A stretch of 64,000 nucleotides of DNA from assembly GCF_036261875.1 (NCBI RefSeq), contig NZ_DATAJZ010000020.1, forward strand, positions 14,299 to 78,298, written 5' to 3'. This document shows positions 1-64,000 of this stretch, piece by piece; the first letter of the stretch is position 1; each line of letters begins with the position of its first letter. The notes beneath the pieces are model-generated. The model saw only the letters and a program-made list of their open reading frames with translations. It was not told the DNA's origin and ran no database searches. Origin of the DNA: Sphingopyxis sp. (GTDB taxonomy: Bacteria; Pseudomonadota; Alphaproteobacteria; Sphingomonadales; Sphingomonadaceae). The position numbers and the translations under genes are program-made.

Positions 1-1131
1 GACAAGCAGCTCACCGACAAGGCGACGCGCGGCGAGCCGCTGGCGCTGTCGATCGACGCGCGCGTTCAGGGCGTGCTCGAAAGCGAACTCGGCAATGCGG
101 TGACCAATCTGGAGGCGATAGGCGGCGCGGGCATCATCCTCGACGTTCACACGGGCGAGGTGCTGGCGATGACCTCGCTGCCGACCTATAATCCGAACAA
201 ACTGATCGCCGGCGATATGGCCGCGCGCCGCAACGCGGTGACCTATAATCTTTATGAGCTGGGGTCGGTCATCAAGCCGCTGTCGATCGGCGCGGCGATC
301 GACAGCGGCGTCGTGACCAGCATGGCGAAACGCTATGACGCGACCAAGCCGCTCGCGATCGCGGGATTTCATATTCGCGATTCGCACATGATGGGGCGCT
401 GGCTCAACGTGCCCGAGACGCTGATCCACAGCTCGAACATCGTGACGGCGCAGATCGCCGACCAGCTCGGCAAGGAAAAGATGGAGGCGATGTTCCGCAG
501 CATCGAATTCAACAAGCGTCCGGCCATCGAACTCAAGGAACGCGCCTTTCCGCTGTGGCCCAAGGAATGGGGCCGGCTGTCGACGATGACGACCAGCTAT
601 GGCCACGGCATTGCGGTGACGCCGCTGCATCTCGCCAATGCCTATGCCGCGCTCGTCAACGGCGGTATCTGGCGCCCCGCGACGATTGTGAAGCTCGGCG
701 ACAAGGCGCCGCCGCAGGGGCATCGCGTCTTCAAGGCGTCGACCAGCGCGCGGATGCGCCAGCTCCTTCGCCTGATCGTCTCGGACGGCACCGGCCGCCA
801 GGCCGACGCGCCGGGCTTTCGCGTCGGCGGCAAGACCGGCAGCGCCGAAAAGCCGGGCGCGGGCGGCTATCGCCGTCACTCGCTCGTCTCGACCTTCGCC
901 GCCGTGTTCCCGATGGACAATCCGCGCTACGTCGTCATCGCGATGATCGACGAGCCGAAGGGCAATGCCTTCAGCTCGGGCCAGCGTACCGCGGGCTATA
1001 CTGTTGCGCCGGTGGTCAAGAAGGTGGTGATGCGCGCGGGTCCGATGCTCGGCGTCTTCCCCGACGAAAGCCGCGACGTCGACGTGTCCGAACTGACCCC
1101 GCTGCTCTGGAAGAACGGGGAAAGCGAATAA
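1..1131 (+). CDS. ftsI: Penicillin-binding protein 3 / FtsI transpeptidase (C-terminal part, 5' end outside window)
   Basis: The frame is open from base 1 (track ORF 73..1131). It has class B PBP motifs SxxK (GSVIKP), SxN (HSSN) and KTG (GKTGS), and sits first in the dcw cluster. Confidence 0.85.
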   Translation, partial: DKQLTDKATRGEPLALSIDARVQGVLESELGNAVTNLEAIGGAGIILDVHTGEVLAMTSLPTYNPNKLIAGDMAARRNAVTYNLYELGSVIKPLSIGAAIDSGVVTSMAKRYDATKPLAIAGFHIRDSHMMGRWLNVPETLIHSSNIVTAQIADQLGKEKMEAMFRSIEFNKRPAIELKERAFPLWPKEWGRLSTMTTSYGHGIAVTPLHLANAYAALVNGGIWRPATIVKLGDKAPPQGHRVFKASTSARMRQLLRLIVSDGTGRQADAPGFRVGGKTGSAEKPGAGGYRRHSLVSTFAAVFPMDNPRYVVIAMIDEPKGNAFSSGQRTAGYTVAPVVKKVVMRAGPMLGVFPDESRDVDVSELTPLLWKNGESE

Positions 1132-2570
1132 TGCGCCTGTCCGCGCTGACAGGCGATCATGGTCTGGCAGGGGCGGACCCGGTGGTGACCGGGCTCGCTA
1201 TCGACCATCGCAAGGTCGCGCCGGGCACGATCTTCGGCGCCTTCGTCGGCGAGAGGTTCAACGGCGAGGATTTCATCCCCGCAGCCGTCGAGGCCGGCGC
1301 GATCGCCATCGTCGCGCGGCCCGAGGCGAAGGTCGAGGGCGCGGTCCATATCGCCGACGCCAACCCGCGCCGCGCCTTCGCGCATATCGCCGCGCGCTTC
1401 TTTCACCGCTTTCCCGCGACCTGCGTCGCGGTAACCGGCACCAACGGCAAGACCTCGACGGTCGAGATGACGCGTCAGCTCTGGCGCATGGCGGGCTTTC
1501 ATGCCGCGTCGATCGGCACGCTGGGCATCACGACGTCGAACGACAGTGCCGCGACCGGGCTGACGACGCCCGACATCGTCACTTTCCTGTCCAACATGTC
1601 GGGCCTCGCCGCAGAGGGTGTGACCCATGCGGCGTTCGAGGCATCGAGTCACGGCCTCGACCAGTATCGCACCGAGGGATTGCGCGTGAAGGCGGCGGCG
1701 TTCACCAACCTCAGCCACGATCATCTCGATTATCATGGCGATATGGACAGCTATATGGCCGCGAAGATGCGGCTGTTCCGCGAGGTTGTCGACGCCGACG
1801 GCACGGCCATCATCTGGAACGACGATATGTGGTCGCCCGCCGCCGAATATGCGGCGAAGCAGCGCGGCCTTCGCATGCTCACCGTCGGCACGCACGGCGA
1901 GGATTTGCGCCTTGTTTCGCGCGAGCCGACCCAGCTCGGCCAGTCGCTGCTGATCCAGGCGGGGGCGCTGGCGCAGAAGGTCACGCTGCCGCTGATCGGC
2001 GCCTATCAGGTCGCCAATGCGCTCGTCGCGGCCGGGCTGGTCATCGCGACTGGCGGCGACGTGCAGCAGACGCTCGCCAATCTCGCGCGGCTCCAGCCGG
2101 TGCGCGGGCGGCTAGAACGCGCGGCGATCACGCGTGCCGGGGCGCCCGTCTACGTCGATTATGCGCATACGCCCGATGCGATCGAAGCCGCGCTCGACGC
2201 GCTCCGCCCGCACGCCGCGGGCCGGCTGATCCTCGTCTTCGGCGCGGGCGGCGATCGCGACCAGGCGAAGCGCGCCGAAATGGGGCGGGTCGCCGCCGCC
2301 AAGGCCGATGTCCTGATCATCACCGACGACAATCCGCGCGGCGAGGATGCCGCCGCGATCCGCGCCGCCATCGCCGAAGGCGCGCCCGATGCGCAAATCA
2401 TCGGCGACCGCCGCGCCGCCATCGCTGCCGCGATGGCCGAAGCGCGCGCCGACGACATCGTCTGCATAGCGGGCAAGGGCCACGAGCAGGGCCAGATCGT
2501 CGGGCGCGGCGAGGCGATGCGCATCCTTCCCTTCGACGATGTCGCGGTCGCGCGCGAGGAGGCGGCATGA
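1131..2570 (+). CDS. murE: UDP-N-acetylmuramoyl-L-alanyl-D-glutamate--2,6-diaminopimelate ligase
   Basis: ATG 1131 overlaps the ftsI stop (TAATG). It has the Mur ligase P-loop GTNGKTS. The 5' part of track ORF 555..2570 is an out-of-frame overlap with ftsI. Confidence 0.9.
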   Translation: MRLSALTGDHGLAGADPVVTGLAIDHRKVAPGTIFGAFVGERFNGEDFIPAAVEAGAIAIVARPEAKVEGAVHIADANPRRAFAHIAARFFHRFPATCVAVTGTNGKTSTVEMTRQLWRMAGFHAASIGTLGITTSNDSAATGLTTPDIVTFLSNMSGLAAEGVTHAAFEASSHGLDQYRTEGLRVKAAAFTNLSHDHLDYHGDMDSYMAAKMRLFREVVDADGTAIIWNDDMWSPAAEYAAKQRGLRMLTVGTHGEDLRLVSREPTQLGQSLLIQAGALAQKVTLPLIGAYQVANALVAAGLVIATGGDVQQTLANLARLQPVRGRLERAAITRAGAPVYVDYAHTPDAIEAALDALRPHAAGRLILVFGAGGDRDQAKRAEMGRVAAAKADVLIITDDNPRGEDAAAIRAAIAEGAPDAQIIGDRRAAIAAAMAEARADDIVCIAGKGHEQGQIVGRGEAMRILPFDDVAVAREEAA

Positions 2571-3943
2571 ATCCGCTCTGGACCGCGCGTGCCATCGCGG
2601 CTGCTACGGGGGGCGCGGCCAGCGCCGACTTCACGGTGCAGGGCGTCGCCTTCGATTCGCGCGAAGTGACGAAGGGCGACCTGTTCATCGCGATGAAGGG
2701 CGAAGCGACCGACGGCCACAACTATATCGACAAGGCCATCGCCGCGGGCGCCGCGGGCGTCGTCTGCGAGACCGAAATCGATTTCCCGCACGTTCGCGTC
2801 GCCGACAGCGTCGCGGCGCTGAATGCGCTCGGCACCGCATCGCGCGCGCGCAGCCACGGGCGGATCATCGGCGTCACCGGATCGGCGGGCAAGACCGGGA
2901 CGAAGGAAGCACTGTTCGCCGCGCTCGATCGCTTCCGCCCCGGCAAGGCGCATCGCTCGGTCAAGAGCTACAACAACCACGTCGGCGTGCCCTTGAGCCT
3001 CGCACGGATGCCCTCGACCGCCGATTTCGGCGTGTTCGAGATGGGGATGAACCACGCGGGCGAGCTTGCCGAGCTGACCCGCATGGTGCGCCCGCACGTC
3101 GCGATCGTCACCACCATCGCGCCCGCACATATGGAATATTTCGGCAGCGAAGCGGCGATCGCCGACGCGAAGGGCGAGATTTTCGAAGGGCTGGAACCCG
3201 GCGGCACCGCGATCCTGCCGTTCGACAGCCCGCATTATGCGCGGTTGCGCGCCAAGGCGGAACAGCATGCCGCGCATGTCGTCAGCTTCGGGCTGGGCGA
3301 GGGCGCCGACGTCCGCGCGGTCGACTGGCTGCCCGACGGGCAGGGCGGTTCGCTCGTCACCGCGCAGGTGCAGGATGCGCTGCTCTGCTTCACCATCGCG
3401 CAGGCGGGCGCGCATTGGGTGTCGAATGCGCTTGCGGTGCTCGCTGCGGTGAAGGCGGTCGGCGGCGACCTGCCCGCCGCGGGGCTGGCCTTTGCCGAGA
3501 TGGGCGGGCTCGCGGGGCGCGGCGCGCGCCACCGGGTTCAGGTGCCCGGCGGCTCGATCCTCGTCATCGACGAAAGCTATAACGCCAATCCCGCCTCGAT
3601 GGCCGCGACGATCGAACAGCTCGCGGCCGAATCCGGCGAGCGCAAGGTCGCGATTCTGGGCGCGATGAAGGAGCTCGGCCCCGACGGCGAGGCCTATCAC
3701 GCCGCGCTCGCGGCTCCGCTCGTCGCGGCGGGCGTGCGGTTCGCCCTGCTTGTCGGCGAAGAGATGGCGCCGCTCGCCAAAGCGCTTGAGGGACGCATCG
3801 AATTCGAGCATGTGGCCGCCCATCCGGCCGCGACCGCGCGGCTGAAGGACTTGATCCGCCCCGGCGACGCGGTGCTGGTCAAGGGGTCGAACAGCGTTGG
3901 CCTGTCGCATGTGGTGACGGCGCTGACCAACGGGGAATATTGA
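2567..3943 (+). CDS. murF: UDP-N-acetylmuramoyl-tripeptide--D-alanyl-D-alanine ligase
   Basis: ATGA overlap with the murE stop. N-terminus MNPLWTA and P-loop [10 protein letters not shown]. Position in dcw synteny fits. Confidence 0.9.
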
Positions 3944-5013
3944 TGCTATACTGGCTGGCGGAATGGCTGGGCTTTCCGGGGGCTTTGAACCTCATCCGCT
4001 ATCTGAGCTTCCGCTCGGGCGCCGCGGTGGCGACTGCGCTGATCATCGGCCTGTGGATCGGGCCGCGTTTCATCCTGATGCTGCGGATGCGGCAGGGGAA
4101 GGGGCAGCCGATCCGCGACGACGGTCCGCAAAGCCACCTCGCGAAAAAGGGCACGCCGACGATGGGCGGGCTGATGATCCTCATTTCGCTGATGATCTCC
4201 GCCCTGCTGTGGATGGACTTGTCGAACCGTTTCGTCTGGGCGTGCCTGTTCGTCACCGGCGGCTTCGCGGCGGTCGGCTTCCTCGACGATCTCGACAAGG
4301 TGACCAAGGCCAGCCATCGCGGGATTCCGGGGCGCGTGCGGCTGCTGATCGAGTTCGCGGTCGCCGCGGTCGCGGTGCTGCTGATCGTCTCGCGCACCGG
4401 TACCGACCTGTATCTGCCCTTTTTCAACGATGTTTATATCCCGCTCGGACCCTTTTACTATGTCTTCGCGATGGTGCTGATCGTCGGCTTCGGCAATGCG
4501 GTGAACCTGACCGACGGGCTCGACGGGCTCGCGACCTTTCCGGTGATGATCGCCAGCCTGACCTTCCTCGTCATCGTCTATCTGTCGGGTAACGTGAAAT
4601 TCGCGGGCTACCTCGGCATTCCACACGTGCCGGGGGCGGGCGAGCTTGCGATCTTCGCCGCCGCGATCATCGGTGCGTGCCTTGCCTTCCTGTGGTTCAA
4701 CGCGCCGCCCGCCGCTGTCTTCATGGGCGATACCGGCAGCCTCGCGCTCGGCGGCGCGCTGGCGACGGTCGCGGTGACCGCGCAGCACGAACTGGTGCTC
4801 GTCCTCGTCGGCGGGCTGTTCGTGGTCGAGGCGCTGTCGGTGATCATCCAGGTCTTCTGGTATAAAAGAACGGGCAAGCGCGTCTTCCGCATGGCGCCGA
4901 TCCATCATCATTTCGAGCAGCTCGGCTGGCCCGAATCGACCGTCGTCATCCGCTTCTGGATCGTCTCGATCGTCCTCGCGCTCGCGGGGCTCGCGACGCT
5001 CAAGCTGCGGTGA
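3943..5013 (+). CDS. mraY: Phospho-N-acetylmuramoyl-pentapeptide transferase
   Basis: [10 protein letters not shown]-terminus typical of MraY and a polytopic membrane sequence. ATG 3943 overlaps the murF stop; an alternative TTG lies at 3940. Confidence 0.9.
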
Positions 5014-6332
5014 TCACCTCGCGCGCCTTTGCCGGCCGCCGCTATGCGGTGCTGGGGCTGGCGCGCTCGGGTCTGGCGACGGTCGAGACGCTCGTCGCCA
5101 GCGGCGCGGGCGTCACCGCGTGGGACAACCGTGAGGCCGCGCGTGACGAGGCGATGGCGCTGAACGCCGACATCGCCGACCCGCTCGAAATCGATCTCGT
5201 CGGCTTCGCGGGCGTCGTCGTATCGCCCGGGGTGCCGCTCAACCGCCACCCGATCGCCGCGCACGCGCGTGAGGCGCATGTCCCGGTGATCGGCGACGTC
5301 GAGCTGTTCGCCGAAGCGCGCGCTGATCTGCCGCCGCACAAGGTCGTCGGCATCACCGGCACCAACGGCAAGTCGACCGTCACCGCGCTCGTCGCCCATA
5401 TGCTGGAGAGCGCGGGGGTGCCCGCGCTGATGGGCGGCAATATCGGCCTGCCGATCCTGTCGCGCGATCCCTTGCCTGAGGGAGGCGTCTATGTGCTGGA
5501 GCTGTCGAGCTATCAGATCGACCTCGCGCACAGCCTCGCCTGCGACGTCGCGGTGCTGACCAACCTGACCCCCGACCATCTCGACCGCTACGACGGCTTC
5601 GCGGGCTATGCCGCGTCGAAGGCGCGGCTGTTTTCGCTCCAGCATAGGGATCAGGTCGCGATCGTCGCGGTCGACGACGATCCGTCGCGGATGATCGCCG
5701 GGCGCATCAACCACCGTCTCCACCGCGTCTCGGCACAGGATATCGATCCCGCCGACCAGGCGCGCTGGCCCGCGCTGCAGGGACCGCACAACGCGCAGAA
5801 CGCGGTGTGCGCGATTGCCGTCTGCCGGATGCTGGGGCTGAACGATGAAGAGATCGAGCGTGGGCTCGCCACCTATCGGGCGCTCCCGCATCGCATGGAA
5901 TGGGTCGGCGAAGCCGCTGGCGCCCGCTGGTACAACGACAGCAAGGCGACCAACGCGGCTTCCGCTGCACCGGCGCTGGCGGCTTTCCCGCCGGCGCCGG
6001 ACCAGCGTCTGCACTGGATCGCCGGGGGACAGGCCAAGGGCGACGGCCTGTCCGCCTGCCGCCCTTGGTTCGGTCATGTGAAGCGCGCCTATCTGATCGG
6101 CGAGGCGGTGGAGGCTTTCGCGGCCGAGATCGGCGATGCGATCCCGGTCGACCGGGCGGGCGACCTTGTCACCGCGGTCGCGCATGCCGCGGCGGCGGCC
6201 GAGCCCGGCGACATCGTCCTGCTCTCGCCCGCCTGCGCGTCGTTCGACCAGTTCCGGGACTATGAGCAGCGCGGCGACGCGTTCCGCGACCTCGTTCGGG
6301 CCCTGGCAGGGCGGGCATCGGGGGATGGATGA
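5010..6332 (+). CDS. murD: UDP-N-acetylmuramoylalanine--D-glutamate ligase
   Basis: GTG 5010 overlaps the mraY stop. P-loop GTNGKST. Position in dcw synteny fits. Confidence 0.9.
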
Positions 6333-6336
6333 GGAT

Positions 6337-7572
6337 ATGAGCGGGGGGACCGACATGAATGCGACCGAACGCCCGGTCATCGCCGCGACGACGCGGACGG
6401 CGAAGCGGCGCGGCCCGCGCCTCAGCCGCGCCGACCGCACGCCGCTCGGCCTCTGGTTCTGGGAAATCGACCGGGTGCTGCTGCTGCTCGTCTCGATGCT
6501 GATCGCGGTCGGATTGGTCGCGGTCGCGGCGGCGTCACCGGTCGCGGCGCAAAAGCTGTCGACGACGACCGCCAGCCTCGACCCGCTCTATTATTTCTAT
6601 CGCCAACTCATGTGGGTGATCGTCGGCGTGCCCGTCATGCTCGGCGTGTCGATGCTGCCCAAGGCGCAGGCGCGGCGCTTCGCCATCTATGGCACGATCA
6701 GTTTCCTTGTCCTGCTGTTCCTCGTGCCGCTGATCGGCACGTCGGTGAACGGCGCGCAGCGCTGGATCGGCAGCGGCGTCTTCCGCCTCCAGCCATCGGA
6801 ATTTCTGAAGCCCTTCTTCGCGGTGTCGCTGGCGTGGATTCTGTCGCTGCGGCTGCATGACCAGAGCCTGCCCGTCGTGCCGCTGTCCTTTGTGCTGACG
6901 GGCGTCATTGGCGTGCTGCTGATGGGCCAGCCCGACCTCGGACAGACGATCATCTTCCTCGGCACCTGGCTGGTGCTGGTGATGGTCGCGGGGCTTTCGA
7001 TGCGGATCATCGGCATTCTCGCGGCCGGCGGCTTCGCCGGGCTGGTCGTGGCCTATTTCACTTACTCGGTCGCCAACCAGCGCATCAACAGCTGGCTGTT
7101 CGGCGAGGGCGACAGCTTTCAGGAGGATCGCGCCCACGCGACGATCACCGCGGGCGGGCTGATCGGCACCGGCCCCGGCGCGGGGCTCGCCAAGTTCAAG
7201 CTGCCCGAGGCACACACCGACTATATCTTCTCGGTCATCGGCGAGGAGTTCGGGATCATCGCCTGCATCGCGATCGCGATCCTGTTTCTCGCGATCATCG
7301 TCCGCGTCCTCGTCCGCCTGCTCGACGAGGAGGATAGTTTCCAGATTCTCGCGGTTGCCGGGCTGATCGCGCAGTTCGGCGGGCAGGCAACAATCAACAT
7401 GGCGGTGAACACCCAGCTTTTCCCGTCGAAGGGCATGACCTTGCCCTTCATCAGCTATGGTGGTTCGTCCTTCATCGCGCTGTCGATCGGCATGGGTTTG
7501 CTCTTGTCGCTGACCCGGCGAAACCCCTATGCCGCGCGGGTGTCGATGACCCGCAACTGGAACAAGCGATGA
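6337..7572 (+). CDS. ftsW: SEDS-family peptidoglycan glycosyltransferase FtsW
   Basis: Polytopic membrane protein in track ORF 6136..7572. Start placed at the first ATG after the murD stop (6332); alternatives are 6325 and 6355. Confidence 0.85.
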   Translation: MSGGTDMNATERPVIAATTRTAKRRGPRLSRADRTPLGLWFWEIDRVLLLLVSMLIAVGLVAVAAASPVAAQKLSTTTASLDPLYYFYRQLMWVIVGVPVMLGVSMLPKAQARRFAIYGTISFLVLLFLVPLIGTSVNGAQRWIGSGVFRLQPSEFLKPFFAVSLAWILSLRLHDQSLPVVPLSFVLTGVIGVLLMGQPDLGQTIIFLGTWLVLVMVAGLSMRIIGILAAGGFAGLVVAYFTYSVANQRINSWLFGEGDSFQEDRAHATITAGGLIGTGPGAGLAKFKLPEAHTDYIFSVIGEEFGIIACIAIAILFLAIIVRVLVRLLDEEDSFQILAVAGLIAQFGGQATINMAVNTQLFPSKGMTLPFISYGGSSFIALSIGMGLLLSLTRRNPYAARVSMTRNWNKR

Positions 7573-8750
7573 CCGCAACGCGCCACTTTCTGCTCGCCGC
7601 CGGGGGGACCGGCGGCCATATGCTGCCCGCCTATGCCCTGGCGGGCGAATTGATTGCGCGCGGGCACCGCGTGGCGCTGGTCAGCGACGACCGCGGCCTG
7701 AAAATTCCGGGCGCGCCCGCCGAGCTTGAAACGCATGTGCTGCCCGCCGGCCGCGTCCACGGCGGCCCCGTCGGCTGGGTGAAGGCGGCGCTTGCGATCC
7801 GCAAGGGCCGCAGGCAAGCGATCGACCTGATCCGCACCTTCGACCCAGCGGTCGTCGTCGGCTTCGGCGGCTATCCCTCGCTTCCGAGCCTGCTCGCGGC
7901 GGGATCGACGAAGCGGCCGCGGGTGATCCACGAACAGAATGCGGTGCTCGGCCGCGTCAACCGGATGATGGCGCCGCGCGTCGACGCGGTCGCGGTCGCC
8001 TACCGCAATATCCAGCGCTTCCCGGCCGGGCACGAGATGAAGCTCCACATCACCGGCAATCCGGTGCGCGACGAGATTATCGCGATCCGCGAGGACGGCT
8101 TCCCGCCGCTGCCCGAGGACGGCATCTTCCGCCTGCTCGTCGTCGGCGGCAGTCTCGGTGCCACGGTGCTGAGCGACGTCGTGCCCGCCGCGATCGGGAT
8201 GCTGCCGCGCGCCTTGCTCGACCGCTTGCAGGTCGTGCAGCAGGCGCGCGAGGACGATATCGCGGCGGTGCGCGCCAAATATGCCGAACTCGGCGTCGCC
8301 GCCGAATGCGCGCCTTACATCGCCGATTTTCCCGAGCGGCTGCGCTGGGCGCACCTGGTGATCGCGCGCGCGGGCGCCTCGACCGTCGCCGAACTCGCCT
8401 GCGCCGGGCGGCCCGCGATCTTCGTTCCCTATCCGCACGCAATGGACGATCACCAGACCTATAATGTCGTCGATATGGTTCAGGCGGGCGGGGCGATTTC
8501 CTTCCAGCAGCCTGATTTCACCGCCGCCGAGGTCGCGAAGCATATCCAGCGCATGGCGCTCGAACCCGGCGCGCTCGAAGAGGCGGCCGAGCGCGCTGCG
8601 AGCTGCGGGCTGCCGCAAGCGACGCGCGACCTTGCCGACCTGGTTGAATCCTTCGCCGCGCCGCCGATGATGGACGTGATCCGCGTCGGCGCCCCGGCGC
8701 GCGCCGCCGTCGCCGGCAGCATCGCCGCTACCCGCGCGGGAGACGCCTGA
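7569..8750 (+). CDS. murG: UDP-N-acetylglucosamine--N-acetylmuramyl-(pentapeptide) pyrophosphoryl-undecaprenol GlcNAc transferase
   Basis: ATGA overlap with ftsW. N-terminal GGTGGH motif. Position in dcw synteny fits. Confidence 0.9.
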
Positions 8751-10183
8751 TGCGCGGCGTCGCGACCGATATCGGCATCATCCACTTCATCGGCATCGGC
8801 GGCATCGGCATGTCGGGGATCGCCGAGGTGATGCACAATCTCGGCTATCAGGTGCAGGGCAGCGACATCGCGGATAGTTATGTTGTCGAAGGATTGCGCA
8901 AACGCGGGATCAAGGTCGCGATCGGGCATCAGGCGGCGAACGTCGATGGCGTCGCGGTCGTCGTCACCTCGACCGCGGTCAAGCGCGGCAATCCCGAGGT
9001 CGAGGCCGCGCTCGCGCACCGTATCCCCATCGTCCGCCGCGCCGAGATGCTCGCCGAACTGATGCGCCTCAAATCGACCGTCGCGGTCGCGGGGACGCAC
9101 GGCAAGACGACGACGACCAGCCTCGTCGCGGCGCTGCTCGACGCGGGCGGGGTCGACCCGACCGTGATCAACGGCGGCATCATCAACAATTACGGCTCGA
9201 ACGCGCGGCTCGGCGCGTCGGACTGGATGGTGGTCGAGGCCGATGAGAGCGACGGCAGTTTCCTGCGTCTCGACGGCACGATCGCGGTCGTCACCAACAT
9301 CGATCCCGAACATCTCGACCATTATGGCAGCTTCGATGCGATCAAGGGCGCCTTCGTCGAATTTATCGAGAATGTGCCCTTCTACGGCGCGGCGATGCTG
9401 TGTCTCGATCATCCCGAGGTGCAGGCGATCATCCCGCGCATCCGCGACCGGCGCATCGTCACTTATGGTTTCTCGGCGCAGGCCGACGTGCGCGGCACCA
9501 ATGTGACGCCCGGCCCCGACGGCAACCGCTTCGATGTCGTCGTACGCGACCGCGACGGGAACAGCCGGACGATTGCGGGCATCCACCTGCCGATGTCGGG
9601 GCGCCACAATGTCCAGAACGCGCTCGCCGCGATTGCGGTGGCGCTGCATATGGGGGTCAGCGACGACAAGATTGCGTCGGGTTTCAAGGGCTTCGCCGGG
9701 GTCAAGCGCCGCTTCACCAAGGTCGGCGAGATCGCCGCCGAGGGCGGCATCGTGACGGTGATCGACGACTATGCCCACCACCCGGTCGAAATCCGCGCCG
9801 TGCTGTCGGCGGCGCGCGAGGGCGCCGGGGCAGGGCGTGTCGTCGCGGTGGTCCAGCCGCATCGCTTCACGCGGCTGCGCGATCATATGGACGATTTTCA
9901 GCAGGCGTTCAACGACGCCGACATGGTGCTGGCGCTGCCCGTCTATGCGGCGGGCGAGAGTGCGATCGATGGCGTGTCGTCGGACGCGCTGGTCGCGGGA
10001 TTGAAGGACCGCGGGCATCGTCATGCATCGACCGTCGCGAATGCCGATGCACTGGCCGCGACGATCGGCGAGGCGATGACGTCGGGCCAGCTCGGCGCGG
10101 GCGATAAGGTCATCTGTCTCGGCGCGGGCGACATCACCAAGATCGCGGCGGGGCTGGCAGCGGCGGTGGGGGCGGAGAAATGA
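8750..10183 (+). CDS. murC: UDP-N-acetylmuramate--L-alanine ligase
   Basis: TGATG overlap with murG. Motifs GIGGIGMSG and GTHGKTTT. Confidence 0.9.
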
Positions 10184-10203
10184 GTTTCTGCCTCTCCTTC
10201 ATC

Positions 10204-10286
10204 CCGTTCGTGTCGAGCGAAGTCGAGACACCCATCGGCCTTAGGCCTAGCCTGAGGGGCATCTCGACTTCGCTCGATGCGAACGG
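10204..10286. repeat. Family A palindromic element, copy 1 (right arm degenerate)
   Basis: Left arm CCGTTCGTGTCGAGCGAAGTCGAGACACCCATCGG is identical to the copies at 30051 and 37640. The right arm is partly diverged. It lies in the murC-murB spacer. Confidence 0.8.
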
Positions 10287-10301
10287 AAAAGGGGGGCGGT
10301 C

Positions 10302-11201
10302 ATGAACGCGACCGCGATGCTCCCCACCGTGCGTGGCAAGCTCACCCCCAACGCCCCGCTGGCGCCGCTCGTCTGGTTCAAGTCCGGCGGCCCTGCCGAT
10401 TGGCTGTTCGAGCCGAAGGACGCCGACGATCTGGCGGACTTCCTTCGCGATCTCGATCCGGCGATTCCGGTGATGGCGCTGGGCCTCGGCTCGAACCTCA
10501 TCGTCCGCGATGGTGGCTTTCCGGGCGTCGTCGTCCGGCTAGGCAAGGCGTTCGCCAAGGTCGAGGCGATCGACGCTACGACGCTGCGCTGCGGCGGCGG
10601 CGCGTCGGGCATTCTCGTGTCCTCGACCGCGCGCGACGCAGGGGTCGCGGGGCTGGAGTTTCTGCGCTCGATCCCTGGCACCGTCGGTGGCTTCGTCCGC
10701 ATGAACGGCGGCGCCTATGGCAGCGAGGTCAAGGACATATTGGTCGAGGCTGAAGTCGTCTTGCGCTCGGGCGAACGCCGGACGCTGCCGCTTGCCGACC
10801 TCGGCTACACCTATCGCCACAGCGAATTGCCCGAGGGGGCGGTGGTGATCGGCGCGACCTTCCGCGGCCGTCCCGGCGCGAGCGAAGCCATTCAGGCTGA
10901 AATGGACCGCATCGCGGCGAGCCGCGAAGCCTCGCAGCCTTTGCGATCCAAGACCGGCGGTTCGACCTTCAAGAACCCCGATGGGCACAAGGCGTGGCAG
11001 CTCGTCGACGAGGCGGGGTGCCGCGGTCTCGCCGTCGGCGGAGCGCAGGTCAGTGAGAAGCATACCAATTTCCTGATCAACACCGGCGATGCGACGAGCG
11101 CCGACATCGAGTCGCTCGGCGAGGAAGTCCGTCGCCGGGTGAAGGCGAAGAGCGGCATCGAACTGCAATGGGAAATTCAGCGCGTGGGAATCGAGAAATG
11201 A
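10302..11201 (+). CDS. murB: UDP-N-acetylenolpyruvoylglucosamine reductase
   Basis: 299-aa ORF with an FAD-binding type N-terminal region (LGLGSNLIVRD). Position in dcw synteny fits. Confidence 0.9.
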   Translation: MNATAMLPTVRGKLTPNAPLAPLVWFKSGGPADWLFEPKDADDLADFLRDLDPAIPVMALGLGSNLIVRDGGFPGVVVRLGKAFAKVEAIDATTLRCGGGASGILVSSTARDAGVAGLEFLRSIPGTVGGFVRMNGGAYGSEVKDILVEAEVVLRSGERRTLPLADLGYTYRHSELPEGAVVIGATFRGRPGASEAIQAEMDRIAASREASQPLRSKTGGSTFKNPDGHKAWQLVDEAGCRGLAVGGAQVSEKHTNFLINTGDATSADIESLGEEVRRRVKAKSGIELQWEIQRVGIEK

Positions 11202-12121
11202 GCCGGGGTCCGTGGCATGTCGCCGTCCTGATGGGCGGTTGGTCCGCCGAGCGCGAGGTGTCGCTGATGAGCGGCCGGGACATCGCCGACGCGCTTGAGA
11301 GCCGCGGCCACAGGGTCACCCGCATCGACATGGACCGCGACGTCGCGCTGCGGCTCGCCGAGGCGAAGCCCGACATCGTGTTCAATGCGCTCCATGGCGT
11401 TCCCGGCGAGGATGGGACGGTGCAGGGGATGCTCGACCTGATGGGCCTCAAATATACTCACAGCGGGCTCGTCACCTCGGTGATCGCGATCGACAAGGAA
11501 TTGACGAAGCAGGCGCTCGTGCCGCATGGTGTGCCCATGCCGACGGGGACGATGGTCGACAGCGAAAGCCTGTTTTCAGTCGATCCGCTGCCGCGCCCCT
11601 ATGTGCTGAAACCCGTCAACGAAGGTTCGTCGGTCGGGGTCGCGATCGTCAAGGACGACAGCAATTACGGCAACCCGATCGCGCGCGAAGCCGTCGGCCC
11701 GTGGCAGGAATTCGACCGGCTGCTCGCCGAACCCTTCATCAAGGGGCGCGAGCTGACCGTCGCGGTGCTCGGCGACACCGCGCTCGGCGTCACCGAACTG
11801 CGCGTCAAATCTGGCTTCTACGACTATGACGCCAAATATACCGAGGGACTGACCCAACATGTCTGTCCGGCCGAAATCCCCGCCGACATCGCGCAGCGGA
11901 TGAAGGACCTCGCGGTCCAGGCGCACCGGCTGCTCGGCTGCAAGGGCACGTCGCGATCGGATTTCCGCTGGGACGACGAGCATGGCCTGGCCGGCATCTA
12001 TCTGCTGGAGGTCAACACCCAGCCCGGCATGACGCCGTTCAGCCTCGTGCCCGAACAGGCGCGCGCGGTCGGCATCGATTATGCCGAACTCGTCGAGCGC
12101 ATCGTGGAGGAAGCCCTATGA
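11198..12121 (+). CDS. ddl: D-alanine--D-alanine ligase
   Basis: ATG 11198 overlaps the murB stop (ATGA). VAVLMGGWSAEREVSL N-terminus and ATP-grasp sequence. Confidence 0.9.
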   Translation: MSRGPWHVAVLMGGWSAEREVSLMSGRDIADALESRGHRVTRIDMDRDVALRLAEAKPDIVFNALHGVPGEDGTVQGMLDLMGLKYTHSGLVTSVIAIDKELTKQALVPHGVPMPTGTMVDSESLFSVDPLPRPYVLKPVNEGSSVGVAIVKDDSNYGNPIAREAVGPWQEFDRLLAEPFIKGRELTVAVLGDTALGVTELRVKSGFYDYDAKYTEGLTQHVCPAEIPADIAQRMKDLAVQAHRLLGCKGTSRSDFRWDDEHGLAGIYLLEVNTQPGMTPFSLVPEQARAVGIDYAELVERIVEEAL

Positions 12122-13059
12122 GCAGCACGCGGATCAAGCGCGGCAAGGCGCCTCCGCGCCGCCCCGCGCGCGCGCCGAAGAAGCGGCGGAAAATCCAGAA
12201 GTCGCGGCTGAACGCGGTGATCAACGCGTTGCCGGTCAGCCCGGCGACGCTGCAGCGCGCCGCGAACTGGACGATCGGCATCGGTCTGGCCGCCGCGGTC
12301 GCGCTCGCCGCCCACGCGACGGGGGTTACCGCGAAGATCCACGAGGAATATGCGCAGGCGGTCGGCCGCGCGGGCTTTCAGGTCAAGAAGGTCGAGGTCG
12401 TCGGCGCCGACCGCATCGACCGGCTCAAGGTCTATGACATCGCGCTCGCGCAGAAGGACCGCTCCATGGCGGCGGTCGATCTCGAGGATGTCCGCCACGA
12501 CCTGATGCAATATGGCTGGATCAAGGATGCGCGCGTCTCGCGCCGCCTGCCCGACACGCTGGTCGTCGATATCGTCGAGCGCACTCCGGCGGCGATCTGG
12601 CAGCATAATAATCGCCTGTCGCTGATCGACGCGAAGGGCGTCGTGCTCGAACCCGTCAGCGTCGCGACGATGCCCGACCTGCCGCTCGTCATCGGCCCGC
12701 ACGCGAACCGCCGTGCGCAGGATCTCGACCGGCTGCTGGCCGAGGCGAGCTCCCTGAAGGAATTGCTCGCGGGTGCGACCTGGGTCGGCAACCGCCGCTG
12801 GGATTTGCGCTTCCGCAGCGGCGAGACGCTGTCGCTTCCCGAGGGCGAGGTCGAGGCGAAGGCGGCGCTCGCCAAATTCGCGCATATGGACGGCGCCAAC
12901 CGGCTGCTCGGCCGCGGCATCTTGCGCTTCGACATGCGCGATCCAACGCGTTTCGTGCTGCGCCTGCCGCACGAGGGGCAGGTGGCGCCCGCGAAGCTCG
13001 ACGATGCGCATGATGCGGCCGATGCTGTTGCCGCCGCCGCTTCGGCGGAGAAGGGATAA
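12118..13059 (+). CDS. ftsQ: Cell division protein FtsQ
   Basis: ATGA overlap with ddl. Basic N-terminus, one TM segment and a POTRA-like region (VKKVEVVGADRI). Position between ddl and ftsA. Confidence 0.8.
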   Translation: MSSTRIKRGKAPPRRPARAPKKRRKIQKSRLNAVINALPVSPATLQRAANWTIGIGLAAAVALAAHATGVTAKIHEEYAQAVGRAGFQVKKVEVVGADRIDRLKVYDIALAQKDRSMAAVDLEDVRHDLMQYGWIKDARVSRRLPDTLVVDIVERTPAAIWQHNNRLSLIDAKGVVLEPVSVATMPDLPLVIGPHANRRAQDLDRLLAEASSLKELLAGATWVGNRRWDLRFRSGETLSLPEGEVEAKAALAKFAHMDGANRLLGRGILRFDMRDPTRFVLRLPHEGQVAPAKLDDAHDAADAVAAAASAEKG

Positions 13060-13062
13060 GCC

Positions 13063-14319
13063 ATGGCGCCGCCCCGCATCGAAAAGATCATCACCGCGCT
13101 CGACGTCGGGTCGTGGAAGGTCTGCGCGCTGATCGCGGGGCAGACCGCCGACGGCCAGCTCCATGTCCTCGGCACCGGCCAGCGCGAGAGCCGCGGCGTC
13201 CAGCGCGGCTATGTCGCCGACATGGAGCAGACCGAACATGTCGTGCGCGAGGCGATCGAGCAGGCCGAGCGGATCGCGGGGCTCAACATCGACGACGTCT
13301 GGGTCAGCTTCTCGGCAGGCAGCCTCTTGAGCGACGTCGCGCCGATCGAGAGCGAGCTCGGCGGCCACCGCATCGAGCAGGAGGATATCGACGACCTGCT
13401 CGCCGCGGGCCGCGCCGGGATCGATCCCGAGGGACGAATGATCCTCCATGCCCAGCCAGCGCTTTACACGCTTGACGGGCTGACGGGGGTCAAGAACCCG
13501 ATCGGACTGCACGCCGACCGGCTTGGCGTCGACATTCACATCATCATGGCCGACGGCGCGCCGGTGCGGAACCTCGAGGCGGCGGTGCGGCAGGCGCATC
13601 TCGACGTCAACGCCGTGGTCGCTTCGCCGATCGCCGCCGGGCTCGCCTGCCTGTCGGACGAGGAGCGCGATCTCGGCGTCGCGCTGGTCGAACTGGGCGC
13701 GGCGGTCACCACCGTCTCGCTCTATGCCGGCGGAATGCTCGTCGAGATGGCGTCGCTGCCCTTCGGCGCGAGCGACATCACCGACGACATCGCCTCGGCC
13801 TTCGGCATCCGGCGCAGCCAGGCGCAGCGCCTGCAGAGTTTCTACGGCTCGGCCTCGGCCTCTCCGCGCGACAATAACGAGATCATCGAGCTCGATCCCG
13901 GCGCCCCTGCGGGCAGCGATTCGCCGCGTATCACGCGGGCGCAGCTCGTCGCGGTGATCCGCCAGCGCCTCGACGCGATGATGGGGGACATCGGCCGGAC
14001 GCTGAAAGACCTGCATTTCGTCGGGCCGGTCGGGCGTCAGGTCGTGCTGGTCGGCGGCGGCGCCGACCTGAAAGGGCTCGCCGACTACACGCAAAGCGCG
14101 CTCGGCCGCGCCGCGCGCGTCGGGCGACCGCGCGGTCTGCACGGCCTGCCCGATGCCCATGGCGGTCCGGCTTTCGCGACGCTCGCGGGTCTGGTTCTCT
14201 ATGCTGCGTCGGACCCGGTGGACCTTCGCGATCTGCCGATGATGGCGCAGGATGTGTATCGGCCGAAGAATGCGGGCATCATCAATCGATTGATGGCCGC
14301 TCTCAAAAGCAGTTTTTGA
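13063..14319 (+). CDS. ftsA: Cell division protein FtsA
   Basis: Actin-like ATPase N-terminus ITALDVGSWKVCALIA. Synteny between ftsQ and ftsZ. Confidence 0.9.
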   Translation: MAPPRIEKIITALDVGSWKVCALIAGQTADGQLHVLGTGQRESRGVQRGYVADMEQTEHVVREAIEQAERIAGLNIDDVWVSFSAGSLLSDVAPIESELGGHRIEQEDIDDLLAAGRAGIDPEGRMILHAQPALYTLDGLTGVKNPIGLHADRLGVDIHIIMADGAPVRNLEAAVRQAHLDVNAVVASPIAAGLACLSDEERDLGVALVELGAAVTTVSLYAGGMLVEMASLPFGASDITDDIASAFGIRRSQAQRLQSFYGSASASPRDNNEIIELDPGAPAGSDSPRITRAQLVAVIRQRLDAMMGDIGRTLKDLHFVGPVGRQVVLVGGGADLKGLADYTQSALGRAARVGRPRGLHGLPDAHGGPAFATLAGLVLYAASDPVDLRDLPMMAQDVYRPKNAGIINRLMAALKSSF

Positions 14320-14325
14320 GCGGCG

Positions 14326-14364
14326 GACGTGGGAAAGGTTAATTTTTTGGGTGATTCCCACGTC
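14326..14364 (+). promoter_or_regulatory. ftsA-ftsZ intergenic hairpin with AT-rich loop and a GANTC site
   Basis: 9-bp stems GACGTGGGA/TCCCACGTC flank the loop AGGTTAATTTTTTGGGTGAT. GATTC at 14353-14357. It is the only AT-rich patch in this spacer. Confidence 0.3.
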
Positions 14365-14470
14365 ACAATAGTGCAATGCGGTCACAGAATTCCGGACGGT
14401 GGGACTGACGTCCGGATGGGTCGCAAGGTGAGGGACGCGGCGCAGGTCCGCCGCACAGGGAGATGAGTGG

Positions 14471-15940
14471 ATGAGCATCAATATTGGCCCGCCGCAGGTC
14501 GATGAACTGAAGCCGCGCATCGCGGTGATCGGGGTCGGCGGCGCCGGGGGCAATGCCATCGCCAACATGATCGCCGCTCGCGTCGAGGGCGTCGATTTCA
14601 TCGTCGCGAACACCGACGCGCAGGCGCTGAACGCCTCGCCGGCCGAACGGCGCATCCAGCTGGGGACGCAGATCACCCAGGGGCTGGGCGCGGGTTCGCG
14701 GCCCGAGGTCGGACGCGCGGCGGCCGAGGAAAGCATCGCGCAGGTCGAGGAAGCGCTGAACGGCGCGCATATGTGCTTCGTTGCGGCGGGCATGGGCGGC
14801 GGCACCGGCACCGGCGCGGCGCCGGTGATCGCCAAGGCGGCGCGCGACCGCGGCATCCTGACCGTCGGCGTGGTGACCAAGCCCTTCACCTTCGAGGGGC
14901 AGCGCCGGATGCGGTCGGCGGACTCGGGCATTGCCGAGCTTCAGGACCATGTCGACACGCTGATCGTCATTCCCAATCAGAATCTCTTCCTCGTCGCCAA
15001 CCCGAACACGACCTTCAAGGAAGCGTTCACCATGGCCGACGAAGTGCTCCAGCAGGGCGTCCGCGGCATCACCGACCTGATGGTCATGCCCGGCCTGATC
15101 AACCTCGACTTCGCCGACGTGCGCAGCGTGATGCGCGAAATGGGCAAGGCGATGATGGGTACCGGCGAAGCCGAAGGCGACGGCCGCGCGCTCGAAGCGG
15201 CGCAAAAGGCGATCGCCAACCCGCTGCTCGACGGCGTGTCGATGGCGGGCGCGAAGGGTGTCATCATCTCGATCACCGGCGGTGAGGACATGCGCCTGAT
15301 GGAAGTTGATGAGGCCGCGAACCATATCCGCGAGCTGGTCGATCCCGACGCGAACATCATCTGGGGCAGCGCCTTCAACGACAATCTCGACGGCAAGATT
15401 CGCGTGTCGGTCGTCGCGACCGGCATCGACAGCACCGGCGACACGTCGGTGCAGGCTGCGCCCGCGACGCGCAGCTTCTCGTTCCAGCCCGCGCGCACCG
15501 TCGCACCGGCTCCGGTCGCAGAGGAGCCTGTCGAGGCGGCCGCGCCCGAAACGCCGGTCGAGGCTCCTGTCGAAACCGACAATGACCCGGCCCCCGGCTT
15601 CTCGCTCGGCGACGCGCCGCAGGCCGCAGCGCCCGCCGAAGCCGTTGCCGAGGAAGAGCCGATGGAACTCTCGCAGGTCGCGGCGCGCTACGACGATACC
15701 GCCGACGAACTGGTGCTCAGCGAGCCCGAGGCTCCGACCGGTTATCAGCCTGCTGCTCCGGCTGCCGAAGCGGCTCCGCACGCTGCGCCTGCCGAGGATG
15801 CGCCCGCGCGTTCGCTCGGTGGCGGAACGCTGTTCGAGCGCATGTCGCGCCTGTCGCGCGGTTCGACCGCCGACCGCGAAGAGGACAAGGAGGACGGGGT
15901 CGATATCCCGCGCTTCCTCGGACGCCAGAACAACCAGTAA
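14471..15940 (+). CDS. ftsZ: Cell division GTPase FtsZ
   Basis: Tubulin signature [13 protein letters not shown]. Long acidic/Pro-rich linker and a conserved C-terminal peptide (DIPRFLGRQ). Confidence 0.95.
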
Positions 15941-16023
15941 CAGGGCAGTAAGCGGCCGTTGCTCCGGGCAAGGCGGGCCTGAAATCGGGATGATCTGACT
16001 TGCCCTTGCGGCCATGGAAAGCG

Positions 16024-17859
16024 ATGCGGCGACACGGTTGGGCCGCCGGACCCGGACGGGCCCGGCGCCTGGCCGCGACGGCGGGCGCGCTGCTGCTGAC
16101 GAGCGCGGTCGTCACGCCCGCGCTCGCCTTTCAGGCAGCGACGCCCGATGCGGCGACGAAAGCGGCGATGGACAAGCGCACCGCGGCGCGAACGCTGCTG
16201 TCGTCGGCGCTCGGGCGGCTGGCGACGAACAGCAATGATGCCGCGGCGCTGCTCGATGCCGGGCGCGCTTCGAACGAGCTCGAGGATTATCGCGCCGCGG
16301 TCGGCTTCCTGACCCGCGCCGAGCAGGCGAGCCCGCGCGATGGCGCGGTCAAGGCGGCGCTTGGGTCGGCGATGGTCCATATGGAAAGCCCGACGCGCGC
16401 GCTCGACTATTTCGGCGAAGCGCAGCTTCTCGGCGCGCCCGAACGCCTGTTTCTCGCCGACCGCGGGCTCGCGCGCGACCTGCTGGGGCAGCAGGATGCG
16501 GCGCAGCGCGACTATCAGCTCGCGCTGTCGATCGCCCCCAATGACGAGGTGACGCGCCGTTATGCGCTCTCACTCGGGATCAGCGGCGAGCCCGACCGCG
16601 CGGTGCAGTTGCTGACCCCGCAGCTTCGCGCGCAGGATCGCGCGGCGTGGCGGCTGCGCGCGATGATCCTGGCGATGAACGGCCGCGATGCCGAGGCGAC
16701 CGAGATTGTCAATGCGACGATGCCCCCGGCGCTCGCGCAGAATATCCTGCCCTATCTGACGCAGATGGACCGGCTCAACCCGGCGCAGCAGGCCGCCGCC
16801 GCGCATTTCGGCCGTTTCCCGAGCGGCGAACTCGGCCCGCGCCGGGGGCCGGTGCAGGTCGCCGCCGCGACGCCGGCTCCGACGCCTCCGCCCGCAGTCA
16901 CAACCGGCAAAAGGGCGGAACGAAGCAAGCCGCCAGCATCGGCCATGCCGAAACCCGCTTCGAAACCGGCGCCGAAACCCGTGCCGGCCGTTTCGCCGGC
17001 GCCGCAACCGGCAGCATCCGCGGTACCCGTTCCAGCGGCAGCTCCGCCCGCGTCGCAGCCTCCCGCCGCGCATAGTCCCGCTCCCTCCGCCGCCGGCAGT
17101 CCGGCGCCGGTTCCCGCAAGGACGGAAATGGCTATCGCCACGCCGCCCGCCCCCGTTTCGTCGGCGCCGGCTTCGTCTGCGCCTGCCCCTTCCACGGCCA
17201 CGTCTGTCGCCCCGATCGGTACCAATCCCGTGCAATCGTCGACACCCGTCGGTCCCGGCTTTTCGATCGCCGACGTCGGACGCCCCGCGCCGGCTCCGGC
17301 GGCGGCTCCCATGACGCCGCCGCCTTCGATCGCCCCGGCGGGAAGCGCGGTGACGCCCGAGGCGCCGCTGGCCTCGCTCGCCGCTATCGCCAGCTCGATC
17401 GAGATTCCGCCCGAGGAACTGGCGCGGCCCGACAATGCGATCGGCGCCGACGTGCTCGCTAGGCTGCGCGAGGACAAGAAGCGCGCCGATGCCGCCGAAG
17501 AGGCGAAGCGCGAGAAGGAAGAGGCAGCCGCCAAGGCGAAAGCCGAAGCCGACGCGAAGGCCAAGGCCGAAGCGGCGGAAAAGAAAGCGAATCCCGCGCG
17601 CATCTGGGTGCAGATCGCGACCGGCGCCAATGCCAAGGCGCTGGCGTTCGACTATGACCGGTTCGCGAAGAAGAACGCGGCGCTGTTCAAGGGAAAATCG
17701 GCCGCAACCACCGAATGGGGCAAGACGCGGCGCCTGCTCGTCGGGCCATTCAAGGATCGCGCGGCGGCGCAGGACTGGCTTGGCGACTACAAGAAGGCGG
17801 GCGGCGACGGCTTCCTGTTCAACAGCGACGCCGGCCAGAGCGTCGACCCGGTCAAATGA
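16024..17859 (+). CDS. TPR-repeat / SPOR-domain protein (probable division-site peptidoglycan binding)
   Basis: ATG 16024 gives a signal peptide ending ALAFQ. TPR-like N-terminal half, about 190-aa Pro/Ala-rich linker, K/E/A-rich stretch, and a C-terminal SPOR-like domain (RIWVQIATGANAKA...LLVGPF). Confidence 0.7.
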   Translation: MRRHGWAAGPGRARRLAATAGALLLTSAVVTPALAFQAATPDAATKAAMDKRTAARTLLSSALGRLATNSNDAAALLDAGRASNELEDYRAAVGFLTRAEQASPRDGAVKAALGSAMVHMESPTRALDYFGEAQLLGAPERLFLADRGLARDLLGQQDAAQRDYQLALSIAPNDEVTRRYALSLGISGEPDRAVQLLTPQLRAQDRAAWRLRAMILAMNGRDAEATEIVNATMPPALAQNILPYLTQMDRLNPAQQAAAAHFGRFPSGELGPRRGPVQVAAATPAPTPPPAVTTGKRAERSKPPASAMPKPASKPAPKPVPAVSPAPQPAASAVPVPAAAPPASQPPAAHSPAPSAAGSPAPVPARTEMAIATPPAPVSSAPASSAPAPSTATSVAPIGTNPVQSSTPVGPGFSIADVGRPAPAPAAAPMTPPPSIAPAGSAVTPEAPLASLAAIASSIEIPPEELARPDNAIGADVLARLREDKKRADAAEEAKREKEEAAAKAKAEADAKAKAEAAEKKANPARIWVQIATGANAKALAFDYDRFAKKNAALFKGKSAATTEWGKTRRLLVGPFKDRAAAQDWLGDYKKAGGDGFLFNSDAGQSVDPVK

Positions 17860-19028
17860 GCGTCGCCGCCTGCGCCAGCAATCCGGCGCAGAGCCGCGGC
17901 CGCCGCCACGAAGAGCCCGGCCGCGTCGTGCGCGGTCCGCGCGACGCCTTTCAGCGCGACCGCGACCGCATCATCCACTCGATCGCCTTTCGCCGCCTGC
18001 GCCACAAGACGCAGGTCTTCGTCGCGCCCGACGGCGATCATTATCGCGTCCGCCTGACCCACAGTATCGAGGTCGCGCAGATCGGCCGCGGCATCGTCCG
18101 CGCGCTCGGCCTCAACGAGGATCTGACCGAAGCGCTCTGCCTCGCGCACGATATCGGCCACCCGCCCTTCGGCCATGCGGGCGAGGATGCGCTGAAGGCC
18201 GCGATGGCGGGTCACGGCGGCTTCGATCATAACGGCCATACGCTGCGGACATTGGCGCGGCTCGAATGTCCCTATCCGCGCTTCGACGGGCTGAATCTCA
18301 GTTGGGAGACGCTGGAGGGGCTCGCCAAGCACAACGGCCCGGTGCGTCGCCCCGGCTGGGCGCTGGCCGAGATCGACGGTGAATTTCCGCTCGACCTTCC
18401 GAGCCACGCCAGCCTCGAGGCGCAGATCGCGGCGGTCGCCGACGACATCGCCTATGACAATCACGACATCGACGACGGGCTGCGCGCGGGGCTGCTGACG
18501 CTCGACCAGTTGATGGGCCAGCCCTTCGTCGCCGCCAATTACCGCGCGGTCGAGGGCCGCTTTCCCGGCGCGCCGCGCGACCGCTTGCTGCGCGAACTGG
18601 TGCGCGACCAGATCGGCGTGATGGTCAACGACGTGATCGCCGCAACCGAAGCGAACGTCGCCGCCGCCGGGGTCGCGAGCGTGGGCGAGGTCCGCGCGGC
18701 GGGCCGCACGCTCGGCGATTTCTCGGACGAACTCGCGAGGGCGGAGCGCGATCTCAAGCGCTTCATGTATGCGAACCTCTATCACCATCCCTCGCAGATC
18801 GAGGCGGCGGCGGGGGCAAAGGAGGTCGTGTCGCGCCTGTTCGGCGCCTATGCGGCCGACCCGCGCCTGATGGGCGAGGATTGGGCGTCGCGCCTGCCCG
18901 AAGGCGACAGCGCGACGGTGCGCCATATCGGCGACTATATCGCCGGGATGACCGACCGCTTTGCGATTGACCGCTTTGCCGAGATTTTCGGACGCGAAGC
19001 GGTGCCAGAGGCGCTGGCGCACGCCTGA
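17856..19028 (+). CDS. dGTP triphosphohydrolase-like HD-domain protein
   Basis: ATGA overlap with the previous stop. Motifs FQRDRDRIIHS, RLTHSIEV and HDIGHPPFGH. Confidence 0.85.
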   Translation: MSVAACASNPAQSRGRRHEEPGRVVRGPRDAFQRDRDRIIHSIAFRRLRHKTQVFVAPDGDHYRVRLTHSIEVAQIGRGIVRALGLNEDLTEALCLAHDIGHPPFGHAGEDALKAAMAGHGGFDHNGHTLRTLARLECPYPRFDGLNLSWETLEGLAKHNGPVRRPGWALAEIDGEFPLDLPSHASLEAQIAAVADDIAYDNHDIDDGLRAGLLTLDQLMGQPFVAANYRAVEGRFPGAPRDRLLRELVRDQIGVMVNDVIAATEANVAAAGVASVGEVRAAGRTLGDFSDELARAERDLKRFMYANLYHHPSQIEAAAGAKEVVSRLFGAYAADPRLMGEDWASRLPEGDSATVRHIGDYIAGMTDRFAIDRFAEIFGREAVPEALAHA

Positions 19029-19097
19029 ACGCCGCGCACTGTGCGCGAAAAATGACCCACATTGCCAACCCCACCCGACGCGGCATAGGATGGTTCC

Positions 19098-19742
19098 ATG
19101 GCGTCACCCGATATCATCCTGATCGGTGCAACCGGCCTTGTCGGCGGCGTTGTGGCACGGTCGGTCGCGGCGACGAGCCTCGTTCGCCGCGCGCCCGATG
19201 ATCCGGATTCGCAACCGGAAATGGTCGTTGCGCCCGGCGAGCAATGGCCCGCGCTCATTGCCGAACGGCGGCCCGCGATCCTCATCTCCTGCCTCGGCAC
19301 CACGATCCGGCAGGCGGGGTCGCAGGCGGCGTTTCGCGCGGTCGATCATGATTTGGTTCTCGCCTGCGCGCGCGCCGCGAAAGAGGCAGGGGTGCGGCAT
19401 ATGATCGCGGTCAGCAGCGTCGGGGCGTCATCGAAAGCCTCCAATTTCTACCTGCGGACCAAGGGTGAGGTCGAGGATGCGCTTCGGGCGCTGGGGTTCG
19501 ATCGGCTCGACCTTCTGCGGCCCGGCCTGTTGACCGGGAACCGCGCGGGGCCGCCGCGGCTGGGCGAGGGCATTGCGATGGTCGCGGCGCCGCTGACCGA
19601 TGCGCTGCTTCACGGATCGCTGCGCCGCTATCGCTCGATTCCCGCCGAAAGGGTCGCGAGGGCGATGGCCCGGCTGACCGGCGAGCGGGCGTCCGGCGTC
19701 TATATCCACGAAAACGACGCGATCCGCGCGCTCGCCGATTGA
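19098..19742 (+). CDS. NAD(P)-binding Rossmann-fold oxidoreductase (atypical SDR-like)
   Basis: N-terminal IILIGATGLVGG dinucleotide-binding motif in a 214-aa ORF. Confidence 0.6.
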   Translation: MASPDIILIGATGLVGGVVARSVAATSLVRRAPDDPDSQPEMVVAPGEQWPALIAERRPAILISCLGTTIRQAGSQAAFRAVDHDLVLACARAAKEAGVRHMIAVSSVGASSKASNFYLRTKGEVEDALRALGFDRLDLLRPGLLTGNRAGPPRLGEGIAMVAAPLTDALLHGSLRRYRSIPAERVARAMARLTGERASGVYIHENDAIRALAD

Positions 19743-19807
19743 CTCCGTAAAAAGGCGACGCCAAGGCTCGGGCGTCTGTCGGGCCTTCTTGCGGAGATTC
19801 GGCCGGC

Positions 19808-20005
19808 CGCGCGGGAGAGCGCGGAGCAGGGCGACCTGCGCCGCCACCGAAGGAGCAACCGCCCCGGAAACTCTCAGGTCAACGGACCGCGCAGGCTGGA
19901 ACGGACACTCTGGAAAGCGTTCCGGCGAAGGTCGTCGGGACCACCGAAGGGGTAACCCTGCGTTCTCGCAGGGGAAAACTCTCAGGTTCCCGTGACAGAG
20001 GGGGC
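19808..20005 (+). promoter_or_regulatory. Tandem glycine riboswitch (two aptamers) upstream of gcvT
   Basis: Aptamer 1: GGGAGAG...CACCGAAGGAGCAA...CTCTCAGGTCAACGGAC. Aptamer 2: CTGGAAAG...CACCGAAGGGGTAA...CTCTCAGGTTCCCGTGACAG. It lies directly 5' of gcvT. Confidence 0.8.
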
Positions 20006-20061
20006 ATGGCGACAGGACGGCATCGGGCCGCGCCTTGCCATGTCAACCGCGGGAGACTGAC

Positions 20062-21195
20062 ATGACCGAAACGGACTTTACGGGCGAAGAAGCGGTTCCC
20101 ACCGCAACGCTGCCGCTCGACGCCTGGCACCGCGCGAAGGGCGGCCGGATGGTCGAATTCGCCGGTTACTGGATGCCGATCCAATATGAAGGCATCATGG
20201 CCGAACATCAGTGGACGCGCGAGAATGCGGGTCTGTTCGACGTCAGTCACATGGGGCAGCTCAGCCTTGAAGGCGAAGGCGCCGTGGAGGCGCTCGAAAC
20301 GCTCGTCCCCGGCGACATCGCGGCGCTCAAGCCCGGCCGCATGCGCTATTCGCTGCTGCTCGGCGAGGATGGCGGCATACTCGACGATCTGATGATCACC
20401 AACGAGGGCGATCAGCTCGGCATCGTCGTCAACGGCGCGGTGAAGTGGGACGATATCGGCTATCTTCGCGAAAATCTTCCTGACGATGTCACGCTCAATC
20501 ATAACGAGGATTATGGCCTGCTCGCGCTCCAGGGGCCGAAGGCGGCTGACGCACTGGCGCGGCTGGTGCCAGAATGCACGGACATGGTGTTCATGCAGGC
20601 CGCGCAGGCGACGTGGAACGACCATGCGATCGCGCTCAGCCGCTCGGGCTATACCGGCGAGGACGGCTTTGAAATCTCGCTCCCGAACGAAGCGCTCGCG
20701 GCCTTTGCCGATGCGCTGTGCGCGATGGAAGACGTGAAGCCGATCGGGCTCGGCGCGCGCGACAGCCTGCGGCTCGAAGCCGGGTTGCCGCTCTATGGCC
20801 ACGACCTCAGCGAAGACACCGATCCGATCGAAGGCGACCTTGGCTTCGCGATCGGCAAGCGCCGCCGCGAAGAAGCGAATTTCCCCGGCGCCGCGCGCAT
20901 TCTCGGCCACCTCGCCGACGGTCCGCCGCGCAAGCGCGTCGGCCTGCTCGTCGATGGCAAACTGCCGGTGCGCGAGGGCGCCAAGCTGTTCGACGGCAAC
21001 ACCGAAATCGGCGTCGTGACCTCGGGCGGCTTTGCTCCCAGCGTCGGCGCGCCGATCGCGATGGGCTATGTGCCGCGCGACCACGCGGCGCCCGGTACCG
21101 CGATCGCTGCCGAGGTTCGCGGCAAGCGCGTGCCGTGCACCGTCGCCGCCATGCCCTTCATTCCCCATCATTATGTCCGCAAACAGGGAGGCTGA
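20062..21195 (+). CDS. gcvT: Glycine cleavage system aminomethyltransferase (T protein)
   Basis: ATG 20062 within track ORF 20035..21195. Motifs MVEFAGYWMPIQY and FDVSHMG. Confidence 0.9.
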   Translation: MTETDFTGEEAVPTATLPLDAWHRAKGGRMVEFAGYWMPIQYEGIMAEHQWTRENAGLFDVSHMGQLSLEGEGAVEALETLVPGDIAALKPGRMRYSLLLGEDGGILDDLMITNEGDQLGIVVNGAVKWDDIGYLRENLPDDVTLNHNEDYGLLALQGPKAADALARLVPECTDMVFMQAAQATWNDHAIALSRSGYTGEDGFEISLPNEALAAFADALCAMEDVKPIGLGARDSLRLEAGLPLYGHDLSEDTDPIEGDLGFAIGKRRREEANFPGAARILGHLADGPPRKRVGLLVDGKLPVREGAKLFDGNTEIGVVTSGGFAPSVGAPIAMGYVPRDHAAPGTAIAAEVRGKRVPCTVAAMPFIPHHYVRKQGG

Positions 21196-21198
21196 CCG

Positions 21199-21570
21199 AT
21201 GCCGCGTTATTATACCGAAGAGCATGAGTGGGTCGATGTCGATGGCGACGTCGCGACGGTCGGCATCACCGACTTTGCGCAGAGCCAGCTCGGCGACATC
21301 GTGTTCGTCGAGGTTCCCGACACCGGCGCCGAACTGGCCGCGGGCGGCGACGCCGCGGTCGTCGAATCGGTCAAGGCCGCCAGCGACGTCTATGCGCCGG
21401 TCGACGGCGTGGTGACCGAGGGCAATGGCCAGCTCGAAGAGGACCCGGCCCTCGTCAACAGCGACCCCGAGGGCGAAGGCTGGTTCTTCCGCATGACGCT
21501 GACCGACAAGAGCCAGCTCGACGGCCTGATGAATGCCGAAGCCTATAAGGCCTTCATCGCCGACCTTTGA
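21199..21570 (+). CDS. gcvH: Glycine cleavage system H protein
   Basis: 123 aa with the lipoyl-lysine motif VESVKAASD. Confidence 0.9.
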
Positions 21571-21615
21571 CCGCTTTCACCCCTCTCCTGAAGGGGAGGG
21601 GCCTTGGAGGCTTCG

Positions 21616-22437
21616 ATGAGCGCATCCGACGCCGCCTTCGCCGATTGCCGCCTGATGGTGGCGACGCCCATCTATGACGGGGCGCAGGGCAGCTATGTCC
21701 GCGCGGCGCTCGACCTCGCGTTGAAGGCGCAGGCGGCGGGCATCGCGGTGCGGTTCGAGTTCATCCTCTATCAGGCGTCGATCACCCGCGCGCGCGACTT
21801 GCTCTCGGCGATCTTCCGCGCCAGCGACTGCACCCATCTGCTGTTTGTTGACGCCGATATCGATTTCGCGGCCGACGATGTCTTTTCGATGCTGCGCGCG
21901 ATGCGCGAGCAGGAGGATTGCGCGATTCTTGCCGCCGCCTGTCCGCGGCGGATGATCAACTGGTCCAATGTCGCGCGCGCGGTCGAGCGCGGGATGGCGA
22001 CGGACGATCCCGGCGAGTTCGCGCGCTTCGGCGGCGAGTTCGCGCTGCATTTCCTGCATCGGGACCAGCGTTTCGCGCTGACCGACCTCGTCGAACTGAC
22101 GCGCGCCGGGACCGGGATGATGCTGATCCGCCGCGATGTGCTCGATGGCCTCGCAGCGCGGCACCCCGAGCTCGCCTTTCGCACCGACCCCGGCGAGCGC
22201 ATTGCGCACGGCGTCGCGGACAGCGAACAGAGCTTCTTCCTGCCGATGATCGACCCCGACAGCCGCGAATTGCTGTCCGACGATTATGCCTTTTGCCGCC
22301 GCGCGCGCGATGCGGGTTTCCGCATCTGGCTCGCGCCGTGGGTGCGCACGACGCACAGCGGCCCCGCGATCTTTCAGGGATCGCTTCCCGACCTCGCCCA
22401 GCTTTTTGCCGTCCATTCCGCTTCTTCCACGGAGTAG
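21616..22437 (+). CDS. GT-A-fold glycosyltransferase-like protein of unknown function
   Basis: GGAGG precedes ATG 21616 (track ORF starts at TTG 21604). VATPIYDG N-terminus, DxD-like LLFVDADIDF, and C-terminal SDDYAFCRRARDAGFRIW. Strong GC3 bias. Confidence 0.5.
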   Translation: MSASDAAFADCRLMVATPIYDGAQGSYVRAALDLALKAQAAGIAVRFEFILYQASITRARDLLSAIFRASDCTHLLFVDADIDFAADDVFSMLRAMREQEDCAILAAACPRRMINWSNVARAVERGMATDDPGEFARFGGEFALHFLHRDQRFALTDLVELTRAGTGMMLIRRDVLDGLAARHPELAFRTDPGERIAHGVADSEQSFFLPMIDPDSRELLSDDYAFCRRARDAGFRIWLAPWVRTTHSGPAIFQGSLPDLAQLFAVHSASSTE

Positions 22438-22440
22438 TTC

Positions 22441-23799
22441 ATGCGTTATCTTCCCCTCACCAGCGACGACCGCGCGGCGATGCTCGCCGCCGTCGGCGCC
22501 GCGTCGATCGACGATCTCTTCGTCGACGTGCCCGCCGAAGCGCGGCTCGACGGCACGATCGCCGGGCTTCCCGACCATGCCAGCGAGCTTGCGGTCGAGC
22601 GCCACATGGCGGCACTCGCGCGGCGGAACATGGCGGCGGGCGACGGACCCTTCTTCCTCGGCGCCGGCGCCTATCGCCACCATGTCCCGGCGAGCGTCGA
22701 CCATCTGATCCAGCGCGGCGAGTTCCTGACCGCCTACACTCCCTATCAGCCCGAAATCGCGCAGGGCACGTTGCAGATGCTGTTCGAGTTTCAGAGCCAG
22801 GTCGCGCGCCTGCTCGGCACCGATGTTGCCAATGCGTCGATGTACGACGGCTCGACCGCCTGCTGGGAAGCGATCGTCATGGCGCGGCGCGTCACGCGGC
22901 GCAGCAAGGCGCTGCTCTCGACCGGGCTTCATCCGCATTATCGCAGCGTTGCCCGCACGATGGCGAAATATACCGGCGACGTGCTCGTCGACGGCGATCC
23001 GAACCTCGAGGCTGGCACCGATTGGGCCGCACTCGCGGCGGCGGTCGACAAGGAGACGAGCTGCGTCGTCGTCCAATATCCCGACATCCTCGGCCGCATC
23101 GATGACATGGCCGCGCTGGCGAATGCCTGCCAGGCCGCGGGCGCGCTGCTGATCGCGGTGGTGACCGAACCCGTCGCGCTCGGCCTGATCAAGGCGCCGG
23201 GCGAGATGGGCGCCGACATCGTCGTCGGTGAGGGGCAGTCGATCGGCGTCGGGCTGCAGTTCGGCGGTCCCTATCTGGGTCTGTTCGGCTGCAAGGCCAA
23301 ATATGTCCGCCAGATGCCGGGGCGCCTGTGCGGCGAGACCGCCGACGCCAATGGCAAGCGCGGCTTCGTGCTGACGCTCTCGACCCGCGAGCAGCATATC
23401 CGGCGCGAGAAGGCGACGAGCAATATCTGCACCAATTCGGGGCTTTGCGCGCTGGCCTTCAGCATTCACATGACCCTGCTGGGCGAAGCGGGGCTCCGCC
23501 AATTGGCGGGCATCAACCATGGCCGCGCCAAGGCCGCCGCCGTCGAACTGGCGAAGGTGCCGGGCGTGTCGCTGCTGAACGGCGGCTTCTTCAACGAATT
23601 CACCTTGGTCCTGCCGAAGGCGGCGCGGCCCGTCATCCATGAGCTGGCGGAGAAGGGCATTCTCGGCGGCGTCTCGCTTGGCCGCCTCTACCCCGACAAT
23701 GACGCGCTGGCGAACGGGCTTGTCGTCGCGGTGACCGAGACCGTCACCGAAGAGGATATCGCCGGCTTTGCTGCGGCGCTGAAGGAGGTGCTGGCATGA
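22441..23799 (+). CDS. gcvPA: Glycine dehydrogenase (decarboxylating) subunit 1
   Basis: 452-aa ORF starting [15 protein letters not shown]. Split P-protein arrangement. Confidence 0.9.
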
Positions 23800-25385
23800 C
23801 CGCGCTCAACCGCGCCGGATGGCGCCCCGAAATGAACGCCGGCGGCGTCGACGATACGACGACCTTCACCGGCAACCGTGCGCTGATGCTCGAAGAACCG
23901 TTGATCTTCGAGATCGGCGGCAGCGAGACGACCGGCGTCGATTTTGACGAAGCGGCGCCCGCCGCCGACCTCGGCGCGCTTGCGCGCTCGGCGCCGATCG
24001 GCCTGCCGGGGCTCAGCGAGTCCGAAACGGTGCGCCATTATACGCGGCTGTCGCGGCAGAATTATGCGATCGACCTCGGCCTCTTCCCGCTCGGAAGCTG
24101 CACGATGAAGCACAACCCGCGCCTCAATGAAAAGGTCGCGCGGATGCCGGGCTTCGCCGACGTCCACCCGCTCCAGCCGCAGGAAACGGTGCAGGGCGCC
24201 TATGCGGTGATCCACGAACTCGCCGAATGGCTGATCACCCTCACCGGGATGCACAGCGTCGCCATGTCGCCCAAGGCGGGGGCGCATGGCGAACTGTGCG
24301 GCATCCTCTGCATCAAGGCGGCCTTGGAAGCGCGCGGCGAGGACCGCCGCGTCATCCTCGTCCCCGAAAGCGCGCACGGCACCAATCCCGCCACCGCCGC
24401 CTTCGCGGGTTTCAGCGTCGAGGATATTCCGGCGACCGGCGAAGGCCGCGTCGATCTCGCGGCGCTCAGGGCGCGGCTCGGCCCCGATGTCGCGGGGGTG
24501 ATGATCACCAACCCCAACACCTGCGGCCTGTTCGAGCGTGAGATGAAGGCGATTTCGGACGCGGTCCACGCCGCGGGCGGCTATGTCTATTGCGATGGCG
24601 CCAATTTCAACGCGATCGTCGGGCGCGTCCGCCCCGGCGACCTGGGCGTCGACGCGATGCACATCAATCTGCACAAGACCTTCTCGACCCCGCACGGCGG
24701 CGGCGGTCCGGGTTCGGGGCCGGTGGTGCTGTCCGAAGCGCTCGCGCCCTTCGCGCCGCTGCCCTTCGTCACCAGCGAAGAAGGGCGTTTCCGCCTGATC
24801 GAGGAGGAAAATGCGGGCGAGGATCATCCACAGACCTTTGGCCGGATGACCGCCTTTCACGGCCAGATGGGCATGTTCACCCGCGCGCTCGCCTATATTC
24901 TCAGCCACGGCGCCGACGGGCTCAAGCAGGTTGCCGAGGATGCGGTGCTCAACGCGAACTATGTGCTGCGCAGCCTCGAGGATGTGCTCGACGCGCCGTT
25001 CGCGGCGTCGGGGCCGTGCATGCACGAGGCGCTGTTCAGCGACAAGGGGCTGGCCGAGGGCTTCTCGACGCTCGACGTCGCCAAGGGGCTGATCGACGAG
25101 GGCTATCACCCGATGACGGTCTTTTTCCCGCTCGTCGTCCACGGCGCGATGCTGGTCGAGCCGACCGAGACCGAGAGCAAGGCGGTGCTCGATCAGTTCA
25201 TCGGCGCGCTGCGCAGCATCGCGCTGCGCGCGAAGAACGGCGATCCGGCGCTCAAGTCGGCGCCGCATTTCGCCCCGCGCGCCCGGCTCGACGAAACGCT
25301 CGCGGCGCGAAAGCCCGTGCTCGCGTGGAGTGAGCCCGAGGTGGCGCCGGGCGCGCCGTCGCTGAGCGAGATCGGCGGCAGTTGA
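23796..25385 (+). CDS. gcvPB: Glycine dehydrogenase (decarboxylating) subunit 2
   Basis: ATGA overlap with gcvPA. PLP-lysine region [18 protein letters not shown]. Confidence 0.9.
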
Positions 25386-25720
25386 CCGGCGCCGACGACG
25401 CTGCGGCGAAGCGCCCCGGTGCCGGCTGCCTCGCCGGCGGGGCGCTGTTCGCGGTCATCTTCGTCGCGATCTGGCTGGCCGCGATCACGCTCTACGGGCT
25501 GATCGTCGAACAATGGGAACTGGTCCGCGTCCGCCGCGGGTTCAGCTATGACTGGGCTTTTCTCTATGCGCCGCTGATCGCGCTGGGGGTCGGGCTCACG
25601 GCGGCCTTCTTCGCGACCCGGCGGCTGCCCGCGGCGCGGATGACGCTGCTGATTCTGACGGTCGGCCTGATCGCGTTGTTCGGCGGCATCCTGCTCTTTG
25701 GGCTGGGTGGGTTGATCTGA
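25382..25720 (+). CDS. Small membrane protein, unknown function
   Basis: TTG start overlaps the gcvPB stop. Three predicted TM segments and strong GC3 bias. Confidence 0.5.
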   Translation: MTGADDAAAKRPGAGCLAGGALFAVIFVAIWLAAITLYGLIVEQWELVRVRRGFSYDWAFLYAPLIALGVGLTAAFFATRRLPAARMTLLILTVGLIALFGGILLFGLGGLI

Positions 25721-25731
25721 GCGGGCAGAAC

Positions 25732-25759
25732 GATCATCCCGGCTTTCGCCGGAATGACG
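25732..25759. repeat. Family B single hairpin unit
   Basis: TCATCCCGGC-TTTC-GCCGGAATGA palindrome between the small membrane ORF and the DUF4281 gene. Confidence 0.6.
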
Positions 25760-25772
25760 AAAGGGGGTTTAT

Positions 25773-26219
25773 ATGAGCTGGAACAACCTCTTTCTCATCG
25801 CCAATTACTGGGCGATCGCCGGCTGGCTGCTGCTCGCCTTCGCGCCGCGCAGTCCGCGGACATTGTCCACCATCCTCTATGCTGGCGTGTCGCTGCTCTG
25901 CCTGCTGTATATCGTTCTCATCATCGGCTTCCTGACCGGGGGGATCGACCCGGGCGGGGCCGGCGGCAGTTTCACGTCGCTCGCCGGGGTGATGAAGCTG
26001 TTCGCGGCGCCGGGCGGAGCGACGCTCGGCTGGGTCCATTATCTCGCCTTCGACCTGTTCACCGGCCTGTGGATCGCGCGCGACGCCGACAACAAGGGGT
26101 TCGACCGCGTCGTGCAGTTCCCGTTCCTCTTTCTGACCCTGATGGCGGGGCCGGTCGGCTTGTTCCTCTGGCTGGTCGTTCGCGAACGCCGCGCGCGGGA
26201 ACAGGCGCGCGCCGCATGA
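25773..26219 (+). CDS. DUF4281 (ABA4-like) membrane protein
   Basis: 148 aa with 4 TM segments. Signature WVHYLAFDLFTGLWI...D and FLFLTLMAGPVGLF. Confidence 0.6.
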   Translation: MSWNNLFLIANYWAIAGWLLLAFAPRSPRTLSTILYAGVSLLCLLYIVLIIGFLTGGIDPGGAGGSFTSLAGVMKLFAAPGGATLGWVHYLAFDLFTGLWIARDADNKGFDRVVQFPFLFLTLMAGPVGLFLWLVVRERRAREQARAA

Positions 26220-26848
26220 CCCAGCCGTGGCTGGCAGAGGATGGCGGCGCGGGAGCGAAGCGCCACGCCCCCGCGACGATGCGCAACCGCGATGCGATCG
26301 CCGCCGTACTCGCCGACTGGTTGCCGCCCGCGGGCACGGTGCTGGAGGTCGCGAGCGGGTCGGGTGAACATGCCGTCCATTTCGCCGCCGCCTTTCCGGG
26401 GCTCTCCTGGCAGCCGAGCGATCCCGACCCCGCGGCGCTGACGTCGATCGCCGCATGGCGCGCCGAGGCGGGTCTTGCGAATGTCGCCATGCCGCTCCTG
26501 CTCGACGCCGCCGCGCCCGAATGGCCGGTGGACGCGGCCGACGCGCTGCTGTGCATCAACATGGTGCATATCAGCCCATGGGCCGCGACACTGGGGCTTC
26601 TCGCGGGGGCACGCCGCATCTTGCCGCCCGGCGCGCCGCTGATCCTTTATGGTCCCTATGTCGAAAGCGAAGTGGAAACTGCTCCATCGAACCTCGCCTT
26701 CGACCGCTCGCTTAAGGAGCGCAATGCCGACTGGGGGCTGCGCGATCTGGACGCGGTCAAGGCGGCCGCCGCCGAGGCGGGTCTCGCCTTTGCCGAGCGC
26801 CGCGCGATGCCCGCGAACAATCTGATGCTGCTTTTTCATCGCCGCTGA
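26216..26848 (+). CDS. DUF938-family SAM-dependent methyltransferase-like protein
   Basis: ATGA overlap with the previous gene. Motifs APATMRNRDAI, VLEVASGSGEH, INMVHISPW and LILYGPY. Confidence 0.6.
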   Translation: MTQPWLAEDGGAGAKRHAPATMRNRDAIAAVLADWLPPAGTVLEVASGSGEHAVHFAAAFPGLSWQPSDPDPAALTSIAAWRAEAGLANVAMPLLLDAAAPEWPVDAADALLCINMVHISPWAATLGLLAGARRILPPGAPLILYGPYVESEVETAPSNLAFDRSLKERNADWGLRDLDAVKAAAAEAGLAFAERRAMPANNLMLLFHRR

Positions 26849-26946
26849 TTGCACCCTGTCACATCTACGCGCTTTTCCCCCACGCGCCGAGCCGCTAGCC
26901 TTGCCATCGATTGCAAAAAGCAACGCGATTCGAGGAGAGAGAATCG

Positions 26947-28506
26947 ATGGCCGCCGACCTTTCGGACCTGGTGACGTTCGACGAATTCATTACCCATTGG
27001 GCGGCCGACAGGCCGGATCGCATCGCGATGCGCGAGGAGGACCGGGTCTTCACCTATGCCGAACTCGATGAGCGCACCGCGCGCGTCGCGAGCGCCTTGC
27101 TCGCCGCGGGGCTGGAGAAAGGCGACCGCATCGCGTGGATCGGCAAGAACAGCGACCTTTATTTCACCATCTTCTTCGGCGCGGCGCGCGCGGGCATCGT
27201 GATGGCGCCGATCGGCTGGCGGCTGTCGCCAACCGAATGGGCCTATATCGTCAATGACACGAAGGCGAAGATCGTCTTCACCGGCCCCGGCTTCGACAAT
27301 GCGGCGGAGCAGCTTGCCGGCAAGCTCGACCACGCTCCGCGGATCATCGGCGCCGACGAAGCGCGCGCGCTGATCGACGGCACGCCGCGCGCCGCCTTCG
27401 CGCCTTCGGGGCCGAACGAGGCGGTGCTGCAACTCTATACCTCGGGCACCACCGGCAATCCCAAGGGCGCGGTGCTGTCGAACCGCAACCTCTTCGCGCT
27501 GCGCAAGAATTCCGCCGACGCCGACCTTGCCTATACGAAATGGGACGATGACGAGGCGGTGCTGGTCGCCATGCCCTGCGCGCATATCGGCGGCACCGGT
27601 CTCGGCATCATGGCGCTCGCGGCGGGGCTGCCGGGCATCGTCCTTGCCGAGTTCAATCCCGACGGCGTGTTCGACGCGGTCGAGCAGCATGGCGTCACGC
27701 GCTTCTTCATCGTCCCCGCGGCGCTCCAGATGCTGCTGATGCATCCGCGCTGCGCCAGCGTCGATTACAGCCGGCTCAAATATATCCTCTACGGCGCCGC
27801 GCCGATCCCGCTCGACCTGCTGCGCCAGTGCATCAAGATGTTCGGCGCCGAGTTCATCCAGGCTTATGGGATGACCGAGACCACCGGCACGATCTGCATG
27901 TTGCCGCCCGAGGATCATGACCCCGAAGGCAATAAGCGGATGCGCTCGGCGGGCAAGGCGCTACCCGGCGTCGAGATCAAAATCCTTGGCGCTGACGGCC
28001 GGGAAGTGCCGACGGGCGATGTTGGCGAGGTCGTCACCCGCTCGTCGAACAATATGCTCGGCTATTGGAACCTGCCCGACGCCACCGCGAAGACGATGAC
28101 CGGGGACGGCTGGATCCACACCGGCGACGCGGGCTATCTCGACGAGGACGGCTATCTCTTCATCCACGACCGGATGAAGGATATGATCATCTCGGGCGGC
28201 GAGAATGTCTATCCGGCCGAGGTCGAAAGCGCGATCTTCGGCCACCCCGCGGTGCAGGAGGTCGCGGTGATCGGCATCCCCGACCAGAAATGGGGCGAGA
28301 CGGTGAAGGCCGTCGTCGTCGCCAAGCCCGGCATGAGCATCGAGGAAGCCGACATCATCGCCTGGGCCCGCGACCGCATCGCCGCCTTCAAGGCCCCGCG
28401 CAGCGTTGACGTGATCGAAGCGCTGCCGCGGAATGCTAGCGGCAAGATTTTGCGCAAGGACCTGCGCGCGCCCTATTGGGAGGGGTATGAACGGATGGTG
28501 AATTAA
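26947..28506 (+). CDS. AMP-dependent acyl-CoA synthetase/ligase
   Basis: GAGGAGAG precedes ATG 26947. AMP-binding motifs LYTSGTTGNPKGA, GYGMTET and TGDAGYLDEDGY. Confidence 0.85.
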   Translation: MAADLSDLVTFDEFITHWAADRPDRIAMREEDRVFTYAELDERTARVASALLAAGLEKGDRIAWIGKNSDLYFTIFFGAARAGIVMAPIGWRLSPTEWAYIVNDTKAKIVFTGPGFDNAAEQLAGKLDHAPRIIGADEARALIDGTPRAAFAPSGPNEAVLQLYTSGTTGNPKGAVLSNRNLFALRKNSADADLAYTKWDDDEAVLVAMPCAHIGGTGLGIMALAAGLPGIVLAEFNPDGVFDAVEQHGVTRFFIVPAALQMLLMHPRCASVDYSRLKYILYGAAPIPLDLLRQCIKMFGAEFIQAYGMTETTGTICMLPPEDHDPEGNKRMRSAGKALPGVEIKILGADGREVPTGDVGEVVTRSSNNMLGYWNLPDATAKTMTGDGWIHTGDAGYLDEDGYLFIHDRMKDMIISGGENVYPAEVESAIFGHPAVQEVAVIGIPDQKWGETVKAVVVAKPGMSIEEADIIAWARDRIAAFKAPRSVDVIEALPRNASGKILRKDLRAPYWEGYERMVN

Positions 28507-28544
28507 GGGACGGCTAACGACCGATTGCGGACATAGGTAAGGAT

Positions 28545-28710
28545 CACACTCTCTCCCCTTGAGGGAGAGATACGAAGGCTTGGCAGCTTGCTGCCTAGCC
28601 GAAGTTGAGAGGGGGTTTTGCGTCCGCTGACGTCGCACCCCTCTCCAAGCTTCGCTAGCTCCCAGGGGAGCAAGCTGCGCTATCCTCTCCCTCAAGGGGA
28701 GAGGAGGCTA
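28545..28710. repeat. Family D composite palindromic element (cluster of about 5 hairpins)
   Basis: The outer hairpins CTCTCCCCTTGAGGGAGAG and CTCTCCCTCAAGGGGAGAG are exact reverse complements. Three further hairpins lie between them. Confidence 0.6.
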
Positions 28711-28743
28711 TATCCGCTTCCCACCCCAAAGCCGACAAAATGT

Positions 28744-29088
28744 TCAGAGAATCTCGCGCACCCGGTCCTGCGGGCGGCAATAGCGGACGCCCTTTTCGGT
28801 CTCGACGAAAGGGCGGTCGACATAGGCGGGATTGGCCGTCATCGCGGCGACGATCGCATCCTCGTCCGCGTCCGCCAGCCCGCGTTCCTCGGCGTCGGTG
28901 CCGCGCAGGCGGAGCGCCTCGCGCGCGGTCAGGCCGGCATCGCGGAAAAGCTGGCGCAGCTTGTCCGCCGTATAGGGGGTCTTCAGATATTCGACCACCT
29001 CGACCTCGACGCCGGGGGTCTCTTCGAGAATCGCCAGCGTCTTGCGCGAGGTGCCGCAGGCGGGGTTGTGCCAGATGACTGCCTTCAT
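28744..29088 (-). CDS. arsC: ArsC/Spx-family arsenate reductase-like protein
   Basis: 114 aa starting MKAVIWHNPACGTSRK (catalytic Cys context). YVDRPF motif. Confidence 0.75.
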   Translation of the reverse strand: MKAVIWHNPACGTSRKTLAILEETPGVEVEVVEYLKTPYTADKLRQLFRDAGLTAREALRLRGTDAEERGLADADEDAIVAAMTANPAYVDRPFVETEKGVRYCRPQDRVREIL

Positions 29089-29178
29089 GCCCCCGCCCTA
29101 ACGACAGCTTACCGCAGCGTAAACCCGCTATTCATGGCATATATGGCACATCTGCCCGCATGAAGGGGAACCACCAGC

Positions 29179-30015
29179 TTGCCTTTCCCGGCCCGGATAC
29201 GATCTATGAGAGATCGAGGGACCGCCAGAGGCGGCCAATGCGGGGTTGCTGCTCAAGTGAATGAACTGATCGATCGGCGGACATTGCTGGCGGGACTGGC
29301 GGGTGCGGGGGCGCTCGCCGCGACGTCGGCGCGGGCCGCCCAATTGCCCGGCTGGATGGCGCAGCCGTCGTCACCGATACCCCCGGCGCCCGTGCGGGCG
29401 CCGGTCGACTATCTTGCCGTCGCGCGCAAGCAGCTCGCGCTGCAATCGCGCAACATCCACCAGACCGACCGCGTCGGCATCGTCGATTTCGGCCTCCCCT
29501 CGTCGCGCCCGCGCTTCGCGCTGATCGACATGGCGGCGGGCAAGATCGAGATGTTCCCGGTGACTCACGGGCGCGGGTCGGACCCGCAGCACGACGGCTG
29601 GCTCAAGCGCTTCTCGAACGCGCCGGGCAGCCTCGCCTCGTCGCGCGGCGCCTATCGCACCAGCGACTATTATTGGGGCGCCAACGGCTCGTCGATGCGG
29701 CTCGCGGGGCTGGAGGCCGACAACAGCAACGCCGACATGCGCGCGATCGTCATCCACGGCGCCTGGTATGCCGAACCGGCGCTGATCGCGACGCAGGGCA
29801 AGCTGGGGCGCAGCGAGGGCTGCTTCGTCTTCGGCGAGGAATTGCTGCCGATGGTCCTCTACAAGCTGGGGCCGGGACGGCTGCTCTTCGCCGACAAGCT
29901 GAGCGCGCCGCCGCCGATGCCGAGCTTCCAGATGCCGACGGAGCCGCTGCCGGGGACCGAGAATATCATCCGCACCAGCGCGAGCAGCGGGACGATGCCG
30001 AAGACGGCGGAGTAG
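29179..30015 (+). CDS. L,D-transpeptidase catalytic-domain (YkuD_2-like) protein with Tat-type signal
   Basis: RRTLLAGLAGAGALAATSARA twin-arginine signal. IVIHGAWY and GRSEGCFVF active-site Cys context. Start uncertain (29179, 29206 or GTG 29257). Confidence 0.65.
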   Translation: MPFPARIRSMRDRGTARGGQCGVAAQVNELIDRRTLLAGLAGAGALAATSARAAQLPGWMAQPSSPIPPAPVRAPVDYLAVARKQLALQSRNIHQTDRVGIVDFGLPSSRPRFALIDMAAGKIEMFPVTHGRGSDPQHDGWLKRFSNAPGSLASSRGAYRTSDYYWGANGSSMRLAGLEADNSNADMRAIVIHGAWYAEPALIATQGKLGRSEGCFVFGEELLPMVLYKLGPGRLLFADKLSAPPPMPSFQMPTEPLPGTENIIRTSASSGTMPKTAE

Positions 30016-30050
30016 CCTATATCGAGCGTTAAATCATCATCACCTCAATT

Positions 30051-30132
30051 CCGTTCGTGTCGAGCGAAGTCGAGACACCCATCGGTATAGCGCTATGCCG
30101 ATGGGTGTCTCGACTTCGCTCGACACGAACGG
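30051..30132. repeat. Family A palindromic element, copy 2 (perfect 35-bp arms)
   Basis: CCGTTCGTGTCGAGCGAAGTCGAGACACCCATCGG, then loop tatagcgctatg, then the exact reverse complement. Confidence 0.9.
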
Positions 30133-30198
30133 AACGATGGGTCAGATTAAGGGCTCGCCGCTATAGCGGCCCCCGCCTTCGCGGGGGCGACGGCTGTC

Positions 30199-31599
30199 TC
30201 AATAAATCCCGCTGTCGCCCAGCTTGCCGGCCTGCGTCGTTGCCGGCGTCACCGGCGCCGTCGGCACCACCGCCGGCGGATTGGGCGAAATCACCACCGC
30301 CGCGGCGCGGCCGGGCTTGGCGAAGCTCGCGACGACAGGCGCGTCGCGGCCGTAAATGTCGGCGAGCTTGGTGATGCCGCCCTTGGCGCCCGGAACCACC
30401 GTCCAATAGGCGACATAGACGGGGAAAGGATCGTCGAAGCTGAACTTCGTCGTCTTGCCGCTGGCGATCGCCTCGCCGAATTCCTCGGGGCTCTTGCCGG
30501 CGAAATAGACCGCCATCAGGCCCGAGAAATGCAGCGCGCGCTCGGTGCGGATGCAGCCGTGGCTGAAGGCGCGCGCGGCGGCGGCGAAGGCGCCCTTCGA
30601 CGGCGTGTCGTGAAGGTAGATGGCGTGCGGGTTGAGCATCTCCATCTTCATCACCCCCAGCGCATTGTTCGCGCCCGGCTGCTGCACCACCGACAGCGTC
30701 TTGCCGCTGCCCGTCCAGGTGTAACCCTGCGCGCGGGCGCGGGCGGGGTTGTTCGCGATCGTCGCGCCGATGCCTTCGGCGATGATGCTGCGCGGCAGCG
30801 TCCAGGTCGGATTGACGATGATGCCGGTCGCCATCGGGTTGAGCTGCGGCGTCGGGGTCGACGGCTTGCCGACGACCGCCTTGTGCGTCGCGATCACCGT
30901 GCCGCCATGAATGACGCGGGTCAGATATTCGGGGACGTTGCTGACGACATAGCGCTCGCCGAGATCGCGCGGCATCCAGCGCCAGCGTTCCATGTTGACG
31001 CGGATCGCATTGGCGTCGGCGGGGGTTTTCGCGCTCTTGAGCGCGGTCTTCAGCACCGCGAAATTGGGATGCACCGGGTCGAGCCCGGCGAGCGCCGTGG
31101 GAACCGAATTGGACGTCAGCGCCGAGGTCAGCAGCGCGACCAGCGGCTCGGTCTCCGCATCGCTGTCGGTCATGAACCACTGCTTGCGCGCCACATTGGG
31201 CGTGCGGCCGTCGCGCAGATGGGTCGCGAGCAGCAGAAAGCTGTCGGTCGCGACCTGATCGAGCGTGTCCTGATCGCCGCCGTCGATCGCGGCCTGCAGC
31301 GCGTCGGGATTATAATCCTTGGCGAAGAGTCCTTCGTCGCCGACGCTCTGGATGAAACCGAGAAGCGCCTTGGCGTTTGCCTTCGACCAGTCGGGCAGGT
31401 TGGCCTGCGTCATCGTTTCGACGACGGGGGCGTCGTCCTTGACCTTGTCGGGCTGCAGGACGACCGAATCCTCCTTGACGTTGGTCTGCGCGACCGCGGG
31501 GGCAGCAAGCAGCGTCAGGGGGAGGAGCAGCGCCGCGGGATGGCGCAGGGCGAGGGGGGAGTTTTTGACCATGGCGAAGGCCATAGCCAAAAAGATCAC
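30199..31599 (-). CDS. YcbB/LdtD-type L,D-transpeptidase with N-terminal scaffold/PG-binding region
   Basis: YkuD motifs IVNPTWTLP, LHDTPSK and SHGCIRT. Signal peptide present. Start uncertain (GTG 31599, ATG 31584 or 31572). Confidence 0.8.
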   Translation of the reverse strand: MIFLAMAFAMVKNSPLALRHPAALLLPLTLLAAPAVAQTNVKEDSVVLQPDKVKDDAPVVETMTQANLPDWSKANAKALLGFIQSVGDEGLFAKDYNPDALQAAIDGGDQDTLDQVATDSFLLLATHLRDGRTPNVARKQWFMTDSDAETEPLVALLTSALTSNSVPTALAGLDPVHPNFAVLKTALKSAKTPADANAIRVNMERWRWMPRDLGERYVVSNVPEYLTRVIHGGTVIATHKAVVGKPSTPTPQLNPMATGIIVNPTWTLPRSIIAEGIGATIANNPARARAQGYTWTGSGKTLSVVQQPGANNALGVMKMEMLNPHAIYLHDTPSKGAFAAAARAFSHGCIRTERALHFSGLMAVYFAGKSPEEFGEAIASGKTTKFSFDDPFPVYVAYWTVVPGAKGGITKLADIYGRDAPVVASFAKPGRAAAVVISPNPPAVVPTAPVTPATTQAGKLGDSGIY

Positions 31600-31660
31600 G
31601 TAGTTAAAGTGAGCTGGGGCACACGCAACGGGTGGTAGGACGAATTCGGTCGCAAACGTT

Positions 31661-31739
31661 CGTCATTCCCGCGAAGGCGGGAATCCAGCTTTGCGCCAGC
31701 GCCGGAACGAGCTGGATTCCCGCCTTCGCGGGAATGACG
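31661..31739. repeat. Family B double-hairpin element
   Basis: CGTCATTCCCGCGAAGGCGGGAATCCAGC, a 21-nt spacer, then the reverse complement. Each arm is itself a hairpin. Confidence 0.85.
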
Positions 31740-31766
31740 GAAATGGGTGGATGCGGAGGGTAGGCT

Positions 31767-33128
31767 TTAAGCTTGGCCCTCTTCATCCTGCTTTGCGAGC
31801 CATTCTTCGAGCCATTTGATCGTGTAGTCGCCGTGGATCACGTCGGGGTCGGCGAGCAAGGCCTGATGCAGCGGAATGTTCGTCTTGACCCCGCCGATCA
31901 CCATTTCCGCCAGCGCGCGGCGCATCCGCATCATGCAGCTTTCGCGGCTGCGGCCATAGACGATCAGCTTGCCGATCATGCTGTCATAATAGGGCGGGAT
32001 CGAATAGCCGGCGTAAAGCCCGCTATCGACGCGGACATGCATGCCGCCCGCCGCATGATAGCTCGTCACCTTGCCCGGCGAGGGCAGGAAGCTGCGCGGA
32101 TCCTCGGCATTGATGCGGCACTCCATCGCATGGCCGCGAAATTCGAGGTCTTCCTGACGGACCGACAGCCCCGCGCCGCCCGCGATGCGGATCTGTTCGC
32201 GGACGAGGTCGAAGCCGGTGATCATCTCGGTTACCGGATGCTCGACCTGGATGCGCGTGTTCATCTCGATGAAGAAGAATTCGCCGTTTTCCCACAGGAA
32301 TTCGATGGTCCCGGCGCCGCGATAGCCCATCTTCGCCATCGCGTCGGCGCAGATGCCGCCCATGCGCGCGCGCTCCTCGGCCGAGATGATCGGCGAGGGG
32401 GCTTCCTCGAGCACCTTCTGGTGGCGGCGCTGGAGCGAGCAGTCGCGCTCGCCGAGATGAATCGCGTTGCCGTTGCCGTCGCCGAAGACCTGAAATTCGA
32501 TGTGGCGCGGATTGCCCAGATATTTTTCCATATAGACGGTCGGGTCGCCGAAGGCGGCCGCCGCTTCGCTCGACGCCTGACCCATCAGGCTTTCGAGGCT
32601 GTCCTCGTCGGGAACGACCTTCATGCCGCGGCCGCCGCCACCCGATGCGGCCTTGATCAGCACCGGATAGCCGATGTCCTGCGCGAGCTTCTTGGTCTCC
32701 TCGCTGAACGTCACCGCGCCGGGCGAACCCGGAACCACCGGCAGGCCGAGCTTGACCGCGGTGCGCTTCGCCTCGACCTTGTCGCCCATGGTGCGGATAT
32801 GCTCGGGCTTCGGCCCGACGAAGATCATGTTATGCGCTTCGATGATCTCGGCAAACCGCTCGTTCTCGGAGAGGAAGCCGTAACCGGGATGGATCGCGTC
32901 GGCGCCGGTGATCTCGGCCGCCGAGATGATCGCGGGAATGTTGAGATAGCTGTCCTTCGCGGCGGGCGGCCCGATGCACACGGCTTCGTCGGCGAGGCGG
33001 ACATGCATCGCGTCGGTGTCGGCGGTCGAATGGACCGCGACCGTCTTGATGCCCATTTCATGGCACGCGCGGTGGATGCGCAGCGCGATCTCGCCGCGGT
33101 TGGCGATCAGGAGTTTTTCGATAGCCAT
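31767..33128 (-). CDS. accC: Acetyl-CoA carboxylase biotin carboxylase subunit
   Basis: 453 aa starting [18 protein letters not shown], with ATP-grasp sequence. Confidence 0.95.
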
Positions 33129-33136
33129 CGGGTGGA

Positions 33137-33622
33137 TCAGCCGATGGTGAACAGCGGCTGGTCGAACTCGACCGGCTGGCTGTTCTCGACATGCACGGCC
33201 TTCAGCGTGCCCGCGGCGGGGGCGACGATCGGGTTCATCACCTTCATCGCCTCGATGATCAGGATCGTGTCGCCCGCCTTCACCGCCGATCCGGGCGCGG
33301 CGAAATTGGGGGCGCCGGGTTCGGGCGCGAGATAGACGGTCCCGACCATCGGCGACTTCACCGCGTCGGCGAAAGCGTCGGCGGCGGGCGCTGCAGCAGC
33401 GGGAGCGGCGGCCGGGGCGGCCGGAACAGCGGCAGGCGCCTGGGCGGGCGCAGGCGCATAGGCTACGGGCGCCGCGGCGGCGGTCAGCGTGCGCGCGACG
33501 CGCACCTTGCGGTCACCGTCCTCGACCTCGATTTCCGAAAGCTGCGTGTCGTCGAGCAGTTCGGCGAGCGCGCGCACGAACGCCGGATCGATGTTGATGC
33601 CATTGTCTTTATGGTCACCCAT
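33137..33622 (-). CDS. accB: Acetyl-CoA carboxylase biotin carboxyl carrier protein
   Basis: Ala/Pro linker and biotinyl-lysine motif IEAMKVMN. Lies upstream of accC. Confidence 0.9.
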
Positions 33623-33690
33623 GAGAATTTTCCTGTTGTTGCGGCCCCGGTCTGGCGGTGCCTGACCCCTGTTCTGATGACGCCCTCTTG

Positions 33691-34131
33691 TCAGAGACGG
33701 GCGGCGGCGTCCAGCGCCAGCGTATAGCTTTGCGCGCCATGCCCCGCAAAATGCGCGGCGGCGGCCATGCCGACATAGCTCACATGGCGGAACGGCTCGC
33801 GCTGCATCGGGTCCGACAGATGAACCTCGATCACCGGCACCTTGATCGACTTGATCGCGTCGTGGATCGCGATCGAGGTGTGGGTATAGCCGCCCGCGTT
33901 GAGCAGCACCGCCCTAGCGCCCTCGAGATTGGCCTCGTGCAGCCAGTCGATCAGCACGCCCTCGTGGTTCGTCTGCCGGCATTCGACGCGGAGTCCGAGT
34001 TCGGTAGCCTGCGCCTCCAGCCGTGCGTGAATGTCGTTCAGCGTGTCGTGGCCGTAAATCTCTGGCTCGCGGGTGCCGAGCAGGTTGAGATTGGGGCCTG
34101 AGAGGACATAGACGAGCGGCGTTTCGGACAA
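33691..34131 (-). CDS. aroQ: Type II 3-dehydroquinate dehydratase
   Basis: 146 aa with [18 protein letters not shown] and HLSDP motifs. Conserved aroQ-accBC synteny. Confidence 0.9.
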
Positions 34132-34161
34132 GGGGCGGCCTTTCGGACAGGGAAGAAGGGA

Positions 34162-34440
34162 TCAGCTTTCGCGATCCTGATAGCGGAAGATTCCCAATAT
34201 CACGATCCGATCATCGTGAATCGCGTAAGCGATTTTGAAATGATATCTGATCGTCACGATACGCCGGAACGGCCGGTCCGGAACCTGCATCCCCGATCGC
34301 GGGTAGCGCCCGAGCTGGTCGATCGTGCGATGAATGTCGGACAGGATGTTCGGAAGCGAGTCCGGGGCGATACTCTCATAATGATCGACGATGGCGCGCA
34401 GATCGGCTTCCGCCTCCTTGCGGAACAGGATCGCCGTCAT
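34162..34440 (-). CDS. RelE/ParE-family type II toxin
   Basis: 92 aa with the pattern FRKEAEADL...YPRSG...RR...Y.I.Y...D.I.IL.I.H/R. Its start has a 4-nt overlap with the upstream small ORF. Confidence 0.75.
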   Translation of the reverse strand: MTAILFRKEAEADLRAIVDHYESIAPDSLPNILSDIHRTIDQLGRYPRSGMQVPDRPFRRIVTIRYHFKIAYAIHDDRIVILGIFRYQDRES

Positions 34441-34661
34441 GCCGAGAAGGGGTGGCCAAAAATCCTGGCAATGTCGTCGGGGTCCGAAAATTCGGGTGCC
34501 GGATCAGCGGCACGGCGATCGATTTCGGCAAGCTCCCTTGCGGAGAAACTGAACCGTTCCGACATCGAATCCATTAGCGCGGCCAGCGCTTCCTCGACCG
34601 CTTCAAGCTGATCCGCAGGCAGTCGCTGCGCAAAGGAAAAGAATTTTTCGAGCGATGTCAT
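34437..34661 (-). CDS. Putative antitoxin partner of the ParE-like toxin
   Basis: 74-aa acidic ORF (MTSLEKFF...) at the C-terminal end of track ORF 34437..35189. Its stop overlaps the toxin start (ATGA). Confidence 0.5.
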   Translation of the reverse strand: MTSLEKFFSFAQRLPADQLEAVEEALAALMDSMSERFSFSARELAEIDRRAADPAPEFSDPDDIARIFGHPFSA

Positions 34662-34734
34662 GCCGCGATCATAAAGGAAAAAAGGGGCGCAGGATATGGT
34701 GTTTTCCGTGAAAGCCGGTAAGCGGAGCGCCATC

Positions 34735-34941
34735 ATGTCGCTGATCAATATCATCCTCAACGGCGAACCGCGGGAGGTGCGCGCAGGCAGCATCGCCGAC
34801 CTCGTCGCGTCGCTGGGGCTCGACGTGAAGAAGGTCGCGGTCGAGCGCAATCGCGAAATCGTGCCGCGCTCGACGCTCGCCGAGGTGACGCTCGCCGAGG
34901 GCGACGCGCTGGAGATCGTCCATTTTGTGGGCGGCGGCTGA
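34735..34941 (+). CDS. thiS: Sulfur carrier protein ThiS
   Basis: 68 aa running [12 protein letters not shown]...HFVGGG, with a C-terminal GG. Start reassigned inside track ORF 34696..34941. Confidence 0.8.
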
Positions 34942-35291
34942 TGGCGGTCGCGCGCATCATAGCCAATCGCTACACGGATGATCCGAAGGCGGGGGCAGGC
35001 TTCTTCAACGAGGTGCTGGGGCTGGAGACCGCGATGGCGATGGATTTCATCACCATCTATCGCTCGGCCGCGCAGCCGATGGTGCAGATCAGCATTCTCA
35101 GCGAAGACCCGTCCGGGCTGTGTCCCGCCTATTCGGTCGGCGTCGACGATGTCGACGCGGTCCACGCGCGCGCCGTCGAAGCGGGGCACGAGATCGTCTA
35201 TGCCCTGCGCGACGAGCCATGGGGCGTCCGCCGCTTCTTCGTTCGCGACCCGCTCGGCGACATCGCGAATATCGTTCAGAACAAGGATTGA
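34941..35291 (+). CDS. VOC/glyoxalase-fold family protein
   Basis: 116 aa with FFNEVLGLE and [17 protein letters not shown] patterns. Its start overlaps the thiS stop, and its stop overlaps or abuts the thiG start. Confidence 0.6.
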
Positions 35292-35293
35292 AT

Positions 35294-36070
35294 GTGGACA
35301 AGATCGACAGTTGGAGCGTTGCCGGGCGGACCTTCACGTCGCGGCTGATCGTCGGAACCGGCAAATATAAGGATTTCGAGCAGAATGCCGCCGCGGTCGC
35401 GGCTTCGGGGGCGGAGATCGTCACCGTCGCGGTGCGCCGCGTCAATGTGTCGGACCCGAATGCGCCGATGCTCACCGACTATATCGACCCGAAGAAGATC
35501 ACCTACCTGCCCAATACCGCGGGCTGCTTCAACGCCGACGACGCGATCCGCACGCTGCGGCTGGCGCGCGAGGCCGGCGGCTGGGATCTGGTGAAGCTGG
35601 AAGTGCTGGGCGAGGCGAAGACGCTTTATCCGAACATGCGCGAGACGCTCGAGGCGACCGAGGTGCTTGCGAAAGAGGGCTTCCTGCCGATGGTCTATTG
35701 CGTCGACGATCCGATCGCCGCGAAGCAGCTCGAGGATGCGGGCGCGGTCGCGGTCATGCCGCTCGGCGCGCCGATCGGATCGGGGCTGGGCATCCAGAAC
35801 CGCGTGACGATCCGCCTGATCGTCGAGGGCGCGTCGGTGCCGGTGCTCGTCGATGCCGGCGTCGGCACCGCGAGCGATGCGGCGGTGGCGATGGAACTCG
35901 GCTGCGACGGCGTGCTGATGAACACCGCGATCGCCGAAGCCAAAGACCCCATTCGCATGGCGCGCGCGATGAAGCTCGCGGTGGAGGCGGGGCGCGATGC
36001 CTATCTGTCGGGCCGCATGGGACAGCGGCGCTATGCCGATCCGTCGAGCCCGCTCGCGGGGTTGATTTAG
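35294..36070 (+). CDS. thiG: Thiazole synthase
   Basis: [12 protein letters not shown] and [12 protein letters not shown] motifs. Start is GTG 35294 or TTG 35288 within track ORF 35120..36070. Confidence 0.9.
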
Positions 36071-36085
36071 TTTTCCCTACCGGGT

Positions 36086-36113
36086 CGTCATCCCGGCCTT
36101 CGCCGGGATGACG
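36086..36113. terminator. Family B single hairpin between convergent thiG and the DUF1254/1214 gene (possible bidirectional terminator)
   Basis: CGTCATCCCGGC-CTTC-GCCGGGATGACG, a 12-bp perfect stem with no clear U-tract. Confidence 0.45.
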
Positions 36114-36120
36114 GCGGGTG

Positions 36121-37506
36121 TCAGGGCACCCGCTTGACCGGCGGCGCGATCCAGCTTCCTTCGAGCGCCGGGCGGCGCGGAAGGTAGAGGCGCAGGTTCA
36201 TGCTGAACGGCCCCTCCGGCGCGGGCAGCCAGTTGGCTTCCTTGTCCGCGCCCGGATTGTCCTTTTGGATATAGAGGTCGAGCGAGCCGTCGGCGTTGAA
36301 GCTCAGCTTGTCGCGGTCGCCGATCGCGAAACGGTCGATCGGGTTCGCGACGAAGAACTGGTCGGCCCCGTACATGGTCAGCGACCAGAAGGCGTCGGCG
36401 GGCGGTATCTGATCCTTGTCGAAATGGAGGACATAGCGCGACGCGCCGGTCAGCGGCTTGCCGTCGCTGTCGAGCGGCGCCATCGGATAAATGGCTTCCT
36501 CGGGCGGCAGCGCGCCGAGGCCGGCAAAGGCGACGAAGGCGCGCTGGAGATAATCATTGCCATAGACGCCGAGCGCATTGCCCATCGCGACCCAATTGTT
36601 GCGCGTAAGGCTGAGGTTCTTGCGCCGGCCGATGATCCGCTGCCACGCATCGGCGGCGGCGCGCGTCAGCCCGCGCTGCACCGCCGGATCGGCCGCGGCG
36701 AGGTCGAAGCTCTGCCCCGGAACCAGCCCCACGCGCTCGATCCGCGCCAGCACCGCATAGTCGCTGGCGTGCGGCGGGTTGTGTTTCAGCGTTTCGGCGA
36801 ACAGCGCGAAGAAGGCGGCGGGGGTCATTTTCGCGACCTGCTCGACCGGCGGCGTTTTCATGTCGATCGTCGGATCGGACTTCAGCGCCGCGGGTGCCTG
36901 CGGCTTGCCCCAGGCCGACAGCGGCGTTGCGGCATAGCTCGCCTGGAGGGCGTGAACATGGTCGTAATCGGCGGCGCCGTTGGTCTGGATGCGGCCGATG
37001 ATCCAGCCCATCTCGGTCGGGCTGCGGACCATCCGCATTCCCTTTGGCAGCGTCCCCTGCCAGTGCGGCCCGACGAGCGCGACGATGCCGCCGTCGTTGC
37101 CGGTGGTGCGCGTGCCGAGCGCGGCGAAGACGTCGGTCCACATGTCCATGATCGGCACGACGTGATAGCGGCCCGCCGTTTTCGGCAGGGTGATGACCAG
37201 CGGTTCCTTGCCGACATCGAACCACAGCGGCGAATAGAGCGTGTCGGCATTGGGACGCACGACGTCCTTGAACGTCGCGTCGGGATAGGTCCGCATATGC
37301 CCGAACCGGTTCATCGGCGCGCGCATCCGGCCTTCGCTCGCGTTGGTCGACACGCGCCGCGTGGTTTCCATCAGCACCATCGGATAGGCATAGGTATAGG
37401 CTTCGAGGCCGATGGCATAGGCGTCGTCCTCGCTGACCGGGGCAGCGTGCGCCGCGCCAGTCATGAAGGCGGCCGCCATCGCCAGAAGGGCAAGCAGGCT
37501 TTTCAT
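36121..37506 (-). CDS. Secreted DUF1254/DUF1214 domain protein
   Basis: Signal peptide MKSLLALLAMAAAFMTGAAHA. AYTYAYPMV (DUF1254-like) and a C-terminal DUF1214-like region. Confidence 0.7.
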   Translation of the reverse strand: MKSLLALLAMAAAFMTGAAHAAPVSEDDAYAIGLEAYTYAYPMVLMETTRRVSTNASEGRMRAPMNRFGHMRTYPDATFKDVVRPNADTLYSPLWFDVGKEPLVITLPKTAGRYHVVPIMDMWTDVFAALGTRTTGNDGGIVALVGPHWQGTLPKGMRMVRSPTEMGWIIGRIQTNGAADYDHVHALQASYAATPLSAWGKPQAPAALKSDPTIDMKTPPVEQVAKMTPAAFFALFAETLKHNPPHASDYAVLARIERVGLVPGQSFDLAAADPAVQRGLTRAAADAWQRIIGRRKNLSLTRNNWVAMGNALGVYGNDYLQRAFVAFAGLGALPPEEAIYPMAPLDSDGKPLTGASRYVLHFDKDQIPPADAFWSLTMYGADQFFVANPIDRFAIGDRDKLSFNADGSLDLYIQKDNPGADKEANWLPAPEGPFSMNLRLYLPRRPALEGSWIAPPVKRVP

Positions 37507-37639
37507 CGAATCACACTCCCGCGAGATATTGATGAGCGGGCCATAGGGGCGGGTCGTTCGTCAGTCTGTCATCGCGCCGACAATCTCCTTTAGGAATATC
37601 GATACCGCATTCGAAGCGAGGATTTAAACAACCCCAATC

Positions 37640-37721
37640 CCGTTCGTGTCGAGCGAAGTCGAGACACCCATCGGCGTAGCGCAAGGCCGATGGGTGTCTC
37701 GACTTCGCTCGACACGAACGG
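37640..37721. repeat. Family A palindromic element, copy 3 (perfect arms)
   Basis: Arms are identical to copy 2 and the loop is cgtagcgcaagg. It creates the spurious N-terminal extension of track ORF 37646. Confidence 0.9.
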
Positions 37722-37774
37722 AAAGGCGAGGCAAATATGGGTTCCATCGCTCTGGGGTGGGGAGGGCGACGCAT

Positions 37775-38503
37775 ATGGCGACAGGGGTGAAAGCGAACGG
37801 GCGGTCCTGGACTGCCGCCGACCGCCTCGCCGCGCTCCGTCTCTGCCCGCTGTTCGCCGGCTGGCCCGAGGCGCGGCTCGCCGAGGTCGCGGCGATCGCG
37901 CGCGCCGAGCCATATCGGCGCGGCGCCGAAATCTTCGCGCGCGATCCCGAGCGGCGCGAGGCGTTCGTCATCGCCGCGGGTGAGGTCGAGGTCAGCCGCG
38001 CGTCGGCGGCGGGCAAGAAATTCGTGCTGAGCCTGCAGGGGCCGCACGAAATCCTGGCGATCGTGCGCCTGCTTGCCGAGCCGCCGATTCATTATGTCTA
38101 TACCGCTTACGAGGACAGCGTGCTGCTGCACCTGCCGTGCGACGGGCTGGCCGCGATCCTCGACGCGGCCCCCATTCTCTGGCGCGACATCGCGCTGCTG
38201 ATGTGCGCGCGGCACGGCGACAGCCTGCGCCAGCTCAACAATCAGAAGCTCGGCTCGCTCGAACAGCGGATGGCGGCGACTCTCGCCGATCTTGCGCGGA
38301 TTCACGGCGTTGCGGGCCCCGCGGGGATCGAACTGGCGCTGCGCCTGCCGCAGGAGCAGCTCGGCGCGATGCTCGGCGTGACGCGGCAGAGCATCAACAA
38401 ACTGCTGCGCGGGTTCGAGGCGGCGGGGCTGATCGCGGTCGATTATAATCGCGTGACGATCCTGAGCCCGGCGGCGCTCGACGACATCGCCGCGAGCGGA
38501 TGA
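37775..38503 (+). CDS. Crp/Fnr-family transcriptional regulator
   Basis: cNMP-binding-like N-terminal domain and a C-terminal HTH (LGAMLGVTRQSINKLLRGF). ATG 37775. Confidence 0.8.
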   Translation: MATGVKANGRSWTAADRLAALRLCPLFAGWPEARLAEVAAIARAEPYRRGAEIFARDPERREAFVIAAGEVEVSRASAAGKKFVLSLQGPHEILAIVRLLAEPPIHYVYTAYEDSVLLHLPCDGLAAILDAAPILWRDIALLMCARHGDSLRQLNNQKLGSLEQRMAATLADLARIHGVAGPAGIELALRLPQEQLGAMLGVTRQSINKLLRGFEAAGLIAVDYNRVTILSPAALDDIAASG

Positions 38504-38535
38504 TCCCTGCTTCAGGGCCGTTGGTCTCGCAAAGG

Positions 38536-38560
38536 GGAACAAGGCGCGCGCAGTCTCGTT
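38536..38560 (+). promoter_or_regulatory. Candidate EcfG-type general stress response promoter
   Basis: GGAAC (38536-40), a 16-nt spacer, then CGTT (38557-60). It lies 53 nt upstream of the csbD-like start. Confidence 0.55.
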
Positions 38561-38612
38561 GATCCGGCAAGAGGCGCACCCCTTTCGCCTCTGGAAATCA
38601 AGGAGAAATCCC

Positions 38613-38795
38613 GTGGGTGAACTGAAGGACAAGGCCAAGGGCCTCGCCAACGAAGCCGCCGGCAATGTGAAGCAGGCGGTCGGCAAGGCGACCGACAACG
38701 AACGGCTGCGCGCCGAAGGTGCAGCGCAGGAGCGCAAGGGCGAGGCCCAGAATCTGAGGGGCAAGGTCGTCGGCGCGCTCGGTGACAAAATCTGA
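38613..38795 (+). CDS. CsbD-family stress response protein
   Basis: AAGGAGA precedes GTG 38613. The 60-aa sequence GELKDKAKGLANEAAGNVKQAVGKATDN...G is typical of CsbD. Confidence 0.8.
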   Translation: MGELKDKAKGLANEAAGNVKQAVGKATDNERLRAEGAAQERKGEAQNLRGKVVGALGDKI

Positions 38796-38817
38796 CGATC
38801 GCGCATCGTCACGCAGC

Positions 38818-38850
38818 GAAAGGCCCCGGAGTTCCGGGGCCTTTTCTTCT
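38818..38850 (+). terminator. Rho-independent terminator after the csbD-like gene
   Basis: GGCCCCGG-AGTT-CCGGGGCC followed by TTTTCTTCT. Confidence 0.75.
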
Positions 38851-38869
38851 AGGGCAGGGTAGCATTTTC

Positions 38870-38950
38870 TTCGTCACCCCGGACTTGATCCGGGGTCCCG
38901 CTCAGCGACGGTGACAAGCGGGACCCCGGATCAAGTCCGGGGTGACGAAG
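38870..38950. repeat. Family B double-hairpin element (CCGGACTTGATCCGG subtype)
   Basis: TTCGTCACCCCGGACTTGATCCGGGGTCCCGC, a spacer, then the reverse complement. Confidence 0.85.
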
Positions 38951-38984
38951 AGGTTTCAGATTTAACGCTCGATACGTCCGCGCC

Positions 38985-39746
38985 TTATTTCCCGCCCGAC
39001 GCGACCAGATCGACGTCGGTCATGCCGCCGTCGCGGCGCGCGAAAACGACATAGGCGAGGTCGCCCTTGGTGCCGCCGAGCATATGCTCGTTGCCACGCA
39101 CGCGGTGGTCGCTGGTGTATCCGCCGCGCACCGCCATCGTGTGATAATAGTCGAGCACGCCCTGGATCGAGGCGGCGGTCTGGAAATTGACGACGCGGAT
39201 GTTGCACTTGCCGCCGGCGACCCCCGCGGCCTCGCGCAGCGTCGCGCGCGGATAGACTTTTAACGCGGCGGGCAGGCGGTCGGCCCATGCATTGCCATAG
39301 GTCAGCTTGGCGTCGCAGCTTCCCTTCTGCTGCTCGCGCGCCAGCGCGCCGATCGTCACCGGGCGCTTCGCGGCGCAATCGCCGTTGCAGCCTTCCTCGA
39401 ACGGCAGGGCCTTCGGCGCGGCGAGCAATTTACCCGCCGCCTGCGCCGCCGCGGCTTCGGCGGCGGCCGCCGCCTTGCCGGCCGCGATACCGGGGACGCC
39501 GCCGTCTACCGGCCGGTTGCCGGGCGCCGCGGCGTTGCGGTTCGCCTGGCCGGTCAGCTTGGGATCGACCATGATCTTGTCTTCGAGCGCGCCCTTGACC
39601 GCCGGGTCGCTGTCGGTCAGGCCGTCGTCGAGCGGCTGGAGGTCGGCCTTGGCGGCCGGATTGTCGCGGCAGCCCGCCAGCGGCACCGTCGCCGCCACCA
39701 TCAGGCCCGCGATCAGCCATTTGCCCCGCACGATCATAGCTAACAC
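38985..39746 (-). CDS. Putative lipoprotein, unknown function
   Basis: Lipobox LAGC after an N-terminal hydrophobic segment. 253 aa with GC3 bias. No recognisable family. Confidence 0.5.
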   Translation of the reverse strand: MLAMIVRGKWLIAGLMVAATVPLAGCRDNPAAKADLQPLDDGLTDSDPAVKGALEDKIMVDPKLTGQANRNAAAPGNRPVDGGVPGIAAGKAAAAAEAAAAQAAGKLLAAPKALPFEEGCNGDCAAKRPVTIGALAREQQKGSCDAKLTYGNAWADRLPAALKVYPRATLREAAGVAGGKCNIRVVNFQTAASIQGVLDYYHTMAVRGGYTSDHRVRGNEHMLGGTKGDLAYVVFARRDGGMTDVDLVASGGK

Positions 39747-39879
39747 TCCCTTAATATCCCCTCGGGAATGCCCGATCCTGGTTAAAAAGGCCCAAATAAA
39801 ATGCGTTAACGGGTAAGACTTTGTTAGCCCAAAACTGTGCCGGAGCGAGACGGAATCGACATCCTTCGCAAGTCTTCCT

Positions 39880-39983
39880 CGTCATTGCGAGGAGCGAAGC
39901 GACGAAGCAATCGCCAGCCATCAGCCTTGCACGACGCCGAGGGCTGGAGATTGCCGCGTCGCCTTCGGCTCCTCGCAATGACG
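39880..39983. repeat. Family C palindromic element, copy 1
   Basis: Termini CGTCATTGCGAGGAGCGAAGCGACGAAGCAATC...GGCTCCTCGCAATGACG. Related to the copy at 56862. Confidence 0.8.
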
Positions 39984-39990
39984 TGCTGGA

Positions 39991-40431
39991 TCAATCGGCA
40001 AATCGCCCCGAACCCGTCTCGCGCGGCGCCGTGCGGATCAGCCGCGAAGTCTCGACCGCGGCCTGGCGGTGGACGACCGCCTGGCGATAGACCGGGTCGG
40101 TCACCATCGCCATGAAGGCGCCGCTGTTCGGATATTCGGCGACGAACATCGCGTCCCAATGCTCGCCGTCGGGGCCGATCACCATCGCCTCCATCGCGCC
40201 GCGCCAGACGATGCGGCCGCCGAGCCGTTCGAACACAGGTCCGCTGTCGCGCCCGTAATTCGCATAGGCCTCCGCCCCGTTGAGGTTCGCGCTCGCGAGC
40301 GGGTGATCGGCGGGATAGGTCGCCTTGTCCTTGAAGCGGACGAGGTTGAGCATGTGAATCACCGTGTCGCGCGGCAGCGCCTTGAAGGCGTCGAACTGCG
40401 CTCGCTCGGGGTCGACGTGGCGGTCTGTCAT
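39991..40431 (-). CDS. DUF1330 domain protein
   Basis: 146-aa C-terminal part of track ORF 39991..41037, starting MTDRHVDPERAQFDAF. MLNLVRFK...A.Y pattern. Confidence 0.7.
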   Translation of the reverse strand: MTDRHVDPERAQFDAFKALPRDTVIHMLNLVRFKDKATYPADHPLASANLNGAEAYANYGRDSGPVFERLGGRIVWRGAMEAMVIGPDGEHWDAMFVAEYPNSGAFMAMVTDPVYRQAVVHRQAAVETSRLIRTAPRETGSGRFAD

Positions 40432-40979
40432 GGCTGGAACTCCTTGCGTTTCGCGCGCCAGGCATCGGCGCTTTGCGTCCAGGCGTCGACCGGCGCATCC
40501 TGAAACGGCGCGGGGAGGCGGGTCGGGCCGCTGTTCGTCGCGCCGAGCCGCTTTGCCAGCGCCTGCGAGCGCGTGTTGGCGGGATCGATGCTGTGCATCA
40601 GTTCGGGCCATTTCAGAAATTCGACCGCGAAATCGCACGCCGCGACCGCGCCCTCGAAGGCATAGCCCTTGCCCGCGAATTTCGCGCATACGCCATAGCC
40701 GATTTCGGGCGCGGGCCAGCCGTCGGGCTCCCACGGCCCGAGGCGGCCGACCCATTCGCCGCTGTCGCGCTCGATCACCGAGAACATCGAAAAGCCGCGG
40801 ATATGCCATGCGCCGGCCAGCGTGCACCACTGACGCCATGCCGCCGACCGCGGGCAGGTGCCGCCGATGAAGCGCATCGTCTCTTCTTCGGCGCACATGC
40901 CGGCAAAGGCGTCGAAATCCTCGGTTGCGGGCGGGCGCAGGATCAGCCGCTCGGTCACGAGCAGGGGGCCGTTCAACAT
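40428..40979 (-). CDS. GNAT-family N-acetyltransferase (RimJ/RimL-like)
   Basis: TERLILRP N-terminus and acetyl-CoA-binding type core. 4-nt overlap with the DUF1330 gene. Confidence 0.75.
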   Translation of the reverse strand: MLNGPLLVTERLILRPPATEDFDAFAGMCAEEETMRFIGGTCPRSAAWRQWCTLAGAWHIRGFSMFSVIERDSGEWVGRLGPWEPDGWPAPEIGYGVCAKFAGKGYAFEGAVAACDFAVEFLKWPELMHSIDPANTRSQALAKRLGATNSGPTRLPAPFQDAPVDAWTQSADAWRAKRKEFQP

Positions 40980-41043
40980 GTCTCTTCTCCCGCAGCGATT
41001 GGCCGCTGTTTGTGCGGCAAGCGGGATCGCGGGGCAAGGCCCA

Positions 41044-41083
41044 CGAAAAATTTGAGGGCGCCGGTGGTTAGACCGGCGCCCTC
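41044..41083 (-). terminator. Rho-independent terminator of the glycine-zipper gene
   Basis: 12-bp perfect stem GAGGGCGCCGGT/ACCGGCGCCCTC. On the minus strand it is followed by AAATTTTTCG. Confidence 0.6.
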
Positions 41084-41143
41084 TCCATCACGTGTGCGGG
41101 CGGAGGGGTCTCGGACCCACACCCGCGACGGGTTCCTGATCGC

Positions 41144-41542
41144 TTAGCGGCAGCGATATTTGTCCTTGTCGATCTCGCGGCCGAGCAGCGCGCCGCCCGC
41201 GGCGCCGAGCACGGTGCCGAGCAGCTTGTCGCCATTGCCCGCAATCTCGTGTCCGGCGAGGCCGCCGACCGCGCCGCCGATCAAGAGGCCGGTCGTGCCG
41301 TTGTCCTTCTTGCAGCGATAGCGGCCGTCGCTGCCGCGCCAGATGCGCGTGTTGCTGTTCACGCGCTGATCGCGCGAGGCGTAATAATTGCGGTTATGCT
41401 TGCGCTTCTTGTAATAATCCGCCGATGCCTCGGCCTGATGATAGCCGGGGACGGCCGTCGACACGCCGGCATAGGCGGGCGCGGTGCCGACGACGCTGGC
41501 CGCGGCGAACAGGCCCATCATGCCTTTGGTCAAGATACGCAT
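41144..41542 (-). CDS. Glycine-zipper (17-kDa-antigen-like) outer-membrane/secreted protein
   Basis: Signal peptide and C-terminal GLLIGGAVGGLAGHEIAGNG...GTVLGAAGGALLG glycine zipper. Confidence 0.6.
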   Translation of the reverse strand: MRILTKGMMGLFAAASVVGTAPAYAGVSTAVPGYHQAEASADYYKKRKHNRNYYASRDQRVNSNTRIWRGSDGRYRCKKDNGTTGLLIGGAVGGLAGHEIAGNGDKLLGTVLGAAGGALLGREIDKDKYRCR

Positions 41543-41724
41543 TATTCAAATCCTTTCCTGGTCTCGGCGCCTCCGTTCCGAACGGAACCGGGCGCTTCGA
41601 GGAGAGAACGAGCCGGGTCCGAAAGCCGTTGCATGAACGTCAGGCAACGGGACGAAACGAGAGAATCCATCGACGAACCGAAAGGGTCTTGAAGGTGCGG
41701 CGCGGCCATGCGACATGTGGAAAC

Positions 41725-41946
41725 ATGCTGAACATCGCCTCGATCGTCATCGGCGTCATCGCGCTGATTCTCGCCATTCCCGCCTTCATCCCGCTGCTCG
41801 GCTGGGCGAACTGGGTGGTGGTGCCGATCGCGGTCGTCGGGCTGGCGCTCGGCGCGATGTCGAACCGGACCAGCGGGCGCAATCTCAACATCGTCGTCAT
41901 CGTCATCGGCGTCGTGCGCCTGATGCTCGGCGGCGGCATCATCTGA
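41725..41946 (+). CDS. Small membrane protein (73 aa, 2-3 TM)
   Basis: ATG 41725 within track ORF 41425..41946. Highly hydrophobic. Confidence 0.45.
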   Translation: MLNIASIVIGVIALILAIPAFIPLLGWANWVVVPIAVVGLALGAMSNRTSGRNLNIVVIVIGVVRLMLGGGII

Positions 41947-41965
41947 TCCGGCACGGCGAACCGTC

Positions 41966-42883
41966 ATGACACAGGCATCGGCCCCCGCGGGGAGCCATCA
42001 GGGCGGCTTGCCCTATGCGCTTGCCGCCTATGGCATCTGGGGCTTCGTCCCGCTCTTCTTCAAGCTGCTCGAAAGCGTTCCGCCGGTCGAGGTGCTGGCG
42101 CAGCGGATCATCTGGTCGCTGCCGCTCTGCTTCCTCATCATGGTCTTTCGCCGCCAGATCGGCGACTATCTCGCGGCGCTCCGCGACCCGCGCGTGCTGC
42201 GGATGCTGCTTGCCAGCGCGCTGCTGATCGCGGTCAACTGGCTGGTCTATATCTTCGCGATCTTCACCGACCATGTCCTCGCGGCGAGCCTCGGCTATTA
42301 TCTCAACCCGCTGGTCAATGTGATGCTGGGGATGCTCTTTCTGGGCGAGCGGCTTGGCCGGCTGCAACTCGTCGCGGTCGTCATCGCAGGGATAGGGGTC
42401 GCGATTCTGCTCGCGGGCGCGCTCGACACGCTGTGGATCAGTCTGACGCTGGCGCTCAGCTTCGGTTTCTATGGCCTGATCCGCAAGATCGTGCCGGTGG
42501 GCTCGCTCCCCGGGCTTGCGATCGAGACGACGCTGCTGATGCCTTTGGCGCTTGCGGTTTCGGGTTGGTATCTGTGGATCGGCGACGGGCGCGGTTTCGG
42601 ATCGGACGGTGCGATCAGCCTGCTGCTCATGGCGGGGGGCATCGTGACCGCGGTGCCGCTGCTGCTGTTCGCGACCGCGGCGCGGCGGATGAGCTATGCC
42701 GCGCTCGGCTTCGCGCAATATCTGGCGCCGACGCTACAATTCCTGCTCGGCCTGTTCGCGTTCCACGAACCGCTGAAACCCGTGCAACTCGCTTGCTTCG
42801 TGCTGATCTGGATCAGCATCGCGGTGTTCAGCTTCGATATGTGGCGCAAGATGCGCGCCGAGCGGGTGGGCGGATCGATCTGA
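41966..42883 (+). CDS. rarD: EamA/RarD-family transporter
   Basis: 305 aa with 10 TM segments. YGIWGFVPLFFK N-terminus typical of RarD. Confidence 0.75.
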   Translation: MTQASAPAGSHQGGLPYALAAYGIWGFVPLFFKLLESVPPVEVLAQRIIWSLPLCFLIMVFRRQIGDYLAALRDPRVLRMLLASALLIAVNWLVYIFAIFTDHVLAASLGYYLNPLVNVMLGMLFLGERLGRLQLVAVVIAGIGVAILLAGALDTLWISLTLALSFGFYGLIRKIVPVGSLPGLAIETTLLMPLALAVSGWYLWIGDGRGFGSDGAISLLLMAGGIVTAVPLLLFATAARRMSYAALGFAQYLAPTLQFLLGLFAFHEPLKPVQLACFVLIWISIAVFSFDMWRKMRAERVGGSI

Positions 42884-42903
42884 ACCCGGCGCTGTCATCT
42901 CAA

Positions 42904-42987
42904 TTCGTCATGCCGGACTTGATCCGGCATCCATTCTTTCCAACGCTGCTCTGAATGGACCCCGGATCAAGTCCGGGGTGACGGAAG
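42904..42987. repeat. Family B double-hairpin element
   Basis: The left arm stem is GCCGG/CCGGC and the right arm stem is CCCCGG/CCGGGG. Each arm keeps its own pairing. Confidence 0.8.
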
Positions 42988-42989
42988 AG

Positions 42990-44012
42990 TTAAGTAAGCC
43001 GCCAGCCCAGCGTTTCGCCCGCATGAAAAGGCACGACCTCGCCGATCCGCTCCGGCACCACGGTCTCCCCGCGCTCGAGCGTGATCGTGCCGCCATTGAG
43101 CGGCAGGCCATAGAAATTCGGTCCATGCTCGCTGGCGAACCCCTCGAACCGGTCGAGCGCGCCTTCCTCATCGAACACCGTCACATAGGATTCGAGCGCA
43201 TAGGGTGCATTGAAGATGCCCGCGCAGCCGCAGGCAGCCTCCTTCGTATGCACCGCGTGCGGGGCGCTGTCGGTGCCCAGGAAGAATTTGGGCGATCCCG
43301 ACACCGCCGCGGCGCGCACCGCGAGCCGGTGCTGCTCGCGCTTGGCGACGGGCAGGCAATAAGCGTGCGGGCGGATGCCGCCGACGAGCATCGCGTTGCG
43401 GTTGATATGGAGATGCTGCGGGGTGATCGTCGCGCCGACGTTGGCGGGCGCGTCCCGCACGAAATCAACCGCTTCGGCCGTCGTGATATGCTCGAAGACG
43501 ATCTTGAGGGTCGGCAGTTTCCGGACCAGCGGCGCCAGCGTGCGCTCGATGAACACCGCCTCGCGGTCGAAGATGTCGACGTCGTGATCGGTGACCTCGC
43601 CGTGGATCAGCAGTGGCATCCCGATCTCGGCCATGCGTTCGAGCACGCCCATGATGTTCGCGATGTCGGTGACGCCGTGCGCGCTGCCCGTCGTCGCGTG
43701 CGCCGGATAGAGCTTTGCCGCGGTGAACACGCCCTCGGCATGGCCGCGCGCCAGCTCGCCCGCGTCGCTGTGGTCGGTCAGATAGGCGACGATCAGCGGC
43801 GTGAAATCGAGCTCTTTCGGCACCGCGGCGCGGATGCGGTCGCGATAGGCCGCGCCTTCCGTCGCGCTCGTCACCGGCGGCGACAGGTTCGGCATGATGA
43901 TCGCACGCGCGAACTGGCGCGCGGTGTGGCGCGCGACCTGTTCCAGCATCGCGCCGTCGCGCAGATGGACGTGCCAGTCGTCGGGGCGTCGGATAGTCAG
44001 GCGGTCGGTCAT
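42990..44012 (-). CDS. pyrC: Dihydroorotase (homodimeric type)
   Basis: 340 aa with [18 protein letters not shown] and GTDSAPH motifs. Confidence 0.9.
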
Positions 44013-44068
44013 CGGCGGCTCGTCGATAAGTGGGTTGGTTTTGGCTGGGGCGTCCCTAGATTATCGCC

Positions 44069-44800
44069 ATGCCCAATACCACCCTCAACGATCGCGCGCT
44101 CCTTCGACTTTCGGGCGAGGACGTACGCGGCTTCCTGCAAGGCCTCGTCACCAACGATGTTTCGGGCAATCTGCCGGTGTGGGCGGCGCTGCTGACCCCG
44201 CAGGGCAAAGTGCTGTTCGATTTGCTGATCTGGGGCGACGAGGATGATGTATTGATCGACTGCGAGCGCGCCGCCGCCGACGATCTGGCGAAGCGCCTGA
44301 CACTCTATCGCCTCCGCCGCGCGATCACGATCGCGCGCGAGGAGGGACTCGGCGTCCACTGGGCGAAGGAGGGTGACCTCGGCGTCGTCGATCCGCGTCT
44401 GTCCGACCTCGGCCAGCGCTGGCTCGCGCCCGCCGGGGAAGGGGAGGGCGTCGACGCCGCATGGCAGGCGCATCGCCTGTCGCTCGGCGTTACCGAGGGG
44501 TGCGCCGAACTCGGCGACGGAACGACGCTCTGGCTCGAATGCAACGCCGCCGAACTGAACGGCGTCAGCTTCACCAAGGGCTGCTATGTCGGGCAGGAGA
44601 ATACGGCGCGGATGAACTGGCGGCAGAAGGTCAATCGGCGGCTGGTGGTCGTGCCGATCGCTGAGGCCGACGGCAAGCGTCAGGTCGTCGCCTGGCCCGA
44701 ACTCGGCTGGTCGGTCGAGCATCGCCGGGTCGAAAATATCGACCCCGCCGCCGCGCCCGGCTGGATGCGCGAAGCGCTCACCGCCGATCGCGGTTCATGA
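44069..44800 (+). CDS. ygfZ: YgfZ/CAF17-type folate-binding Fe-S cluster protein
   Basis: LLRLSGEDVRGFLQGLVTNDV N-terminus and the KGCYVGQE motif. Confidence 0.75.
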   Translation: MPNTTLNDRALLRLSGEDVRGFLQGLVTNDVSGNLPVWAALLTPQGKVLFDLLIWGDEDDVLIDCERAAADDLAKRLTLYRLRRAITIAREEGLGVHWAKEGDLGVVDPRLSDLGQRWLAPAGEGEGVDAAWQAHRLSLGVTEGCAELGDGTTLWLECNAAELNGVSFTKGCYVGQENTARMNWRQKVNRRLVVVPIAEADGKRQVVAWPELGWSVEHRRVENIDPAAAPGWMREALTADRGS

Positions 44801-44812
44801 CGACCTCCTCCC

Positions 44813-44843
44813 TCGTCACCCCGGATCAAGTCCGGGGTGACGA
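44813..44843. terminator. Family B single hairpin after ygfZ (possible terminator)
   Basis: TCGTCACCCCGGA-TCAAG-TCCGGGGTGACGA, a 13-bp stem with no U-tract. Confidence 0.4.
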
Positions 44844-44933
44844 AAGTGTGGCGCGGCTCTTTCTTCGAGCGGCATCGCCGTCCACCAGTCGCGGTTCATG
44901 ACAGGTGCAGGCGGGCATGGTAGATTTCCCGCC

Positions 44934-45506
44934 ATGCGCGCCCTTCTGATCGCTTCGGCGCTCGCCGCCGCTCTCCCGGTCGCTCCTGCCGTTGCCGCCG
45001 ATCCACCGCTCGTGCCGATCGCGCCCGAGGAAGCGACCGCTCCCGCGCTATTGGTGCCGCTCGCCCCGGATTCGCCGTGGACCGCGCGGTTCGCGGCGGC
45101 CGCCGACGAATTGCTGCCCGCGCTGCGATCGGGCGAGGAAAGCCGCTGGGGTCCGCTGCTGGGCGGTCCGTGGCTGGGCGCGCCCGACCGCGCGCGCGTT
45201 GCCGCCTTGCTGCGCGACCGCGACGGCCCGTTCGGTCATGCGCTTTCCGGGCAGGCGGGCACTCGCCGCATCATCCTGGGGTGGCAGTCGCCCGCGACAC
45301 TGAACGCCGCGGATCGCGCCGCGATCGCCGCGCGACCCGAGGCCGAGGCGATCGTCTGCTGGGCCGCACAGGGCGCCGCCGATACCGGATGGCCGCGCAC
45401 CGCACGCGAAGCGGACAATGCGCCGGGGCGCCCCTATGCGTGCGCGCGCATCGCCTATTCGGTGCGGGACGGCGCGCCGCGCTGGCGCGCCTTCGTCGAG
45501 GGCTGA
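44934..45506 (+). CDS. Secreted hypothetical protein
   Basis: ATG 44934 gives the signal peptide MRALLIASALAAALPVAPAVA. GC3 bias. No recognisable family. Confidence 0.4.
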   Translation: MRALLIASALAAALPVAPAVAADPPLVPIAPEEATAPALLVPLAPDSPWTARFAAAADELLPALRSGEESRWGPLLGGPWLGAPDRARVAALLRDRDGPFGHALSGQAGTRRIILGWQSPATLNAADRAAIAARPEAEAIVCWAAQGAADTGWPRTAREADNAPGRPYACARIAYSVRDGAPRWRAFVEG

Positions 45507-45524
45507 TTTAACCATTCCCCAATC

Positions 45525-46100
45525 ATGATCTGCGACAAGCGCGCCATGTTGCGGCGTTTCATCTCCTTGGCCGGGATCATTGCGGTGGGCTCGATCGGCA
45601 TAGCCAATATCGCGGGCCGTCAAAGGGCCGAAGGGCCCGCGGCGCCCGCGCCGGACCCCTATGCCGGCGAAAGCAACTGGACGATGCGCGGGCGGGACGC
45701 CGCTGCGGCGTCCGCCAAGGCTGCCGCCTCGCGGCCGAGCGAGGTTCGAATCCGACGCGCGTCCGATTCGCATTTCTATGCCGACACCGATGTGCAGGGC
45801 ACGCAGATCCACATGCTCGTCGACAGCGGCGCCTCGCTCGTCGCGCTGACGCGCCGCGATGCGGAGGCGATCGGGATCGACGTCGACCGCCTGCCGGTCG
45901 CGGGCATGGCGCAGACGGCGGGCGGGCCGATCCCGATGCGGGTCACGATGCTCGACAGCGTCGATGTCGACGGCATCACGGTGCGCAATGTCGAGGCGGC
46001 GGTGGTCGACGCCGACATGGGTGTCTCGCTGCTCGGCCAAAGCTTCCTCGCCAAGCTCGACACGGTGAATATCGAAGGCGACACGATGACGCTGCGGTGA
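45525..46100 (+). CDS. Retropepsin-like (clan AA) aspartic protease, membrane anchored
   Basis: N-terminal TM segment and the MLVDSGASLVAL active-site motif (DSG). Confidence 0.65.
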   Translation: MICDKRAMLRRFISLAGIIAVGSIGIANIAGRQRAEGPAAPAPDPYAGESNWTMRGRDAAAASAKAAASRPSEVRIRRASDSHFYADTDVQGTQIHMLVDSGASLVALTRRDAEAIGIDVDRLPVAGMAQTAGGPIPMRVTMLDSVDVDGITVRNVEAAVVDADMGVSLLGQSFLAKLDTVNIEGDTMTLR

Positions 46101-46158
46101 TCGTCGAGCGGATTTGGTCTGCTGTTGGATTTTTGCGCGGCCGTTGCGGGAATTTGTT

Positions 46159-46366
46159 TCACGCAAAGGCGCAAAGAAACCGGGTCTCACACAAAGACAC
46201 GAAGAGGCCGGGTGTGATCGCGCGTCCGGTTCGTCGCCGTATGCGACCTTGAAAGGCGCTTCGCGCGAGTGATGGATGGATGGTCGCGTTGGCGCGCGCC
46301 CTCTTCGCGTCTTTGTGTGAGGATTTTTCTCCACTTCTTCTTCGCGCCTTTGCGCCTTTGCGTGAG
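46159..46366. repeat. Family E MITE-like element with composite terminal inverted repeats
   Basis: Left end TCACGCAAAGGCGCAAAG...TCTCACACAAAGACACGAAGAGG. The right end is its near-exact reverse complement. About 208 bp, with an internal (GATG)3. Confidence 0.65.
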
Positions 46367-46443
46367 ATCATGAGAAGAATGCGAGCCTTGCCGCTCGTCC
46401 TCAACTCTTGCCAAACCCTCGCGATTTCCCCACATCGGCGGCC

Positions 46444-47106
46444 ATGAACGCTCCCAATCCTCCGCTGAAGGCCGCGATCGTGCCGGTCACCGCTTTCCAG
46501 CAGAATTGCACTTTGCTGTGGTGCACCGAAACCAACAAGGCGGCTTTCGTCGATCCCGGCGGCGACCTCGACAAGCTCCGGGAAGCGGTCCGGCAGACCG
46601 GGGTCGAGGTCGAGAAGATCCTCGTCACCCACGGCCATATGGACCACTGCGGTCAGGCCGGGGTGCTCGCGAAGGAACTTGGCGTGCCGATCGAGGGGCC
46701 GCACGAGGACGATCGCTTCTGGATCGAAAAGCTGAGCGAGGACGGTGCGCGTTTCGGGATGGAGGGCGAGCCGTTCGAGCCCGACCGCTGGCTCGTCGAC
46801 GGCGACAAGGTGGCGGTCGGCAATCTGGAGATCGACGTCATTCACTGCCCCGGCCACACGCCCGGCCATGTCGTCTTTTATCACGGCCCCTCGAAACTTG
46901 CGATCGTCGGCGACGTGATTTTCCAGGGCTCGATCGGCCGCACCGACTTTCCGCGCGGCAATCATCAGCAGCTTCTCGATTCGATCACGCAGAAGCTCTG
47001 GCCGCTCGGCGGCGACACCATCTTCCTGCCCGGTCACGGTCCGCACAGCAGCTTCGCGCAGGAGCGGAGGACGAACCCCTATGTCGCCGACGGGGTGATT
47101 GGATAG
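46444..47106 (+). CDS. MBL-fold metallo-hydrolase (glyoxalase II-like)
   Basis: THGHMDHCG zinc motif and HCPGHTPGH. ATG 46444 within track ORF 46408..47106. Confidence 0.8.
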   Translation: MNAPNPPLKAAIVPVTAFQQNCTLLWCTETNKAAFVDPGGDLDKLREAVRQTGVEVEKILVTHGHMDHCGQAGVLAKELGVPIEGPHEDDRFWIEKLSEDGARFGMEGEPFEPDRWLVDGDKVAVGNLEIDVIHCPGHTPGHVVFYHGPSKLAIVGDVIFQGSIGRTDFPRGNHQQLLDSITQKLWPLGGDTIFLPGHGPHSSFAQERRTNPYVADGVIG

Positions 47107-47134
47107 ATGCCCACGATTGGATCTGAAGCAGATT

Positions 47135-47216
47135 CCGTTTGTGTCGAGCGAAGTCGAGACACCCATCAGTATGGCGCAAGGGCGATGGGTGTCTCGACTT
47201 CGCTCGACACGAACGG
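47135..47216. repeat. Family A palindromic element, copy 4
   Basis: CCGTTTGTGTCGAGCGAAGTCGAGACACCCATC..., then a loop, then ...GATGGGTGTCTCGACTTCGCTCGACACGAACGG. One mismatch in the left arm. Confidence 0.85.
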
Positions 47217-47238
47217 GAATTTAGGGCGGCTGCGTTCT

Positions 47239-47679
47239 CTACCTCGGCGCGACCACCTCGGTGTGGACAGCCTTCGCTGCGCCGAAGCTCACTGGAGTCG
47301 TATAGACGACCGTCAGCGCGGTGATCGCGAGACCGAGCTGGGTCAGCATGGTGATGATGGTTCCGATCATGCGGCCCCAGCGCATCCCGTCCATGCCGAG
47401 CGCGTGGAGGATGCGGCCGACCAGATAGAGCGCGCCGACCGCCCAAAGCGCCATTGACGGTCCCAGGCCGAGCTCGACGAGCGCGAGCAGGATCAGCACG
47501 AAAGCGGTATTCTCGACGAAATTGCTGTGCGCGCGCATCCGCCGCGTGACGGCTTCGTTGCCGCCGTCGCCGACGAAGACCTTCTCCCGCGTCCGCACCC
47601 GGCCGACGCGCACGCTGAGCCAGAGATTGAGCAGCGCTGCGGCCGCGGCAATGGTCAGGCTGATCGGCAAGATGATCAT
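47239..47679 (-). CDS. MAPEG-family membrane protein
   Basis: 146 aa with 4 TM segments. RVGRVR...R..RAH.NF.EN pattern. Confidence 0.7.
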   Translation of the reverse strand: MIILPISLTIAAAAALLNLWLSVRVGRVRTREKVFVGDGGNEAVTRRMRAHSNFVENTAFVLILLALVELGLGPSMALWAVGALYLVGRILHALGMDGMRWGRMIGTIITMLTQLGLAITALTVVYTTPVSFGAAKAVHTEVVAPR

Positions 47680-48014
47680 ATGGTTCCCCCTGTTGGCCGG
47701 GATTCCGGCAAGGACGGAGATGTGGCATTGACGGAGGGGCAGGGCAAGGCCGCTTCCTGTTCGTCGTCAGGACAGGGAGCGTCGATCCGTCCTTTGCCTC
47801 GGGGGTTGCCTTTGCGGGCAAAAACGCTATAGCCGCGCCCGATCCGGCACCCGACACCAACAGGCGTTGAGGCACCCTCCGGCGGATGATTTCCGGTCGT
47901 TTTTCAAACGGTAACGGTTTTCATCGTGGTGGGCGGGCCAGTCATTTCCGGCGACGGGAAAGACAAGTTCGGGTTCGCCGATTCGATTAAACATATAGGA
48001 ATGCAGGAAATAAC

Positions 48015-48191
48015 ATGGCCGTCCCCAAGCGAAAAACCTCGCCCTCGAAGCGCGGAATGCGTCGCAGCCACGACAGCCTGAAGGTCGAAGCCTTTCAGGA
48101 ATGCCCCAATTGCGGTGAGCTGAAGCGCCCGCACAATCTGTGCAACGCCTGCGGCCATTATAACGGCCGCGAAGTGGTGGCTGGCGCCTAA
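48015..48191 (+). CDS. rpmF: 50S ribosomal protein L32
   Basis: Not in the ORF track (58 aa). [19 protein letters not shown]...CPNCGE...CNACG, upstream of plsX. Confidence 0.9.
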
Positions 48192-48212
48192 GTCAAGCCG
48201 GAGAGCGTCAGA

Positions 48213-49247
48213 ATGAGCCTTACACCGCGAATCGCGATCGATGCGATGGGCGGTGACGTCGGCGTTCGCGTGATGTGCGCGGGCGCGGCGATGGCGCGTC
48301 ACCAGCACGACGGTCTGCGCTTCCTGCTTGTGGGAGACGAGACGCGGATCAAGGCCGCGCTCGACAACCACCCGAACCTGCGCGCGGCGTCGGAGATCAT
48401 CCACACCGACAAGGTCGTCTCTGGCGAGGACAAGCCCAGCCAGGCGCTGCGTGGCGGTCGCGGCAGCTCGATGGGGCTCGCGATCGACGCGGTGAAGCGC
48501 GGCGACGCCGGCGGCGCCGTCTCGGCGGGCAACACCGGCGCGCTGATGGCGATGGCGAAGGTCGCGCTGCGCACCATGCCGGGGATCGACCGACCGGCGC
48601 TCGCGGCGCTGCTACCCTCACTCGGCGACAACGATGTCGTCATGCTCGACCTCGGCGCCAACACCGATTGCGACGCGAACAATCTCGTCCAGTTCGCGGT
48701 CATGGGCGCCGCCTATGCCCGCACCGCCATGGGCCTCGCAAAGCCGCGCGTCGCGCTGCTCAACATCGGCACCGAAGAGCTCAAGGGCACCGACGAAATC
48801 CGCGACGCCGCCGCGCTGCTGCGCGCGGCCGAGGGGCTGCCGATGCAGTTCGCCGGTTTCATCGAGGGCGACAAATTGTCGCGCGGCGAGGTCGACGTCG
48901 TCGTTCACGACGGTTTCTCGGGCAATATCGCGCTCAAGACGATCGAGGGAACGGCGCGCTTCGTCACCGACCTGCTGCGCCGCGCCTTCACCTCGTCGGT
49001 GCGTTCGAAGATCGGCTTCCTGATCTCGCGCCCCGCGACCGAATTGCTGCGCCACCATCTCGATCCCAACAACCATAATGGCGCGGTGTTCCTGGGGCTT
49101 AACGGCGTCGTGCTGAAAAGCCACGGCAGCGCCGATGCGAAGGGGGTCGCGAATTGCGTCCACCTCTGCGCCGAACTCATCGAAAAGGATATCACGCGTC
49201 AGGTGACCGAGGATCTCGCCAATTTCCGTGGGAGCGCGGCGGCATGA
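48213..49247 (+). CDS. plsX: Phosphate acyltransferase PlsX
   Basis: [10 protein letters not shown]-terminus. rpmF-plsX-fabH synteny. Confidence 0.9.
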
Positions 49248-50209
49248 CCCTGCGCGCGATCTTGTCCGGCACCGGCTCGGCGCTGCCGCGCACGCGCGTT
49301 TCCAACGCCGAACTCGCGACGCGCGTTGACACCAGCGACGAGTGGATCGTCGAGCGCACCGGAATCCGCTTTCGCCATATCGCCGAACCCGACGAGACGA
49401 CCGCGACGCTCGGCGCCGCGGCGGCGAAGGAAGCGCTGGCGGCGGCCGGACTCGATGCCTCGGACATCGGCCTGATCATCGTCGCCACCGCGACCCCCGA
49501 CAATACCTTCCCCGCCAGCGCGACCAAGGTGCAGGCGCTGCTCGGCGCGCCCGATTGCATCGCCTTCGACGTCGCAGCTGTCTGCTCGGGCTTCCTCTAT
49601 GCCCTTTCGGTCGCCGATTCGATGCTCCGCACCGGCGCCGCGCGGCACGCGCTGGTGATCGGCAGCGAGACGTTCAGCCGCATCCTCGACTGGGAGGATC
49701 GTGCGACCTGCGTTCTGTTCGGCGACGGTGCGGGCGCGGTCGTCCTGTCGGCCGAGGAAGTCAGCGACGATCGCGGCATCCTCGCGACCCGGCTCCACGC
49801 CGAGGGCAAATATTGCGACATGCTCTATGTCGACGGCGGTCCGTCGACGACCGGCACCGTCGGCCACGTCCGCATGCAAGGCCGCGAAGTGTTCCGCCAT
49901 GCCGTTACCAATCTGGCGTCGGTGCTGGGTGAGGTGATGGAAGAGGTGGGCCTTGCCGCCAGCGACATCGACTGGGTCGTGCCGCATCAGGCGAACAAGC
50001 GGATTATCGATGCGACCGCGAAGAAGCTGGGCCTGTCCGCCGACCGCGTCGTGCTGACCGTCGACCAGCACGCGAACACGTCGGCGGCATCGGTGCCGCT
50101 CGCGCTCGACCTCGCGGTTCGCGACGGCCGCATCCAGCGCGGCGACCTCGTCGTGCTCGAGGCGATGGGCGGCGGCTTCACCTGGGGCGCGGCGGTCCTG
50201 CGCGTCTGA
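49244..50209 (+). CDS. fabH: 3-oxoacyl-ACP synthase III
   Basis: ATGA overlap with pls[10 protein letters not shown] active-site Cys and the HQAN motif. Confidence 0.9.
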
Positions 50210-50389
50210 TTCCAGCGATTCTCCTCCCGCTTGTGGGAGGGAATATGTTCACCGCATCAACTCCTCGCTCCATCCAATTCAGTTTGGAGGATTTATTCGC
50301 TTTTGTTACATAGGAGGCGGGACTCGTGTCGGTGGGGGCCTTCCGGGAACCTTTGGGTTGCATCCGCTTCAGGAGGGGAAGGGAAGAAG

Positions 50390-50683
50390 ATGACGTCAGG
50401 GACGCTTACGCGCGCCGATATCGCGGCGAAGATCAACCAGCAGATCGGCCTGTCGCGCAATGAATCGGCGACGATCGTCGAATCGATATTGGACCATATG
50501 TCGGACGCGCTCGCCAATGGGCAGAATGTGAAGATTTCGGGCTTCGGCACCTTCGTGCTGCGCGACAAGGCGCAGCGGATCGGCCGCAATCCCAAGACGG
50601 GGATCGAAGTGCCGATCCTGCCGCGCCGGGTGATGACCTTTCGCGCCAGCCAGTCGATGCGTGCCCGCGTCGCCGGCAAATAG
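50390..50683 (+). CDS. ihfA: Integration host factor alpha subunit
   Basis: GGAGGGGAAGGGAAG precedes ATG 50390. [21 protein letters not shown] motif. Confidence 0.9.
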
Positions 50684-50697
50684 CCTGGGTATGGCGC

Positions 50698-51096
50698 ATG
50701 GCTGATTCCGACCATGGCGCGGGCGGGAGCGCGGACAGGGGCAAGGCGGCGAGCGCGATGCTCGCGATCGGCGAACTCGCCGATCGCATCGGCGTGCCGA
50801 CGCATGTCCTGCGCTATTGGGAAACGCGCTTTCCGCAGCTCCGTCCGCTCCAGCGGTCGGGGCGGCGGCGCTATTACCGCGCCGAGGATGTCGCGCTCGC
50901 CGAGCGCATCCACCATCTGCTGCATGTGAAGGGCTTCACGGTCGAAGGCGCACGCAAGGCCTTGTCGCAGCCCAATGGCGCGGCCTCGGCTGAGCCGGTG
51001 GCGCCTCCGGCTGCAACGCCGGTCGCCGCATCGCATGGGGTTTCGGTGGAGGCGCTGGTCGCGCTGCGCCAGCGGCTCGCGGCGGCATTGCGTTAA
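50698..51096 (+). CDS. MerR-family transcriptional regulator
   Basis: HTH IGELADRIGVPTHVLRYWE. The position downstream of ihfA is common in alphaproteobacteria. Confidence 0.75.
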   Translation: MADSDHGAGGSADRGKAASAMLAIGELADRIGVPTHVLRYWETRFPQLRPLQRSGRRRYYRAEDVALAERIHHLLHVKGFTVEGARKALSQPNGAASAEPVAPPAATPVAASHGVSVEALVALRQRLAAALR

Positions 51097-51106
51097 AAGC
51101 GCCCGT

Positions 51107-51126
51107 GTCCCCGCGAAGGCGGGGGC
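51107..51126. repeat. Family B-like single hairpin after the merR-like gene
   Basis: TCCCCGC-GAAG-GCGGGGG. Confidence 0.4.
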
Positions 51127-51155
51127 GACGGCTATCGATCACGCAACCTATCTTT

Positions 51156-51237
51156 CATCGTCACCCCGGACTTGGCCCGGGGTCCATTCACGCACCGCTG
51201 GGAGAGTGGATTCCGGATCAAGTCCGGAATGACGAAG
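51156..51237. repeat. Family B double-hairpin element
   Basis: The left arm stem is CCCCGG/CCGGGG and the right arm stem is TTCCGG/CCGGAA. Confidence 0.8.
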
Positions 51238-51254
51238 GAGGAAATGGCGGCGGC

Positions 51255-51806
51255 TCAATCATCATCCATCGCCGGCGCGAGCGCCGGGTCGAGGTCGCGC
51301 GGGCGAACGAAGGCGGTGATCCGCGCCTGATTGACGTCGAGGTCCTGCCAGTCGGCGATGTCGAGCTCGAGCCGGACGAGCGCCGAGGTCGGCAGCTTTT
51401 CCTCGACCGCGGCGCGCAAGTTCCCGCCGCCCTCTTCGGGCGCGAGCATCAGCGCGAGATCCTCGAGCCCCGGATTATGCCCCGAAATCAGCAGATGCGC
51501 GGCATCCCTTCCGGTATCGCGCAGCACGTCGATCAGCGTCGCCGCCGAGGCGAGATAGATGCGCCGGTCCCAGACCGGTTCGATGGCGTCGAGGCCCGCA
51601 GCGGGCTGGAAGATGTCGAGCGTTTCGGTGACGCGCACGGCGGGCGAGGCGACGATGCGGTCGACCGGCATCGCGTGCCGCTTCACATATTGGCCGATCA
51701 GTTCGGCGCCACGGCGTCCGCGGGCGTTGATCGGCCGGTCGAAATCGCGCTCTACAGCCACGTCCCAGCCCGATTTCGCGTGCCGCAGGATGGTCAAACT
51801 CTTCAA
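51255..51806 (-). CDS. Histidine phosphatase family protein (SixA-like)
   Basis: LTILRHAKSGW catalytic RHxxS motif. Start set at TTG 51806, because the full ORF (to 51914) would overlap the helicase 3' end by 62 nt and add a non-conserved basic extension. Confidence 0.6.
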   Translation of the reverse strand: MKSLTILRHAKSGWDVAVERDFDRPINARGRRGAELIGQYVKRHAMPVDRIVASPAVRVTETLDIFQPAAGLDAIEPVWDRRIYLASAATLIDVLRDTGRDAAHLLISGHNPGLEDLALMLAPEEGGGNLRAAVEEKLPTSALVRLELDIADWQDLDVNQARITAFVRPRDLDPALAPAMDDD

Positions 51807-51852
51807 GATCGCTCCCCGCCTGTCCCCTCGTTCCCGGCCTTCTGCCGCAAAC

Positions 51853-54606
51853 TCATGACGGTGAAAAGGCAGGATATGCGCTTTTTCGCTGCCGCATGTT
51901 CGCGGCCGCGACATGGTTCACCGCCTCGTCGAGCGGCAGGCGGCGGATCGGTGTGCCTTCGGGAAAGGCGCTCAGCAGCCGCGACGGAAAGCTCGGCGAG
52001 AGCATCACGAACTGGCCGAAATCGTCGGCGCGGCGGATCAGGCGGCCGAAGGCCTGTCCGATGCGGGCGCGGATGACGCTGTCGTCATAGGCGCTGCCGC
52101 CCTGCGCCACGCGCCGCGCCGCGTGCAGGATCGTCGGGCGCGGCCACGGCACCCCCTCCATGATCACGAGCCGCAGCGAATCGCCCGGCACGTCGACGCC
52201 GTCGCGCAAGGCATCGGTGCCGAGCAGCGAGGCGTGCGGGTCGGCGCGGAAGATGTCGACGAGCGTACCGGTGTCGAGCGGATCGACATGCTGGGCATAG
52301 AGCGGCAGCCCGGCGCGCGCGAGCCGGTCGGCGATGCGCGCATGGACGATGCGTAGCCGGCGGATCGCACTGAACAGACCCAGCGCGCCGCCGCCCGACG
52401 CCTCGATCAGCCGGCTGTAAGCGCCCGCGAGCGCGGACAGGTCGCCGCGCGCGATGTCGGTGACGATCAGCACTTCGGACTGGCGCGCATAGTCGAACGG
52501 GCTCGGCACCGCGAAATGCTGAACCCCGCCGCCCATATGCCGCGCGCCGGTGCGGATGTCGGCGTCGGCCCAGCCCGATCCGCTGCTTCCGCCCCGCAGG
52601 GTGGCGGAGGTCACGAGCACGCCCTGCGCGGGGCGATACACCACCTCGGCGACCGGCCGCGCGGGGTCGAGCCAGTGGCGGTGAAGCCCCAGATCGAATT
52701 CGCGCCCGTCGTAGCGATCGACCGCGAGCCAATCGACGAAATCGGGATCGGCGGGGCCGCCGACGCGCCCGAGCAGCGACAGCCAGCCGCCCAATGTGTC
52801 GATCCGCGTGCCGAGGCTCGCCCGCGCGCCGTCGACCCGCGCGCGCGCCTGGCCGTCGAGCCAGTCGGGCGGGTCCTCGACCAGCGCGTCGAGCCTTTTG
52901 CCGAGCGCCAGCAGCGGCCGCAGCAGCGCCTCGACTGCGTCGCTCGCCCCCGCCGCCGCCGCGACCAGTTCGGGATCGGGGTCGGCAAGCTCGGTTTCGA
53001 GGCCATAGCCCGCGTCGGCGGTACGCGTGTCGACGCTGCGCGCATAGACCTGGCCGCGCACCGCGACGAGCAGCCGCTCGATCGCGCCCCACGGCGCCGT
53101 CTCGGCGATCCGGGCGAGCCAGCCCTCGCCGGGAAGCTCGCCCGACGCCGAGATCGCCGCCTGAATCGCGCGCTCGCCCGCCTCGTCATAGCTTGCGACG
53201 TCGGCGAGCCGCGCCGCGAGCCCGCGCCGCCGCCCGCGCGACTTGCCTTCGGGGCCGAGCACCCAGCGGCGGATCTCGACCGCTTCCTGTCCGGTCAGCG
53301 CCGCCGCGAACATCGAATCGGCGGCATCCCACAGATGATGTCCCTCGTCGAAGATCAGCCGCGTCGCGGGCGCCCCGCCCCCCTCCTGCGAACTCGGGCG
53401 CGGGCGGGCGGCCTGCACCATCGTCAGCGCATGGTTGGCGATGACGATGTCGGCCTGCGTCGCCGCGCGCGCCGAGCGTTCGATGAAGCATTTGCGGAAA
53501 TGCGGGCAGCCCGCGTAAATGCACTCGCCGCGCCGGTCGGTCAGCGCTGTCGTGCCGTTGCGGCGGAAGAGGGCGGGGAGCCAGCCGGGCAGGTCGCCGC
53601 CGACCATGTCGCCGTCGCGCGTATAGGCCGTCCAGCGCGCGACGAGCTGCGCGAGGATCGCCGCGCGCCCCGAAAAGCCGCCCTGCAGCGCATCCTCCAG
53701 ATTGAGCAGGCAGAGATAATTCTCGCGCCCCTTGCGCACGACGACCTTCTCGCGATGCGTCGCGGCGTCGGGGTAGAGTTTCTCGGTCTCGCGCGAAAGC
53801 TGGCGTTGCAGCGCCTTGGTGAAGGTCGAGATGCAGACTGCGCCCGCCGACTGGTCGATCCATTGTTTCGCGGGAGCGAGATAGCCGAGCGTCTTGCCGA
53901 TCCCGGTGCCCGCCTCGGCGACCAGCATTTCGGGCGCATCCTTGCGCGCGCGCGGACCGAAGATGGCGGCGGCGGCGCGGGCATAATCCTGCTGCCCCGC
54001 GCGCCGCTCGGCCCCGTCGCCGGTCAGCCGGTCGAGCCGCGCGGTCACGTCGTCGGGATTCACCGTCACCTGCCGCGGCTGGGGGCGCGGCGGCGCCTCC
54101 TCCCATTCGGGCAGGCGTGCGAACAGCCAGCGGTCGGCCTTGCCCGGCGGATCGAGCCGCGACTGCAGCAGCGAGGCCCACGGCCAGCGCTGGCGGCCGA
54201 GCGCCTGCAGCGCGTGCCACGCCCCCTCGCGCTCGGGCCAGTCCGGGTCGTCGAGGCTGGCGAGCATCGCGGCGGCGGCGTGCGGCAGGAAGGCCGCGAT
54301 ATCATCCTCGCGCGCGGGCGGCGTCAGGCCGAGCGCCGCGGCGATTCCCGCAGGGGTCGGCACCGCGAAGCGCGCGGGATAGAGGAAGGCGAACAGCTCG
54401 AGCAGGTCGAGCCCCGACAATTCGGGATAGCCGAGCCGGTCGCCGGTCAGCGTGGCGCCGAGCAGCAGGTGCGGTGTCGCGGCAACAGCGGCGATCGCCT
54501 CGCCGCGCCCGACCCTTTGCACGCGCCCGCCCGCATCGGCGATCCAGATGCCGACATGGCTCGCATGGAGCGCGGGCAGGGCCAGGGGATCGACGCGGGG
54601 GAGCAT
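51853..54606 (-). CDS. DinG/XPD (Rad3)-family ATP-dependent DNA helicase
   Basis: Walker A AGTGIGKTLGY, DEGH box FDEGHHL, and a 4-Cys Fe-S cluster region (CLLN...C.YAGCPHFRKC). 917 aa. Confidence 0.8.
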   Translation of the reverse strand: MLPRVDPLALPALHASHVGIWIADAGGRVQRVGRGEAIAAVAATPHLLLGATLTGDRLGYPELSGLDLLELFAFLYPARFAVPTPAGIAAALGLTPPAREDDIAAFLPHAAAAMLASLDDPDWPEREGAWHALQALGRQRWPWASLLQSRLDPPGKADRWLFARLPEWEEAPPRPQPRQVTVNPDDVTARLDRLTGDGAERRAGQQDYARAAAAIFGPRARKDAPEMLVAEAGTGIGKTLGYLAPAKQWIDQSAGAVCISTFTKALQRQLSRETEKLYPDAATHREKVVVRKGRENYLCLLNLEDALQGGFSGRAAILAQLVARWTAYTRDGDMVGGDLPGWLPALFRRNGTTALTDRRGECIYAGCPHFRKCFIERSARAATQADIVIANHALTMVQAARPRPSSQEGGGAPATRLIFDEGHHLWDAADSMFAAALTGQEAVEIRRWVLGPEGKSRGRRRGLAARLADVASYDEAGERAIQAAISASGELPGEGWLARIAETAPWGAIERLLVAVRGQVYARSVDTRTADAGYGLETELADPDPELVAAAAGASDAVEALLRPLLALGKRLDALVEDPPDWLDGQARARVDGARASLGTRIDTLGGWLSLLGRVGGPADPDFVDWLAVDRYDGREFDLGLHRHWLDPARPVAEVVYRPAQGVLVTSATLRGGSSGSGWADADIRTGARHMGGGVQHFAVPSPFDYARQSEVLIVTDIARGDLSALAGAYSRLIEASGGGALGLFSAIRRLRIVHARIADRLARAGLPLYAQHVDPLDTGTLVDIFRADPHASLLGTDALRDGVDVPGDSLRLVIMEGVPWPRPTILHAARRVAQGGSAYDDSVIRARIGQAFGRLIRRADDFGQFVMLSPSFPSRLLSAFPEGTPIRRLPLDEAVNHVAAANMRQRKSAYPAFSPS

Positions 54607-54660
54607 GGCCCCACGCTAGGGACAAAAGAGGAACGCGGCAAGCGTGCGGACCACCCCATT

Positions 54661-54742
54661 TTCGTCATCCCCGCGAAAGCGGGGACCCAGGGTGGGGTAG
54701 GCCGACGCACGCTCCGGGTTCCCGCTTTCGCGGGAATGACGA
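54661..54742. repeat. Family B double-hairpin element
   Basis: Arms TTCGTCATCCCCGCGAAAGCGGGGACCC and GGGTTCCCGCTTTCGCGGGAATGACG. Confidence 0.8.
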
Positions 54743-54764
54743 TGGTTGGGTATAGATGATTGGG

Positions 54765-55133
54765 TTAATTGAGCCCCCGCCGTCCGAACACCGGCGCGCG
54801 CTGGTTCAGAAAAACCGGCGGCGTCTCCGTCGCGGCACTTCGCTGCGCAGCCTCCAGCGCCTTGTAAAGCGCGCCGTGCAACAGCTCATAAGGAAAGCGC
54901 ACCCCCATGCGGTCGAACTCGGACCACATGACGACGGCATAAGTGACCTCGCCCGCATAATGGATTTCGCAGCGCGAGCGCGCCGGCATACTCGCCCCGT
55001 CGATCCGCGCCCCGCCTTCGGACAGGTCGGCGATGCGGCCGCCGACGAAGTTGAGAACGCCGTTGACCATGACCTCGATCGAGACCGGAGTCCGCTTGTG
55101 GCTGCGTGCCGTGGGGGCGCGAAAATTCGTCAT
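54765..55133 (-). CDS. Stand-alone PilZ-domain protein (c-di-GMP receptor)
   Basis: RSHKR (RxxxR) followed by DLSEGG (DxSxxG). 122 aa. Confidence 0.7.
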   Translation of the reverse strand: MTNFRAPTARSHKRTPVSIEVMVNGVLNFVGGRIADLSEGGARIDGASMPARSRCEIHYAGEVTYAVVMWSEFDRMGVRFPYELLHGALYKALEAAQRSAATETPPVFLNQRAPVFGRRGLN

Positions 55134-55252
55134 GCCGCGAAGCTAAGCCCGACATGGTAAATTTTTCGGTAATGACGATCTCGCAACCGGGACGTGCCCC
55201 TTAAGGCACTTTTGCCTTCGAATTGGCCGATCTTGCCGCTATGGGCGCAGCC

Positions 55253-56854
55253 ATGACTGACCTGCACCTTCATCCTTCGCTGCGCGCGCATGCGCAAACG
55301 TCCAAGGCCTGGCCGTTCGAGGAAGCGCGCAAGCTGGTCAAACGCTATCCCGACGGCAAGCCCGGCGGCGAGCCGGTGCTGTTCGAGACCGGCTATGGCC
55401 CCTCGGGCCTGCCGCACATCGGCACGTTCAACGAAGTGCTGCGCACGACGATGGTCCGCCGCGCCTATGAGGCGCTGACCGGCGGCGCCGCGACGCGCCT
55501 CGTTGCGTTCAGCGACGACATGGACGGGCTGCGCAAGGTTCCCGACAATGTCCCCAACCAGGCGATGCTGCGCGAACATCTCGGCAAGTCGCTCACCGCC
55601 ATCCCCGATCCGTTCGGCAAGTATGAGAGTTTCGCGCATCACAACAATGCGATGCTCCGCGAATTTCTCGACCGTTTCGGCTTCGAATATGAGTTTGTGA
55701 GTTCGACCGAGCGCTACAGGTCGGGCGCGTTCGACAATGCGCTCAGGAATGTCCTGCGCCACAATCAGGACATTCTCGACATCATGCTGCCGACGCTCCG
55801 CGCCGAGCGCGCCGCGACCTATTCGCCGATCCTGCCGGTCAGCCCGAATTCGGGCATCGTGCTCCAGGTGCCGGTGACCGTGGTCGATGCCGACGCCGGA
55901 CTCGTTTCGTTCGAGGACGAGGGCGAGACGATCACGCACAGCATCCTGTCGGGCGGCGCCAAGCTGCAATGGAAGGTCGACTGGGCGATGCGCTGGGTCG
56001 CGCTGGGCGTCGATTACGAGATGTACGGCAAGGACCTGACCGACAGCGGTATCCAGTCGGGCAAGATCGCCAAGGCGCTCGGCGGCCGCAAGCCCGAGGG
56101 GCTGATCTACGAGATGTTCCTCGACGAAAAGGGCGAGAAGATCTCGAAATCGAAGGGCAACGGCCTCAGCCTCGAACAATGGCTCGACTATGGCAGCGAG
56201 GAAAGCCTCGCCTTCTTCGCCTATCGCGAGCCCAAGGCGGCGAAGCAGCTTCACATTGGCGTGATTCCCAAGGCGGTCGACGAATATCTCCAGATGCGCG
56301 GCAACTATCCGGCGCAGGACGGCGACAAGAAGCTCGGCAACCCGGTGCACCACGTCCATGTCGCGCGCGGCGAGGATGTGCCCGCGGCCGAATTGCCGGT
56401 GACTTTCGGCCTGCTGCTCAACCTTGTCGGGGTGATGGGCGCCGATGCCTCGAAGGATCAGATCTGGCGCTACCTCGGCCAATATGTCGAGGGCGCGAAT
56501 GCGGACGCCTATCCCGAACTCGACCGGCTGATCGACAATGCGATGGCGTATAACCGCGATTTCGTCGCGCCGACCTTGCAGCGCCGCAAGCCGCAGGGCG
56601 GTGAGGGGGCGGCCCTGAAGGCGCTCGACGACAAGCTCGCGGCGTTGTCCGCCGACGCCTCGGCCGATGATATCCAGAACATCGTCTACGAGATCGGCAA
56701 GGACGAAGCCTATGGCTTCGAGAATCTGCGCGACTGGTTCAAGGCGCTCTACGAGACCCTGCTCGGGTCGAGCGCGGGGCCGCGCATGGGCAGCTTCATC
56801 GCGCTGTTCGGGATCGCCAACACGCGGCGGCTGATTGCCGAGGCTTTAGCGTAA
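55253..56854 (+). CDS. lysK: Class I lysine--tRNA ligase
   Basis: Motifs GYGPSGLPHIGT (HIGH-like) and KISKSKGNG (KMSKS). ATG 55253 within track ORF 55223..56854. Confidence 0.9.
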   Translation: MTDLHLHPSLRAHAQTSKAWPFEEARKLVKRYPDGKPGGEPVLFETGYGPSGLPHIGTFNEVLRTTMVRRAYEALTGGAATRLVAFSDDMDGLRKVPDNVPNQAMLREHLGKSLTAIPDPFGKYESFAHHNNAMLREFLDRFGFEYEFVSSTERYRSGAFDNALRNVLRHNQDILDIMLPTLRAERAATYSPILPVSPNSGIVLQVPVTVVDADAGLVSFEDEGETITHSILSGGAKLQWKVDWAMRWVALGVDYEMYGKDLTDSGIQSGKIAKALGGRKPEGLIYEMFLDEKGEKISKSKGNGLSLEQWLDYGSEESLAFFAYREPKAAKQLHIGVIPKAVDEYLQMRGNYPAQDGDKKLGNPVHHVHVARGEDVPAAELPVTFGLLLNLVGVMGADASKDQIWRYLGQYVEGANADAYPELDRLIDNAMAYNRDFVAPTLQRRKPQGGEGAALKALDDKLAALSADASADDIQNIVYEIGKDEAYGFENLRDWFKALYETLLGSSAGPRMGSFIALFGIANTRRLIAEALA

Positions 56855-56861
56855 AATGGAA

Positions 56862-56957
56862 CGTCATTGCGAGCGAAGTGAAGCAATCTCCAGCTATCGG
56901 TTTCGCGCAAGGCTGATGGCTGGAGATTGCGTCGTCGCTACGCTCCTCGCAATGACG
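56862..56957. repeat. Family C palindromic element, copy 2
   Basis: CGTCATTGCGAGCGAAGTGAAGCAATCTCCAGC...GCTGGAGATTGCGTCGTCGCTACGCTCCTCGCAATGACG. Confidence 0.8.
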
Positions 56958-56968
56958 AAAGAGGGCTT

Positions 56969-57451
56969 ATGATCGACATCTTCACCACCGGCGGCACGAT
57001 CGACAAAGTCTATTTCGACGCGCTCAGCGAGTTCCAGATCGGCCCCGCGGCGATCCCCGACATGCTGCGCGAGAATAATGTCCACGTCCCGCACCGCGTC
57101 ACGCAGCTCATGCGCAAGGACAGCCTCGAACTGACCGACGCCGACCGCGAGGCGATCCGCGCCGCGGTCGCCGCGAGCGATGCCGACCGCATCCTCGTCA
57201 CCCACGGCACCGACACGATGGTCGTCACCGGGCGCGTGCTCGCGGGGATCGCGGGCAAGACGATCGTGCTCACCGGCGCGATGCAGCCGGCGTCGGTGCG
57301 CGCGAGCGACGCCGAGTTCAATGTCGGCTTCGCGCTCGCCGCGGTGCAGACGCTGCCGCCCGGCGTCTATGTCGCGATGAACGGGATGATCTTCGACCCC
57401 GCAACGACGGTGAAGGACCGCGCCGCCGGGCGCTTCCGCGCCGGGACCTGA
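56969..57451 (+). CDS. Stand-alone asparaginase/glutaminase N-domain protein
   Basis: 160 aa with the TTGGTIDK threonine motif and HGTDTM. Confidence 0.65.
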   Translation: MIDIFTTGGTIDKVYFDALSEFQIGPAAIPDMLRENNVHVPHRVTQLMRKDSLELTDADREAIRAAVAASDADRILVTHGTDTMVVTGRVLAGIAGKTIVLTGAMQPASVRASDAEFNVGFALAAVQTLPPGVYVAMNGMIFDPATTVKDRAAGRFRAGT

Positions 57452-57460
57452 CACGCCGAT

Positions 57461-57559
57461 TCCCCGAGCGAAGCCGAGGGGCCATGCCGAGCGCAGTCGA
57501 GGCGGCGGCGATGCGGGTTCTCGCTCCGCTCGAACGGGCCCCTCGGCTTCGCTCGGGGA
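57461..57559. repeat. Family F palindromic element upstream of the bufferin-like operon
   Basis: TCCCCGAGCGAAGCCGAGGGGCC, about 53 nt, then GGCCCCTCGGCTTCGCTCGGGGA, giving perfect 23-nt arms. Confidence 0.7.
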
Positions 57560-57694
57560 ACCGGAGAAGGGCGAGTTAAATTGCTTTCGCCTGTGATCGA
57601 GATCATGCGACAAGGCCGCCGGGTCGTGTGACAAGAACAGCGGGCGACGAGTCGCCCCACTTCTATCGGGACAACCAAGGGAAGGGACGATCAC

Positions 57695-58006
57695 ATGAAC
57701 AGCCACAAACTCGCCAGTCTCATCGCCGCGTCGGCGACCGCGGTCGCGCTTTCGGGCGCCGCGCTCGCCGCCGATCCGGCGCCGCACGCCAAGCGCGTCG
57801 GCGCGAGCGACACGGTCAAATGCTATGGCGTCAACAGTTGCAAGGGCACCTCGGACTGCAAGACCGAGGCGAGCTCGTGCAGCGGCGACGCCGGATGCAG
57901 CACCGCAGGCAATAGCTGCGCGGGCGCGAACAGCTGCAAGGGCAAGGGCTTCAAGAAGCTCGCCGCGGGTAAATGCCTGACCGACGGCGGCAAGATCGCG
58001 GTCTGA
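57695..58006 (+). CDS. bufA: Bufferin-type RiPP precursor (DUF2282/BufA-like), Sec signal peptide, 8 Cys
   Basis: Signal peptide ending ALA|AD. The core runs [53 protein letters not shown]. It lies directly upstream of the DUF692 and DUF2063 genes. Confidence 0.7.
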
Positions 58007-58017
58007 CGACAACGGAC

Positions 58018-58039
58018 GGGTCCGGCCGGCGCCGGACCC
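58018..58039 (+). promoter_or_regulatory. GC hairpin between the precursor and the MNIO gene
   Basis: GGGTCCGGC-CGGC-GCCGGACCC, 12 nt after the precursor stop, with no U-tract. Confidence 0.4.
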
Positions 58040-58061
58040 GAACCGCCGACGGAGAGCGAGC

Positions 58062-58913
58062 GTGCGCGCAGAGGATTGCCGGACAGTGCCGTCGCCGGGC
58101 TTCGGCCTTGGCCTGCGCCCCGATCATTATCCCGATTTTCTTGAGCGACCGCAGCCGGTCGAATGGCTGGAGATCATCTCCGAAAATTACATGGTGCCGG
58201 GCGGACGCCCGCTCGCCATGCTCGACCGCATCCGCGCCGATTATCCGATGGTGATGCACGGCGTGTCGCTGTCGATCGGTTCCGACGAGCCGTTCGACCG
58301 GGATTATCTGGCCGACCTCAAGGCGCTGGCCGAGCGGGTCGAGCCGCTGTGGATTTCGGACCATCTCTGCTGGACCGGGATCGACGCGCACAACAGCCAC
58401 GACCTGCTGCCGCTCCCCTATGACGCGCCGGCGCTGCGATGCGTCGTCGACAATATCGGCCGCGTGCAGGATATTCTCGGCCGCCGCATCCTGATCGAGA
58501 ATCCGTCGAGCTATGTCACCTTTCGCTCGTCGGATCGCAGCGAGTGGGATTTTCTCGCCGACATGGCCGAACGCGCCGACTGCCTGCTGCTGCTCGACGT
58601 CAACAATATTTACGTCAGCGCGCGCAATCACGGCTTCGACCCGCTCGATTATCTCGCCGGCCTGCCCGCGCACCGCATCCAGCAGATCCACCTCGCCGGC
58701 CACAGCGACATGGGCGACTATGTCATCGACACCCACGACGCCGACGTCTGCGATGCGGTGTGGGACCTTTATGCGCGGGCGATCAATATGTTCGGCCCCG
58801 TGGCGACGATGATCGAGCGCGACGACGCCATTCCACCGCTCGCCGACGTGATCGCCGAACTCGACCGCGCGCGGACGGTCGCCGCGCGGGTGCTGGAGGG
58901 CGCCGATGCCTGA
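58062..58913 (+). CDS. bufB: DUF692 / MNIO-family (multinuclear non-heme iron oxidase) RiPP maturase
   Basis: GGAGAG precedes GTG 58062. Motifs [50 protein letters not shown] and DTHD. Confidence 0.8.
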
Positions 58914-59679
58914 GCCGCTGCGCGAGGTTCAGCGGCGCTTTCTCGCGGCGATCATCGAGGACGATGCGGGCGCCGGGGCGCTGATCGTCAACGACGCGCG
59001 CGTTGGCGCGGCGAAGCGGCTTGCCATCTATCGCAACAATTACCGCGCCAGCCTGACCGGCGTGCTCGCCGACCATCACGAGCGGCTGCACGCCTGGCTC
59101 GGCGACGAGCAGTTCGACACGGTCGCGGGCGCCTATGTCGCCGCGCACCCCTCGACGACGCGCAACCTCCGCCATTATGGCGGCGGTTTCGCGGCCTTCC
59201 TGGCCGAGCATTTCCCGGACGACGGCGAACTCGCCGAGCTGGCGCGGCTCGACTGGGCGCTGCGCGCGGCGTTCGACGCGCCCGATGGTCCGGCGCTCGA
59301 TGCCGTGCGCGTGACCGCGCTGGGCGAGACGTGGCTCGAGCAGCCGCTGAGGCTCCATCCGTCCGCGAGTCTGCTCTCGGCGCGCTTCAACGTCGCGGCG
59401 CTATGGCGCGCGCTCGACGCCGGGGAAGAGCCGCCCGAACCGGTCGAGCTCACGGCGCCGGTCGTGCTGCTCGTCTGGCGGAACGGCCTGCAACCGCAAT
59501 TCCGCAGCCTGTCCGCAGCCGAAGCCGCGGCGCTGGCGCGCCTCGAAGCGGGCGCGACCTTCACCGGGCTCAGCGCCCATGTCATCGAAGCGGTGGGGGA
59601 AGCCGTCGCGATGGAGGAACTCGCCGGCTGGCTCGGCCAATGGCTCGCTGATGGGGTGCTGGTGCTTGGGTTAGACTGA
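58906..59679 (+). CDS. bufC: DUF2063 protein (BufC-like MNIO partner)
   Basis: 8-nt overlap with buf[14 protein letters not shown] and [12 protein letters not shown] patterns. Confidence 0.7.
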
Positions 59680-59693
59680 AACCCTGCCTTATC

Positions 59694-59773
59694 TCGTCAT
59701 CCCGGCGAAGGCCGGGATCTCACCGTCTCGACCTGGCGCACCGGCGGGATCCCGGCCTTCGCCGGGATGACGA
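59694..59773. repeat. Family B double-hairpin element
   Basis: CTCGTCATCCCGGCGAAGGCCGGGATC, a spacer, then GGGATCCCGGCCTTCGCCGGGATGACG. Confidence 0.85.
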
Positions 59774-59794
59774 TCGATCAGGAAGGATCGCACT

Positions 59795-60826
59795 CTAACC
59801 CTTCGCCGTCACCTGCCGCAACACCGCGCGGTAATGCGGCGCGATCGTCATCGCCTCATGCTGACCCTGCCGGCCGAGCATCGCGTGGACCGCGGGCAGG
59901 CGATAGCAGGGGACGCCCATGAACAGATGATGCTCGGCGTGATAATTCACCCAATAGGGCGCGACCGTCGCCCGCGCGATCCAGCCCGCGTGCGTCGTGC
60001 GCGCATGGGTGAAGGGATCCTCGCTTCCGGTCGTGGTGCACGCATGTTCGGCGATGTTGCGGATGCGGAGGTATAGCTGAAAGGTGGTCGCGAGCGCGGC
60101 GATCCACAGCAGCCAGGGCGTCCAGCCATAGAGCAGCAGCGACGCCGCGAGCAGCACCGCCTGCACCAGCAGAAAGCGCCCGACCGCGCGGGTCACCGCC
60201 ATCGCGCCCGCGACGTCGACCGTCGGTGACGTCACGCCGTCATCCGACTGCTTGTTGAAGGGCGTGCCCGCCTTGGTGCTCGCCCCCCTCTTGTCGCCCC
60301 GCTCGCCGCGCAGCATCGCCTGCAGACCTTTGAAGGCATAGCCGAACTGCGCCATGCGCTGCTTGAAGAAGGTCTGTCCGGTCAGGTCGCGCAATATCTT
60401 GCGCCCCAGGCTGGCGCGCGTGGTCGGGAAGGGTTTCGACAGCGACAGGTCGGGGTCTTCGGGCTGCTGCGTATATTTATGATGCTGCAGATGATAGGTG
60501 CGATAGGCGATCAGGTCCGATCCGGCGGCCGATCCGGTCAGCCATTGGCCGAGGAAATTATTCACTTTTCTGTTGGGGTGCAGCAGGCCGTGCGCAGCCT
60601 CGTGCATCAGGATCGCCAGGCCGAGCTGACGCCCGCCGACGATGATAATCGCGAGCAGCCAGGCGAGCGGATGACCGCTCCACGCCGCGAGGCCCACCGC
60701 CGCGATGCTGACGATCCAGGCATGGGCGACCAGCCAGACACCGCGCCAGCGCGAGGGGGCAGTGATCGCGGCCCATTCGGTGCGATCGAAGAAGCGGTTG
60801 GGCGGCAGAAGGCGGACAGCGGACAT
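59795..60826 (-). CDS. Membrane fatty acid desaturase family protein
   Basis: Histidine boxes HEAAHG, HLQHHKY and HAEHHLF. Confidence 0.8.
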   Translation of the reverse strand: MSAVRLLPPNRFFDRTEWAAITAPSRWRGVWLVAHAWIVSIAAVGLAAWSGHPLAWLLAIIIVGGRQLGLAILMHEAAHGLLHPNRKVNNFLGQWLTGSAAGSDLIAYRTYHLQHHKYTQQPEDPDLSLSKPFPTTRASLGRKILRDLTGQTFFKQRMAQFGYAFKGLQAMLRGERGDKRGASTKAGTPFNKQSDDGVTSPTVDVAGAMAVTRAVGRFLLVQAVLLAASLLLYGWTPWLLWIAALATTFQLYLRIRNIAEHACTTTGSEDPFTHARTTHAGWIARATVAPYWVNYHAEHHLFMGVPCYRLPAVHAMLGRQGQHEAMTIAPHYRAVLRQVTAKG

Positions 60827-60939
60827 GGTTCACCCTAACAAGTTGCGAAGCGAAACCCAACCCCTTCCATTCTGGCACAGCAATGGGGGCAATCGGCGGT
60901 CGGCGGTAAGGATTTGGTAACCCGCCTGCGGACAGAGGG

Positions 60940-63615
60940 ATGGTTGGACCAGACGAGCGGGATGGGCGGAATTTGGGGGTTCGATTCAACATCGTACGGC
61001 CGGCGGCCAGCGATTTGCCCGAAGGGGAATCGTTGCTCGCGACACCGGAGTTCGTGGCGCGCCTGATGCGTGTCGCGCAGCTCTGGCACTATGTCCTTAT
61101 CGCCCGCGTGCTGGCCTTTTTCGCCTTTGCCTTCTTTCCCGGCGTTGCGGGTTTTCTCGCGCGTCCGTCGCTGTGGCTGGTCATGGCCGCCGGCCTTGGT
61201 TGCGACCTTGTGCTGACGATCCTCGGCCAGCTTTCGCGAGTCCGGCCGCCGCCTTCGGGCCGCTGGCTGCGGCGCGGGGTCGGGGCCTGCTTCGCGTTTC
61301 TCATTGCCGGAACGATGCTGCATTCGGCGGCGATGTTCGCCGCGACCGCGGCGCACGACGGCCGCCTCTATTTCGATGCCTTTTCGGCCATCAAGCTCGG
61401 CTCGATCCTCGTCGCCGCCGCCGCCGCGGCGATCGTCCGCCCGGCCTTTTTCGCCTTTGCCGGGGCGATGGCGCTCGGCGGCGCGATCGGTATCGCCTCG
61501 TGGCCGTTCGGGGTGGCGGGGCTCGTCTTCCTCGGGCTCCTCATCGTCATGTTGCGCGAGGATGTCCGGCACCAGCGCCGCGCCACGCACGTCAGCCGGC
61601 GGACGATCAGCGAGCAGCAGCGCGCGCTTGGGCTGATGCGCGATTTCGAGCGGGCGGGGCGTGGCTGGTTCTGGGAAACCGACCGTTATGGCCATCTCGT
61701 CTATATCTCGCCCCCGGTCGCGGCCAAGCTGGGCATCCCGCAATCGGACCTTTTCGGCCGGCCGTTCACCGACCTGATCCGCAAGCGCGTCGGCAATGAC
61801 GAGAGCGAGGAGCGGACGCTGGGATTCAGCCTGTCATCGCGGACGCCCTTCAACGAACTGACCGTCCAGGCGGCGGTGTCGGGCGAGGAACGCTGGTGGT
61901 CGATATCGGGCCATCCGATCAGCAACGAGCTCGGCAATTTCCAGGGTTTTCGCGGCAGCGGCACCGACCTTACCGACAAGAAACGGTCGGAGCGCGAGAT
62001 CAACCAGCTCGCGCGCTATGACACGCTCACCGGCCTCGCCAACCGGCTCCACATCACCGACCTGCTCGAACGCGCGCTGCGCAATCATATGGGGCAGGCG
62101 CAGCCGTGCGCGCTGCTGCTGATGGACCTCGACCGCTTCAAGGCGGTCAACGACACGCTCGGCCATCCGGTCGGCGACCAGTTGCTGCAACAGGTCGCGG
62201 GGCGCCTGACCCAGATCGTCGGCGACAAGGGGCAGGTGGGGCGGCTCGGCGGCGACGAGTTCCAGATCGTGCTGCCGCAGATCGTCCAGCCCGAGAAACT
62301 GGCCGGGATCGCCAATGCGATCATCCTCAGCCTCGCCAAGCCCTTCGCGATCGAGGGCGAGCAGGTGCGGATCGGTTCGTCGATCGGCATCGCGGTGTCC
62401 GAAGGGCAGGGGGTGTCCTCGTCGGCGCTCGTCCGTAACGCCGACCTCGCGCTCTACGCGGCCAAGGATGCGGGGCGCGGCGTCTATCGTTTCTACGCCG
62501 ACGCGATGCACAATCAGGCGAGCGAGCGAAAGGCGATCGAGGATGCGCTGCGCGACGCGCTAGCCCGGGACGAGTTGGCTTTGCTCTATCAGCCGATCGT
62601 CGATGTGAAGCGCGAGTATGTCACTGGCTTCGAGGCGCTGATCCGCTGGCGGCGCGAGGGCGGCGAGGTCGTCAGTCCGTCGAAATTCATTCCCATCGCC
62701 GAGGAATCGAACCTGATCGTGCCGATCGGCGAATGGATCATCCGCACCGCCTGCGCGACGATCGCGCGGCTCGGCCCCGGCTACCGCGTCGCGGTCAATG
62801 TCTCGCCGCGCCAGTTCGCCAATGAAAAGCTGCCCGCGACGATCCTGAACGCGGTCGCGGCGGCAGGGATCGAACCCGGGCAGCTCGAGCTCGAGATCAC
62901 CGAAGGCGTCTTCCTCGACGAAAGCCCGGAAAATCTGGAGATGTTCCAGAAATTGAAGCGCACCGGCGTGCGGCTTGCGCTCGACGATTTCGGCACCGGC
63001 TATTCGGCGCTTGGCTATCTGAAGAAGGCGCCGTTCGACAAGATCAAGATCGACCAGAGCTTCGTGCTCGGCGCCGTCGACAGGAGCAGCATGAACGCCG
63101 CGATCATCTCGTCGATCGTCGGCCTCGCGACCGCGCTCGACATGGAGACGACCGCCGAGGGGGTGGAGACGCACGACGACCTCGCGCTCGTCCGCGCGCT
63201 CGGCTGTAGCCACGTCCAGGGCTATATCTATGGGCGTCCGATGGAATTGGGCGAGGTGCTGGCGCTGCTGCGCGAGGGCGGCGGAGCGGTGGTCGCGCGC
63301 GGCTTCAAAAGCGCGCGCGAGCCCCGGATGCGGACCTTCCGCAGAATTCAAGTGGAAAGCGGCGGCTATCACTACGAAGCCATTGTCCGCAACCTGTCGT
63401 CGCGCGGCGCGCTGATCGAGGGGCTGTGGAACGTGCCCGAAGGCACGACGCTGACGCTGGAGCTGACCCCCGACGTCCGGCTCGATGCCGAGGCGCGCTG
63501 GTCGGCGGGCAATCGCGTCGGGGTGCGCTTTGTCGAAGCGATCGACATGACGGTCTTCGCCGGCCCCCCGGCGCAGCCCCGAGCCTTCAAGCAGCGCGCC
63601 TATCGCGCGGCCTGA
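60940..63615 (+). CDS. Membrane-anchored PAS-GGDEF-EAL protein with a C-terminal PilZ domain
   Basis: About 6 TM segments and a PAS-like region (WFWETDRYGHLVYIS). GGDEF motif (RLGGDEFQIV). EAL motifs (EALIRW, DDFGTGYS, KIDQSF, EGVET). PilZ motifs (RMRTFRR...NLSSRG). Start uncertain (60940 or 61066). Confidence 0.85.
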   Translation: MVGPDERDGRNLGVRFNIVRPAASDLPEGESLLATPEFVARLMRVAQLWHYVLIARVLAFFAFAFFPGVAGFLARPSLWLVMAAGLGCDLVLTILGQLSRVRPPPSGRWLRRGVGACFAFLIAGTMLHSAAMFAATAAHDGRLYFDAFSAIKLGSILVAAAAAAIVRPAFFAFAGAMALGGAIGIASWPFGVAGLVFLGLLIVMLREDVRHQRRATHVSRRTISEQQRALGLMRDFERAGRGWFWETDRYGHLVYISPPVAAKLGIPQSDLFGRPFTDLIRKRVGNDESEERTLGFSLSSRTPFNELTVQAAVSGEERWWSISGHPISNELGNFQGFRGSGTDLTDKKRSEREINQLARYDTLTGLANRLHITDLLERALRNHMGQAQPCALLLMDLDRFKAVNDTLGHPVGDQLLQQVAGRLTQIVGDKGQVGRLGGDEFQIVLPQIVQPEKLAGIANAIILSLAKPFAIEGEQVRIGSSIGIAVSEGQGVSSSALVRNADLALYAAKDAGRGVYRFYADAMHNQASERKAIEDALRDALARDELALLYQPIVDVKREYVTGFEALIRWRREGGEVVSPSKFIPIAEESNLIVPIGEWIIRTACATIARLGPGYRVAVNVSPRQFANEKLPATILNAVAAAGIEPGQLELEITEGVFLDESPENLEMFQKLKRTGVRLALDDFGTGYSALGYLKKAPFDKIKIDQSFVLGAVDRSSMNAAIISSIVGLATALDMETTAEGVETHDDLALVRALGCSHVQGYIYGRPMELGEVLALLREGGGAVVARGFKSAREPRMRTFRRIQVESGGYHYEAIVRNLSSRGALIEGLWNVPEGTTLTLELTPDVRLDAEARWSAGNRVGVRFVEAIDMTVFAGPPAQPRAFKQRAYRAA

Positions 63616-63624
63616 CCGCGCGAG

Positions 63625-64000
63625 CTACTCCGCGACCCGGCCGCGCGCCATCACCCAATCGACCGATTCGAGCGTGCGCACGTCGGTCAGCGGGTCGCCG
63701 TCGACCGCGATCATGTCGGCCGATAGTCCCGGCGCGATGCGGCCGATCTCGTCCTCCATCGACAGGAGCCGCGCCGCGACCGTCGTCGCGCTCGCCAAGG
63801 CTTCGCGCGGAGTCAGCCCATATTTTACCAGCAGCGCAAACTCGCCCGCGTTGCGGCCATGCTCGAACACCCCGGCGTCGGTGCCGAAGGCGATCGGCAC
63901 GCCCATCTCCTTCGCGCGCGCCATCGCCTTGCCGACGTCGTTCAGCGTCATGCGGACCTTTTCCTCGACCGTCGGCGTGTAGATGCCCTTGCCCAGCCGC
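63625..64000 (-). CDS. Amidohydrolase-family protein (C-terminal part, 5' end outside window)
   Basis: The frame stays open to the window end. GTDAG...H and ADMIAVDGDPL motifs, typical of metal-dependent amidohydrolases. Confidence 0.7.
   Translation of the reverse strand, partial: RLGKGIYTPTVEEKVRMTLNDVGKAMARAKEMGVPIAFGTDAGVFEHGRNAGEFALLVKYGLTPREALASATTVAARLLSMEDEIGRIAPGLSADMIAVDGDPLTDVRTLESVDWVMARGRVAE

Follow-up and report, generated by a model that had tools for sequence, protein, structure and literature searches.

A probable Buf2-type bufferin operon with an eight-cysteine precursor in a Sphingopyxis-like sphingomonad

Genes and proteins of the locus

The stretch of DNA analysed here (64 kb, hereafter the window) carries three open reading frames on the forward strand in the order precursor, MNIO enzyme and DUF2063 protein, an order that recurs in the loci of relatives. 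They are bufA (57695–58006), encoding a precursor of 103 residues with eight cysteines; bufB (58062–58913), encoding a 283-residue MNIO (DUF692) bufferin maturase; and bufC (58906–59679), encoding a partner protein of 257 residues (PME type 1) with a DUF2063 domain and a probable RRE-like domain at its C-terminus. All three had been proposed at these positions in an earlier note on this DNA. The gap between bufA and bufB is 55 nt and that between bufB and bufC is −8 nt: the ATG of bufC and the TGA of bufB share an 8-nt overlap, ATGCCTGA, through which bufC is translationally coupled to bufB. A Shine-Dalgarno region read from the sequence, AAGGGAAGGGA (57677–57687, forward strand), precedes bufA and is conserved in the alignment of relatives, and bufB starts with GTG behind the Shine-Dalgarno sequence GGAGAG.

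BufB matches the Pfam MNIO family (PF05114, E = 8e-109) and scores 384.6 bits against the NCBIfam BufB model NF050167 (cut-off 310); its relatives in the PDB are 3BWW, 8HCI and 7FC0. The nine iron-ligand positions (His/His/Glu/Asp/Asn/His/Asp/His/Glu) and the catalytic Asp are retained, in that H66, H101, E146, D179, N182, H210, D223, H225, E252 and D254 are all present, each conserved in at least 97% of 80 homologues. These residues we take to correspond to the MbnB ligands, an assignment based on their spacing and on the MbnB structures rather than on structural superposition. In the motif ERD254-D255 the catalytic Asp is followed by a second Asp, as at BufB2-D251, the residue that serves as the criterion for Cys-Lys-type specificity (PMC13097082). 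Asp occupies this position in 76 of the 80 homologues, and 3BWW carries ERDF in place of ERDD.

The N-terminal domain of BufC is matched by DUF2063 (PF09836, E = 6e-25, 87.7 bits, cut-off 27.2), and NGO1945_C (PF22106) is reached only below its cut-off (E = 4.5e-4, 21 bits against 27). No NCBIfam model matched BufC above threshold, the sole match, to HvfC, reaching 56 of the 142 bits required. A PDB search with the single BufC sequence found nothing; only a profile of 32 BufC sequences reached 3DEE, the reference partner protein, as a weak best match that covers both domains (E = 2.5e-4) and in which the C-terminal stretch 179–249 is weakly aligned to residues 153–226 of 3DEE.

The BufA precursor scores 81.6 bits against the NCBIfam BufA2 equivalog NF050166 (cut-off 60), in two stretches split by an insertion. 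It gave no match to DUF2282 (PF10048) in Pfam, and its single sequence found nothing in the PDB. By inspection, residues 1–25 are a predicted Sec signal peptide with n-region MNSHK, a hydrophobic region (6–25) and cleavage at ALA/ADP, and homologues have their signal peptides at the same place in the alignment. The core after the predicted cleavage site comprises 78 residues with eight cysteines (C43, C49, C55, C62, C68, C75, C81 and C94). Buf2 precursors are recognised by six cysteines, or a 12-Cys duplication, in the spacing C-x5-C-x5-C-x6-C-x5-C-x12-C, and C43, C49, C55, C75, C81 and C94 are these six canonical columns, invariant in an alignment of 37 sequences. The additional C62 and C68 lie in a 13-residue insertion, E58–T70 (57866–57904, forward strand), between canonical Cys III and Cys IV in the alignment; the same insertion site is used in a second, distant eight-Cys lineage (P0018, P0020, P0023 and P0037). 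The total of eight departs from the 6 or 12 cysteines published for Buf2 precursors (PMC12452194), and the eight-Cys subtype is recurrent but little described. In a low-confidence AlphaFold model of the precursor (pLDDT only 58), C43 belongs to the first strand and C94 lies on a short helix, in agreement with the published bufferin structural placement (PMC11626156).

Buf2-type enzymes are proposed to recognise a Lys following Cys (PMC13097082). In BufA this context is kept only at C49, C55 and C81, and because three of the six central cysteines lack a following Lys the number of modified residues is not predictable; with its eight cysteines the core would allow three to six thiooxazoles.

On sequence grounds the locus very probably represents a canonical operon for the biosynthesis of a Buf2-type bufferin in a Sphingopyxis-like sphingomonad. 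The family assignment of the earlier note, a bufferin-type cluster in which an MNIO enzyme and a DUF2063 protein accompany a Cys-rich precursor with a predicted Sec signal, is borne out by the Pfam and NCBIfam profiles (MNIO, DUF2063, BufA2 and BufB) and narrowed to the Buf2 (BufA2) type. By analogy, the exported, Cys-modified bufferin 2 peptide of the locus probably binds copper.

The same note regarded three genes without DoxX or a local regulator as an unusual minimal variant of a canonical four-gene operon. That picture describes the Buf1 type and not Buf2. The founding Caulobacter buf2 operon (CCNA_02999-03001) consists of the three genes ABC and 'lacks a bufD1-like gene' (PMC11626156). 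It is controlled by a distally encoded SigF (PMC3511200), and a survey found sigma/anti-sigma genes in Buf1 clusters, not in Buf2 clusters (PMC12452194). DoxX is dispensable both for modification and for the copper phenotype (PMC11626156). The 64-kb window yielded no gene for DoxX, an ECF sigma factor or NrsF. This result comes from jackhmmer over all ORFs, started from a Pfam-verified DoxX that served as positive control, and from Pfam scans covering the small membrane proteins, which returned an ABA4-like protein, a MAPEG protein and one protein with no match, and no DoxX. Across related loci, 71 of 80 have no DoxX near BufB, and in three of the nine exceptions the gene is part of an adjacent Buf1 cluster; nor does a conserved fourth gene follow bufC in these 80 loci, the largest family there being a PLP enzyme in five. 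Two candidate metal regulators in the window, a MerR gene (50698–51096) and an ArsC-family gene (28744–29088), were set aside: at distances of 7 kb and 29 kb from the operon, both stand among housekeeping genes and show no link to it. The absence of DoxX and of an adjacent regulator is normal for the Buf2 subtype, and a layout that is the published norm for Buf2 gives no ground for treating the locus as a new variant. The main value of the analysis is corrective in this respect.

The region upstream of bufA and the flanking repeats

The palindromes and the convergent desaturase that the earlier note placed around the operon are present, with one element upstream (I1) and one downstream (I2). 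I1 (57456–57564) is a dispersed palindromic (REP/MITE-like) element of about 110 bp with 41-nt arms (RNA fold −85.7 kcal/mol, z = −6.3), of which at least nine copies with 86–92% identity occur on contigs of assembly QFCS01. In the alignment it sits where relatives have a SigF-type promoter, a six-Cys bufA gene and the hairpin of that gene. A perfect SigF-type promoter, GTAACC-N15/16-CGAA, is found in six of six other sphingomonad loci (L001–L004, L069 and L073), and GTAACC-N15-18-CGAA is absent from 57400–57700 in the window even with two mismatches allowed. The replacement of promoter and six-Cys gene by the 110-bp repeat is shared with an independent metagenome contig, QFCS01000402.1 (97.9% identical), and every other Sphingopyxis locus with an eight-Cys gene has a six-Cys gene upstream of it. 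On QFCS01000402.1 all three ORFs are intact, bufA and the upstream block described below are identical, and bufB and bufC together show 29 synonymous versus 18 non-synonymous codon changes. A SigF-type promoter is a feature of some Buf2 members and does not define the type. The earlier note's statement that regulation is unknown has some substance, although for a different reason than the one it gave: the SigF-type promoter of relatives has been lost here.

No sigma-70-type site was detected upstream of bufA, and no Rfam element matched there. Without a recognisable upstream promoter, and with the very stable I1 hairpin standing between the operon and the upstream gene, expression of the operon in this lineage is uncertain. 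A conserved non-coding block lies directly upstream of the eight-Cys bufA (57586–57631, forward strand) and is a candidate promoter/operator. In an alignment of 11 loci, invariant columns cluster in this block while the flanks drift. It contains an invariant TTCGCCTGTGAyCsAGATCATG run, which includes the dyad TGTGA-N6-TCATG (57592–57607), and an invariant GGGTCGTGTGA run (57621–57631); the variation falls within the dyad spacer. The block accompanies every eight-Cys gene and is absent from loci with only a six-Cys gene. Judged from these alignments it may be the only local promoter left and, because the six-Cys paralogue and the SigF-type promoter are gone, transcription most likely starts within it.

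Between the block and bufA, the 5' leader contains a small stem, GGGCGAC-GAG-TCGCCC (57642–57657, forward strand), which relatives retain although its sequence varies among them. A long-range pairing of the leader RNA, UGUGAUCG with CGAUCACA and UCAUGCGAC with GUCGUGUGA, was rejected as it is not conserved in relatives. A further hairpin folds between bufA and bufB (58017–58040, forward strand); its consensus structure from four loci has 13 pairs, four of them with compensatory changes, and a hairpin of different sequence occurs at the same place after the six-Cys genes of two loci (L003 and L004). This stem is probably an attenuator or an mRNA-stabilising element that sets the ratio of precursor to enzymes. 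Downstream, the I2 ('family B') repeat (59694–59773; 32-nt arms, 94% complementary; fold −78.8 kcal/mol, z = −9.75) lies between bufC and the convergent gene of the fatty-acid desaturase family (59795–60826; Pfam), and probably acts as a bidirectional transcription stop. Other copies of the I2 family are located at 25735 and 36089 of the window and in three further loci (L096, L102 and L108). Rfam 'miRNA' matches on I2 were discarded as hairpin artefacts far below gathering scores.

Maturation and transcription of the operon

The pathway proposed here follows by homology from Caulobacter Buf1 and Buf2, with the modification, the metal bound and expression all taken from homologues. BufC would bind the cytoplasmic BufA precursor via its RRE-like domain and present it to the multi-iron oxidase BufB, which would convert central cysteines to 5-thiooxazoles with a loss of 4 Da each. 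The modified BufA would then be exported by the Sec system with removal of the 25-residue signal peptide, a C43–C94 disulfide would form, and the periplasmic product would chelate copper. The upstream six-Cys paralogue and the SigF-type promoter that drive the operon in relatives have been lost in the window lineage.

One explanation, which we put forward tentatively, is that after this loss the operon came to be transcribed from the block at 57586–57631 under a different regulator, for instance one of the Crp/Fnr family acting at TGTGA-N6-TCATG, so that the eight-Cys bufferin would respond to something other than metal stress acting through SigF. It is favoured by the near-invariance of the block amid drifting flanks, with variation confined to the dyad spacer, by its strict association with eight-Cys genes, by its survival intact at the very edge of the deletion/insertion, identical in the second genome, and by the intact genes downstream. 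Weighing against it, no promoter consensus was detected in the block, and the dyad is imperfect, agreeing at 8 of 10 positions with the CRP consensus. Moreover, the 11 aligned sequences are fairly closely related, so that conservation alone is a weak argument, and instead of being a promoter the block could function at the RNA level, as an intercistronic element of the tandem operon.

The loss of the SigF-type promoter could instead have left bufABC untranscribed and on the way to becoming pseudogenes. The motif, which each of the six other sphingomonad loci carries, is missing here, its site has been taken over by a mobile palindromic repeat, and no alternative promoter consensus was detected. 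We nevertheless regard a silent, decaying remnant as unlikely, as two genomes that are 2–4% apart in bufB and bufC both keep all three ORFs intact, with synonymous exceeding non-synonymous changes, all catalytic residues are kept, GC3 is typical of expressed genes, and neither the Shine-Dalgarno sequences nor the translational coupling has been lost. That the product belongs to another MNIO class (oxazolin/HvfA-, methanobactin- or chryseobasin-type) is highly improbable: BufB does have sub-threshold matches to HvfB, ApyH, MbnB and ChrH, all MNIO paralogues, but these fall far short (HvfB 251 against a cut-off of 360, MbnB 54 against 325, ChrH 45 against 600) while the BufB model is passed, EGKCG repeats are absent from the precursor, the enzyme carries ERDD where the Lys-Cys type has ERDF, and the partner is a DUF2063 protein and not MbnC.

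Transcription from the conserved block can be combined with the features of the precursor into a fuller scenario, which as a whole is rather doubtful. A mobile palindromic repeat would have removed the SigF-dependent promoter together with the six-Cys paralogue, and the operon would have passed to the TGTGA-N6-TCATG/GGGTCGTGTGA block with a different input, possibly a redox or oxygen signal of the Crp/Fnr type. The sole product would then be the eight-Cys bufferin, with up to six thiooxazoles and a metal stoichiometry or selectivity unlike that of the characterised six-Cys Buf2.

Natural series of 6-, 8- and 10-Cys precursors exist, and Sphingopyxis strains carry the six-Cys gene alone, both genes, or the eight-Cys gene alone. 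Such a series could reveal the number of thiooxazoles introduced by a single BufBC pair and any need for the Cys-Lys context. Likewise, strains with and without the SigF-type promoter constitute a natural experiment on the regulation of Buf2 operons.

Comparison with known systems

A close known counterpart of the locus is buf2ABC of Caulobacter vibrioides (CCNA_03001-02999), with which it shares the genes and their order, a BufA2-type precursor with a Sec signal (predicted for the window), the MNIO enzyme and the DUF2063 partner (PMC11626156). Neither has a DoxX gene or an adjacent sigma/anti-sigma pair, and the six canonical cysteines are conserved. It differs from the Caulobacter operon in a core of eight rather than six cysteines, due to the insertion of 13 residues described above, in that half of the central cysteines lack a following Lys, and in the lack of a detectable SigF-type promoter ahead of bufA.

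Tandem six-Cys plus eight-Cys buf2 loci are found in S. soli (L002), Sphingopyxis sp. KK2 (L001), a MAG (L081) and others. They occupy the same chromosomal position, given by lysS, an asparaginase-like gene, buf and the convergent desaturase, their BufB proteins are 85–89% identical to that of the window, and they share the eight-Cys gene, its upstream block and the post-precursor hairpin. These relatives have GTAACC-N15-CGAA and a 94-residue six-Cys bufA before the eight-Cys gene, whereas the window has neither.

More distant systems use related enzymes. Caulobacter buf1ABCD and gig-type DUF2282 clusters share the MNIO plus DUF2063 enzymology and the proposed periplasmic copper buffering, but their DUF2282 precursors have four cysteines, DoxX (bufD) is usual and sigF/nrsF are often present. 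Oxazolin (HvfABC) and fontiphorin, captophorins with EGKCG repeats, likewise combine an MNIO with a DUF2063/RRE partner and a Sec-exported Cys-rich peptide that carries 5-thiooxazoles and binds copper (PMC11252979, PMC13097082). They differ in the Lys-Cys context of these repeats and in the Phe that follows the catalytic Asp of their enzymes, where BufB of the window has Asp, and the oxazolin models HvfB and HvfC are not passed by the window proteins. Against this background the locus is mildly distinctive in its eight-Cys core, its lost SigF-type promoter and six-Cys gene, and its retained upstream block, and otherwise belongs to the already known Buf2 type.

The bufferin operon and its enzymes

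The locus carries a genuine Buf2-type bufferin operon of canonical form, and its eight-cysteine core, the loss of a six-cysteine paralogue with its SigF-type promoter, and a conserved upstream block are real but small variations within this known kind. Three open reading frames on the forward strand, predicted by the earlier note at exactly these coordinates, were confirmed: bufA (57695-58006) encodes a Buf2-type precursor of 103 aa, bufB (58062-58913; GTG start preceded by GGAGAG) the MNIO enzyme of 283 aa, and bufC (58906-59679) the DUF2063 partner of 257 aa, whose ATG lies inside bufB and opens an 8-nt overlap that runs to the stop codon of that gene (ATGCCTGA). HMM searches identify bufB as MNIO (PF05114, E = 8e-109) and bufC as DUF2063 (PF09836, E = 6e-25), with a weak NGO1945_C Pfam match beside the latter. 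The assignment to the bufferin family was likewise right. At 81.6 bits (cut-off 60) the precursor falls into the NCBIfam BufA2 equivalog family, and at 384.6 bits (cut-off 310) the bufB product falls into that of BufB; scores against the HvfB, ApyH, MbnB, and ChrH NCBIfam models were all far under their own cut-offs. The precursor also has a sub-threshold Pfam match to DUF7640 (PF24646; 21.8 bits, cut-off 28.1), a model that may cover related Cys-rich exported peptides.

Among solved MNIOs, a PDB search places BufB closest to 3BWW (E = 5e-42), followed by TglH (8HCI) and MbnB (7FC0/7DZ9). Nine His, Glu, Asp, and Asn positions are present (H66, H101, E146, D179, N182, H210, D223, H225, E252), each at least 97% conserved across 80 BufB homologues, and their spacing matches that of the MbnB iron ligands. 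For BufC, the best PDB match of a 32-sequence profile, with both domains aligned, is NGO1945 (3DEE, E = 2.5e-4), the reference DUF2063/RRE partner protein. On one metagenome contig (L090:2007-2777) bufC is split into ORFs of 57 and 169 aa, reflecting either a frameshifted, pseudogenised gene or a sequencing error. In BufB the catalytic-base Asp is followed by a second Asp (ERD254-D255), found at this position in 76 of the 80 homologues; the corresponding motif in 3BWW is ERDF. Asp at this place (BufB2-D251) is characteristic of "Cys-Lys" (Buf2-type) enzymes, those of the EGKCG type having Phe (PMC13097082).

The nearest BufB proteins are from Sphingopyxis (strain KK2, 89%; S. soli, 87%; S. terrae, 87%), and the gene order helicase, PilZ, class-I lysS, asparaginase-like gene, buf, convergent desaturase, GGDEF-EAL is conserved in these three genomes and on several metagenome contigs. 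Some Sphingopyxis relatives carry GerE/LuxR-type and DUF4199 genes between the PilZ gene and lysS (L081:1948-3083, L087:143-1189); unlike these, the window has no gene at this junction (55134-55222). Flanking palindromes and a convergent desaturase had been described, and both were recovered: the downstream palindrome I2 (59694-59773) lies between bufC and a convergent gene of the fatty-acid-desaturase family (Pfam), its repeat family has further copies in the window, and its fold is very stable (-78.8 kcal/mol, z = -9.75), as is that of its upstream counterpart I1 (57456-57564; -85.7 kcal/mol, z = -6.3). A further dispersed repeat family, the third, has copies of about 90-110 bp that match in either orientation: one lies between lysS and the asparaginase-like gene (56854-56968), and at least four more are elsewhere in the window (10202-10290, 30041-30151, 37631-37724, 47133-47225).

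The eight-cysteine precursor

The core cysteines of BufA are 43, 49, 55, 62, 68, 75, 81, and 94. Six canonical Buf2 cysteines are invariant in an alignment of 37 sequences, and the eight-cysteine forms gain two more through an insertion of 12-13 residues between Cys III and Cys IV (E58-T70 in the window). Buf2 precursors in the literature have 6 (90%) or 12 Cys (PMC12452194). Eight were found in 16 of 103 word-indexed homologues, with six more carrying eight plus a lipobox Cys, and the best 150 representatives of an exhaustive search included forms with 6 Cys (n = 108), 8 Cys (n = 13), 6+6 duplications (n = 5), 10 Cys (n = 3), and a few with 7 or 9. The eight-cysteine form is thus not rare. 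A second, distant eight-cysteine lineage (P0037 and others) has its insertion at the identical site and a lipoprotein-type signal peptide. Precursors with 10 Cys and lipobox signal peptides occur in Methylophilaceae/Methylotenera (L028:6766-7200, L032:9413-9850, L052:9510-9905, L064:1-282), where the central CK-x4-N-x-C unit seems to have undergone two expansions; alongside the 7-, 8-, and 9-Cys forms, these precursors indicate that the core grew by stepwise repeat expansion. Three six-cysteine precursors on short ENA contigs (P0013, P0014, P0015) combine a signal peptide and N-terminal core identical to those of the Sphingopyxis eight-cysteine genes with a C-terminal half of the six-cysteine type, and may represent recombination between tandem paralogues or chimeric metagenome assemblies.

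In Buf2, the outer cysteines form a disulfide and each of the four central ones loses 4 Da (PMC11626156). By analogy, C43 and C94 of BufA would be disulfide-bonded and up to six central cysteines could be modified. Of the central cysteines, only C49, C55, and C81 precede Lys, the residue proposed to contact BufB2-D251 (PMC13097082), so three to six may be modified. A low-confidence AlphaFold model (pLDDT 58) shows the topology published for bufferins (PMC11626156), with C43 on the first of two strands (40-44, 86-90) and C94 on a helix (91-96).

Upstream DNA and the lost paralogue

Three states are seen among Sphingopyxis loci: a six-cysteine bufA alone (S. terrae, one MAG); a 94-aa six-cysteine gene followed by the eight-cysteine gene (S. 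soli, KK2, and all metagenomic eight-cysteine contexts of sufficient length); and the eight-cysteine gene alone (the window). A perfect GTAACC-N15-CGAA, the SigF-type promoter motif, stands just upstream of the six-cysteine gene in all four reference relatives, and the motif was not found at 57400-57700 of the window even in a search that tolerated two mismatches and any spacer from 15 to 18 nt. Upstream of the precursor it is perfect in 8 of 73 scannable loci (of 80), including all six other sphingomonad loci, set against 14 perfect matches in total in 2.45 Mb. The window's only near-match next to a gene start (19952-19976, + strand; GTAACC-N15-GGAA, one mismatch), about 60 nt upstream of a gcvT-like gene at 20035, is probably a chance match. 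When the window is aligned with the relatives, the asparaginase-like gene is followed at its 3' end immediately by I1, which stands where they have the promoter, the six-cysteine gene, and the hairpin belonging to it.

As a dispersed element roughly 110 bp long, I1 recurs in full-length copies (86-92% identity) on eight or more further contigs of assembly QFCS01. One contig of that assembly (L107, QFCS01000402.1) carries the same locus at 97.9% identity with I1 and the eight-cysteine gene alone; the arrangement is therefore real, being common to two independent assemblies. Almost nothing separates the two in bufA, in the region upstream (1 substitution in 243 nt), or in the bufA-bufB spacer; of the codons that differ in bufB and bufC, 29 are synonymous and 18 non-synonymous, and none is a stop codon. 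This near-identity and the mostly synonymous, stop-free differences argue that the buf genes are still maintained. Divergence from L107 (57695-59666 and upstream) is mosaic, with 0% in I1, the upstream block, bufA, and the spacer, 2.6% in bufB, 4.2% in bufC, and 5.6% in lysS upstream, which suggests a recent recombination or sweep of the I1-bufA segment.

An 11-locus alignment revealed a non-coding block ahead of every eight-cysteine gene, with conservation greatly exceeding that of the DNA around it; six-cysteine-only loci lack the block. It comprises, on the + strand, two invariant runs, TTCGCCTGTGAyCsAGATCATG (57586-57607) and GGGTCGTGTGA (57621-57631); behind these come a small hairpin (57642-57657), whose stem covaries, and the Shine-Dalgarno sequence. 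Within the first run is a dyad, TGTGA-N6-TCATG, with variation confined to its spacer, a pattern suggestive of a protein-binding site; the resemblance to CRP/FNR sites serves as a lead only. No match of the block to the sigma-70 consensus, the SigF consensus, or an Rfam family was found. RNA pairings predicted inside it were rejected as structure, being unconserved in relatives. Either the block serves the eight-cysteine gene as a promoter/operator of its own, or it is an intercistronic element belonging to the tandem operon; the window locus retains no other conserved candidate for regulatory DNA. Directly after the precursor stop codon, a further hairpin (58017-58040, + strand) is conserved in position and shape, with compensatory changes in 4 of 13 pairs among eight-cysteine loci; hairpins of unrelated sequence occupy the equivalent place behind the six-cysteine genes of two other loci (L003, L004). 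We infer that it probably tunes the precursor:enzyme transcript ratio. A regulatory rewiring coupled to a product carrying more thiooxazoles appears unlikely.

Architecture compared with known bufferin systems

The observation that DoxX and a local regulator are missing held up: the 64-kb window, which is core chromosome (dcw cluster, glycine-cleavage genes, accBC, plsX), contains no ECF sigma factor, NrsF, or second bufferin locus, and no DoxX by jackhmmer seeded with the Pfam-verified DoxX at L025:14021-14533. Among the 80 best BufB loci of reference genomes, the same search found DoxX in only nine, three of them from an adjacent Buf1-type cluster, and no gene family recurs downstream of bufC (largest cluster, five loci). 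Two Buf2 loci of Cellvibrionaceae have the order A-B-DoxX-C (DoxX at L008:10809-11303 and L044:10850-11308). In L069, L073, L050, and L031, DoxX is on the opposite strand, upstream of bufA.

SigF controls both Caulobacter operons via GTAACC-N16-CGAA promoters, and sigF adjoins buf1, not buf2 (PMC3511200). A genomic survey reports sigma and anti-sigma genes in Buf1 clusters and their absence from Buf2 clusters (PMC12452194); in contrast, the three-gene ABC cluster in Buf2 loci of the second eight-cysteine lineage (L084:4713-7857; also L085, L086) is directly preceded by an ECF sigma/NrsF gene pair in divergent orientation. DoxX is dispensable for both modification and the copper phenotype (PMC11626156). 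The three-gene layout is not unusual, and the proposed departure from the canonical system is not borne out: a Buf2 cluster had been measured against Buf1 architecture, and Caulobacter buf2 (CCNA_02999-03001) itself encodes BufB and BufC homologues without a bufD1-like gene, as described in the PNAS paper defining bufferins (PMC11626156).

Follow-up and report, generated by a model that had tools for sequence, protein, structure and literature searches.

Bufferins, modified peptides that buffer copper, form a very large class that was defined only recently. In Caulobacter, Buf1 binds copper 1:1 via two thiooxazoles in a 2N2S coordination, and Buf2 is characterized by a mass shift of −18 Da, four central cysteines that are each shifted by −4.03 Da, a likely disulfide between CysI and CysVI and absorbance at 305 nm (PMC11626156). 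Buf2 precursors contain six cysteines in 90% of cases and twelve in the rest (PMC12452194). In the bufferin literature consulted, where Buf2 is given as a peptide of six or twelve cysteines (PMC12452194), we found no explicit description of eight- or ten-cysteine forms. For BufA2-type systems, an Asp of the maturase is reported to contact the Lys that follows the substrate Cys, and the residue at this site to distinguish "Cys-Lys" maturases.

Here, we analyzed an ORF within a 64,000-nt stretch of Sphingopyxis DNA (hereafter, the window), whose product carries eight cysteines. We read it as the precursor-encoding member of a bufferin-2 cluster of three genes (buf2ABC-type), specifying a BufA2 peptide into which one C-x5-C pair has been inserted, and put the probability of this reading at roughly 0.8. 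Features of the locus are compiled in Table 1.

Table 1 Features of the bufABC locus, in coordinates of the window
Feature	Position	Strand	Basis and remarks
Conserved upstream block, candidate promoter/operator of the 8-Cys gene	57586..57640	+	Nearly invariant in eight Sphingopyxis loci
Palindrome TGTGATCGAGATCA in the upstream block	57592-57605		One exact match in the window
Short GC hairpin GGGCGACGAGTCGCCC, presumed 5′ leader	57642..57657	+	Stem search; position conserved across loci
Shine-Dalgarno-like GGAAGGGA	57680..57687	+	7 nt before the ATG, read from the sequence
bufA2, 8-Cys form	57695..58006	+	ATG start, stop codon included; 103-aa precursor
Predicted Sec signal peptide, residues 1-25	57695..57769	+	Cleavage between ALA and AD; rule-based reading
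13-codon insertion E58-T70 with the extra pair C62, C68	57866..57904	+	Gap in all 6-Cys relatives (MAFFT)
GC-rich stem-loop between bufA and bufB, without a U tract	58017..58040	+	Conserved
bufB, MNIO-family (DUF692) bufferin maturase, 283 aa	58062..58913	+	NF050167 MNIO_BufB, 384.6 bits (cut-off 310); PF05114, 8e-109
bufC, DUF2063 partner (PME1/RRE-type), 257 aa	58906..59679	+	PF09836, 87.7 bits (cut-off 27.2)

The eight-cysteine precursor and its gene cluster

The 103-aa product has cysteines at residues 43, 49, 55, 62, 68, 75, 81 and 94, i.e. with gaps of 5-5-6-5-6-5-12, and the positions and spacing listed in the first-pass annotation match the translated ORF (57695..58006) exactly. That annotation had further placed most of the cysteines in an (N/S/D/G)-(S/D/G)-C-(K/S/A)-(G/T) context, which applies to C49, C55, C62, C75 and C81 (five of eight) and partly to C68, but not to C43 (VKCYG) or C94 (GKCLT). 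The signal region carries K5 in its n-region and is hydrophobic from residue 6 to 25 in the hydrophobicity profile, and A23 and A25 (positions −3 and −1) are invariant over 11 orthologue clusters. By this rule-based reading, the Sec-type features and the two invariant alanines argue for the cleavage site proposed earlier, which would release a 78-aa core (A26-V103). The computed monoisotopic mass of the unmodified core is 7527.49 Da.

Comparison with the NCBIfam model NF050166 (BufA2) yielded 81.6 bits in two stretches (curated cut-off 60), and all 81 aligned relatives match the same model. A home-built profile of 105 canonical 6-Cys members scored the peptide at 86.6 bits, as two overlapping pieces sharing residues 60-68. 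Its end motifs, i.e. the start motif around CysI and KGKGF...C..GG, equal the consensus of canonical 6-Cys BufA2. With this NF050166 match and the NF050167 match of the adjoining MNIO (DUF692) gene both above cut-off, the locus was rightly annotated as holding a bufferin precursor, and "expanded" describes it well, as it has one cysteine pair more than the described forms. The phrase "twice the canonical four" took the wrong baseline: because the peptide belongs to BufA2, the reference number is six rather than four, and the excess is one pair. As to whether it might be an ordinary member of the 6/12-Cys subgroup in the same register, profile alignment places it in the Buf2 group but not in that register, to which C62/C68 add an extra unit.

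Two further lines of search were uninformative. A weak match to the Pfam family DUF7640 (21.8 bits, cut-off 28.1), common to 27 of the 81 relatives, adds nothing to the BufA2 assignment. A sequence search of the PDB returned no relative of the peptide, and Foldseek with the low-confidence model of the peptide gave nothing meaningful.

The maturase gene bufB begins 55 bases downstream of bufA, and the start of bufC and the end of bufB share 8 nt. BufB matches PDB entry 3BWW (5e-42) and carries an ERDD motif (D254, D255) at the site of ERDF in 3BWW, an EGKCG-type enzyme; the HvfB model reached 251 bits on BufB, below its cut-off. For BufC, the match to NGO1945_C was weak, that to NF050145 (HvfC; 56.5 bits) was below cut-off, and the PDB sequence search gave no match. 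Next to bufC follows a fatty-acid desaturase gene in convergent orientation. The bufABC cluster contains no DoxX gene. The copper link is drawn from homology, since we identified neither a copper-responsive regulator nor a SigF/NrsF pair in its vicinity.

The order asparaginase, bufA, bufB, bufC, desaturase (minus strand), GGDEF/EAL recurs in a Sphingopyxis MAG; in other Sphingopyxis sequences, the 8-Cys gene likewise has bufB, bufC and the desaturase as neighbours wherever the contig extends far enough. Six Sphingopyxis genomes carry two precursor genes in tandem: a canonical 6-Cys bufA2 of 94 aa comes first, followed after about 150-190 bp by the 8-Cys gene, which is always the copy adjoining bufB. 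Four of these six tandem loci (L007-L010) have a GC-rich inverted repeat after the 6-Cys gene. The 6-Cys gene is absent from the window and from locus L011, and the 8-Cys peptide is the sole precursor found beside bufBC in both.

Upstream of the 8-Cys gene, the conserved block holds the palindrome TGTGATCnAGATCA and the string GTCGTGTGACAA, and the sequence further upstream is not conserved among the eight Sphingopyxis loci. This pattern makes the block a candidate promoter or operator; a search of the region before bufA, the block included, gave no sigma-70 promoter, and the bufABC cluster showed no intrinsic terminator. At the Shine-Dalgarno site, the string AAGGGAAGGGACGATC is kept in all eight loci. 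Folding of the stem-loop between bufA and bufB gave −28 kcal/mol and a 10-pair stem in the window, and the consensus over eight loci comprises 11 pairs, with compensatory changes in five. The structure may act as an attenuator or mRNA stabiliser, and may set the ratio of precursor to enzyme expression.

Selection on the gene is evident from its relatives. None of the eight cysteines varies among 11 protein clusters that are 72-90% identical, and comparison with eight orthologues gave dN/dS values of 0.04-0.22 for the core. In Sphingopyxis MAG bin C_3_2, the closest representative genome (~91% identity over a 728-column regional alignment, and closer within bufA), the nucleotide differences in the gene are all synonymous and the peptide is identical to that of the window. 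Given the invariant cysteines, the low dN/dS and these synonymous-only differences, the cysteine pattern is not due to chance. The exact 8-Cys register was found in nine species-representative genomes of Sphingopyxis/Sphingomonadales, including the cultured S. soli BL03 and Sphingopyxis sp. H073, and their 8-Cys sequences merge into one cluster at 50% identity.

A 13-residue insertion and its recurrence in the BufA2 family

MAFFT alignment located the insertion between CysIII and CysIV. The canonical register is 5-5-6-5-12, and its six cysteine positions align here with C43, C49, C55, C75, C81 and C94. In the alignment to the profile of 105 canonical members, profile positions 3-64 covered residues 2-68 and positions 43-84 covered residues 60-101. 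Because these two pieces overlap, C62 and C68 align both as CysIV/CysV and as CysII/CysIII; with residues 60-68 thus aligned twice to the canonical profile, the two cysteines appear as an extra C-x5-C unit. As judged from the alignments, the architecture is CysI-x5-(C-x5-C)-[x6-(C-x5-C)]n-x12-CysVI, with n=2 here, n=1 in canonical members and n=3 in 10-Cys relatives. Within the insertion, C62, G67 and C68 are invariant over the orthologue clusters.

The two 13-codon units of this gene share 19 of 39 nt, which is not above codon shuffles (p about 0.2), and thus leave no DNA trace of a recent duplication. We therefore reject a recent internal DNA duplication in this gene: the insertion is either old or not a simple duplication in this lineage. 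A duplication of the unit is here suggested by protein periodicity and by the relatives.

AlphaFold2 (AF2) models were used for the order of secondary-structure elements. The peptide model (mean pLDDT 59.8) has a strand at residues 40-44 (with CysI), a strand at 86-90 and a helix at 91-96 (with CysVI), and the model of a canonical relative (mean pLDDT 65.2) has strands at 34-38 and 67-71 and a helix at 72-77. Overall confidence is low, and the Cys-rich region between these elements is mostly coil in both models; the insertion is the least confident segment, with pLDDT below 50 at residues 65-70. Since the order of elements is the same in both models, the insertion would lengthen the central region and leave both ends untouched.

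Across the family, which comprises at least 6710 clusters at 90% identity, the register 5-5-6-5-12 accounted for 66 of 103 matches in one search and for 80 of the best 150 representatives in another. Further clusters with the exact 8-Cys register are P0125, P0127 and P0307. In P0307, two 13-aa units are almost identical, pointing to their origin by recent duplication; for P0125, an 8-Cys form of another lineage, no MNIO gene was called beside it. Elsewhere, eight cysteines follow a second register, 5-5-6-5-5-5-12, which Bacteriovoracaceae MAGs carry on lipobox-bearing proteins. Forms with ten cysteines (5-5-6-5-6-5-6-5-12, n=3) make up at least seven clusters; one 10-Cys gene sits before MNIO and DUF2063 genes, at a locus that likewise pairs a canonical with an expanded precursor. 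An 11-Cys relative (P0012) was seen on a 515-bp contig of 1.2x coverage and may be an assembly artefact.

Eight cysteines were present in 13 of the best 150 representatives at 50% identity when the search was seeded with the 8-Cys profile, and in 1 of 106 newly listed matches, among the matches listed, when it was seeded with the canonical profile. As these figures rest on the best 120-150 matches per search, they serve as bounds on the frequency of 8-Cys forms. Peptides of eight or ten cysteines are in the minority, and the 8-Cys peptide is a minor but recurring variant within BufA2. Apart from the known forms, the family also grows by single two-Cys units inserted into one scaffold, giving 8-Cys and 10-Cys peptides whose genes often stand in tandem with a canonical copy before one enzyme pair.

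Proposed maturation and rival explanations

For the maturation of the peptide, we drew on the work on Caulobacter Buf1 and Buf2 (PMC11626156) and on captophorins (10.1101/2025.11.18.689057). By analogy, BufB together with BufC would oxidise central cysteines to 5-thiooxazoles in the cytoplasm; Sec would then export the peptide and signal peptidase cut it after A25. C43 and C94 would form a clamping disulfide, and the thiooxazole pairs would chelate periplasmic copper, thereby buffering copper stress. With three C-x5-C pairs in place of two, up to six thiooxazoles could be present on the mature 78-aa peptide, for which a mass of 7527.49 − 26.2 Da is then predicted, and each molecule could take up more copper than one of a 6-Cys bufferin. 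From this analogy we infer the C43-C94 disulfide, the up to six thiooxazoles and the higher copper capacity. The identity of the modified cysteines cannot be read from sequence, a point on which we agree with the first-pass annotation. Lys follows C49, C55 and C81 only, and three of the six central cysteines are followed by another residue (C62-S, C68-S and C75-A); modification of C62, C68 and C75 is for this reason the main uncertainty.

Different readings of the same peptide can be set against this scheme. It had initially been taken for a hybrid, i.e. a chimera of DUF2282-type BufA1 ends and a BufA2-style middle of CKG repeats. The predicted folds of BufA1 and BufA2 are indeed related (PMC11626156), a Tyr directly follows the first Cys in BufA1 (Cys12, Tyr13) as it does in this peptide, and some canonical 6-Cys relatives have precomputed matches to PF10048 (DUF2282, BufA1). 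PF10048 itself, however, found no match in the peptide at E ≤ 0.1 and matched one of the 81 aligned relatives (E ≤ 0.01), all of which are BufA2, while the BufA2 model spans the peptide end to end. The supposedly BufA1-like ends are made of the very motifs that form the canonical 6-Cys BufA2 consensus, and the DoxX gene present in the Caulobacter buf1 operon is missing from the cluster. The profile tests contradict a chimeric peptide, which is very improbable, and neither the hybrid nor its BufA1-like ends are retained. We give next to no credence to the idea that the gene is a decaying or non-substrate bufA2 paralogue which, once duplicated, drifted and is now unprocessed and functionless. 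Redundancy could permit such drift, as it is the second of two tandem precursors in six related genomes, with the first one canonical; yet strong purifying selection (dN/dS 0.04-0.22), the invariance of all cysteines and the gene's own conserved upstream block and Shine-Dalgarno sequence speak against it, as does its constant position next to bufB, where in the window and L011 it is the only precursor beside bufBC.

The chief rival accepts an expanded BufA2 and differs in the fate of the inserted pair: C62 and C68 would be structural, forming a second disulfide or staying as free thiols, and the four canonical central cysteines would become thiooxazoles, so that copper capacity would be unchanged and the insertion would alter stability or shape only. 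Such a role would fit the Ser after C62 and C68, in place of the Lys implicated in BufB2 recognition, the low AF2 confidence of the inserted segment, and the precedent of two purely structural cysteines in both Buf1 and Buf2. Against it, the inserted pair aligns with CysII/CysIII and CysIV/CysV, all of which are modified in Caulobacter Buf2; in canonical members, the residue after CysIII and CysIV may be A, S, H or Q; C62 is followed by Lys in some Sphingopyxis orthologues; and a series of 6, 8 and 10 cysteines built from one unit is easier to account for by the addition of ligand pairs. On balance, we consider a structural pair unlikely.

Returning to the expanded BufA2 with a modified inserted pair, one may go a step further and suppose that BufA2 has a modular build, in which every C-x5-C pair would provide a single copper site formed by a thiooxazole pair. 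Lineages would then adjust their periplasmic capacity for copper through the number of units added (two, three or four pairs, i.e. 6, 8 or 10 cysteines). One BufBC pair would process the canonical and expanded precursors of tandem loci, and the peptide studied here would carry six thiooxazoles and about three Cu. We regard this extension as tentative, with a chance somewhat short of even. The 6-, 8- and 10-Cys forms provide a natural series for testing how many cysteines one BufB/BufC pair modifies, whether Lys is needed after Cys, and how copper stoichiometry depends on the number of Cys pairs.

Comparison with described bufferins and captophorins

The closest described system is Caulobacter vibrioides Buf2 (Buf_6/12Cys; NF050166; "Cys-Lys" captophorin group), with which the peptide shares the family model, a Sec-type signal, the start motif, the KGKGF...C..GG end and all six canonical cysteine positions. 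Gene content likewise follows the Caulobacter buf2ABC operon, i.e. bufA, bufB (MNIO) and bufC (DUF2063) without DoxX (PMC11626156), and BufB of the window has the marker Asp of Cys-Lys-type systems. Unlike Caulobacter Buf2, the peptide contains the 13-residue insertion with its third C-x5-C pair and thus eight cysteines, six of them candidate sites as compared to four; its core is 78 aa long rather than 61 aa, and three of its central cysteines lack a following Lys.

More distant likenesses exist to two other groups. BufA1 (DUF2282, PF10048) has a related predicted fold, Sec export, a disulfide between its terminal cysteines and central cysteines converted to 5-thiooxazoles (PMC11626156); it differs in having four cysteines, and the Caulobacter buf1 operon includes DoxX (bufD), in contrast to the window, whose cluster has no DoxX and whose peptide has no PF10048 match. 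The EGKCG-repeat captophorins (oxazolin/HvfA, fontiphorin, gonophorin) are also modified by MNIO and DUF2063 proteins, are Cu-associated and vary in their number of Cys repeats, with seven thiooxazoles in fontiphorin. Their repeat, however, is a 5-mer Lys-Cys motif in 17-residue units, and no EGKCG motif occurs in the 103-aa peptide; their maturases have Phe after the catalytic Asp, a site at which BufB of the window has Asp.

The 12-Cys Buf2 precursors belong to the same family and have also raised their cysteine number by duplication. Those peptides contain the complete domain twice (5-5-6-5-12 on either side of a linker of about 22-52 residues), whereas here the inner two-Cys unit alone is repeated within one scaffold that keeps one CysI and one CysVI. 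Indeed, the peptide has one CysI strand and one x12-CysVI helix, and its profile pieces overlap on residues 60-68 instead of lying side by side. For a known family, and with no new mechanism, the description of Buf2 as a "6/12-Cys" peptide can thereby be refined to a modular 6/8/10 series alongside the tandem-domain 12-Cys form.

Tandem precursors in Sphingopyxis relatives

Most Sphingopyxis relatives carry a canonical 6-Cys bufA2 in tandem with the 8-Cys gene; in loci L006, L007, L008, L009, L010 and L012 this gene encodes a 94-aa peptide and lies ~150-190 bp 5′ of its 8-Cys neighbour. The window and the related locus L011 have no 6-Cys bufA2 ahead of the 8-Cys gene, and close relatives thus differ in gene content. 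Three 6-Cys peptides from short ENA contigs (P0013, P0014 and P0015) combine a leader and N-terminal half identical or nearly identical to those of the 8-Cys group with a different C-terminal half, of the canonical 6-Cys type, a mosaic that may stem from recombination between tandem paralogues or from chimeric assembly. A Sphingopyxis-type relative with 11 Cys (P0012 from L054; register 5-5-6-5-6-5-5-6-5-12), encoded on a 515-bp contig with 1.2x coverage, may be an even longer form or may owe its extra Cys to faulty assembly.

Coordinates of features in the window and in related loci (L-numbers)
Feature	Location	Strand	Remarks
Small PilZ-domain protein gene	window 54765-55133	-	flanks bufferin region
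Inverted repeat	window 57456-57564		41-nt arms, 85% complementary, 27-nt spacing
bufA upstream block	window 57586-57640		near-invariant in eight Sphingopyxis loci
Palindrome TGTGATCGAGATCA	window 57592-57605		inside upstream block
Stem-loop	window 58017-58040		bufA-bufB gap; GC-rich, conserved, without U tract
bufB	window 58062-58913		
Large ORF	window 60940-63615	+	flanks bufferin region
Tandem 6-Cys bufA2 (examples)	L007:2532-2816; L001:9555-9839		
10-Cys BufA2 with preceding 6-Cys BufA2	L050:1058-1764; L051:343-1049		10-Cys register 5-5-6-5-6-5-6-5-12
Second 8-Cys register	L014:2905-3264; L015:1582-1875		5-5-6-5-5-5-12; Bacteriovoracaceae MAGs
Tandem 6-Cys bufA2-like genes	L028:2744-4278		Rhodospirillales MAG

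Expanded and tandem BufA2 forms elsewhere

The 8-Cys proteins of L014 and L015 owe their register, a second one independent of the window type, to 12 residues inserted where the window-type peptide has its own insertion; they also have an additional, lipobox-like Cys. In the 8-Cys BufA2 P0307, two 13-aa units are near-identical (GKNSCKGAHNSCK and GKNSCKGAHNACK), as if one unit had been duplicated recently; this illustrates how BufA2 expansions arise. The single L028 locus has four 6-Cys bufA2-like genes in tandem. In L050 and L051, an 86-aa 6-Cys BufA2 with a Cys at a lipobox-like position of its signal region precedes the 10-Cys form, and genes for an MNIO and a DUF2063 protein come after both precursors. 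This pairing of a canonical with an expanded precursor is as in the Sphingopyxis tandem 6-Cys/8-Cys loci, albeit in an unrelated lineage.

Candidate control elements and flanking genes

The upstream block is a candidate operator or promoter, containing a GTCGTGTGACAA motif as well as the palindrome, which resembles a CRP/FNR-type site. Between this block and an asparaginase-like gene lies the inverted repeat, whose core occurs once within the window; at the equivalent position, the related MAG contig L005 stops within a comparable GC-rich palindromic stretch. Possible identities for the repeat are a REP/MITE-like element and a strong terminator. Downstream of bufA, the stem-loop shows compensatory changes among the loci compared; by attenuation or by stabilising the mRNA, it may set the precursor-to-enzyme ratio. 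As to the flanks, the L001 gene syntenic to the large ORF encodes PAS, GGDEF and EAL domains and has a weak PilZ match.

BufB specificity motif

Residues 252-255 of the window BufB read ERDD, versus ERDF in 3BWW, a solved MNIO of the EGKCG type. The difference fits the Asp/Phe switch that has been published as separating the specificities of Cys-Lys and Lys-Cys maturases.
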